Assembly (NCBI GenBank): GCA_030706235.1
Contig: JAUZOY010000003.1
Coordinates: forward strand, 1 to 40,181
DNA: 40,181 nucleotides
Source: Bacteroidota bacterium
GTDB lineage: Bacteria; Bacteroidota; Bacteroidia; Bacteroidales; GWE2-29-8
Reading direction: 5' to 3'
The notes beneath the pieces were generated by a model. It worked only from the letters and a program-made list of their open reading frames with translations. It ran no database searches and was not told the DNA's origin. Made by a program: the position numbers and the translations under genes. Below, in pieces: positions 1 through 40,181 of the stretch (the first letter of the stretch is position 1; every line of letters begins with the position of its first letter).

Positions 1-831
1 GATACTTTTATAATTCCCGTGTTGTTCTTTATATCTTATAATAAGCTTAGCATTGTTGTATTTTATGTAAGGATGTTTTCTGAGTTCGTCAAATCCTGCC
101 GTATTCAGATTTATTCTTCTGATTTTGTTGAGATCTATAGTTAAAAATTTTTCTATTTTGGAATAGAGGGTGGTGTCTAGACCGTAAACTTCGAGTAATT
201 GTTGTTTGTTTAGAAATCCGCCAAGAAGATCTCTGTATTTGATAATTCTTCTTGCATAACCTGGACCTATACCTCTCAATTTTGTTAGCGATAAAGTATC
301 GGCAGTATTTAACTCGATGATTTTGTCTTCTTTAAAGCTGGAAAATGTTCTTACGGGAAATTCTTTCTTCGGTGTTTCCGGGATATTGATGTATGGTTCT
401 AATCTTTTGTAATCTTTATCTCCTATGCTATAGATCTTCTTCAGATCTTCTTTCTTATTGAAATGGCCTCCTTTGTCCTCATAATTCTTTATTACTCTTA
501 TTTGCTTCCTTGTAAGTCCCAGTGCAATCCATTTCTCTTCATCAAGATTATTGGGATTAAATAAGAATAAGTGAATATCCTTTACGGCTTTGTTTCTTCT
601 TTCATCTTTCCATGAGATATTATAATTGTCCTTAACATCCATAGATTTTAAAGAATCAGAAGATTTAATTAAATCGACAACTTTTTTCCTGTAATTTTCT
701 TCTTTTGATATGAATATCTTATCCTGAAATGAATTATATAGGATCACCAATATTATGAGAACAATCAGAATAATTAGTCCGTTGCGTTCTCCTTTGCTGA
801 ATGAAAAATATTCTTTGAAAAATTCTTTCAA
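1..831 (-). CDS. ComEA-like helix-hairpin-helix DNA-binding membrane protein (3' end runs off the window)
   Basis: Not in the ORF track. Manual translation from TTG at 831 is open to base 1: LKEFFKEYFSFSKGERNGLIILIVLIILVILY (TM) ... FNPNNLDEEKWIALGL ... IELNTADTLSLTKLRGIGPGYARRIIKYRDLLGGF ... INLNTAGFDELRKHPYI (repeated HhH motifs). Confidence 0.88.
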   Translation of the reverse strand, partial: MKEFFKEYFSFSKGERNGLIILIVLIILVILYNSFQDKIFISKEENYRKKVVDLIKSSDSLKSMDVKDNYNISWKDERRNKAVKDIHLFLFNPNNLDEEKWIALGLTRKQIRVIKNYEDKGGHFNKKEDLKKIYSIGDKDYKRLEPYINIPETPKKEFPVRTFSSFKEDKIIELNTADTLSLTKLRGIGPGYARRIIKYRDLLGGFLNKQQLLEVYGLDTTLYSKIEKFLTIDLNKIRRINLNTAGFDELRKHPYIKYNNAKLIIRYKEQHGNYKSI

Positions 832-873
832 TTTATAGCCATTGTTTTAATTTTCCAACAAGAAAATGAAAAA

Positions 874-881
874 CAAAGATA
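874..881 (-). promoter_or_regulatory. Bacteroidota sigma-A -7 box (TATCTTTG) upstream of the ComEA-like gene
   Basis: caaagata on the + strand matches the TAnnTTTG consensus, about 40 nt upstream of the start. Confidence 0.55.
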
Positions 882-952
882 AATAAAAATAATGATAAAT
901 TAAGAAACCGTTTTGAATTATAAAAAATGAATTATATGCAGCTGAAAATTAA

Positions 953-989
953 GCCCTCACCCCCAACCCCTCTCCCAAAGGAGAGGGGT
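953..989. repeat. BoxC-like GC-rich palindromic element
   Basis: GCCCTCACCCCCAACCCCTCTCCCAAAGGAGAGGGGT. Perfect 10-bp stem ACCCCTCTCC (966-975) / GGAGAGGGGT (980-989) with a CAAA loop and a C-rich tail, in AT-rich intergenic DNA. Confidence 0.7.
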
Positions 990-1089
990 GTAAAAACTTA
1001 TTTATCAAACTATTAGCTCGGATATAGCATATATCAAATAGTTTTTAAAAATAAAATCAAAACAATTTCTAAATATTAATAACTTTCAA

Positions 1090-2277
1090 CTAAATAAGTT
1101 CTCTGAGTTTCAATTGTATTGTTCTGGTCTCATTTGAATCTCTTACTGTAATTTCTATAGAGTGTCCTTTTTCTCTGAGCATTTTTTTTATTTCCGTTAG
1201 TTTAAGCTTTTCGGCTTGTTTTCCTTCAATTTTAATTATTTCATCTCCTTTTTTCAGTTTAGCCTCAGAAGCAGGAGAATTTGCATAAACATCATGAATT
1301 ATCACTTTTTTCCTGTTTTTGCTCAACTTAACTTCCATGCCGGAACAATTTACTCTATAACTTTCTTTATAAGATTTGTTGTCTTCCAGATATATACGGC
1401 TGTTTTGGTAATCAAATATTATGTTAAATCTTTTTAATACCTCTGTGCCTATCATTCCGTCATATTCAGACTCTGAAAGAGTACCTGTAGTTGCCTGACT
1501 AAAAGTTACCGGCATATTAAAAAAATCATAACCACAAAAGCTAAATTTATGGATTCTGGCTTTGAAGGTTCTGCTGTCACTTGTAAGTATTCCAACGGAA
1601 TTGAATTTATAAGTGTTTTTAACTTTTTCAAGTAAATTATATTTATTCACAAAAGGTGTTCCCACTACTAAAGAACTGTTATATCCGGTATCAAGAATGA
1701 AATTTCCTCTGACAGTATCATTTTTATTTATCCAGAGAATTGCATTGATGCTTGGAATGTTGTCTCTCATTGTTATTGAAAAATAATTTTGCGGTTTGGT
1801 TTTAATATCTTCAAATTTATCAAATATCTCGAGACAATTTTTATCGAAATTAAGTCTGACTATTCTGCCTTTGAGAAAATCATAGCCAACCATCCCGTCA
1901 ATACTTTTCCCGAATTTTAGTTCCATATCTTCAAGCGGTGCTTTAATAAACTGTAATTTATCAAGCTTTACTTTCCCTATCATCAGATTATTGTTAACAA
2001 AATAATAAAGAGAATCCTCGCCTATAGCTCCAAAAAATTCTGCTTTTCCGTCAGGTATCATATTCAATTTGTCAGCCCTTGTAGAATTCAGCAAAGTAGT
2101 ATTAAAGCCGGTATCAAACATCAGGTCAAGCTTTATGGAATCATTTAATTTTGCTTTGACAAATATCCAGTCTTCGTATGATTCAAAAGGAATAATTATC
2201 TCATTATTACCTTGCTGTGATATACAGGAATTAAAAATAATGAAAAGTAATAATGTAAGAAATATATTCCTGAACAT
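1090..2277 (-). CDS. Lipoprotein with two retropepsin-like aspartyl protease domains and a C-terminal PDZ domain
   Basis: Lipobox-like FNSC. Two catalytic motifs, MFDTG and ILDTG, each followed by a DGMVG/DGMIG motif. PDZ signature VYANSPASEAKLKKGDEIIKIEG. Confidence 0.88.
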   Translation of the reverse strand: MFRNIFLTLLLFIIFNSCISQQGNNEIIIPFESYEDWIFVKAKLNDSIKLDLMFDTGFNTTLLNSTRADKLNMIPDGKAEFFGAIGEDSLYYFVNNNLMIGKVKLDKLQFIKAPLEDMELKFGKSIDGMVGYDFLKGRIVRLNFDKNCLEIFDKFEDIKTKPQNYFSITMRDNIPSINAILWINKNDTVRGNFILDTGYNSSLVVGTPFVNKYNLLEKVKNTYKFNSVGILTSDSRTFKARIHKFSFCGYDFFNMPVTFSQATTGTLSESEYDGMIGTEVLKRFNIIFDYQNSRIYLEDNKSYKESYRVNCSGMEVKLSKNRKKVIIHDVYANSPASEAKLKKGDEIIKIEGKQAEKLKLTEIKKMLREKGHSIEITVRDSNETRTIQLKLRELI

Positions 2278-2337
2278 GATTTACAATTAAAAATAATTGA
2301 ATAATTAATCCCTGTTAACTATGTTATGAATATTTTA

Positions 2338-2345
2338 CAAACCTA
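2338..2345 (-). promoter_or_regulatory. -7 promoter box (TAGGTTTG) for the protease gene
   Basis: caaaccta on the + strand, 60 nt upstream of the ATG. Confidence 0.55.
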
Positions 2346-2445
2346 CATAATTTTTATTAATTATGGTATTGATTGATAAAAAAAATACATGATATTAAAC
2401 ACCATTATTTGAAATCAATATACCAAAATGCCGATAGTATTTATT

Positions 2446-3447
2446 TTAGCTTTTTCTGAAAAATTTAAGATCCGGAACAAAAAATATACCGGCAATTGCA
2501 GGTATCACAAGATTAATTAACCATATAACAAATGAAGAAGTTAGTATGCCGAGTTCGGTTTTGGCAGGAATAGGGCTATTTAATAAATAACTTATAAAAT
2601 AAAGTGCTACTGACCCCCTGATACCAACTTCAATAAGTGCAATTGTAGGTATAACTGAAATAACAAAAAATATTATCGATATCATCAGCATTCCTTCAAT
2701 AAACGGTATATTTACATCAAAAATATAAAGTATAAGATAATACTGCAATGAAAATACAAAATACCTTATTAAACTGATAAGAAAAACTTTTAATAACTCT
2801 CTGAATTTGTAATAGTAAAATACTTTTGAATACTTCCTGAATTTGGCAAATATTTTTATCTTGTTCAATAAAGGAAACAATACTCGTAAATTAAAAAAAA
2901 GAATAGTAATAAATACTACTAATACAAGTGTGATAAATATCAATCCGAAGAATGCATAATTATTGAAATCAGAACCATCTCTGAAATATTTTCCAACAAA
3001 GTATAATAGACTTAATGAACCGGTAATTATTGTGATCAATAACTGGCACATACTACCTATCATAGTTATCAGTATTGCCTTGATCCTGTTGCCTCTTTCT
3101 AGAACGAAAATCCTACCTCCGAATTCTCCAACTCTGTTGGGTGTTAAAATACTGACTGTAACCCCGGTTAGTACTCCTTTTAAAGCTTTAAAAAATCCGA
3201 TTTTTTCAATTTTCTTTATTAGATACTGCCATTTATATGTCTCAAGAGACCAGTTTATAAGCATTAATAATAAAACAATTGTTACTATTGTATAATCAAT
3301 AGCATTTTCAATTGTATCTCTGAACTCAATCAGTACTGTAGTAAAATCTGATTTATAGAATATCTGTTTATATATATACCCAAAGGAACATAATATTATA
3401 AGTGTTTTTATTAATATGCTTATGCATTTCTTGTTCCTGATAATCAC
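2446..3447 (-). CDS. Lysylphosphatidylglycerol synthase TM-domain (UPF0104/flippase-like) membrane protein
   Basis: Multiple TM helices with motifs NWSLETYKW and TPNRVGEFGGR, and EVGIRG near the C-terminus. Confidence 0.8.
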   Translation of the reverse strand: MIIRNKKCISILIKTLIILCSFGYIYKQIFYKSDFTTVLIEFRDTIENAIDYTIVTIVLLLMLINWSLETYKWQYLIKKIEKIGFFKALKGVLTGVTVSILTPNRVGEFGGRIFVLERGNRIKAILITMIGSMCQLLITIITGSLSLLYFVGKYFRDGSDFNNYAFFGLIFITLVLVVFITILFFNLRVLFPLLNKIKIFAKFRKYSKVFYYYKFRELLKVFLISLIRYFVFSLQYYLILYIFDVNIPFIEGMLMISIIFFVISVIPTIALIEVGIRGSVALYFISYLLNSPIPAKTELGILTSSFVIWLINLVIPAIAGIFFVPDLKFFRKS

Positions 3448-3456
3448 TGTAGTATT

Positions 3457-5286
3457 TTAATAACTGATGTATAAGGATTTTTGATTCTTATCATTAAGAA
3501 TTTCTAGTAATTCTTTAAGATCAGAAAAAGCTTTATTGTTTTCGTAGAAATTAACCATGGAAATTTTTCTTGTTATTAAGATATTATTCCCTTTTACATT
3601 TATTTCGTTTAAAACTTGTCCTGCTTCGTTACTTTTTTTTGCAGTCAGTGTTTTATTTATTAGCTTCATATTTTCAGGAATATTGATTTTCCATTTATAT
3701 TCTTCGGGATATATAAACCCAAGTTCAATGGGAGTATGTCTTGTGGAAGGATTAACTGTAATATTATTTTCAGCAAGGATTCCACTTCCTCCCGGTATTT
3801 GAAGATTAATTGTCCCATTCATACTCATTAATGAAACCGGTGATGTAAATTCAAAATTGCATTCTGTCTTATATTTTGCAACCTGATTTATATTTTCTTC
3901 TTTTATCTTTATGTTAATATTTGGACTTTTAAATAAATGTGTAACAAATGATTTAATCTTATCCTTTGTGTAATCAAAATTATAAAACCCTGTGAGTTCT
4001 ATATGTCCTTTACCACTTACCATTAAATTTTTATCAATATTTAATTCTCCTGAAAATTCAAGAGATTTTACATTTGAGGCGTTTCCCTTAAAGACAGTTC
4101 CTGTTTCAATATTATCGAAAGGAATATAATATTTATTTAGAAGCTTATCCGGGGTAATATTTGATTGTGTATTACAAGGATCTAAAAATAAAGGATATTT
4201 ATCAATGTCTTCGCATAATACATAAAACGTATTAAATTGATTTATAAATGAAATGTCACCTTGTTCTTTTGATGTATTTGATACAAATACAGGCTTTGAT
4301 TTTATTCCGGCATATTCAAGCATGGCAGATAATAGTATAGCTTTATCTAATTGTGAACCTGAATTCCTTGAAAATGTTTCTTTAGCTTTCATAGGTTTAT
4401 AACCTAATAAAGTCATATCACATATCATATTTGCAACGTTTTTAACAACATAATTTTTCAATTCTATAGCTCTGTCGATTTGACTTGCTTTGTTCTTTAA
4501 TAGGGTATCAACTATTGCTTTACCTTCGTAACCGAGATCATAAATATCGGATTTATTGGAGAAAATATGTTCACTGATTTCTTTACTATTGCATGTTGAG
4601 AAAAATAATACCGGTGAGAATTCTTCCATTTCAGGCTGATAATGCTCAACTTCAACTTGCGGTATGTTTTCAATTATCCAGGTGTAAGTATCAAATTTAT
4701 CACCATTTGCTTTTACAGGTTTATAATTACCATTAACTATATTGTATTTAAGCATCTTTCCTTTAGGAACTCTTACTATTATTGACATTTTATTTATCGG
4801 ACATCTGCCGCCAATGATAACTTTACCAGTCATTCCTGGAATCATTCCGGGTTTAGTTTCAATTGTATATCCGAAATCAACAGAAGAATTTTTTTCAATA
4901 CCTGTATGTGAAACAACGACTTCTCGTAAATGGTTATAAGGTGCAACTCCGGAAGCAAAGCCCGGAAGAACTTCATTTATTCCATTCTTAGGAGTAGGTA
5001 CTTGTTTGCCATCAGCCATGGTTGTTACAGATTTGGTTATTTTTACCTTCTGATATAGAGGATTGTAAGAAATAAAATCTTCACCAAAAACTCTTGTAAA
5101 TGAATATCCTGTCAGGAGATTTACCTTATGTTCATAATTAAATATTGTTGAACCATCCGGATTAAGGGTATATTCATATTTTATTTCTTTATATACTGCA
5201 TCAGTGTTTCCATAATCAGAGGATTTTTGTCCGTTAACATTTATGAATATCAGTAACACTAAAATCAAAATTATAAAATTTCTCAT
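3457..5286 (-). CDS. Exported DUF3857 + transglutaminase-like protein, catalytic residues degenerate
   Basis: Signal peptide and DUF3857-like N-terminus. SGSQLDKAILL aligns with GVCKDKAGML of the neighbour but has no Cys; QFNTF has no His. Confidence 0.75.
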   Translation of the reverse strand: MRNFIILILVLLIFINVNGQKSSDYGNTDAVYKEIKYEYTLNPDGSTIFNYEHKVNLLTGYSFTRVFGEDFISYNPLYQKVKITKSVTTMADGKQVPTPKNGINEVLPGFASGVAPYNHLREVVVSHTGIEKNSSVDFGYTIETKPGMIPGMTGKVIIGGRCPINKMSIIVRVPKGKMLKYNIVNGNYKPVKANGDKFDTYTWIIENIPQVEVEHYQPEMEEFSPVLFFSTCNSKEISEHIFSNKSDIYDLGYEGKAIVDTLLKNKASQIDRAIELKNYVVKNVANMICDMTLLGYKPMKAKETFSRNSGSQLDKAILLSAMLEYAGIKSKPVFVSNTSKEQGDISFINQFNTFYVLCEDIDKYPLFLDPCNTQSNITPDKLLNKYYIPFDNIETGTVFKGNASNVKSLEFSGELNIDKNLMVSGKGHIELTGFYNFDYTKDKIKSFVTHLFKSPNINIKIKEENINQVAKYKTECNFEFTSPVSLMSMNGTINLQIPGGSGILAENNITVNPSTRHTPIELGFIYPEEYKWKINIPENMKLINKTLTAKKSNEAGQVLNEINVKGNNILITRKISMVNFYENNKAFSDLKELLEILNDKNQKSLYISY

Positions 5287-5362
5287 TCTAAGTCTTTGTT
5301 AAATTAATGTTTGTATTTTTATCTCTGTTTTTTAACTTTTTGTTTGTTTTCCTTTTGCGCAC

Positions 5363-7432
5363 TTAGCGTGGAATTTTCATTTTAAAAATAACAGGTAATT
5401 GTGTCATTTTTATTCTTTCAGCCAATGCATTCCTGAAATCAGGCCACTCATTCGCTTCATATACTCTTTTCTCCATTCTATGTTTTGCATTTAGAACCAA
5501 CATATTCCCTTTTTCAATACTGTATTTACCATCGAAAGCGGCAGCCTTCCCAATCACTGTTTTAAACTGAGGAATAAATGCCACTCCTCCATTATCAGGG
5601 ATAATTGTTGTGTCAGTAATTTCTGTTAGCTTGGAACATCTCATTCTAAATCCATAAGCTCTTTCATACATCGTTGTATCGGTGTACATCTCTGGAGTCA
5701 TACTTCCGTCTCTGAATGGATTTGCTGCTGCGAGCGGTGTGAAAATAATCTTTCCTTGATTGATAATTGCATATTCCGGAATTCTGTATCTGACTTTAAT
5801 AGTCATCGGTTTTGAAAGATCATCCGGATTTTGATAGTACTGTTCCAATATTTCGGCTTTCGGGTTGAATTCATGTATTGCAGATGGAATGTATTCTTCC
5901 CATTCTGATCGGTAACTTCTGCTAAAAGCTCTCCTTATTGAAGCATCAGATTGGCCATCTGCTTGCAGTGTTATAGTTCCTTCAAGTGTGCCTTTATCAT
6001 TCAACACAGCTTTATTGTTTAGTTTCCAGTAATGGTTTTCAGCAGGGGATATCGGTGTAGTCATAAGATCAACGCCGCCGGGAATACCCATTAGAAATTG
6101 TTGTTGTTGTTCAGCACTCGACCATAATTCTCTTACACCTGGTACCCAGGTAGGATCAAGCAGATTCCATTGACCGTTAGAGCGTTTTACTACTGCAACA
6201 CTATGATTAAACTGGTCTGCCGGAATACGGTCAATTCTTGAACCGGCCATAGTCATTGCGGGATATGATTCAAAACCCGCTGCTCTGAGCATCGTTATAA
6301 GCATTCCTGCTTTATCTTTGCATACTCCGCATCTGTCAAGGTAAGTTACAGATCCTTTATGTAAAGTATATCCTTCGCCTTTTCCCATAGAAAGTCCTGA
6401 ATATCTTACTTCTTCTGCTACCCAGTGAGTAAGTTTAGCAATCTTTTCTCCCTCGTCTGTAGTATTTTTTAGAATTTCGTCAACTTTTTTCTTTACATCA
6501 GGAGTAACTTCAAAACTTTTGTAGCTCTCATTAACATTATAAAACCAAAGTGATTTATCGAACCAGTCTTTAGTCGTAGATAAAAGTAGTTTAGGTGCTA
6601 CATCGGAAGGACTTACCATTGAAGGTTCTGATTTGTATGGAATAATGTCTTTTTTAGTCCAGCAATAAATATTTTTTCCTGATCTGTTTAGTACCTCATC
6701 TTTGGTAATGCCTGCTTCTGGTGATTGAACCTTTTGTGGATTTGTGACTACTATTTCTTTGTTAATTTTGTCAGTTGACATAAGAAAATTTGATGATGAC
6801 TCTCCGTTGTAAAAACAATATTGTAATTGTTTATCTGCAGGCAATGATATTAAATATACTTTTTCTTTTACCGGCATTTTGCTGTAGAATTCAACTATAT
6901 CATAGAACTGACCTTTCATTGGCGGAATAAATTTATCCTCATCACCCTGATCCTGTAATAATGCATATGTGAAACCTTTTCGGAATGTTATTGTTTCAAT
7001 TGCATCTCCCGGTTCAAGTCTGCCAAATTCTATCATTTTTTCTCTTGCCCCCCAGAAAATAGATCTTGCAGGAGCAGGATAATCTTTCACTTTATTAACA
7101 TCAAGAGTGATTATCATCCCATTTTTTTTATAAATTCTTGCTACTTTGAGCTGTACATCAGCTGACAAAGGATCATACCCGAATACAGCTACTTTATTTT
7201 CTTTGGCTCCGGTTGTTGTCAGTATTTTTACAAGCTTATGCATTGTAGAATAGCTTAATCCTGTCTCTCTTACATCTACAATAGTACTGTCATATACTGC
7301 TACTACATTTGCATTGTCATTGTTTTTTGCATCTCCAGCAGATTTTATCAAATCCGAATTCCTGCTATTCTGTGAATATGCACAAATTCCACAAAATGCA
7401 ATCAAAATTCCTGAAAATAAGTATTTATTCAT
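5363..7432 (-). CDS. Exported DUF3857 + transglutaminase-like (cysteine protease fold) protein
   Basis: Signal peptide and intact Cys-His-Asp triad: GVCKDKA, QFNHSV, LLDPT. Confidence 0.85.
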   Translation of the reverse strand: MNKYLFSGILIAFCGICAYSQNSRNSDLIKSAGDAKNNDNANVVAVYDSTIVDVRETGLSYSTMHKLVKILTTTGAKENKVAVFGYDPLSADVQLKVARIYKKNGMIITLDVNKVKDYPAPARSIFWGAREKMIEFGRLEPGDAIETITFRKGFTYALLQDQGDEDKFIPPMKGQFYDIVEFYSKMPVKEKVYLISLPADKQLQYCFYNGESSSNFLMSTDKINKEIVVTNPQKVQSPEAGITKDEVLNRSGKNIYCWTKKDIIPYKSEPSMVSPSDVAPKLLLSTTKDWFDKSLWFYNVNESYKSFEVTPDVKKKVDEILKNTTDEGEKIAKLTHWVAEEVRYSGLSMGKGEGYTLHKGSVTYLDRCGVCKDKAGMLITMLRAAGFESYPAMTMAGSRIDRIPADQFNHSVAVVKRSNGQWNLLDPTWVPGVRELWSSAEQQQQFLMGIPGGVDLMTTPISPAENHYWKLNNKAVLNDKGTLEGTITLQADGQSDASIRRAFSRSYRSEWEEYIPSAIHEFNPKAEILEQYYQNPDDLSKPMTIKVRYRIPEYAIINQGKIIFTPLAAANPFRDGSMTPEMYTDTTMYERAYGFRMRCSKLTEITDTTIIPDNGGVAFIPQFKTVIGKAAAFDGKYSIEKGNMLVLNAKHRMEKRVYEANEWPDFRNALAERIKMTQLPVIFKMKIPR

Positions 7433-7460
7433 GCTTTTTAATTTTCAATTTTATATTCCA

Positions 7461-7495
7461 TCATTAACCATTAGCCATTAACCGTTAACCATTAA
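7461..7495. repeat. Heptamer tandem repeat (CCATTAA)x5 overlapping the ADH stop codon
   Basis: tcattaa ccattag ccattaa ccgttaa ccattaa. Confidence 0.85.
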
Positions 7496-8623
7496 TTCTA
7501 TGATTGTTTTATAATCAGAATTCTTTAGTGTATAGTTACTGCCTCCGACCTTGTTTTTAACAAATAATGAGTACAATTTTTTATGCTGATCTTCATTAAT
7601 TCCTGCTTCTTTTAATCTGATAGGAGAGCCAATAGATTTAAAGAAATTTTCCAGCCTTGAAATAGTTTCTTCAGGATCTTCCACATTAAATAATTCTCTG
7701 CCAAGATAACTTATTCTTTCTTTCGCTTTTTCTTTGTGGAATCTCAACCACGCAGGATATGCAATAGAAAGAGATGCACCATGAGCTATATCATAAATCA
7801 AAGATAATTCATGCCCTATGCTATGTACTCCCCAATCACCACCTCTTCTGCCATGTGATAACATCCCATTAAGAGCACAAGTTGATGCATATAATAATGC
7901 TGCCCTGTAGTCATAATTATCCGGGTTTTTTAAAACCAATGGTGTGAAATGCATTACTTCTTTTATTATTGAAGTAATGAATCTATCTGAAAGAGAAGAT
8001 TCACCCTTACCGAAAAATGCTTCAAGAGAGTGCGCAATTATATCTACTGCACCATATGCAGTATAGTCTGCCGGTACACTATAAGTAAACTGTGGATCAA
8101 GAAAAGAAACTTTAGGGTATAATAAAGGATGTCCCCATCCTAATTTTTCTTCAGCATTTTTACTTTGAATTACAGCAAACATATTCATTTCAGTGCCGGT
8201 AGCGGCTACTGTAAGAACTGTTATTAATGGGATATTCTTAACAGGAGTAGCTTCTCCTGTTGCATATGCCCAGGCGCCAACTGTTCCGGGAATAGTTACT
8301 GAAATATATTTTGCCGAATCAATCACACTGCCTCCGCCTACTGCAAGAATTACATCAACTCTTTTCTCCCACCCAATCATTGCTGCACTATTAACATCTG
8401 AAACTTCAGGGTTAGATTTTATTCCTGAATATTCAAACACCTCCGCTCCGATTGAGTTCAACTGGCTTATGACCTGATCATATATGCCATTCTTTTTTAT
8501 AGAACCTTTCCCATAAACCAGTAATACTCTATTACCATATTCTTTTACAGTTTGCCCAAGTTTATTTATAATACCCTTACCGAATAATACTTTCGTAGGG
8601 TTATACATTACAAAATTTTCCAT
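7478..8623 (-). CDS. Iron-containing alcohol dehydrogenase (butanol dehydrogenase BdhA/YqhD-like)
   Basis: MENFVMYNPTKVLFGKG, AVGGGSVIDSAK, ATGTEMN. Metal ligands in DIIAHSLE, WGVHSIGHELS and AHGASL. Confidence 0.92.
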   Translation of the reverse strand: MENFVMYNPTKVLFGKGIINKLGQTVKEYGNRVLLVYGKGSIKKNGIYDQVISQLNSIGAEVFEYSGIKSNPEVSDVNSAAMIGWEKRVDVILAVGGGSVIDSAKYISVTIPGTVGAWAYATGEATPVKNIPLITVLTVAATGTEMNMFAVIQSKNAEEKLGWGHPLLYPKVSFLDPQFTYSVPADYTAYGAVDIIAHSLEAFFGKGESSLSDRFITSIIKEVMHFTPLVLKNPDNYDYRAALLYASTCALNGMLSHGRRGGDWGVHSIGHELSLIYDIAHGASLSIAYPAWLRFHKEKAKERISYLGRELFNVEDPEETISRLENFFKSIGSPIRLKEAGINEDQHKKLYSLFVKNKVGGSNYTLKNSDYKTIIELMVNG

Positions 8624-8646
8624 GAATTAACGATTTATTTAATAGG

Positions 8647-8654
8647 CAAAGTTA
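8647..8654 (-). promoter_or_regulatory. -7 promoter box (TAACTTTG) for the ADH-DUF3857 operon
   Basis: caaagtta on the + strand, 23 nt upstream of the ATG. Confidence 0.65.
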
Positions 8655-8938
8655 CATAAGTTTTTTCATAACTGGCTGAATAAATAGTATAAATATATAA
8701 GCTTGAATTCCCAATAAAAATATGTTCTGCATTTATATTATCAAGTTTTCAATTAGAATGAAAACAGTTTCGAAAAATATGAAATATTGTATCTCTTGAT
8801 ATATAGATATATAAATAAATTGTAATATTGTTTGCTGTAATGTTTAAGATAATAAAATAATAATATTATAGTAATATGAAATTATTTTGTAATATTGCAA
8901 AAAAATACTAATTATTAATAAATTAAATTTATATTTTT

Positions 8939-9591
8939 ATGAGAAAAAATTTATGTTTTTTTGTAGCAATTAGCGTAATATCAGTAGGCTTATTCGTTAC
9001 CTCATGTAAGAAGAGTGATAGTTCGGATTCTTCAGATTCCACTACTAAGACAACAACTTCGAATAAAGCAGTGAACTTTTTAAAAGTTGGTAATCAATGG
9101 GTTTATTCATGTAAATCTGTTGTTTCTGCTGGTTATTACAATGATACGACAAAATCTGAAGTAACAGATAAAATTGTTCAGGATATGGGTAACGGAGATT
9201 TTAAATTAGTTGCATATTTATCTGCATCCGGAGCAAATATTACAAGTGATTCAGTTAAATATTCAGTAGATGCTGATTATTTATATAGATACCAGTCATT
9301 AAGTTCAAATGTAAAATATAATTAATGAGTAGCAATCCTTCTGCTGGTCAAACATATAGTAATGTAATAAATGGTGATACAATTACTGAAACAGTTATGG
9401 GTAGTGAAAAAATTACAGTAGCTGCCGGAACATTTACATGTTGGAAAATAAAGGAAGTTCATTCATATAATGGTAGCACAGCATATGCTTGGATTGATAA
9501 AGATGCCGGAGTAATTAAGGAATCAGCCACAATAAGTTCATCTTATTATACTTCTTCTACTATTATGGAACTAAAATCAAAGAATTTTTAA
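8939..9591 (+). pseudogene. Ser/Thr-rich lipoprotein apparently split by a 1-nt frameshift (ORFs 8939-9325 and 9325-9591)
   Basis: ORF1 has a lipoprotein signal (FVTSC-KKSDSSD) and NFLKVGNQWVY. ORF2 has no signal and carries EKITVAAGTFTCWKI...WIDKDAGVIKE, typical of the C-terminal half of DUF3108-like beta proteins. The junction is TATAAT-TAATG. Confidence 0.6.
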
Positions 9592-9611
9592 TTTTATCAG
9601 AAAATTATCCT

Positions 9612-10730
9612 TTAACTGGTTTTATGGTATCTCCATATTGCGAGAGCATTGGTTAAAAAAGCAAAAATGATTATGGCAGTAACCTGTGGTTTTATATCAC
9701 TAAGGGTACTGCCTTTTAGTAGTACAAGCCGTATTATGGATACAAGATATGCAGTAGGGTTAATTATATCTATTTTCTGTGCCCATACTGGCATATTACT
9801 TATGGCTGTGAATAAACCACTCATAAGTATAAATGTGAATAAAAAGAACATTGTTACAAACATTGCCTGTGATTGAGTTTCAGAAATAGTTGAGATCAGA
9901 AAACCAAACCCAAGAACTGCAAAAAGATAAATTGAAACTACGCCATATAGAAGTAAAAGACTTCCTACGATTGGTAGGTCGTATAATAATTTTGAAACAA
10001 GAAGCCCTATTGTTAATAATACCAGTCCTAGAATCCAGAATGGTAGCAACTTGCCTGCAATAAATTGGAATCTTCCTATTGGTGTGACATTCAGTTGCTC
10101 GATAGTTCCGATTTCTTTTTCTCTGACAATATTTAATGCTGAAAGAAGGATTCCTATTAGTGTAATGAGTAGTGCCAGTATACCGGGAAGCATAAGCGTT
10201 TTATAATCCAGACGGGGATTAAACCAGTTTGAGTATGTTATATCAAAATATGAAATATTGTTTTGATTCGCTGTTGCTTGAAAATTTGCAGATAATTCTT
10301 TTGCATAATCCGTCAGAATATTTACGGCATATGATGATGCTATTCCTGCTTTCAAACTGTTGATTGCATTAACAGTAACTGATATTCGTGGATTATTCCC
10401 TTTATAAATGTCTTTTTCAAAATCCTTTGGTATCTGGACAATTATATCGGTTTTGTCTCTTTCCATTTTTTTTATTGCAATTGCTGAGGTGGTTTCGAAA
10501 TCTTTCAGAATAAAGTAACCTGAAGCCTGAAGCTTGTTAATTATCTTTTGCGAAGTTGGAGACATGTCTCTGTCAACGATGCCAAGTGAGATATTATTCA
10601 TATCCATGTTAGCAGCATTTACAAGAACTATCAACTGAATTACGGGTACCAGAAATATTATTCTTATCATTGCTTTATCTCTGAATACCTGCAGAAACTC
10701 CTTCCTGATTATTGCACCTATTGTTCGCAT
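9612..10730 (-). CDS. ABC-2 type permease (YbhR-like)
   Basis: IIRKEFLQVFRD, NIVREKEIGTIEQLNVTPI, six TM segments. Confidence 0.92.
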   Translation of the reverse strand: MRTIGAIIRKEFLQVFRDKAMIRIIFLVPVIQLIVLVNAANMDMNNISLGIVDRDMSPTSQKIINKLQASGYFILKDFETTSAIAIKKMERDKTDIIVQIPKDFEKDIYKGNNPRISVTVNAINSLKAGIASSYAVNILTDYAKELSANFQATANQNNISYFDITYSNWFNPRLDYKTLMLPGILALLITLIGILLSALNIVREKEIGTIEQLNVTPIGRFQFIAGKLLPFWILGLVLLTIGLLVSKLLYDLPIVGSLLLLYGVVSIYLFAVLGFGFLISTISETQSQAMFVTMFFLFTFILMSGLFTAISNMPVWAQKIDIINPTAYLVSIIRLVLLKGSTLSDIKPQVTAIIIFAFLTNALAIWRYHKTS

Positions 10731-10761
10731 AAGCAGTTAATTTATATTTTATAAATATTTA

Positions 10762-10789
10762 TAACTCATAACTCATTATTCATCACTAA
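10762..10789. repeat. Degenerate heptamer tandem repeat (TAACTCA)x4 between the permease genes
   Basis: taactca taactca ttattca tcactaa, immediately after the stop of the upstream permease. Confidence 0.65.
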
Positions 10790-10790
10790 A

Positions 10791-11897
10791 TTACGCGTTC
10801 CTTTGTCTGAATTTCTTGATACTAACCGTAATAAATACCATTGTCATTAAATTAAGTACAAGTATTTGTAACCAGACATTTTCAATTCCTGTTCCTTTTA
10901 TCATTACATTTTTAATAGCTTCAATAAACCATTTTGCCGGGAAGATTTGGCATAAAATCTGAAGAATAAATGGCATGTTATCTATAGGAAAAATAAATCC
11001 GGATAATAAAATAGTTGGAAGAAATAATCCTATTATGGATACAATTATTGCCGTTTGTTGTGTGTCAACCATTGAAGAAATCATTATCCCGAGAGATACC
11101 GCAGTTAACAGAAAAACAATGCATACAATAAACATAAGGAACAAACTTCCATGTATTGGCATTTTAAAAATAAACATACTCAAAATGATAATTATGCAGG
11201 CATTAATAAGTGACAATGCAAGATAGGGGATAACCTTACCAATAATTATGGTAGATGGTTTGAGAGGGGAAACTGTAAGAACTCTGAATGTTCCCATTTC
11301 TTTTTCTTTTGCAAGAGTTACTGCAGTCATCATTGCTGAAACTATAAGCATTATCAAAGCAAGAACTCCGGGAACAAACATAAAAACGCTTTTCATTTCA
11401 GGATTATAAAGCATTTTGATTGTTGTATCAAACAGAGTTTTATTACTTGTGCTTTTTGATATATCCTGTTGATAATTAAGTATGATGGAATTAGCATAAT
11501 TAATCAGGATTGTAGCTGTATTCAGATCTGAAGCATCGGCAATGAGTTGAACTTGTGCTTTGTTGTTATGTGTATAGCTTTCTGAAAATTTCTCGGGAAA
11601 TACCACCGCAAGTTTTATTTGTCCATCTCTGAATACTTGTTGCAATTCATTATTTGATTGCAAGGTTTTTACTTTAATAAAATATCCTGAAGATGTAAGT
11701 TTATTGATTATTCCTGTTGAAAGATTATCATTTGAATTATCCAGAATGGCTATTTCTGCATTCTTAATATCATTAGTTATTGCAAAACCAAAAAGTATAA
11801 CTAATACTACCGGCATAGCAAAAACTATGAGAAGTGTTCTTCTGTCTCTCAGTATATGCCTGAATTCTTTTTTTGTAAATGATATTAGTTGTTTCAT
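10791..11897 (-). CDS. ABC-2 type permease (YbhS-like)
   Basis: KKEFRHILRDRRTL, AKEKEMGT, LLSGFIFPIDNMP. Confidence 0.92.
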   Translation of the reverse strand: MKQLISFTKKEFRHILRDRRTLLIVFAMPVVLVILFGFAITNDIKNAEIAILDNSNDNLSTGIINKLTSSGYFIKVKTLQSNNELQQVFRDGQIKLAVVFPEKFSESYTHNNKAQVQLIADASDLNTATILINYANSIILNYQQDISKSTSNKTLFDTTIKMLYNPEMKSVFMFVPGVLALIMLIVSAMMTAVTLAKEKEMGTFRVLTVSPLKPSTIIIGKVIPYLALSLINACIIIILSMFIFKMPIHGSLFLMFIVCIVFLLTAVSLGIMISSMVDTQQTAIIVSIIGLFLPTILLSGFIFPIDNMPFILQILCQIFPAKWFIEAIKNVMIKGTGIENVWLQILVLNLMTMVFITVSIKKFRQRNA

Positions 11898-11900
11898 ATT

Positions 11901-12632
11901 TTATTTAGTAGCTGTTTCACGTGCAAGCATATAAAATACTTCATCCATTGAAGTTGCATTGTATTTTTGTTTTAGATATTGTGGTGAACCCAGGGCATCA
12001 ATCCTTCCGTCAACCATAATGGAAACTCTGTTGCAATATTCGGCCTCATCCATGTAATGTGTAGTTACAAAAACAGTTGTTCCTTCATCTGCAGTTTCAT
12101 AAATTAATTCCCAAAATTGCCTTCGTGTTATTGGGTCAACACCTCCTGTTGGCTCATCCAGAAAAACTATTTTTGGCTCATGTAGAATTGCAACAGAAAA
12201 TGAAATTTTTTGTTTCCATCCCAAAGGTAAGTCTTTAACAAATTTATTTTTTTCAGATATCATTTGAAGTCGCTCAAGTAGTTTGGTAGTTTTTTCTTTA
12301 ATTTGTAGTCTGGTTAACCCGTAAACTGTTCCGTAGAATTCTATGTTTTCTTTAACAGTAAGGTCATTATAGAGTGAAAATTTCTGACTCATATAACCAA
12401 TATTACGCTTTATTTTCTCAGATTGTTTATATACATCGAATCCTGCAACAGTTGCTTTCCCTGAAGTAGGACCAAGCAGACCACAAAGCATTCGCATGGC
12501 TGTCGTTTTCCCGGCTCCGTTAGCTCCAAGAAATCCGAATATTTCTCCTTTACCAACTTCGAATGTTATATTATCCACTGCAGTGAAGTCCCCAAATCTT
12601 TTAGTAAGTTTATCTGCAATTATTGTGTTCAT
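11901..12632 (-). CDS. ABC transporter ATP-binding protein (like the second NBD of YbhF)
   Basis: Walker A GANGAGKT, signature variant LPLGWKQ, Walker B VFLDEPT, TTHYMDEAE. Confidence 0.95.
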   Translation of the reverse strand: MNTIIADKLTKRFGDFTAVDNITFEVGKGEIFGFLGANGAGKTTAMRMLCGLLGPTSGKATVAGFDVYKQSEKIKRNIGYMSQKFSLYNDLTVKENIEFYGTVYGLTRLQIKEKTTKLLERLQMISEKNKFVKDLPLGWKQKISFSVAILHEPKIVFLDEPTGGVDPITRRQFWELIYETADEGTTVFVTTHYMDEAEYCNRVSIMVDGRIDALGSPQYLKQKYNATSMDEVFYMLARETATK

Positions 12633-12679
12633 AAAGTTATTGAGTTCATAAAGTTTATAATGTTTGTAGAGTTCATAAA
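12627..12679. repeat. Nonamer tandem repeat (GTTCATAAA), about 6 units
   Basis: gttcataaa gttattga gttcataaa gtttataat gtttgtaga gttcataaa. Confidence 0.8.
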
Positions 12680-12767
12680 GTTTTAATAAGTCCTGAGATT
12701 ATTTTAGATATTTCTTCTCCTTTGCCTTTTGCCAAGCTATTATATCTTCAAATCTATGAATAACCAT
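12673..12767 (-). pseudogene. Internally deleted four-helix-bundle (23S rRNA-IVP/bAvd-like) gene remnant
   Basis: ATG at 12767 reads MVIHRFEDIIAWQKAKE, the family's F(E)DL/IxxWQKA N-terminus. A shifted frame from 12720 reads GEEISKIISGLIKTL-TGA, a typical C-terminal helix. The middle of the gene is absent. Confidence 0.8.
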
Positions 12768-12808
12768 AACTTTTAACTTTTAACTTTTAACTTTCAACTT
12801 TCAAACTG
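12767..12808. repeat. Heptamer tandem repeat (TAACTTT), about 6 units, overlapping the ABC ATPase stop
   Basis: taacttt x4, caacttt, caaactg. Confidence 0.88.
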
Positions 12809-13713
12809 TTATTCATTAATTCCATAAATGTATCTTCTATGCCTGCATTAATTATTTTAACTATAACATTTTCATGCCCTTTGCTGAAAAGATATTGAGC
12901 CAAATCATTTTTACTTGTTGCCTGGCTTTTTACAGCTAGATGTACATCCTGACCAAAGGAATAACAGCTATGGGTTTCTTCATACATTCTAAGATCTTTA
13001 AGCAATCTGTAAAGATTTTCAGAATGTATTGAAAAAAGTTTTTTACCGAATTTCTCAGTTATTCTTAATGGCGTGTCAATAGCCATAATAGTTCCCTGTT
13101 GTATGAGTGCTACTCTGTCGCATAGCATTGCTTCATCCATATATGGTGTTGAAATAAGAATAGTAATTTCTTTTTCCTTTAATCTTTTAAGCATCCCCCA
13201 GAATTCTTTTCTTGAAACCGGGTCAACTCCTGTTGTTGGTTCATCTAAGCAGAGTACCGTAGGCTTGTGAACAAGAGCACAACATAAAGCCAGTTTTTGT
13301 TTCATCCCTCCCGATAATTTTCCCGCTGGTCGGGTTTGGAATGGTTCTATTTGTACCCAGATATCTTTTATTAAATCATAGTTTTCTTCAATGGTCCCAC
13401 CAAAAATACTGGCAAAAAAATCCAGATTTTCATAAACAGAAAGATCCTGATAAAGAGAAAACTTGCCGGGCATGTACCCAAGTAGTTTTCTGATCTTAAG
13501 ATAATCTTTAACTACATCGAGATTTTCAATAGTTGCTTTCCCTTTATCAGGGAGTAGTAGAGTAACAAGAATATCAAATAGAGTAGATTTTCCTGCACCA
13601 TCTGCGCCTATAAGCCCAAATATTTCTCCCTTATGAACATTTATTGAAATATCCTTTAAGGCAACTATATTGCCATATGATTTGGAAATATTTTCTATCT
13701 GTATTGAATTCAT
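12787..13713 (-). CDS. ABC transporter ATP-binding protein (like the first NBD of YbhF)
   Basis: Walker A GADGAGKS, LSGGMKQ, LCLDEPT, STPYMDEA. Confidence 0.95.
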   Translation of the reverse strand: MNSIQIENISKSYGNIVALKDISINVHKGEIFGLIGADGAGKSTLFDILVTLLLPDKGKATIENLDVVKDYLKIRKLLGYMPGKFSLYQDLSVYENLDFFASIFGGTIEENYDLIKDIWVQIEPFQTRPAGKLSGGMKQKLALCCALVHKPTVLCLDEPTTGVDPVSRKEFWGMLKRLKEKEITILISTPYMDEAMLCDRVALIQQGTIMAIDTPLRITEKFGKKLFSIHSENLYRLLKDLRMYEETHSCYSFGQDVHLAVKSQATSKNDLAQYLFSKGHENVIVKIINAGIEDTFMELMNNSLKVES

Positions 13714-13737
13714 TTACTTAATTAATCATTGAATTTC

Positions 13738-14637
13738 TTATTTGAATATTACTTCTCCCGGCATTCCGATTTTAAGGCTGCCATCATTTTTAACAAGTAT
13801 TTTTATAGCATATACCAGGTTTACTCTTTCGTCTTTCGTTTGGATTATTTTTGGCGTAAATTCTGCTTTATCAGCTATCCAGCTAATTGTCCCTTGGTAC
13901 TCTTTATAATTTTTTCCTGGAATATCGACTAATACTTTTACATTCTGTCTCAATTTAACTTGTGATAGCTGCTCTTCTGAGATATACGCTCTGAGAGTTA
14001 TTTCACTAATATCTGAAATTTTATACAGAGGTTTGCCCTGAGTAGCCAATTCGAATTGTTCTGCATATTTAGAAAGTATAGTTCCTTTGATAGGATTGAT
14101 TATTATACTTTTGGATATCATGTCCTCTATCTGGTCTATCTGAGCTTTAAGTGGTTCGATTTCGGATAGTGTTCCGTTAGTCTGAGTGCTTAACGTTGAG
14201 CGTGTTGCCGCAATTTGTTTTCCAAGTACAAGTATTTGTGAATTTATATCATCTACTTGTTTACCGGTTGCTGCATTTCCTTTCTGAAGGTTAATAATCC
14301 TCTGTTTTTCATGTTCAGCATTCCTAAGTTGTTCCTGAAGTGCGTCTAACTGTACCGGTATATCAGGAGTTTTTGCCCTGAGTGCAGAAATACTGGCATT
14401 AAGCTGCTTCTTTTTTAAATGCAGTTGCAAAGTATCGATATAGCCTATTGTATCACCTGCTTTTAGAAGTTGACTCTCTTTAATATTAAGTTTCATTATT
14501 TTGCCGTTGCCTTCACTTGATACTATAGTTTCATCTGCTTCAAAATTTCCGAAAGCATCTGATTTATGATTCATGTTTTTACATGAAACGATTATTGAAA
14601 ATCCAATAAAAATTATAAATAATTCAGTTTTTCTCAT
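13738..14637 (-). CDS. HlyD family membrane-fusion lipoprotein (YbhG-like)
   Basis: Lipobox IVSC, GNFEADETIVSSEGNGKI, coiled coil, AEFTPKIIQTKDER, LKIGMPGEV. Confidence 0.92.
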   Translation of the reverse strand: MRKTELFIIFIGFSIIVSCKNMNHKSDAFGNFEADETIVSSEGNGKIMKLNIKESQLLKAGDTIGYIDTLQLHLKKKQLNASISALRAKTPDIPVQLDALQEQLRNAEHEKQRIINLQKGNAATGKQVDDINSQILVLGKQIAATRSTLSTQTNGTLSEIEPLKAQIDQIEDMISKSIIINPIKGTILSKYAEQFELATQGKPLYKISDISEITLRAYISEEQLSQVKLRQNVKVLVDIPGKNYKEYQGTISWIADKAEFTPKIIQTKDERVNLVYAIKILVKNDGSLKIGMPGEVIFK

Positions 14638-14687
14638 TTCAATTTAATTTTTGATTATATTCTTAATTATTTTAATAACAAGTTGTT

Positions 14688-15965
14688 TTAATTGTTCCCG
14701 GTTAGTGATATATAGTTTATTTTAGCCTGAAGTAATTGCATTTCATGTAGTTTTAAACTTTGCATAGCCTGATTTTCTTCATTAAGTTCAGTAAGGTAAT
14801 CATCAGATGTAATCACACCATTTAAAAGCTGAACTGAAGCAGCTTCTTTAATTTCTTTACGCTTGGCAATTATTTCCTTATCCTTGTCCAGTAGCATTTG
14901 ATATTTTTCTATTTCCTGTATTTGTTGTCTTATTAGCACTTGATTATTTATTGAAAAGTTTTCCTTTTGTTTGTCTACAATTTTCTTTTGGATTTCAATA
15001 CTCTGTTTTTGTTCTTTGATGGATGTCCAGTTTGAAAGAGGAACAGTGAGTTTAATCCCTGCAATATAATACCATTTGAATTCATCCTCAAGAAAATTCA
15101 GGCCGGGCTTTCCGTCTCCGCCTGTCGCAAAGAAATATACTTTGGGCATATTACCTGTTGAGATTAAGTCTGATTGATTTTGAAGAGTATTTTTCTGAAT
15201 ATCGAATAATTTAAATTCAGGACGATTGGATGCAAGATCCGGTTTTGTATATTTGACTTCAGGAATATTAAGTATTATGTTTTCATCCAGTGTCTTACCT
15301 AGCAAAACAGATAGCATGTCTATCAGTCCTCTCCTGTTTGACTTTAATTCTATTAATATCTGATCGCTATTTAATAAGCTTGCCTGAAGAACATCAAGAT
15401 TCTTTTTAAGTGCTGTGCCGTTTTTTACCATGGTTTCCATCTTGTCGATGTTGGTATTAATATCCTCCTTTAAAAGGTTCGTGATTTTTATATTCTCATC
15501 AATAAGGAGTACATTAAGATAAATTGTGTTGATCTGTTCTTTGAGTTTCTGAATATCAAGCTCAATTTTTTGCTGATCCGCATCTGAAGATGAAATCTGT
15601 AACTGTTTTTGTTTGCTTATTGTAGTCCCATCAAAAATCAATTGTCTAAAATCCAGAGTTGCTTTGTATTGATCTTTAGATAGGGTTGGAATGTTTAATT
15701 TTGGGATTGAAATAGGAATTTTTGTAACATCTGACTGGTAGGTCGCTTGTGCATTTATTTCGGCCTGAGGAAAATAGCCGGCATTTAATGCTCTAATATT
15801 TGCTTCGGATGATTGTTTTAAAAGTGTTTTCTGGTTTGTTAACGGAGAATAATCTATTGCTGATTTATAACATTGTTCAAGTGTTAATTTTTCCTCTGTT
15901 TGTGCATAAACAGATATGTTTCTTGTAAGAATGATCAGCAAAATGAATTTAAATGTTTTTATCAT
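14688..15965 (-). CDS. TolC family outer-membrane efflux protein
   Basis: Signal peptide, LTLEQCY, YFPQ, RPEFKLF, NGVITSDDYL. Located between the TetR and HlyD genes. Confidence 0.9.
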   Translation of the reverse strand: MIKTFKFILLIILTRNISVYAQTEEKLTLEQCYKSAIDYSPLTNQKTLLKQSSEANIRALNAGYFPQAEINAQATYQSDVTKIPISIPKLNIPTLSKDQYKATLDFRQLIFDGTTISKQKQLQISSSDADQQKIELDIQKLKEQINTIYLNVLLIDENIKITNLLKEDINTNIDKMETMVKNGTALKKNLDVLQASLLNSDQILIELKSNRRGLIDMLSVLLGKTLDENIILNIPEVKYTKPDLASNRPEFKLFDIQKNTLQNQSDLISTGNMPKVYFFATGGDGKPGLNFLEDEFKWYYIAGIKLTVPLSNWTSIKEQKQSIEIQKKIVDKQKENFSINNQVLIRQQIQEIEKYQMLLDKDKEIIAKRKEIKEAASVQLLNGVITSDDYLTELNEENQAMQSLKLHEMQLLQAKINYISLTGNN

Positions 15966-15986
15966 TTATCTTTAATTATTTAAAAT

Positions 15987-16601
15987 TCAACATTTCTTTA
16001 TCGCATTTATAACAAATTCAGTAATAATTTTTTTCCTTTCTTCGAGCAGCTCTCCATAGTAAGATTCACCGAATTCAAACACCCATTTAAATATTGGCTT
16101 TGCCAGAAAAGGAAATATACACATTGATAAGATATTCATAAATAAAGATATTGGATTTATCTCTCTTATAGTGCCTTTTATTGTTTCATTTTCAATATCT
16201 TCTGATAATCTTTTAAAAACTTTATTGTAAATATCCTTGTCTTTGAATTTCTTTTCAATTCTTTCTGGATTCTGTGTAATTTCATTTACAATAAAATTTG
16301 GCAGATATGGATTGGATATTAGTGTGTTAATGTAATTATGAATAATCAGTTCAATTTTTTCAAAAAGAGCTATATTGCTATTTGTAGCATCTAAAATACT
16401 GCTAATTAAAGTTTTAAATGCCTCTTCGAAAATTATGTCAAAAAGATTCTCCTTTGAACGGTAATAATAATGAACCATAGCAATATTAACATTTGCTTCT
16501 TTAGCAATATCTCTCGTTGTTGCACTACTGAACCCTTTTGTAATAAATACTTTTCTCGCGGCCTCAATTATGTCTTTTTCTGCGTCTTTGTTCTTTTCCA
16601 T
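15987..16601 (-). CDS. TetR/AcrR family regulator
   Basis: IIEAARKVFITKGFSSATTRDIAKEANVNIAMVHYYYRSKENL HTH. ATG at 16601 preferred over TTG at 16613. Confidence 0.93.
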   Translation of the reverse strand: MEKNKDAEKDIIEAARKVFITKGFSSATTRDIAKEANVNIAMVHYYYRSKENLFDIIFEEAFKTLISSILDATNSNIALFEKIELIIHNYINTLISNPYLPNFIVNEITQNPERIEKKFKDKDIYNKVFKRLSEDIENETIKGTIREINPISLFMNILSMCIFPFLAKPIFKWVFEFGESYYGELLEERKKIITEFVINAIKKC

Positions 16602-16604
16602 TCT

Positions 16605-16659
16605 TTTAATCAACTTCTTTAATCAAATAGTTTAATCAAATGATTAACGCGCAAAAGTA
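16605..16659 (-). promoter_or_regulatory. -7 box (TACTTTTG, 16652-16659) followed by a putative TetR operator array
   Basis: Palindrome TTAATCA-AA-TGATTAA at 16632-16647. TTTAATCAA repeated at 16605, 16618 and 16631 (13-bp period). Confidence 0.7.
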
Positions 16660-16690
16660 TAAATTATTTTTAACTTTGGTTAAAGATAAT

Positions 16691-16730
16691 AAAAAAAGTT
16701 ACTAACTGTTTAATAATTAGTAACTCTTTT
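16691..16730 (-). terminator. Probable intrinsic terminator of the nadB operon
   Basis: Stem AGTTACTAA (16697-16705) / TTAGTAACT (16717-16725), followed by a T-run on the - strand, about 20 nt after the stop at 16747. Confidence 0.6.
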
Positions 16731-16746
16731 TAAATATTTATGCTAA

Positions 16747-17175
16747 TTAATTATAAATATGGAGTGTTGTTCCGTCGAATGATGTTCTGTATTGTTTGAG
16801 TGGTGTAGTAGCAGGAGAATGAAGAACAGATCCGTCTAAAATAAGAAATTTTGACATACAGCATGAATCTATAGCTGTAACACCTGATTTTTCGACTTGT
16901 ATTCTGCATCCGTTTGATGGTTTGTAAGTGCAGTTTCTTTCAAGTGCAATAAATTCGTCCTGACTTTTACGGTAAACAATAATACCTTTGACTCCACCGG
17001 TAATATACTCCCAACCTCCGATTGCTGCAAGTTTTGTAAATTGAGTTGAAGATATATTCATATAAATATCTACGCTTACATTTGGTACAACTTCATCACT
17101 TTTTTTACATGAATTCACCGGAATGATCAATATTATAAGAATACTGGTCATAAGAAAATAAAATCTGAAAGGCAT
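16747..17175 (-). CDS. Rieske-fold-like lipoprotein lacking the canonical His ligands
   Basis: Signal ending VNSC-KKSDE. GGVKGIIVYR..FIALERNCTY..C....DSCCMSKF...DGSVLHSPATTPLKQYRT. Start uncertain (17175, 17220 or 17229). Confidence 0.7.
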   Translation of the reverse strand: MPFRFYFLMTSILIILIIPVNSCKKSDEVVPNVSVDIYMNISSTQFTKLAAIGGWEYITGGVKGIIVYRKSQDEFIALERNCTYKPSNGCRIQVEKSGVTAIDSCCMSKFLILDGSVLHSPATTPLKQYRTSFDGTTLHIYN

Positions 17176-17203
17176 TTTTATGTTTTTCAGTTGTAATGCT
17201 TTT

Positions 17204-17899
17204 TTAAGATTTAATGTCATCTTTATCAACCTGGAAACGGAAACCGAGACGTTTACCTGTAGTTATAGCCATATTTCTGTTAGTTTCTGTAAATTCTTCT
17301 ACTGTAACTTGTTTAACATCATCATAGAATGGGGTGAGCAAATCGAAATCTATACTATATAGCATTGTCGTTTCAATTATTTTGTAAATAGATTCGCGAT
17401 CAATTACTTTGTTAATAAAATTATTGAAAAGTAACCCCATTTGTTTTTTCCCTTCGACGAAGAAATGTTGTTCTTTATTTATAAAGATTCTCGCGACAAG
17501 ATATCCAAGATCATTATACCTGTTATATTTGAAAGAATCAGCTAGAAAGTTATAAACAAAAATTACTCCGCAGTATGAACGTTCTTTGTCCTCTTTGACA
17601 TAAGAAGTTTTATGAATTTCATGATCTCTTGGAAATTCAAAAACATTGGTGTGCATCATGAATACAAGTACATCGCTTCCGAATTTTATTTCAACTTCGA
17701 AGTTACTCATTTCTCTGTATTCAATTATGATATTTTTGTTTACTCCTGAGGCTTTGGCTTTAAGTTCATGAGATAGTTCCTTCAGTATTTCTTTAATAAT
17801 ATTGAAATTATATAAAGTATTCTGATATACATTCAGCTTTAAGGAAGCTTTGGATATTAGTTTGTTTGATATAGTATTTTGAGAATCTAATTCAGGCAT
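17204..17899 (-). CDS. Conserved hypothetical protein downstream of nadB
   Basis: 231-aa ORF with motifs FMMHTNVFEF and YNFLADSFKYNR. Tightly packed with nadB. ATG at 17899 preferred. Confidence 0.75.
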   Translation of the reverse strand: MPELDSQNTISNKLISKASLKLNVYQNTLYNFNIIKEILKELSHELKAKASGVNKNIIIEYREMSNFEVEIKFGSDVLVFMMHTNVFEFPRDHEIHKTSYVKEDKERSYCGVIFVYNFLADSFKYNRYNDLGYLVARIFINKEQHFFVEGKKQMGLLFNNFINKVIDRESIYKIIETTMLYSIDFDLLTPFYDDVKQVTVEEFTETNRNMAITTGKRLGFRFQVDKDDIKS

Positions 17900-17914
17900 T
17901 TTGAGCAAGTTTGG

Positions 17915-19504
17915 TTATTTGATTGTATTTATTAAATTATCTGATTTTGAAGGGAAATCTATATTATAATGAAGGCCACGGCTTTCTTTTCTGTCTATTG
18001 CCATTTTTATAATCAGATAGGCCACATTTATAACGTTTCTTAATTCACAAAGTTGTGGAGATAATGTTGATCTGATAAAAAGATCTTCAGTTTCCCTGTA
18101 AATAATTTCTAATCTGTCGAGAGCTCTTTTTAATCGGAGATTTGATCTGACAATACCTACATAAACACTCATTATAGATTCTACTTCCTTCATGCTTTGA
18201 GTGATCAAAACCATTTCTTCAGGACTTGATGTCCCTTCATCATTCCAATCAGGAACTTCATGGCAAAAATTGATGTTTTGTATCGCTTCTATAGCATCAA
18301 TACTTGCTCTGTGTGAAAATACGACTGCTTCAAGAAGAGAATTTGATGCAAGTCTGTTTGCTCCATGCAGACCGGTACATGCACATTCTCCAACAGCATA
18401 TAGATGCTTTATTGTCGATCTGGCATATTCATCTGCTTTTATTCCGCCGCACATATAATGGGCACAGGGTACAACAGGAATCATTTCCTTAGAAATATCT
18501 ATGCCAATAGATAGACATTTATTATAAATAGTAGGAAATTTATCCATTAATTCATCTTTCCCAATATGTCTGCAATCAAGATAAACATAATCATCCCCAC
18601 TTATTTTCATCTCTTTATCTATTGCTCTTGCTGTAATATCACGGGGAGCAAGTGATTTACGTGGATCATATTTCTGCATAAATTCTTTCCCGTCGATAGT
18701 CTTGAGAATTCCGCCGTGACCTCTTACTGCTTCTGATATCAGAAATGAAGGCTTTTCATGAAGATTATAAAGAGAAGTCGGATGAAACTGAACAAATTCT
18801 ACATTTTCTATTTTGCCTTTTGCCCTGTAAACCATAGCAATTCCATCTCCGGTTGCTATATTGGGGTTTGTAGTTGTTGAGTATACTCTCCCCGTACCAC
18901 CTGTGGCCATCAAAGTGACCTTGGAAAGAATGGTTTTAATCATTCCGGTTTTCATGTCCATAACATAAGCCCCATAGCATTCTATATCAGGTGTAGTTCT
19001 TCTGACATCTATGCCCAGATGATGTTGAGTGATGATTTCTATTGCAAAATTATATTCAAGAATTTCTATGTTTTTTTCTTTTCGGACCTGGGCAAGTAAG
19101 GCTCTTTCAATTTCTGCACCTGTTTTGTCTTTATGATGAAGAACTCTGTATTCAGAATGTCCTCCCTCTCTTGCAAGATCGAAAAGTCCTTTGTCAGTTT
19201 TGTCAAATTCTGTTCCCCAACTGATTAATTCTTTAATTCTTTGATGTGATTCAGATACGACCAGCCTGACAGTTTTTTCATCACAAAGGCCATCGCCGCA
19301 ATTCAGTGTGTCCTGAATATGTTTCTCATATGAATCAGGATCGTAAATCGCTGATGCAATGCCTCCCTGTGCTAAATTTGTACTTGATTCCTCAGGTCCT
19401 GCTTTTGTTACTATACATACTTTCCCGTATGGAGCTACCTTTAAAGCAAAAGATAATCCGGCTATACCACTGCCAATTATAAGGAAATCTACTTCTTTTC
19501 TCAT
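17915..19504 (-). CDS. nadB: L-aspartate oxidase
   Basis: IIGSGIAG, AQGGIA, EGGHS, QFHPT, LISEAVRG, LAPRDI, GLHGANRLASNSLLE, ESRGLHY. Confidence 0.96.
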   Translation of the reverse strand: MRKEVDFLIIGSGIAGLSFALKVAPYGKVCIVTKAGPEESSTNLAQGGIASAIYDPDSYEKHIQDTLNCGDGLCDEKTVRLVVSESHQRIKELISWGTEFDKTDKGLFDLAREGGHSEYRVLHHKDKTGAEIERALLAQVRKEKNIEILEYNFAIEIITQHHLGIDVRRTTPDIECYGAYVMDMKTGMIKTILSKVTLMATGGTGRVYSTTTNPNIATGDGIAMVYRAKGKIENVEFVQFHPTSLYNLHEKPSFLISEAVRGHGGILKTIDGKEFMQKYDPRKSLAPRDITARAIDKEMKISGDDYVYLDCRHIGKDELMDKFPTIYNKCLSIGIDISKEMIPVVPCAHYMCGGIKADEYARSTIKHLYAVGECACTGLHGANRLASNSLLEAVVFSHRASIDAIEAIQNINFCHEVPDWNDEGTSSPEEMVLITQSMKEVESIMSVYVGIVRSNLRLKRALDRLEIIYRETEDLFIRSTLSPQLCELRNVINVAYLIIKMAIDRKESRGLHYNIDFPSKSDNLINTIK

Positions 19505-19539
19505 TATTATTAAATAATCGTATGAATATTTTAACGTTG

Positions 19540-19547
19540 CAAACCTA
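19540..19547 (-). promoter_or_regulatory. -7 box (TAGGTTTG) for nadB
   Basis: caaaccta on the + strand, 35 nt upstream of the ATG. Confidence 0.65.
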
Positions 19548-19668
19548 CATAAATTTTAGCAAATGATGTTCTATAGAAATATATTTTGGAACAGTATTGC
19601 CGTTTATTTAAAAGTAACCGCATTAATTACAAATCTATTAAAAAAAATTATTGTTTTTGATAATTATG

Positions 19669-19676
19669 TATCTTTG
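19669..19676 (+). promoter_or_regulatory. -7 box (TATCTTTG) for the divergent small gene-bcp-recA unit
   Basis: TATCTTTGCA, 44 nt upstream of the ATG at 19721. Confidence 0.65.
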
Positions 19677-19720
19677 CATACAAAAGAAAATGTAGTTATT
19701 GCTAAAAAAACAAAATAATT

Positions 19721-19993
19721 ATGGCACATCAGGAAACAACAGAAAATTTATCTAAAGAACAGATAACTTTTAATGACTACATCCGTAGGGGAGATGACTT
19801 TGTCAGAATACAAATTTACAGGAATGCTCTGGAATGGTATAATTTAGCTCTTCAAATGGGTATTGATAATTCTATTCCTAAAAGAAAAATAAGTGAATGT
19901 AAAGAGAAAATAAATGGCGATAATAAAATCATTGCTTTTGTGCTTTTTCTGGCTGCAATTGTTCTTTCTGTAGTTTTTATAGTTAACCATTAA
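19721..19993 (+). CDS. Small membrane protein with one TPR-like helical hairpin and a C-terminal TM helix
   Basis: YIRRGDDFVRIQIYRNALEWYNLAL (TPR-like) and hydrophobic IIAFVLFLAAIVLSVVFIV. Confidence 0.7.
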   Translation: MAHQETTENLSKEQITFNDYIRRGDDFVRIQIYRNALEWYNLALQMGIDNSIPKRKISECKEKINGDNKIIAFVLFLAAIVLSVVFIVNH

Positions 19994-20030
19994 CAATCTT
20001 AAAATTTTCAACTTAAATACTGAAAAAACG

Positions 20031-20495
20031 ATGACAAGTATAAAAGAAGGTGATAAAGCTCCGGACATAACCGGCAAGGATCAAAATGGGAATACAATAT
20101 CATTAAAGGATTTTTCCGGCAATACGGTAATATTGTATTTTTATCCTAAAGATAATACACCGGGTTGCACTCAGGAAGCATGTAACCTGAGAGACAATTA
20201 TGAAGTATTGCTTTCGAAAGGTTTGAAAATTATTGGCGTAAGTAATGATAGTGAGGCTTCTCATCAGAAGTTTAAAGAAAAGTATAATTTACCCTTTCCT
20301 CTGATTGCTGATACTGATAAAAAGATTGTTAATGATTATCAGGTGTATGGACCTAAGAATTTTATGGGTAAAGAAGTCATAGGAATTCGAAGAACAACAT
20401 TTATTATTTCTGAAAATGGAATAATTGAAAATATAATTACTAAAGTGAATACAAAAGATCATACAAAGCAGATACTTGAATTACTAAACAAATAA
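20031..20495 (+). CDS. bcp: Thioredoxin-dependent peroxiredoxin Bcp
   Basis: LYFYPKDNTPGCTQEAC, RTTFII. Confidence 0.95.
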   Translation: MTSIKEGDKAPDITGKDQNGNTISLKDFSGNTVILYFYPKDNTPGCTQEACNLRDNYEVLLSKGLKIIGVSNDSEASHQKFKEKYNLPFPLIADTDKKIVNDYQVYGPKNFMGKEVIGIRRTTFIISENGIIENIITKVNTKDHTKQILELLNK

Positions 20496-20520
20496 TACAG
20501 AAATTATATAATATCAAAAT

Positions 20521-21531
20521 ATGGCAAAAGAAGAAGTTAACGTTAATGAGGAAAAAATAAAAGCATTACAACTGACGATTGATAAGCTTGAAAAAACTTA
20601 TGGAAAAGGAACCATAATGAAGTTGGGTGATTCCCCTGTTGAAAAAGCGGAGATTATTTCTACCGGGTCGCTTGGCCTGGACGTCGCATTGGGAATAGGC
20701 GGTTTACCTAAAGGAAGGGTTATTGAAATATATGGACCTGAATCATCAGGTAAGACAACATTAGCAATTCATGCGATAGCTGAGTCGCAGAAGGCCGGCG
20801 GTATTGCTGCTTTTATTGATGCTGAGCATGCTTTTGATACATCTTATGCTTCGAAATTAGGTGTGGATGTTAAAAATCTTCTTATCTCTCAGCCTGACAA
20901 TGGAGAACAGGCTCTCGAAATAGCCGATAATCTTATTCGCTCAGGTGCTATAGATATAATTGTAATTGACTCTGTAGCCGCTTTGACTCCAAAAAGTGAA
21001 ATAGAAGGCGAAATGGGTGACTCAAAAATGGGGCTACAGGCAAGATTAATGTCTCAGGCTTTAAGAAAACTTACCGGTACTATTAACAAAACGGGATGTT
21101 GTTGCATTTTTATTAATCAGTTGAGAGAAAAAATAGGCATAATGTTCGGAAATCCGGAAACTACAACCGGTGGAAATGCATTGAAATTTTATGCTTCAGT
21201 AAGACTTGATATCAGAAAGGTAAATCAGATAAAAGAAGGTGATAAAATTCTTGGTAACAGGGTTAAGGTTAAGGTTGTAAAGAACAAAATGGCTCCTCCT
21301 TTTAAAACATCTGAATTTGATATTATCTGGGGAGAAGGAATATCAAAGTTAGGTGAGATTATTGATATGGGTGTTGATATGAATATTATAAAAAAGAGTG
21401 GGGCTTGGTTCAGTTATGGTGATGTGAAGCTAGGTCAGGGAAGAGATGCCGTTAAATCTCTTCTTGAAGATAATTTAGAGTTATGCGATGAACTTGAAAA
21501 CAAAATAAGAGATATTTTGCAAAATAACTAA
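20521..21531 (+). CDS. recA: Recombinase RecA
   Basis: [44 protein letters not shown]. No intein. Confidence 0.99.
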
Positions 21532-21552
21532 TGTTTTATCGATTAATGACAA

Positions 21553-22413
21553 ATGTATAACAGGAGCGAAATCGAAGCACTTGTTAGTCTGCTTGATGAA
21601 ACAGATGAAAGTTTATACAATCAACTTAAGGAAAAGATAATATTCTATGGGGTGGATATTGTTCCTGTCCTTGAAAAGAAATGGGAAATTACATCTGAAG
21701 AATATGTCAGACAACGCATAGAAAATATTACACATCAGATACAGTTTGAAGATGTTTGTATAGAACTTAAGAATTGGCTTGCATTTGGTTCCTCAGATAT
21801 TTTAAAAGGATATATTATCGTTTCAAAATATCACTACCCGGAATTAAATCCGGAAAACATAAATAATACTATAAATCATATAGTACGAGATGTATGGCTG
21901 GAACTTAATGATACTCTCACTCCTTTAGAAAAAATTAAAGTTTTGAATCATATTATATTTGATGTTCATAACTTTAGCAGTAGTATTTTTAATTATAATT
22001 CTCCTCAGGGTTTGTTTCTGAATATTTTACTTGAAAGCAGAAGAGGAAATTCTCTATCTTTGGGATTACTGTATATTATTGTTGCAAGGAAACTAGGTTT
22101 CCCTATTTATGGAGTAAATTTACCTGAGCATTTTATACTTACATATCTTAACGAATCTGCTGATCCTGAATTTTCAAATGGAGATGATATATTGTTTTAT
22201 ATTAATGCTTTTAGCAGAGGTGCCGCTTTTACCAGAACAGAAATAGATTCATACCTAAAACATCTAAAACTCGAAATGGATGAATCATTTTACAGCCCTT
22301 GTTCAAATGTTGATCTGATAAAAAGACTGCTGAATAATTTAAAAATGGCTTATGATAAAACAGGTTATCCTGAAAAGGTTAAAGAAATTGAAATGATGAT
22401 AGAAATATTGTAA
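21553..22413 (+). CDS. SirB1-like / transglutaminase-like (Transglut_core2) protein
   Basis: LLESRRGNSLSLGLLYIIVARKLGFPIYGVNLPEHFIL, FYINAF, RLLNNLK. Confidence 0.85.
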   Translation: MYNRSEIEALVSLLDETDESLYNQLKEKIIFYGVDIVPVLEKKWEITSEEYVRQRIENITHQIQFEDVCIELKNWLAFGSSDILKGYIIVSKYHYPELNPENINNTINHIVRDVWLELNDTLTPLEKIKVLNHIIFDVHNFSSSIFNYNSPQGLFLNILLESRRGNSLSLGLLYIIVARKLGFPIYGVNLPEHFILTYLNESADPEFSNGDDILFYINAFSRGAAFTRTEIDSYLKHLKLEMDESFYSPCSNVDLIKRLLNNLKMAYDKTGYPEKVKEIEMMIEIL

Positions 22414-22418
22414 AAACC

Positions 22419-23114
22419 ATGATAAAAAGTATAATAGTTAAGCTATCGCGAGTATATAAAATGCTTAAAGGGAAAGACATCTTTTTCCCTGTTCAGTATA
22501 GGTGTAATAAAATAAAATATGGAAAAAAAGGAGCAGATTGGACTTTTTGTCCTGATCTGATAAATCAGACCAGCATAATCTATTCTTTTGGAGTTGGTAT
22601 GGATATTTCATTTGAACTTGAAATGATTGAAAAATATGGAGTGAAAATATATGCATTTGATCCTACACCTAAATCAATTGAGTGGTTAAATAAGCAGTCA
22701 TTACCTGGTGAATTTGTTTTTTCTCCTATAGGTATTGCTGAATATGACGGAAATGCATTATTTAGTTTTCCTGATAATCCCGATTATGTCTCCGGTTCTA
22801 TGACTCAGAATATGAGAAAAGATAATGAAAAAACCGAAGTAAAAGTTAACAGGTTGGAAACAATTATGAAAATGTATGGACATAAAAGTATTGATATATT
22901 AAAGATGGATATCGAAGGTGCAGAATATAAGGTCATAGATGATATTATCAATACAGGAATAGATATAAAACAAATACTTTTTGAGATTCATCATAGATTT
23001 GAAAATTTGGATATAAAAGATACTAAAACAGCTTTCAGAAAATTAAATATTGCCGGGTATAAGATTTTTAATATTTCTCTGAATGGTGAGGAGTATTCTT
23101 TTATAAAAGTATAA
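22419..23114 (+). CDS. FkbM family SAM-dependent methyltransferase
   Basis: YSFGVGMDISFE, AFDPTP, IDILKMDIEGAEY, EIHH. Confidence 0.9.
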   Translation: MIKSIIVKLSRVYKMLKGKDIFFPVQYRCNKIKYGKKGADWTFCPDLINQTSIIYSFGVGMDISFELEMIEKYGVKIYAFDPTPKSIEWLNKQSLPGEFVFSPIGIAEYDGNALFSFPDNPDYVSGSMTQNMRKDNEKTEVKVNRLETIMKMYGHKSIDILKMDIEGAEYKVIDDIINTGIDIKQILFEIHHRFENLDIKDTKTAFRKLNIAGYKIFNISLNGEEYSFIKV

Positions 23115-23139
23115 TAAGAATATTGAATAAATTTTGGAA

Positions 23140-24402
23140 ATGAAAGTCGTATTGGTAAATACAAATGATACTGGAGGTGGGGCTGCAATCGCATGCAGAA
23201 GGCTTTTAAGTGCGCATGTTAAGAATGGTGTCGATGTTAAAATGCTTGTAAGAACCAAAAACAGTAAAGATAATTATATAGAGAGTACTACTCATAATGG
23301 AATAAAGAGGCTTAGGAATAATTTTAATTTTCTTTATGAGAGACTGGGTTTTATTGCTATAGAAAGTTCTAAAGATGTAAGATTTGCATTTTCATCTGCG
23401 AATATTGGTGAGGATATATCTGATAATAAATTGATTAAAGAAGCTGATTTGATCCATCTTCATTGGGTTAACCAGGGATTTATCTCATTACAGGGGATAG
23501 ATAAACTATTAAAATTGAACAAACCTGTTGTTTGGACTCTTCATGATATGTGGGCTTTTACGGGAGGCTGTCATTATAGTGGTACTTGCTTGAATTACGG
23601 AGAAAATTGTGGTAACTGCTATTTTCTTGATAAACCATCTGAAAATGATATTTCAGCTAAAATTTGGAATAAGAAAAAATCACTTTATGAAAATAAGAAT
23701 ATTACTTTCGTAACATGCAGTAATTGGCTTAAAGAAACTGCAAAACGTAGTACTTTATTAAAAGATTTTAGAATAGAATCAATCCCTAATCCTATTGATA
23801 CAGATAAGTTTTCTCCGGGAGTTCATGAAAGACTTGTTGAGAAACTTAATCTTTCTTTATGCAAAAAATATATTTTATTCGGTGCTGCAAATGTTAATGA
23901 TAAGAGAAAGGGCCTAAATTATTTTATTGAAGCTTTAAATATTCTTAATAATAGACATCCTGAATCAGTTTATAAAGTAGAATTACTCGTTTTTGGTAAA
24001 TCTGTCGGTGATATTTTTAATGAATTACCTTATAAACTTAATAATATGGGAGTGATGAAAAGTCAGAAGGAAATCGCTGAGATATACAGTGTTTCCAATC
24101 TTTTTGTTCTTCCTTCAATAGAGGACAATCTTCCAAATACAATAATGGAGTCCCTTGCTTGTGGTACTGCTGTAGTTGCATTTAATACAGGTGGAATTCC
24201 TGAGATGATAGAGAATGGAGTTAATGGATATCTGGCTGAATATAAGTCTTCAGAAAGTCTTGCAGATAATATTTACAAAGTGTTATTTGAAAGTGATAGT
24301 GAATTGTTGTGCAGAAATGCAAGGGATAAAGTAATGAGTACTTATACTGAAAGTAATGTTAGCAACAAATATCTTGACCTCTACAATGAAATAATTAAGT
24401 AA
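23140..24402 (+). CDS. GT4 family glycosyltransferase (WcaC-like)
   Basis: GGAAIACRRL, HLHW, WTLHDMWAFTGGCHY, EDNLPNTIMESLACG, GGIPEMI. ATG at 23140 preferred. Confidence 0.92.
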   Translation: MKVVLVNTNDTGGGAAIACRRLLSAHVKNGVDVKMLVRTKNSKDNYIESTTHNGIKRLRNNFNFLYERLGFIAIESSKDVRFAFSSANIGEDISDNKLIKEADLIHLHWVNQGFISLQGIDKLLKLNKPVVWTLHDMWAFTGGCHYSGTCLNYGENCGNCYFLDKPSENDISAKIWNKKKSLYENKNITFVTCSNWLKETAKRSTLLKDFRIESIPNPIDTDKFSPGVHERLVEKLNLSLCKKYILFGAANVNDKRKGLNYFIEALNILNNRHPESVYKVELLVFGKSVGDIFNELPYKLNNMGVMKSQKEIAEIYSVSNLFVLPSIEDNLPNTIMESLACGTAVVAFNTGGIPEMIENGVNGYLAEYKSSESLADNIYKVLFESDSELLCRNARDKVMSTYTESNVSNKYLDLYNEIIK

Positions 24403-24407
24403 TTTTG
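24400..24407 (+). promoter_or_regulatory. Possible -7 box (TAATTTTG) overlapping the GT stop codon, for HAD-rarA
   Basis: Consensus match 33 nt upstream of the ATG at 24441. Confidence 0.45.
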
Positions 24408-24440
24408 CATCATTAATCATTAAAAAAATCATTAAAAAAA

Positions 24441-24851
24441 ATGAAAACTCTATATTTAGATATTGATGGTGTTCTTGTTGACTCAAAAGAAAGGAAAGCT
24501 GCTGAAAATGGTAAAGAGTTTATAAATTTTATTGTGAATAATTTTGACTGCTACTGGTTGTCTACACGTTGCAAAGGTGAGACAGAATTGGCTATGAATT
24601 ATCTTAGTATGTTTTATGATTCTGAAACTATGGAATTGTTGAAAACTATCAACCCTACAGAATGGGGCGCAATGAAAACTGATGCTATTGAAATGACAGA
24701 TGAATGGTACTGGCTTGATGATGCTCCTTTGTCATTTGAAGTAAATATTTTGAAGAAATATGGACTGCTTAACAGATTAATTGTTGTAGATCTTTCAAAA
24801 GATTATGGATTGAATGGAGTGAAGCTCAAGCTCGAAAAGGTAAAAAATTAA
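24441..24851 (+). CDS. Minimal cap-less HAD-superfamily hydrolase
   Basis: Motif I LYLDIDGVL, motif II WLST, motif III K in MKTDAI, motif IV WLDD. Confidence 0.78.
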   Translation: MKTLYLDIDGVLVDSKERKAAENGKEFINFIVNNFDCYWLSTRCKGETELAMNYLSMFYDSETMELLKTINPTEWGAMKTDAIEMTDEWYWLDDAPLSFEVNILKKYGLLNRLIVVDLSKDYGLNGVKLKLEKVKN

Positions 24852-24855
24852 CTAT

Positions 24856-26121
24856 ATGACAAACATTCCTCTCGCTGAAAGACTAAGACCAAGAGATTTT
24901 AAGACTTTCATAGGCCAGAAGCATTTAATAGGGGAGGGAGCTGTATTAAGAAATGCTATAAATGCAGGAAATATTCCTTCTATGATATTCTGGGGACCAC
25001 CTGGAGTCGGAAAAACTACTCTTGCAAGAATTATTGCTTCAAAACTTAACCAAAAATTTTATTCCCTGAGTGCAATAAATTCAGGAGTCAAAGATATTAG
25101 GAACGTCATTGATAGTGCTATTAATGATCAGGAGGGGGCAATATTGTTTATTGATGAAATCCATCGGTTCAGTAAATCACAACAGGATTCTCTTTTAGGC
25201 GCTGTTGAAAAAGGAATAGTAACATTAATTGGTGCAACAACTGAAAATCCTTCTTTTGAAGTGATCTCTCCTTTATTATCCCGCTGCCAGGTATATATTC
25301 TCAGACCTTTTGAAGAAAATGAACTTATAGATTTATTAAATTATGCTATAAGTGAAGATGTCTTATTTAAAAACCTAAATATTAAACTGGAGGAAACAGA
25401 AGCATTATTGAGAATTTCCGGAGGAGATGCAAGAAAATTATTGAATGCTCTGGAACTTGTAGTTAATAGTGAAAAGACTGAAGTATATGTAATTACTGAT
25501 AAAAAAGTCCTTAATGTTGTACAGCAAAATCTTGTGCTTTATGACAAAATGGGAGAAATGCACTATGATATTATATCAGCATTTATTAAATCGATGAGAG
25601 GCAGTGATCCTAATGCTACAGTTTATTGGTTGTCAAGAATGGTACAAGCCGGTGAAGATGTTAAGTTTATTGCAAGAAGAATGCTGATATTTGCTTCAGA
25701 GGATATAGGTATGGCGAATCCGACTGCAATGATTTTAGCAAATAACTGCTTTCAGGCTGTAAATGTTATTGGATATCCGGAAAGCGATATTATTCTTTCC
25801 CAAACTGCTGTTTATCTCGCTACTTCTGTCAAAAGCAATGCTTCTTATATGGCGATAAAGAGTGCACATCAAGTAGTAGAAACTACCGGTGACCTTCCCG
25901 TTCCGTTGCATATAAGAAATGCTCCTACCAAATTTATGAAAAATCTTAATTACGGCAAAGATTATAAATATCCTCATGATTTTGAAGGAAATTTTACTCA
26001 GCAGGAATATCTGCCTGATAAAATAAAAAATACTATCCTTTATGATCCGGGAAACAATATAAGAGAAAATGATGTGAGAAAGAGAATGAAAGAACTCTGG
26101 AAAAACAAATATAAATACTAG
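24856..26121 (+). CDS. rarA: Replication-associated recombination protein A (MgsA/RarA)
   Basis: PLAERLRP, WGPPGVGKTT, FIDEIHRF, GATTENPSF, ISAFIKSMRGSDP, VPLHIRNAPT. Confidence 0.97.
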   Translation: MTNIPLAERLRPRDFKTFIGQKHLIGEGAVLRNAINAGNIPSMIFWGPPGVGKTTLARIIASKLNQKFYSLSAINSGVKDIRNVIDSAINDQEGAILFIDEIHRFSKSQQDSLLGAVEKGIVTLIGATTENPSFEVISPLLSRCQVYILRPFEENELIDLLNYAISEDVLFKNLNIKLEETEALLRISGGDARKLLNALELVVNSEKTEVYVITDKKVLNVVQQNLVLYDKMGEMHYDIISAFIKSMRGSDPNATVYWLSRMVQAGEDVKFIARRMLIFASEDIGMANPTAMILANNCFQAVNVIGYPESDIILSQTAVYLATSVKSNASYMAIKSAHQVVETTGDLPVPLHIRNAPTKFMKNLNYGKDYKYPHDFEGNFTQQEYLPDKIKNTILYDPGNNIRENDVRKRMKELWKNKYKY

Positions 26122-26144
26122 AATTAATGATACATTTTGAAAAA

Positions 26145-27239
26145 TTATGTTAGTTTTTCTACTATAATTTTAGTAATTCTTTCAGCAACTTTACCATCCC
26201 AAAGTTCTGGTATTGAGCCTTTCTTAAGATTTCCTGAGAGTACATTAAACGCTGCTTTTTCTACATTCTTTAGGTTTGTACCTATTAGCTGATTTGTCCC
26301 TACAGTTACTGTAACAGGCCTTTCTGTATTATCTCTTACTGTTATACATTGTACTCCGAGATATGTCGTTTCTTCCTGTATGCCGCCACTATCTGTAATA
26401 AGTAATGATGCCCCCTGTGTTAATGCAAGAAATTCTATATAACCAAGTGGTTCTGTCATAATTATATTCTGACTAATCTTGTCTCTGATTCCAAATTTTA
26501 TCAAATTATTCATTGTTCTTGGATGAACTGGAAATACTATTTTTTTTGTGGCAGAAAGATTATTAAGCATATCTACTAGTTGATTAAGACTAACTTCTGA
26601 ATCTACATTACTCGGGCGATGAAAGGTTCCTAATATATATGAATCTTTGACTAATCCCATATCTTTAAGAATCGTAGATTTATCAATTTTAGGAAGATAA
26701 TAAATGAGACTGTCAATCATAACATTACCTGTAAAGTAAATTTTTGAATCATCTATACCTTCTCTTTTAAGATTTTCCAACCCACTTCTTTCTGATACAA
26801 AAAGATAATTGGAGATTACGTCAGTTACCATACGATTGATTTCTTCAGGCATCTCTCTGTCAAAACTTCTTAATCCTGCTTCGACATGAGCAACCGGTAC
26901 TCCTAATTTTGTGGCTACAAGACTACATGCCATTGTTGAGTTAACATCACCAACAACAATGATAAAATCCGGCTTTTCAGAAAGTACAACTTTTTCAAAT
27001 TCTATCATTATTTTTGCTGTTTGTTCTGCATGTGATCCTCCGCCAACACCAAGATAGAAATGAGGTTTAGGCATTTCAAGTTCTTCAAAAAATATTTTGG
27101 ACATTTTTTCATCAAAATGTTGGCCTGTATGACAAATCAGGTGTTGAACCGTTTTATCGTATTTCTGAAATGCTTTGTGTATCGGTGCTACTTTTATAAA
27201 ATTAGGTCGTGCTCCAACTATTGATATTACTTTCTTCAT
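26145..27239 (-). CDS. wecB: UDP-N-acetylglucosamine 2-epimerase (non-hydrolysing)
   Basis: MKKVISIVGARPNFIK (true start likely 27239), HTGQH, HVEAGLRS, MPEEINR, TDSGGIQEE, TERP. Confidence 0.93.
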   Translation of the reverse strand: MKKVISIVGARPNFIKVAPIHKAFQKYDKTVQHLICHTGQHFDEKMSKIFFEELEMPKPHFYLGVGGGSHAEQTAKIMIEFEKVVLSEKPDFIIVVGDVNSTMACSLVATKLGVPVAHVEAGLRSFDREMPEEINRMVTDVISNYLFVSERSGLENLKREGIDDSKIYFTGNVMIDSLIYYLPKIDKSTILKDMGLVKDSYILGTFHRPSNVDSEVSLNQLVDMLNNLSATKKIVFPVHPRTMNNLIKFGIRDKISQNIIMTEPLGYIEFLALTQGASLLITDSGGIQEETTYLGVQCITVRDNTERPVTVTVGTNQLIGTNLKNVEKAAFNVLSGNLKKGSIPELWDGKVAERITKIIVEKLT

Positions 27240-27939
27240 CTGAATTCTTTTTATCTTTATTCTTTTCTTTACCTTCAATAACTATAACTATTTCTCCTTT
27301 GATATTTTTATCTTTAAAAAAATCAAAAATTTCTGTCAATGTTCCTCTTTGAGTCTCTTCATAAATTTTGGTAAGCTCTCTTGATACTGAGACTCTTCTT
27401 TCTTTGCCAAAAAATTGAATTAATTGTTCTAATGTTTTAACCAGTCTGTGAGGGGACTCGTAAATAATAATTGTTCTTTTTTCTTCTGCCAATTCTTGAA
27501 TTCTGGTATGTCTTCCTTTTTTCTGGGGAAGGAATCCCTCAAAAATAAACCTGTCTGCTGGTAATCCTGAATTTATAAGAGCAGGTATTAAAGCAGTAGG
27601 TCCGGGGAGACATTCTACTTCAATGCCTTGTTCAATGCAATGCCTCACCAGAAGGAATCCGGGATCGGATATTCCGGGTGTCCCGGCATCTGTAACTAGT
27701 CCGATATTTTCCCCGCTAATTATTCTTGAGGTGATGAGCTCTACAGTTTTGTGTTCATTATGTATATGATGTGCAAACATTTTTTTACTTATTCCTAAAT
27801 GCTTCATAAGATTCCCTGTAGTGCGGGTATCTTCAGCAATAATACAGTCAACTTCTTTTAAAATTCTTATTGCCCTGAGTGTAATATCTTCAAGATTACC
27901 GATTGGTGTTGGAATAATATAAAGTTTAGACAAGCTCAA
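27202..27939 (-). CDS. rsmI: 16S rRNA C1402 2'-O-methyltransferase
   Basis: LYIIPTPIGNLEDITLRA, AEDTRT, DAGTPGISDPG, YESPHR, RELTKIYEE. Confidence 0.96.
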   Translation of the reverse strand: MSLSKLYIIPTPIGNLEDITLRAIRILKEVDCIIAEDTRTTGNLMKHLGISKKMFAHHIHNEHKTVELITSRIISGENIGLVTDAGTPGISDPGFLLVRHCIEQGIEVECLPGPTALIPALINSGLPADRFIFEGFLPQKKGRHTRIQELAEEKRTIIIYESPHRLVKTLEQLIQFFGKERRVSVSRELTKIYEETQRGTLTEIFDFFKDKNIKGEIVIVIEGKEKNKDKKNSDEESNINSWSTT

Positions 27940-28098
27940 TATATTTATTCGTTTGTTTATAGAATTATTTCATTGCAAATTACTGGCAAATGTATACAAA
28001 CAAATCCATCAAATTATTTTTCTGCCTCATAGCATTATAATAATAAAAGTTATTCTGCAAACTTACATAAAATAAATGAATGTGAATATTAATTAATG

Positions 28099-28126
28099 AA
28101 ATCCCAAATCCTAAATCCTAAATTCT
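28099..28126. repeat. Heptamer tandem repeat (AAATCCT)x4 in the rsmI/thiL divergent promoter region
   Basis: aaatccc aaatcct aaatcct aaattct. Confidence 0.8.
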
Positions 28127-28138
28127 AAAAAAATTCTA

Positions 28139-28146
28139 TACTTTTG
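28139..28146 (+). promoter_or_regulatory. -7 box (TACTTTTG) for thiL
   Basis: Consensus match 88 nt upstream of the ATG. A divergent box for rsmI (TAAGTTTG) lies at 28058-28065 on the - strand. Confidence 0.6.
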
Positions 28147-28234
28147 CAATCAAATAAATTATTGCTAGATATTCCAGAATCAGAAAGACTTAAGATGGAA
28201 GAGTTATAAGCAATAAAATAAATTTTACATAATT

Positions 28235-29278
28235 ATGCTTGAAGAAAAACTTAAAAGAACAGAATTGTCCGAGATGGGTGAGTTCAGACTTATTGATCAT
28301 CTTACTGAAGATATTAAAATAGTTAATAAGGAAACAATAAAAGGGGTGGGGGATGATGCAGCAGTTATTGATAATGGTAATTATGTTACTCTGGTTTCTA
28401 CAGATATACTTACTGAAGGTATTCATTTTGACCTTACTTATACCCCTCTTAAACATCTTGGGTATAAGGCTGCTGTGGTAAATTTTTCTGATATTGCCGC
28501 AATGAATGGAACTCCTAAGCAGATAACAGTTTCTATTGCGGTCTCGAATCGTTTTTCAGTTGAAGCTCTCGACGAATTTTATGATGGGTTAAAAATTGCA
28601 TGTAAAAAATATAATGTTGATCTTGTTGGTGGAGATACTACATCAAGTCTTAAAGGATTATTCATTAGTATTACTGTTGTCGGAATTGCAAAAAAAGATG
28701 ATGTTGTATACCGAAATACAGCAAAGGCTAATGACCTTATTTGCGTTACCGGTGATCTTGGTGGCGCCTTTATGGGATTAAAACTTCTTGAAAGAGAAAA
28801 AGAAGTTTTTAAAGCTGATCCGGGTATACAACCTGATCTTGAGGGATATGATTATATTGTTGGTAGACAATTGAAACCTGAAGCCAGAATGGATATTATT
28901 AAAATATTTAAAGATCTGAAAGTAAAACCTACTTCGATGATTGATATTTCTGATGGGCTTGCATCTGAAATTATGCATATATGTAAGGATTCAGACGTCG
29001 GCTGTAATGTATATCTCGACAAAATCCCAATTGATCCCACTACAAACAATATGGCTGTTGATTTTAATATGGCCGCTACTGTTGCTGCTCTTAATGGTGG
29101 TGAGGATTATGAATTGTTATTTACTATATCTCAGGATAATTATGAGAAAATAAAAACTGTTAAAGAAATAACTGTAATAGGTTATATTACAGAAGCTCGT
29201 GATAATTGTTATCTTGTTGCAAATGATAATTCATTGATTCCAATAAAAGCTCAGGGTTGGAATTCATTCCCCGAATAA
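28235..29278 (+). CDS. thiL: Thiamine-monophosphate kinase
   Basis: MGEFRLID, GVGDDAAV, NFSDIAAMNG, VGGDT, IDISDGL, GGEDYELLFT. Confidence 0.96.
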   Translation: MLEEKLKRTELSEMGEFRLIDHLTEDIKIVNKETIKGVGDDAAVIDNGNYVTLVSTDILTEGIHFDLTYTPLKHLGYKAAVVNFSDIAAMNGTPKQITVSIAVSNRFSVEALDEFYDGLKIACKKYNVDLVGGDTTSSLKGLFISITVVGIAKKDDVVYRNTAKANDLICVTGDLGGAFMGLKLLEREKEVFKADPGIQPDLEGYDYIVGRQLKPEARMDIIKIFKDLKVKPTSMIDISDGLASEIMHICKDSDVGCNVYLDKIPIDPTTNNMAVDFNMAATVAALNGGEDYELLFTISQDNYEKIKTVKEITVIGYITEARDNCYLVANDNSLIPIKAQGWNSFPE

Positions 29279-29390
29279 AAATTGTTTTGATTTAATTCAT
29301 TTAGCGAAACTTACACATCGTTAATAATAATTTAATAAAAACTTAAGAAACTTTTTACATTATTTTTGTTTCCGTTGTGCTTTTTATTAG

Positions 29391-29398
29391 TAGTTTTG
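29391..29398 (+). promoter_or_regulatory. -7 box (TAGTTTTG) for the TetR-RND operon
   Basis: Lies inside the ORF-track N-terminal extension, which implies the true start is TTG at 29426. Confidence 0.6.
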
Positions 29399-29425
29399 CA
29401 GCCCAAAAAAACTATTAATAAAAAG

Positions 29426-30052
29426 TTGGAAGAAAAACTAAAAAGTATTATAAAACAAGTATTGGCACTTTACCTGAAATATGGAATTAAAAGTGTGACA
29501 ATGGATGATGTAGCGCGGGAGCTTGGCATCTCAAAGAAAACTTTATATCAATATGTTGATGATAAAGACGATCTTGTTGAGAAAACATTAAATTTTTTTA
29601 ACGATAATGATAACCATGAATTTTGTAAAATTGATGATAATCAAAATGCAATAGATACTTTGCTTTTCGTTAGTGAACATGTTGCTAAGAAACTTAGCGA
29701 AATTAATCCTTCCATCGTTTATGATCTTCGAAAATATTATCCTGCACTTTGGAAAAATTTCAACGAAACTAAACGAGACCATATCTTTAGTCATATTAAA
29801 AAGAATATTGAAACAGGTATTCGTCAAGGACTGTACAGGGATGATTTCAATATTGATCTAATAGGAAGATTTTACGTGTTCAGGATGGAAATGGCTTATC
29901 ATTTTGAGTATTTTAAGACAAAAGAATATTCATTTGAAGAAATTTTCAGAACTATGTTTATTTATCATATCAGGGGAATTGCAAACCAAAAAGGAATAGA
30001 CTATCTTGAAAAAAAAATTAGGGAAGATAATTTAAAGGTATCAGTAAAATGA
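29426..30052 (+). CDS. TetR/AcrR family regulator
   Basis: YGIKSVTMDDVARELGISKKTLYQYVDDKDDLV HTH. Confidence 0.92.
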   Translation: MEEKLKSIIKQVLALYLKYGIKSVTMDDVARELGISKKTLYQYVDDKDDLVEKTLNFFNDNDNHEFCKIDDNQNAIDTLLFVSEHVAKKLSEINPSIVYDLRKYYPALWKNFNETKRDHIFSHIKKNIETGIRQGLYRDDFNIDLIGRFYVFRMEMAYHFEYFKTKEYSFEEIFRTMFIYHIRGIANQKGIDYLEKKIREDNLKVSVK

Positions 30053-31410
30053 AAAGAGTATTATTAATAGTATTGTTTGCTGTTTTTTTAATTTCCGTAA
30101 ATCTTTTTGCTCAGAATAAAAACACATTCAGCCTTAAGGAGGCAATGGATTATGGTTTGAAAAATGCTTATAATAATAAAACAGCTAATCTTGACTATGA
30201 ATCAGCTAAAAAGAAAGTAAAAGAAATTATTACTATTGGATTACCGCAAATTAATGCAGGTATTGATTACAATGATTTTATTCAAGTACCACAGGTCCCT
30301 TTACCTGAAAGTTTTTCTTATTTAATTAATAGTTTTATGCCGCCTGGATCACCTCCTCAGAAAACAATGAGTTTTCAAATGGAATACAATCTAAATCCGA
30401 AAATAAATGTAAGTCAGATAATATTTGATGGCTCATATATAATGGGATTACAGGCATCTAAAATTTTTCAACAATTTTATGCACAGGGTGTTAAAAAATC
30501 TGAAATAGAAACTCGTGCAGCTATTGCTCAATCATATTATCTTGTCCTTGTTGCGAATGAAAATAAAAAAATTCTTTCTTCAACTCTTGAAGATCTTGAT
30601 AAAACATTGAATGAAACAACTCAGATCCAGAAAAATGGATTTATAGAAGAAACTGATGTTGATCAGATAAAACTTCTTAAGCTTAATCTTTCAAATACTC
30701 TTAATAAAATTACACGCCAGGAGCAAATTGCTGAAAGTCTGCTTAAATTTCAAATGGGGATGAAAATAGATGATAATATTATTCTTAGCGATAGCCTTGC
30801 CGGACTTTTAATCAGCAACTCTTCTGAAGAAATTCTTCAAAAGAATCTTGAATTGAAAAATCATATAGATTATCAGATGCTTACAACGAATGAAACATTG
30901 AAAAACCTAAATCTCAAAAAAGAAAAATTCGGGTATTTACCTTCTTTAATTGCAATATTCAGCTATCAGCAAACAACTCAAAATAATACTTTTAATTTGC
31001 TTACAAGTAATGCTGTTTGGTATCCTACGACTATGTGGGGATTATCCCTTAAAATTCCTGTTTTTGATTGTGGTACTAAATATTTCAAAATTCAACAGGC
31101 AAAATTGGATATCGAAAAAACAAAGGTTCAACAGATTCAGCTTGAAGAAGGACTTAAAATGGAAGTTCAGACATCAAAGTCAAATTTTAGCAGCGCATTG
31201 GATACTTATAAAAAAGAAGTTGATAACAAAGAACTTGCAAATAAAATTTATTCAAAAACTTTAATCAAATACAAGAATGGTGTTTCAAGTAGTTTAGATT
31301 TAACTCAGGCTCATAATCAATACCTAACTACTGAGGCAAACTATTGTAATTCTGTTTTTGAATTGCTGAATGCTAAAACCAAACTTGATAAAGCCCTGGG
31401 AAATCTATAA
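30049..31410 (+). CDS. TolC family outer-membrane protein
   Basis: Signal peptide, FSLKEAMDYGL, GLPQIN, YLPSL, KYKNGVSSSLDLTQA. Confidence 0.92.
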   Translation: MKRVLLIVLFAVFLISVNLFAQNKNTFSLKEAMDYGLKNAYNNKTANLDYESAKKKVKEIITIGLPQINAGIDYNDFIQVPQVPLPESFSYLINSFMPPGSPPQKTMSFQMEYNLNPKINVSQIIFDGSYIMGLQASKIFQQFYAQGVKKSEIETRAAIAQSYYLVLVANENKKILSSTLEDLDKTLNETTQIQKNGFIEETDVDQIKLLKLNLSNTLNKITRQEQIAESLLKFQMGMKIDDNIILSDSLAGLLISNSSEEILQKNLELKNHIDYQMLTTNETLKNLNLKKEKFGYLPSLIAIFSYQQTTQNNTFNLLTSNAVWYPTTMWGLSLKIPVFDCGTKYFKIQQAKLDIEKTKVQQIQLEEGLKMEVQTSKSNFSSALDTYKKEVDNKELANKIYSKTLIKYKNGVSSSLDLTQAHNQYLTTEANYCNSVFELLNAKTKLDKALGNL

Positions 31411-31427
31411 ATATACTGAATGAATTT

Positions 31428-31452
31428 CCTGTCAGGTTTTCATCCTGACAGG
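31428..31452. repeat. REP-like palindrome CCTGTCAGG-N7-CCTGACAGG
   Basis: Perfect 9-bp inverted repeat in the TolC-MFP intergenic region. Confidence 0.7.
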
Positions 31453-31514
31453 TTTAAATTTTAAAATTAATAAACTAAAAAAATAAAAATTTAAATCAAA
31501 TAATAAGTTTAAAC

Positions 31515-32645
31515 ATGAAAAAAACAAGTAAAATAACCACATATGTAATCACAATGGTTATGATTTTTGTAATTGCTACAGGATGCAATAAAAATGTTGA
31601 TAAAAAAACGCAACTTGCAAAACTTAAAAAAGAACAGGCTGAATTGTCAGAAAAGATACAAGTATTGGAAAAAGAATTGATTGCCGAAGGTAAGGCTGAT
31701 CCCAAAATAGTCCAGGTTGCATTATCTGAAGTAAAACCTCAATTATTTGAACATTATATTGAAGTTCAGGGTAAAGTCGATGGTGATGACAATGTAACAG
31801 TAACTGCAAAAACAATGGGCGTTTTAACCAGAATATTAGTTAAACCAGGTGATGTTGTCAGAAAGAATCAGGTGCTTGCTGAAGTTGATGCTTCCGTATT
31901 GAAATCTACTCTTGATGAATTGAGAAGTTCATACACATTGATTAATAATTTATTTGAAAAACAAAAAACATTGTGGGATCAAAAGATTGGAACGGAAGTA
32001 CAGTATTTAACAGCAAAAAATAATAAGGAATCAATGGAGAAAAGGATTGCTACTTTACAGGAACAAATTGAATTAACCAGAATAGTTTCCCCGATTAGTG
32101 GCTCTGTTGAAGATGTACCTGTGAAAGTTGGTCAGGCTGTTTCTCCTGGATTTACCGTATTCAGAGTCGTAAACTTCTCAAAAATAAAAATATCCGCAGA
32201 TATTGCTGAGGCTTATGCTGCAAAAGTCAAAAAAGACAATGTTGTCAAAGTTTATTTTCCTGATATTCAAAAAGACATAGATGCTAATGTTTCTTTCGCA
32301 AGCAAATTTATTAACCCCATAAACAGAACTTTTACTGTTGAAGCCAGACTGTCCGGAGATCATATTGAATATAAGGCTAATATGATAGCTGTTGTTAAAG
32401 TAAACGATTATATTAATAAAGAAGCTATTGTTGTCCCTGTAAATGTCATCCAGAATGATCCCAAAGGAAAATTTATATATGTGTCTAAAAGTATTGGAAA
32501 TAAGTTAATTGCTAAAAAACAATATGTAAAAGAAGGTTTAACATATAATGGTATGGTTGAAATTAAAGAAGGTATTGCAATCGGCGATAAAGTCATTTCC
32601 AATAATTTCCAGAATGTTGAAGAAGACGGACAAATAAAACTTTAA
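31515..32645 (+). CDS. RND efflux periplasmic adaptor (MFP) lipoprotein
   Basis: Lipobox ATGC, VKPGDVVRKNQVL, IVSPISGSVE, RTFTVEA, EGIAIGDKVI. Confidence 0.93.
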   Translation: MKKTSKITTYVITMVMIFVIATGCNKNVDKKTQLAKLKKEQAELSEKIQVLEKELIAEGKADPKIVQVALSEVKPQLFEHYIEVQGKVDGDDNVTVTAKTMGVLTRILVKPGDVVRKNQVLAEVDASVLKSTLDELRSSYTLINNLFEKQKTLWDQKIGTEVQYLTAKNNKESMEKRIATLQEQIELTRIVSPISGSVEDVPVKVGQAVSPGFTVFRVVNFSKIKISADIAEAYAAKVKKDNVVKVYFPDIQKDIDANVSFASKFINPINRTFTVEARLSGDHIEYKANMIAVVKVNDYINKEAIVVPVNVIQNDPKGKFIYVSKSIGNKLIAKKQYVKEGLTYNGMVEIKEGIAIGDKVISNNFQNVEEDGQIKL

Positions 32646-32659
32646 ACTATACATTTCAT

Positions 32660-32690
32660 CCTCACCACTTTTTTTATAGATGTGGTGAGG
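32660..32690. other. Intergenic hairpin between MFP and RND genes (possible RNA stability or processing element)
   Basis: CCTCACCAC (32660-32668) / GTGGTGAGG (32682-32690) with a 13-nt loop and no following U tract on the + strand. Confidence 0.55.
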
Positions 32691-32713
32691 TAAAATAATT
32701 ATAAAATAAAAAC

Positions 32714-35700
32714 ATGAAGTTCGATTTTACAAAAGTTAAAGAGTTTAAACCAACAAGCTGGTCAATTGACAATAAAACCAGTATTTATGTACTAACGTTA
32801 ATAATAGTTATTTTTGGATTGGTAAATTACAATACAATACCAAAAGAACAGATCCCTGAAATAGTAATACCAACTATAATCGTAAGTACTGTTTATCCGG
32901 GAACATCACCCTCGGATATGGAAAACCTGGTTACACGTCCTATTGAAAAAAATATTAAATCAATTAATGGAGTTAAAAAAGTTACCAGTAATTCTGTACA
33001 GGATTTTTCTTCAATTGTTGTTGAGTTTAATACAGGGATTGCTGTGTCGGATGCTAAACAAAAGGTAAAAGATGCTGTGGATAAATCAAGAAATGATTTA
33101 CCAAATAATCTTCCGAATGAACCTAATGTAATGGATGTCGATTTTTCCGAATTTCCTATAATGTATATCAATCTTTCCGGCGATTTCGAAATGGATAAAC
33201 TTAAAAAGTATGCAGATGATGTTAAGGATAAAATTGAAGCATTACCTGAAATCACACGTGTTGATATTGTTGGTGCACTTGATAGAGAAATACAGATAAA
33301 TGTTGATATGTATAAAATGCAGGTTGCCGGTGTTGCTCTTAGCGACATTGAAAGAGCTGTAGCAAGCGAGAATGTTACAATATCAGGCGGTTCTATTGAT
33401 ATGCAGGGTATGAAGCGTTCAATTCGTGTAGTTGGCGAATTTAAAGATATGGATGTTATTCGAAATATCGTAATGAAATCTTCAAGTGGTGCTATTGTTT
33501 ACCTAAAAGATATTGCTGAAGTAAATGATACATATAAAGAAAGAGAAAGTTTTGCACGTCTTAATGGAAAGAATGTAATCACCCTTAATGTTATTAAGAA
33601 AAGCGGCCAGAATCTGATTGAAGCTTCTGATAAAATTGATCTGTTATTAAAGGAATTAAAATTAACAAAACTTCCTGAAAAACTTAATATTAATATTACA
33701 GCAAATCAGTCCGTAAGAACAAAGAGTCTCCTTAATGAATTGAATAATACAATTATTATAGGATTTATTCTGGTTACAATTGTTTTGATGTTCTTCATGG
33801 GTTTTACTAATGCCTTTTTTGTAGGTTTATCAGTGCCTCTGTCAATGTGCCTGACTTATATTGTTATGCCTGAGATTGGCTTTACTATGAATATGCTTGT
33901 AATGTTTGCATTTATTTTTGCACTCGGGATAGTAGTTGATGATGCAATAGTTGTTATTGAAAATACTCACAGAATTTTTTATCAGAATAAAGGAAAAATG
34001 GATATTACTCAGTCCGCAAAAGTTGCAGCAGGGGAGGTCTTTATTCCGATTTTATCCGGTACTCTTACCACTTTGGCACCTTTCTTCCCTCTTGCTTTCT
34101 GGCCAGGTATTGTAGGTAAATTTATGTACTTCATTCCTGTAACGTTGATTATTACTTTGTTCTCATCATTAATTGTCGCATATATTTTTAATCCTGTATT
34201 TGCTGTTTCTTTTATGACTCATACTGATGAAGATGATGCTGTGATTGTGGATAAAAAGAAATTGTTCAAAAATACTGGAATTATTGCAGCTTTCGGTATA
34301 TTGCTGCATATTATGAGTTTCAGAGGCCTAGGTAACTTTGTTCTGTTTGTTGCTGTTTCTTATGTTTTACATAATCTTTGGGGTGCAAACTTTTTCCTGA
34401 AATTTCAGCATAATTTTATCCCGCGACTGATTAATAAATATCAGAAACTTGTTGCATATATACTAGCAAAAAAACGTCCTTATTTTTTATTTTTCGGCGT
34501 TATAGGACTTCTTATTATTACTTTTATCCTGACTGCAATAATTAAACCTAAAGTTGTCTTTTTCCCGACAAGCGATCCTCAGTATATTTATGCATATATT
34601 TCTATGCCTGTTGGTACTTCTTTGGATGTAACGGATTCTGTTACAAAAGTTGTTGAGAATAGAATAAATAATGTAATAGGAAAGAATAACCCTATAGTTG
34701 AATCTGTCATTGCAAATGTGGCCTTAGGTGCCGGAGACCCTTATGATCATGAGACTAATATTGCTTCTCATAAGGGAAGGATACAGATTGAATTTGTAGA
34801 GTATTCCAAACGTCATGGCGTTTCAACTCAAATTTATCTTGATCGTATTCGTGATGCAGTTAAAGGAATAACCGGAGCAGAAATTACTGTTGAACAAAAT
34901 AGAAACGGGCCTCCTACCGGTAAACCCGTTAATATTGAAATTAGTGGCGAAAATCTGGATGAATTAATTGCTAATGCTGATGCTTTCAAGAAATATATCG
35001 TCTCACTTAATATTCCCGGAATAGAAGAACTTAAATCTGATTTCCAAAGTAGTAAACCTGAAATATTAGTTAATATAGACAGGGAAAGAGCAAATATTGA
35101 AGGAATTACAACCGGACAGGTTGGTATGGAATTAAGAACTGCAATATTTGGTAAGGAAATATCTAAATATAAGGATGCTGAAGATCAATATCCGATACAG
35201 CTTCGTTACGGAGAGACTGAAAGGAAAAGCATTGATAAACTTCTCGGACTTAAAATTACTTATCGTGATATGAATACTGGTTTATTACGCCAGATCCCTC
35301 TTTCTTCTATTGCAAAAGTTGATTACTCAAATTCTTATGGCGGAATAAAACGTAAAAATCTTAAAAGAGTAATTACTCTTTATTCGAATGTTCTTTCCGG
35401 ATATACTCCAAACGAAATAGTTAACCAGATTAATGCCGCTATACCTGATTTTAAGAAAAGTGAGGGAATAGAAATAAACCTTACAGGTGAAAGAGAAGAC
35501 CAGAATGACGCATCATCATTCCTTTCGAAATCAATGCTCCTGACTCTTTGTTTGATATTCTTTATTCTTATTACTCAGTTCAATTCAATAAGTAAACCAT
35601 TGATTATTCTTAGCGAAGTCATTTTTAGTATTATTGGTGTTCTCATAGGTTTTGATATTTTCGGAATGCCTATTTCTATAATTATGACCGGTATGGGTGT

Positions 35701-36115
35701 TGTAGCTTTGGGAGGAATCGTTGTAAGAAACGGAATTCTTTTAGTTGAGTTCACTGATAAACTGAAAGCTCAGGGATATAAGACCAGAGATGCAATAATT
35801 ATGGGTGGTAAAACCCGTATCACACCTGTACTCCTGACTGCCTCTGCTACTATTCTTGGATTAATTCCGCTTGCTATTGGTTTTAATATCAATTTTGTTA
35901 CACTGTTTACTGAGTTAAATCCTCATATTCATTTCGGCGGCGATAATGCTCAGTTCTTTGGATCTCTCGCCTGGTCTATTATATTTGGATTGAGCTTTGC
36001 TACTTTTCTTACTTTATTACTTATTCCTGCAATGTATTATATTGCTTATGTGTCAAAGTATAAAGTTTCAAGAAAAAGATTGCGTCGTAAAATTTTATCA
36101 GGTAAACAGATTTAA
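32714..36115 (+). CDS. AcrB/AcrD/AcrF family RND permease
   Basis: YPGTSPSDMENLVTRPIE, LGIVVDDAIVVIEN, GIVVRNGILL, TRITPVLLT; 1133 aa. Confidence 0.96.
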   Translation: MKFDFTKVKEFKPTSWSIDNKTSIYVLTLIIVIFGLVNYNTIPKEQIPEIVIPTIIVSTVYPGTSPSDMENLVTRPIEKNIKSINGVKKVTSNSVQDFSSIVVEFNTGIAVSDAKQKVKDAVDKSRNDLPNNLPNEPNVMDVDFSEFPIMYINLSGDFEMDKLKKYADDVKDKIEALPEITRVDIVGALDREIQINVDMYKMQVAGVALSDIERAVASENVTISGGSIDMQGMKRSIRVVGEFKDMDVIRNIVMKSSSGAIVYLKDIAEVNDTYKERESFARLNGKNVITLNVIKKSGQNLIEASDKIDLLLKELKLTKLPEKLNINITANQSVRTKSLLNELNNTIIIGFILVTIVLMFFMGFTNAFFVGLSVPLSMCLTYIVMPEIGFTMNMLVMFAFIFALGIVVDDAIVVIENTHRIFYQNKGKMDITQSAKVAAGEVFIPILSGTLTTLAPFFPLAFWPGIVGKFMYFIPVTLIITLFSSLIVAYIFNPVFAVSFMTHTDEDDAVIVDKKKLFKNTGIIAAFGILLHIMSFRGLGNFVLFVAVSYVLHNLWGANFFLKFQHNFIPRLINKYQKLVAYILAKKRPYFLFFGVIGLLIITFILTAIIKPKVVFFPTSDPQYIYAYISMPVGTSLDVTDSVTKVVENRINNVIGKNNPIVESVIANVALGAGDPYDHETNIASHKGRIQIEFVEYSKRHGVSTQIYLDRIRDAVKGITGAEITVEQNRNGPPTGKPVNIEISGENLDELIANADAFKKYIVSLNIPGIEELKSDFQSSKPEILVNIDRERANIEGITTGQVGMELRTAIFGKEISKYKDAEDQYPIQLRYGETERKSIDKLLGLKITYRDMNTGLLRQIPLSSIAKVDYSNSYGGIKRKNLKRVITLYSNVLSGYTPNEIVNQINAAIPDFKKSEGIEINLTGEREDQNDASSFLSKSMLLTLCLIFFILITQFNSISKPLIILSEVIFSIIGVLIGFDIFGMPISIIMTGMGVVALGGIVVRNGILLVEFTDKLKAQGYKTRDAIIMGGKTRITPVLLTASATILGLIPLAIGFNINFVTLFTELNPHIHFGGDNAQFFGSLAWSIIFGLSFATFLTLLLIPAMYYIAYVSKYKVSRKRLRRKILSGKQI

Positions 36116-36240
36116 AAATATCAAGCTTTGCTTGTCATTGTATTTTGTGATTATTTTTAACCTTTTATTCCTGATTTTGTAATGGGAATTTATACAAGAA
36201 TTACGTCACAATTATACTTTTATCTGTAAAAATATGATTA

Positions 36241-37182
36241 CTATATTTGAGTTTCGTATTTTCTAAGAAAAATCCTTATAATTATACTTTTAGAATATAA
36301 TAATTTAATTGAAAATATTCCTGAGAATGCACATAATATACCTGCTATTATATCCAGTACATAATGGTGACCCATATACACTGCTGAAAACCATGTGCCT
36401 AATACAAAAATAGTAAGGAATATACAAATATTCTTTAACTTGTTTTTTAATGCATAATATAATACAACTAAAGGATATGATGCATGAAGTGAAGGAAGTG
36501 CTGCAAATACATTTGAATTTTTTGAATATATGGATTCAAATATTTTAATATTTAAGCATTTGTCAAATCGTATAAATCCTGCTGCATTTCCTGGTATATT
36601 ATAATGTAGTTCAAACCCATATTGCTGTACATACCAGGGCGGTGCTGCTGGATGAATGTAATATATACAAAAACCTAAAAGATTTGTCAATAAAAAAGTT
36701 AGTGAGAATAATAAGAATTGACGTTTATTTTTCAGATACATGTAAAAAGCAAATAGGAGTGGAACAGACATCCAGTTTAAATAAAAAAATCCACTCAATA
36801 TATCTAGATATTGATTATTATTTTTTGAAAAAAACTCGTTTAAAGTTAATCTGTTACCATTAATATTGATGCCAAATAACTTTTTTTCTAGACAATATAT
36901 CTGAGCTATATCAATTTTATTGACAAGGTAGTTGGGGTATATTTTCATCATATCATAAATTACTCCAAACAAAACAAATGCAGTAAATCCTAAAATAAAT
37001 TTTCTTGCTTTCCCCCCATAAATGAATAAAAGATTATACAATATTGCCATTAAATAATGTTCAGTTTTTAATCCAATAAAAAGTTGTACTAAAATCAAAT
37101 AACAAGTAGTTATAAATCCAATAATTATAGCAGTTCTGATTGATTTATAATTCAGTTTTCCGGGTAATGTTTGTATTTGCAT
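36241..37182 (-). CDS. AUR1-like inositol phosphorylceramide synthase (PAP2 superfamily)
   Basis: HPAAPPWY, FAALPSLHAS, YMGHHYVLDIIAG. Multiple TM helices. Confidence 0.85.
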   Translation of the reverse strand: MQIQTLPGKLNYKSIRTAIIIGFITTCYLILVQLFIGLKTEHYLMAILYNLLFIYGGKARKFILGFTAFVLFGVIYDMMKIYPNYLVNKIDIAQIYCLEKKLFGININGNRLTLNEFFSKNNNQYLDILSGFFYLNWMSVPLLFAFYMYLKNKRQFLLFSLTFLLTNLLGFCIYYIHPAAPPWYVQQYGFELHYNIPGNAAGFIRFDKCLNIKIFESIYSKNSNVFAALPSLHASYPLVVLYYALKNKLKNICIFLTIFVLGTWFSAVYMGHHYVLDIIAGILCAFSGIFSIKLLYSKSIIIRIFLRKYETQI

Positions 37183-37200
37183 AGGTATATATTTAATTGA

Positions 37201-37770
37201 TTACGGTACAAATCTTTCCGTTATTTCAGCTCCTGTTTTTAGATCATTACCAAAGATATCTATATATGTTATTTTAGGAAACCAAAAAGGACCACCATCG
37301 TATTTAAAAAATATTTTGTTTAAAATCGATAGTTTGCCATTTATATATATGCAGGCATTATATTTTCTGTTTTCACCAGTCCTCAGTAAATAAATATTTC
37401 TTTTATGATAGCATACAAAATTAATAATAAAGCTTTCTTTATCTTTATCAACAAGTTTGCAATCTAAGCCATATGCATATTTTCTCTGTATAAAAGAAAG
37501 TTCAGCTTTGTTCCCTCCCTCTTCGAAACGTATCCAGTATGGATGAATAGGCTCTTTTGTGTTTATTTTACCTTCTGTGGAAAAGTTAATATCATAAGCT
37601 ATTGTGTTTTTATTATGCGATCTTTGAATATAAAATAGAAGTTTATCCGTTTTTAATGGAGTAGGGTAAGATGCATCATTTTTGATTTTTTCTTCATTTG
37701 AAAATTTTCCATTTAATCCAATAGAATTAAATAATAAAATAATATAAAATAGTAAGTTAATATAAGTCAT
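37201..37770 (-). CDS. DUF4833-like exported protein
   Basis: Signal peptide. LFYIQRSHNKNTIAYD, PYWIRFEE and LSFIQRKYAYG are recalled as DUF4833 motifs. Confidence 0.75.
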   Translation of the reverse strand: MTYINLLFYIILLFNSIGLNGKFSNEEKIKNDASYPTPLKTDKLLFYIQRSHNKNTIAYDINFSTEGKINTKEPIHPYWIRFEEGGNKAELSFIQRKYAYGLDCKLVDKDKESFIINFVCYHKRNIYLLRTGENRKYNACIYINGKLSILNKIFFKYDGGPFWFPKITYIDIFGNDLKTGAEITERFVP

Positions 37771-37791
37771 TGCTATTCGTAATTATTAAAC

Positions 37792-38487
37792 TTATTTACT
37801 ATTAATTACATTCTTGCAGTGTATAAGCCTTTTTATTGCTGTAATATTTGATAATATTGCTACAATACAGATAGGAAGTGTAAAAATTGTAATTGTTTCA
37901 AAAATCTCAAATGGTAACCACTCAAGGTAAATTCTATGATTTCCTCCTGTAAGACCTCCAACAATTCCACATATCATTCCGGAAGCACCAATTACAACAA
38001 TTCTTTCAGGTCGTTGCATTAGTCCTCCTTTACATTCAATTCCCAGTCCTTCAGCTCTTGCTCTTGTATAACTAACCATCATTGAGCCTATCAAAGCAAT
38101 GAAAGCAGACATTGAACTTAAAAAATAATGTTGTGCATCCAGATAATAGCATATTCCAAAAAACATAATTAATTCACTGTATCTATCAAGAACTGAATCA
38201 TAAAGAGCTCCAAAACGCGAACTCATGTTTCCAAGTCGTGCAACTTGTCCGTCAAGCATATCAAATAAACCTGCAAATAGAATTAGTCCACTACCCCAAC
38301 CAATATATTTCAGATCTGATCTGTTTGCATTTTCTCCTCCATATATAAATACAATTGTTGCAAGAAAATTTAAAATCAGACCTATTGTAGTGATTGTATT
38401 TGGCCTTACTCCAATTTTTATCAAAAATCTTACAAAAGGATTTATAATCTTATAAATTATTTGTTGAGCTATATCTCTAAATTTCAT
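37792..38487 (-). CDS. CDP-alcohol phosphatidyltransferase (probable phosphatidylinositol-phosphate synthase)
   Basis: Signature DMLDGQVAR...FGALYDSVLDRYSE, plus VSYTRARAEGLG and GLMQRPER as in PIP synthases. Confidence 0.88.
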   Translation of the reverse strand: MKFRDIAQQIIYKIINPFVRFLIKIGVRPNTITTIGLILNFLATIVFIYGGENANRSDLKYIGWGSGLILFAGLFDMLDGQVARLGNMSSRFGALYDSVLDRYSELIMFFGICYYLDAQHYFLSSMSAFIALIGSMMVSYTRARAEGLGIECKGGLMQRPERIVVIGASGMICGIVGGLTGGNHRIYLEWLPFEIFETITIFTLPICIVAILSNITAIKRLIHCKNVINSK

Positions 38488-38498
38488 AATAATTAATT

Positions 38499-40181
38499 TT
38501 AAAAATCAAGTTTAAATCTTGCACGAATACCTGTACTTGATACATTGGGATGATCTGTATAAGTAAGTCTTCTGACCAAATCAATTCTAAAGAGTTTAAA
38601 AATATTTGCAATGCCAACACTTGCTTCAATATAAGGTTGTTTGTCAAGCGTATATGTTATAGGTACCGAATTATTATCAACAGGAAATTTGAATAAATCT
38701 TTATTATTTTCCGGATTGTTTCTATCGCTGACTTTTCCGTAAAGTGCTTTGCATGAAATTATTTCTCTTAATTTCAGCTTTTTAACTATAGGAATTTTGT
38801 TAAAAATAAAACCATTGAAACAATGTTCATAATTTAATGAAGCATATTCATCACTTACAAATTCAAGAAAATTCATGAGATTGTATGACTGAAGCTGATA
38901 GGAATATGTTTGATTTGCTCGTGCTATAAACAATTCGGGATAAGATACCGTGCCGAATATTTTACCATATTCAATACTTACATCAGAGTATCCAATAACT
39001 GACATGTTAAATCTCTTATCGATTCTTAGAATTAATTTATTATAATTGTAATCATTTTGTAAATATTTTGATCCTAATGAATATTGTAATTGAAATACAG
39101 GATATTTTAATTCAATAGGTATTCTGTATGATTTCCCCTGATAGAATTGCTCATTTGGCGCATATCTAAGATTGACATACAATTCTGAAATATTAACTTT
39201 ATCAGGATTATTATTATGTAAAGAATAGTCCATGGTATTATAAAATAAACTTCCTGAAGGTCTTTGGATTATATTTTCAAATCCCAGGGTATATGAGAAA
39301 TGATTATTGAATTCGTTAAGATGTTCAATCTTGAATGTTTTATTATATAGTAATTTATCATTAACTCCTCTTTTGATTGATAAAAGAAAGTTATCTTCCT
39401 GAACAAACTGAAGCTCTTGCCCGGGAATTTTAGTCTCGTCCTGATATGATACTTTTATAGATTTTACAGGAAATTCGAAAACATTCCTTTCTGTAAGAGA
39501 GTATGTCCCTCCTAAATAATATTTGAAATTTTCATCTTTAAAACCATATGCAAGGTAAGACTCAATATTATATTTTTTACTGAATTTATTTGTCGTTCTT
39601 CCTCCGAATCTCAGCCTTAACCCTTCAATAGGATTATAACTGTAGAATGTACTAACAGGTCCTACATCAAAATACCCTACATCTTTATAACCTTCGAGTA
39701 GTATCATTAGTATGTCCATAGTTCGACGAAATGCAGGAACTTTTTTTACGCTGTCTATTACATCATAAGTACCTTTTTCAGATTTTGATAGTTGCTGGAA
39801 CCTGTTTTTTTCCCAAAATATGGCATCGTGTTTTTCTGCATTTTTATCAACGACTAATTTTAATCCTGTATAAGTACTGTCTCCTCTAATCTTATTTATT
39901 TTATAATCTTTGTAATATACAGCTCTTTGACCAAAGATTCCCATTTTGTTCTTTGATAGTCCGAAATCAACAGAAATTTCATCTGATGAAAGTATCCAAT
40001 TGCCATCTTCCATTTTATCAAATTCCTGTACAATTTTAAGATCTTTTACCCAATTCAGATTAATATTAGTATTTACTGACATATCTATTTTTTTTATAAC
40101 ATAGCTACTGTCAAGTGTAATCCAAAAAGTGCCCTGAAAAAGCATATCTGTTTTGTTTCGTGGCGAAAAAAATACTTTTGC
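38499..40181 (-). CDS. DUF5686-type outer-membrane protein (5' end off the window)
   Basis: The frame is open to the window end (AKVFFSPRNKTDMLFQG...). YNPIEGLRLRFGGRT, FNGFIFNKIP, PYIEASVGIANIFKLFRIDLV and a C-terminal beta-signal RFKLDF. Confidence 0.82.
   Translation of the reverse strand, partial: AKVFFSPRNKTDMLFQGTFWITLDSSYVIKKIDMSVNTNINLNWVKDLKIVQEFDKMEDGNWILSSDEISVDFGLSKNKMGIFGQRAVYYKDYKINKIRGDSTYTGLKLVVDKNAEKHDAIFWEKNRFQQLSKSEKGTYDVIDSVKKVPAFRRTMDILMILLEGYKDVGYFDVGPVSTFYSYNPIEGLRLRFGGRTTNKFSKKYNIESYLAYGFKDENFKYYLGGTYSLTERNVFEFPVKSIKVSYQDETKIPGQELQFVQEDNFLLSIKRGVNDKLLYNKTFKIEHLNEFNNHFSYTLGFENIIQRPSGSLFYNTMDYSLHNNNPDKVNISELYVNLRYAPNEQFYQGKSYRIPIELKYPVFQLQYSLGSKYLQNDYNYNKLILRIDKRFNMSVIGYSDVSIEYGKIFGTVSYPELFIARANQTYSYQLQSYNLMNFLEFVSDEYASLNYEHCFNGFIFNKIPIVKKLKLREIISCKALYGKVSDRNNPENNKDLFKFPVDNNSVPITYTLDKQPYIEASVGIANIFKLFRIDLVRRLTYTDHPNVSSTGIRARFKLDF

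Follow-up and report, generated by a model that had tools for sequence, protein, structure and literature searches.

A decayed four-helix-bundle gene between inverted repeat arrays

Between two ABC transporter ATPase genes of a Bacteroidota bacterium (GCA_030706235.1; order Bacteroidales) lies the broken remnant of a small inserted gene of the PF05635/TIGR02436 type, whose two flanking short-repeat arrays are inverted versions of one core. The same arrangement was found around this gene family in many bacterial phyla, and it may link three separate puzzles: the intervening sequences of rRNA genes, heptamer repeat arrays and Avd-like proteins. The window, i.e. the whole stretch of DNA that was analyzed, comprises 40,181 nucleotides of contig JAUZOY010000003.1, and the genome is a metagenome-assembled genome of 389 contigs that is 88% complete. 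All features described below are read on the minus strand. According to the Pfam hits, the host operon (9612..16613) encodes a TetR regulator, an outer-membrane efflux protein, a HlyD-type adaptor, ATPase 1, the remnant, ATPase 2 and two ABC-2 permeases.

ATPase 1 (12787..13713, 308 aa; PF00005, 99.6 bits) ends with the tail LKVES, and its last codons and TAA stop lie inside a period-7 array at 12767-12801 (units GAAAGTT/AAAAGTT, core AAAGT in the sense of the genes), for which Tandem Repeats Finder (TRF) gave 5.0 copies with 96% matches. Three overlapping matches of the 20-nt heptamer pattern were observed against 0.00 expected by chance. The five heptamers run directly into an ATG at 12765-12767, which is followed by a 17-codon frame (12717..12767, ATG plus 16 codons). 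At about position 12717 the frame shifts into a second frame (12673..12717) of 14 codons plus a TGA at 12673-12675, so that the remnant measures 95 nt. The TGA lies in the first of three exact copies of an 11-mer (12671-81, 12644-54 and 12627-37; 3 copies against 0.03 expected), the last of which holds the ATG of ATPase 2 (11901..12632, 243 aa; PF00005, 103 bits).

What the initial annotation described at this site is therefore confirmed, but with two corrections. First, the downstream array (12620..12683; AACTTTAYR-type units, core ACTTT) had been taken for a clean nonamer array, whereas TRF gave period 9 with 6.4 copies and only 65% matches, or alternatively period 17 with 2.1 copies. Given that it aligns at 83% (48/58) to a perfect 9/18-nt array in a relative (designated G010), it is a decayed nonamer array. 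Second, the two arrays had been described as different, but the upstream core AAAGTT is the reverse complement of the downstream core AACTTT.

The remnant represents the two ends of one gene

The initial annotation had also proposed that both peptides derive from the termini of one four-helix-bundle gene with a deleted middle, and this was set as a test. A search with tblastn using both peptides recovered only the window itself from the own genome, and the remnant is not among the PF05635 hits of that genome. The only other PF05635 locus, on contig C143, belongs to a different subfamily and is broken by an internal TGA. A DNA search of 40 relatives of the same order, however, identified a full-length gene on contig C400 of G010 that matches both halves. 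Its 114-aa product scores 119.5 bits on PF05635 and 112 bits on TIGR02436, and matches the solved structure of XCC0516 (PDB 2GSC; E 9.7e-11). In BLASTP the N-terminal peptide matched residues 1-17 of this protein (14/17 identities, E 5e-9) and the C-terminal peptide residues 100-114 (12/15 identities, E 8e-7). A global MAFFT alignment of the remnant to the full gene misplaced the halves, but local BLASTN showed 80% nucleotide identity on both sides (61/76 nt for the 5' part, including part of the array, and 60/75 nt for the 3' part). Both halves matched in 41 metagenomic relatives of the same subfamily, and in at least 25 of these the missing piece is 250 nt, a length that shifts the frame. 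Residues 18-99 are thus deleted, and the remnant lacks the intact ORF of about 110-130 aa with the central motif GxxRxxxSxxxNxxE (PMC3936711). At most one G is shared as microhomology at the junction, although the closest relatives, at about 80% identity, do not allow this to be resolved.

One could argue that the collapsed gene is an assembly artefact and that the real genome carries an intact gene. The assembly is fragmented and arrays do break assemblies: contig C400 of G010 ends inside its array, and contigs C290 and C176 of the own genome overlap at an array. In the absence of read data such an error is not excluded, but it is very unlikely, considering that the break lies in unique coding sequence and not in a repeat, and that broken copies are common elsewhere. 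Premature stops were present in 6 of 80 metagenome loci (two of these near-identical), and the C143 copy is broken as well.

The cassette was inserted between abutting genes

The junction between the two ATPase genes was located in 18 relatives. In 14 of these, including the only relative of the same family, the genes overlap or lie at most 28 nt apart, and none of the 14 has arrays there, so the cassette was inserted. The other four carry different inserts: 88 nt in relative G032, 144 nt with another short-unit array in G010, 748 nt in G022, and 803 nt in G027 with an ORF of no known family. The G022 insert holds an ORF between palindromes that weakly resembles an IS200-type Y1 transposase (Y1_Tnp, 21.5 bits, below the 23-bit cut-off). 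None of the 18 relatives has a four-helix-bundle gene at this junction, although G022 has a full one directly after ATPase 2. Of the three states that the initial annotation had predicted for orthologous operons, only the empty and the deleted state were thus seen at this site, the full state being observed only elsewhere.

Inverted arrays flank the gene family in many phyla

PF05635 genes were found in 33 of 41 genomes of the order, with up to 16 per genome, and the best 30 loci (one per genome) were examined. Short-unit arrays lie within 200 nt upstream in 21, downstream in 24 and on both sides in 17 of these loci. The unit differs from copy to copy, and the downstream unit is the reverse complement of the upstream one. 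Array density is 11.2 per kb next to the gene against 2.8 per kb in other intergenic DNA of the same loci. Counting shared 7-mers proved too noisy to establish the relation between the flanks, as cross pairs shared at least three in 51% of cases, and duplex energies against other partners were used instead. In this way, the gene's own downstream flank was the best partner of its upstream flank in 12 of 27 loci.

A scan of species genomes, using an alignment of seven proteins, yielded 80 named loci from Bacteroidota, several proteobacterial orders, Planctomycetota, Clostridia, Acidobacteriota, Nitrospirota, Elusimicrobiota, Ignavibacteriota, candidate phyla and others. Of these, 71 have arrays within 200 nt of the gene, and 95 of the 126 arrays have period 7. 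The own partner beat all 12 random partners in 39 of 78 loci, where 6 were expected. Upstream units are purine-rich (0.67), and 73% carry a stop triplet against 56% of shuffled units, whereas downstream units are pyrimidine-rich and carry no excess of stops or of ATG. The tetramer GTGA occurs in 33 of 113 units of this other subfamily, against 8.1 expected.

In the subfamily to which the remnant belongs, 80 metagenome loci (63-88% protein identity) were recovered, and almost all have AAAG-core arrays upstream and CTTT-core arrays downstream. More explicitly, this polarity holds in 66 of 73 loci. The variable sixth base covaries between the arms: the dominant core variants agree in 43 of 73 loci (shuffled mean 23.2; 0 of 2000 shuffles reach the observed value; r = 0.90), although these loci are related to each other, so that the counts overstate independence. 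Array copy number differs between near-identical loci. In 21 of 28 loci with full flanks, both neighbours run in the same direction as the gene.

Arrays of the same kind also occur without the gene. The own genome contains 70 period-7 arrays, the commonest period, against 11 of period 6 and 14 of period 8, but only two broken PF05635 genes. It has 18 arrays with the AAAGTT/AACTTT core, mostly at gene junctions, and on contig C290 the 7-mer array directly abuts the inverted 9-mer array with no gene in between. The broken PF05635 gene of C143 is flanked by inverted heptamers, while an ordinary arsenate-reductase-like gene (contig C79) is flanked by direct arrays. The AAAGTT-type pattern is patchy among relatives, with 34 hits in this genome, 31 in G010, 37 in relative G029, 12 in relative G035 and 0-4 in the others.

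These findings leave room for the view that the arrays are ordinary intergenic simple-sequence repeats that act on translation of the downstream gene and lie near PF05635 genes only incidentally. Heptamer arrays just upstream of start codons have been described, and a role in translation was proposed (PMC4679880). The abundance of such arrays in this genome, their density of 2.5-2.8 per kb in other intergenic DNA of these loci, and the purine-rich, somewhat stop-enriched upstream units are in line with this. Nevertheless, we consider this view improbable, as arrays are enriched 4- to 9-fold next to PF05635 genes over other intergenic DNA of the same loci, and a purely translational role does not predict that the two flanks of one gene are specifically complementary and covary.

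Interpretation of the cassette

Taken together, the feature is best explained, with fairly high confidence, as a fossil of an IVS-like, foldback-bounded cassette. A small gene was inserted exactly at the stop/start junction of two formerly abutting ATPase genes, with a purine-rich short-unit tandem array before its ATG and the reverse-complement array after its stop, and later lost 250 nt and its reading frame. The analysis itself establishes the homology of both ends to one gene, the deletion, the empty state in most relatives, the location of this gene family between mutually complementary, mostly period-7 arrays in many phyla, the covariation of the arms, and the retention by each protein subfamily of its own array core (AAAGT here, GTGA in another subfamily). 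The functioning of the intact cassette, including any pairing of the arms in the transcript, cleavage by RNase III and the way in which it would reach new sites, is a matter of inference.

By analogy with the intervening sequences (IVS) of 23S rRNA, we favour a model, somewhat less likely than not, in which the host operon transcribes the cassette and the two arms pair into a stem that brackets the gene. RNase III would cut this stem, so that the insert would do little harm to the host transcript and would be tolerated inside operons and rRNA genes. Tandem arms would keep pairing in any register after slippage, and the purine-rich 5' arm would also serve as leader for the gene. In this window only the arms survive, the upstream one now supplying the last codons and the stop of ATPase 1, and the downstream one the A/U-rich leader and ATG context of ATPase 2. 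Two tests did not support the model. The fold of the remnant itself, whose arms share a complementary 6-nt core, is no better than that of shuffled sequences (-22.5 kcal/mol against a mean of -25.3; z +0.87). Furthermore, across 78 loci the sense-strand duplex is no more stable than the antisense one (40 against 37; Wilcoxon p 0.79), so that there is no G.U signature that would point to RNA rather than DNA pairing.

It is possible, though rather doubtful, that the arrays are binding sites for the four-helix-bundle protein itself, envisaged as a basic pentameric ring like Avd, with each subfamily recognizing its own core. Such binding, inferred from sequence patterns alone, could serve autoregulation or help the cassette spread, and may hold together with the stem model. 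The subfamily-specific cores and the multi-copy units, which fit a multimeric binder, support this assumption, as do the facts that Avd binds stem-loops of the element's own RNA in diversity-generating retroelements (bioRxiv 10.1101/2023.10.23.563531) and that the closest solved structure, XCC0516, is described as a pentamer (PMC4990558). On the other hand, shared cores within a subfamily can be explained by common descent alone, and the arrays persist in this genome although both PF05635 genes are broken.

Alternatively, the inverted arrays may act at the DNA level as foldback ends or homology arms, cassettes moving between dispersed array sites by recombination between arrays or through hairpin DNA, with gene-less array pairs as empty or excised landing sites. 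The remnant would then be a MITE-like derivative, as the initial annotation proposed. The lack of strand asymmetry in pairing, the abutting arrays of C290, the 18 arrays with the same core, the variable copy number and the other inserts at the same junction in G010, G022 and G027 are compatible with this. We regard it as unlikely, however, as no recombinase or transposase is linked to the cassette in the loci inspected, there is no second copy of the remnant in the genome, no target duplication was obvious by eye at the outer ends of the arrays, and arms of 20-60 bp are short for homologous recombination. Moreover, the empty orthologous sites carry no arrays, so at this site the arrays arrived with the cassette and were not a landing pad.

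The interpretation given in the initial annotation is thus supported in part. The remnant, the deletion, the insertion and the predicted enrichment of short arrays beside such genes hold, whereas MITE-like non-autonomous mobility is not shown. The idea that stop/start-bearing repeats keep translation coupled holds only to some extent: upstream units carry stop triplets somewhat more often than shuffled ones, but ATG-bearing downstream units are not general (3%).

For this window alone, the finding is a pseudogene of no evident present function. The wider pattern concerns three things that are known separately and that are each unexplained: IVSs of rRNA genes that carry an S23p ORF, the over-representation of heptamer tandem arrays in some phyla, and free-standing Avd-like four-helix-bundle genes scattered inside operons and cas loci. 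If the gene and its inverted arrays are one unit, as the flank complementarity, the covariation and the subfamily-specific cores suggest, the three become one problem. A more far-reaching and rather unlikely reading is that PF05635 genes with their inverted heptamer arrays form one bacteria-wide class of foldback-bounded selfish cassettes. In that view the same element makes the rRNA intervening sequences and splits operons and cas loci, its Avd-like protein recognizes a subfamily-specific repeat core, and its spread and decay seed the long-unexplained heptamer arrays of cyanobacteria, Xanthomonas, Beggiatoaceae and Bacteroidota. The pattern also matters for annotation, as such arrays break assemblies, add tails and start codons to neighbouring genes, as here for both ATPases, and can be mistaken for CRISPR-like repeats.

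Relation to known systems

Several of the components have been described before. PF05635 is homologous to Avd (PMC10053308), and PF05635 genes lie inside cas loci, for example between cmr3 and cmr2 (PMC3936711), and in 16S and 23S rRNA insertions of CPR bacteria (bioRxiv 10.1101/2024.02.27.582315). The link between gene and arrays seems to be new: a literature search on this topic returned only the Coxiella-specific note on heptamers discussed below, although supplements and many subscription papers fell outside its reach and an earlier description cannot be excluded.

Heptamer arrays near gene ends are known from Beggiatoaceae, cyanobacteria and a few Bacteroidetes, and include the TAACTGA repeats (PMC4679880). 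In Xanthomonas, GGGAATC arrays with 70-75 inverted pairs have been reported (PMC4692102). The STRR of cyanobacteria are heptamer arrays as well. Like these, the upstream array described here is tandem, of period 7 and located at a gene end, and the arrays in general are patchy over phyla and variable in copy number. The main texts of PMC4679880 and PMC4692102 do not link the arrays to PF05635 genes (the supplements, which may list neighbouring genes of these repeats, were not covered), whereas here they bracket one gene family and covary.

MITEs and foldback-type elements are likewise small inserts without a transposase and with inverted ends, with internally deleted and gene-less forms, and in eukaryotic foldback elements the ends are themselves tandem arrays. 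Here, no target duplication was seen, there are no multiple near-identical copies in this genome (the 18 arrays share the core but not the remnant), and no autonomous partner with a transposase is known, the only other PF05635 locus in the genome being broken. REP elements with their RAYT (Y1) transposase resemble the cassette in that hairpin-forming intergenic repeats flank a small gene, and one such insert, the weak Y1_Tnp match of G022, occupies the same junction. They involve a different gene family, and their arms are palindromic units instead of tandem arrays. Avd, the accessory protein of diversity-generating retroelements, has a homologous four-helix-bundle fold and binds structured RNA of its own element (PMC10053308; bioRxiv 10.1101/2023.10.23.563531), but no reverse transcriptase, template repeat or variable repeat was found near the remnant or in the loci inspected by eye, where the gene stands alone.

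The closest studied system is the IVS of 23S rRNA that carries an S23p/PF05635 ORF, as in Coxiella, Leptospira and others. In Coxiella the ORF is directly preceded by tandem heptamers of variable number, the ends of the element form a 28-bp stem, and RNase III excises it; such ORFs are often decaying, and the element is regarded as selfish, with an unknown way of moving (PMC4990558). The gene family and the heptamers that end at the ATG are shared with the cassette described here. Complementary termini that can form a stem are shared at the level of the family at large, whereas in the remnant the arms share a complementary 6-nt core but the fold is no better than that of shuffled sequences. 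The cassette differs in that it lies between protein-coding genes of an operon and not in an rRNA helix, in agreement with the absence of any Rfam family from the window, and in that both arms are tandem arrays and not a simple 28-bp inverted repeat, while cleavage by RNase III is for this element inferred by analogy only.

Further short-unit arrays in the window and in the genome

Besides the arrays that flank the remnant, two more period-7 arrays were found in the window, at 7462-7495 (CATTAAC, 4.9 copies) and at 28099-28129 (AAATCCT-type, 4.4 copies). The latter has the same unit type as the arrays that flank the broken PF05635 gene on contig C143 of the same genome. This second PF05635 gene (C143:1-481) belongs to another subfamily, was recovered with a score of 33.3 bits and contains one internal TGA. 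It is flanked by inverted heptamers, with ATTTGGG at 1-25 and AATCCTA at 453-481. A gene-less pair was observed on contig C290 (92-172) of the same genome, where the 7-mer AAAGTT array directly abuts the inverted 9-mer AACTTT array, just upstream of a gene start. The pair represents either a fully emptied cassette or a free-standing hairpin. Positions 1-250 of contig C176 constitute the reverse-complement overlap of this region, and considering that the two contigs overlap here the assembly probably broke at the repeat.

Arrays were also found around a gene of a different kind. On contig C79 of the genome (3778-4250) a 139-aa ORF, which by eye looks like a low-molecular-weight phosphatase or arsenate reductase, is flanked by 8-mer arrays that are direct and not inverted. 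Within the genome as a whole, TRF recovered in addition 40 arrays of period 11 and 32 arrays of period 9 with at least 3 copies, and some of the period-9 arrays have GC-richer units that look as if they lie in coding repeats.

Array organization in related loci

In several of the metagenome loci (L165, L183, L158 and L159) the gene directly downstream of the cassette starts in the last array unit, and judged by eye its N-terminus looks like that of an ABC ATPase, as in the window. A higher-order repeat structure was observed at 1440-2150 of L142, another of the loci with a four-helix-bundle gene. In this case the four-helix-bundle gene is followed by three further copies of a module of about 75 nt that contains the upstream-type array, whereas the complementary array follows only about 260 nt downstream.

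The orthologous operons of two relatives showed other repeats and inserts. In L016 (relative G010, contig C538) short-unit arrays (CTYAGTG, GAATNNN and others) are present at three gene junctions, including a repeated module of about 50 nt upstream of ATPase 1 and a (CTTAGTG)4 array just before the start of ATPase 2. In L008 (relative G022, contig C12) a full PF05635 gene lies directly after ATPase 2 in the same operon, and the orthologs of ATPase 1 and ATPase 2 are separated by a 748-nt insert. This insert carries a 196-aa ORF with near-identical palindromes on both sides, and the ORF weakly resembles an IS200-type Y1 transposase (21.5 bits, below the cut-off of 23).
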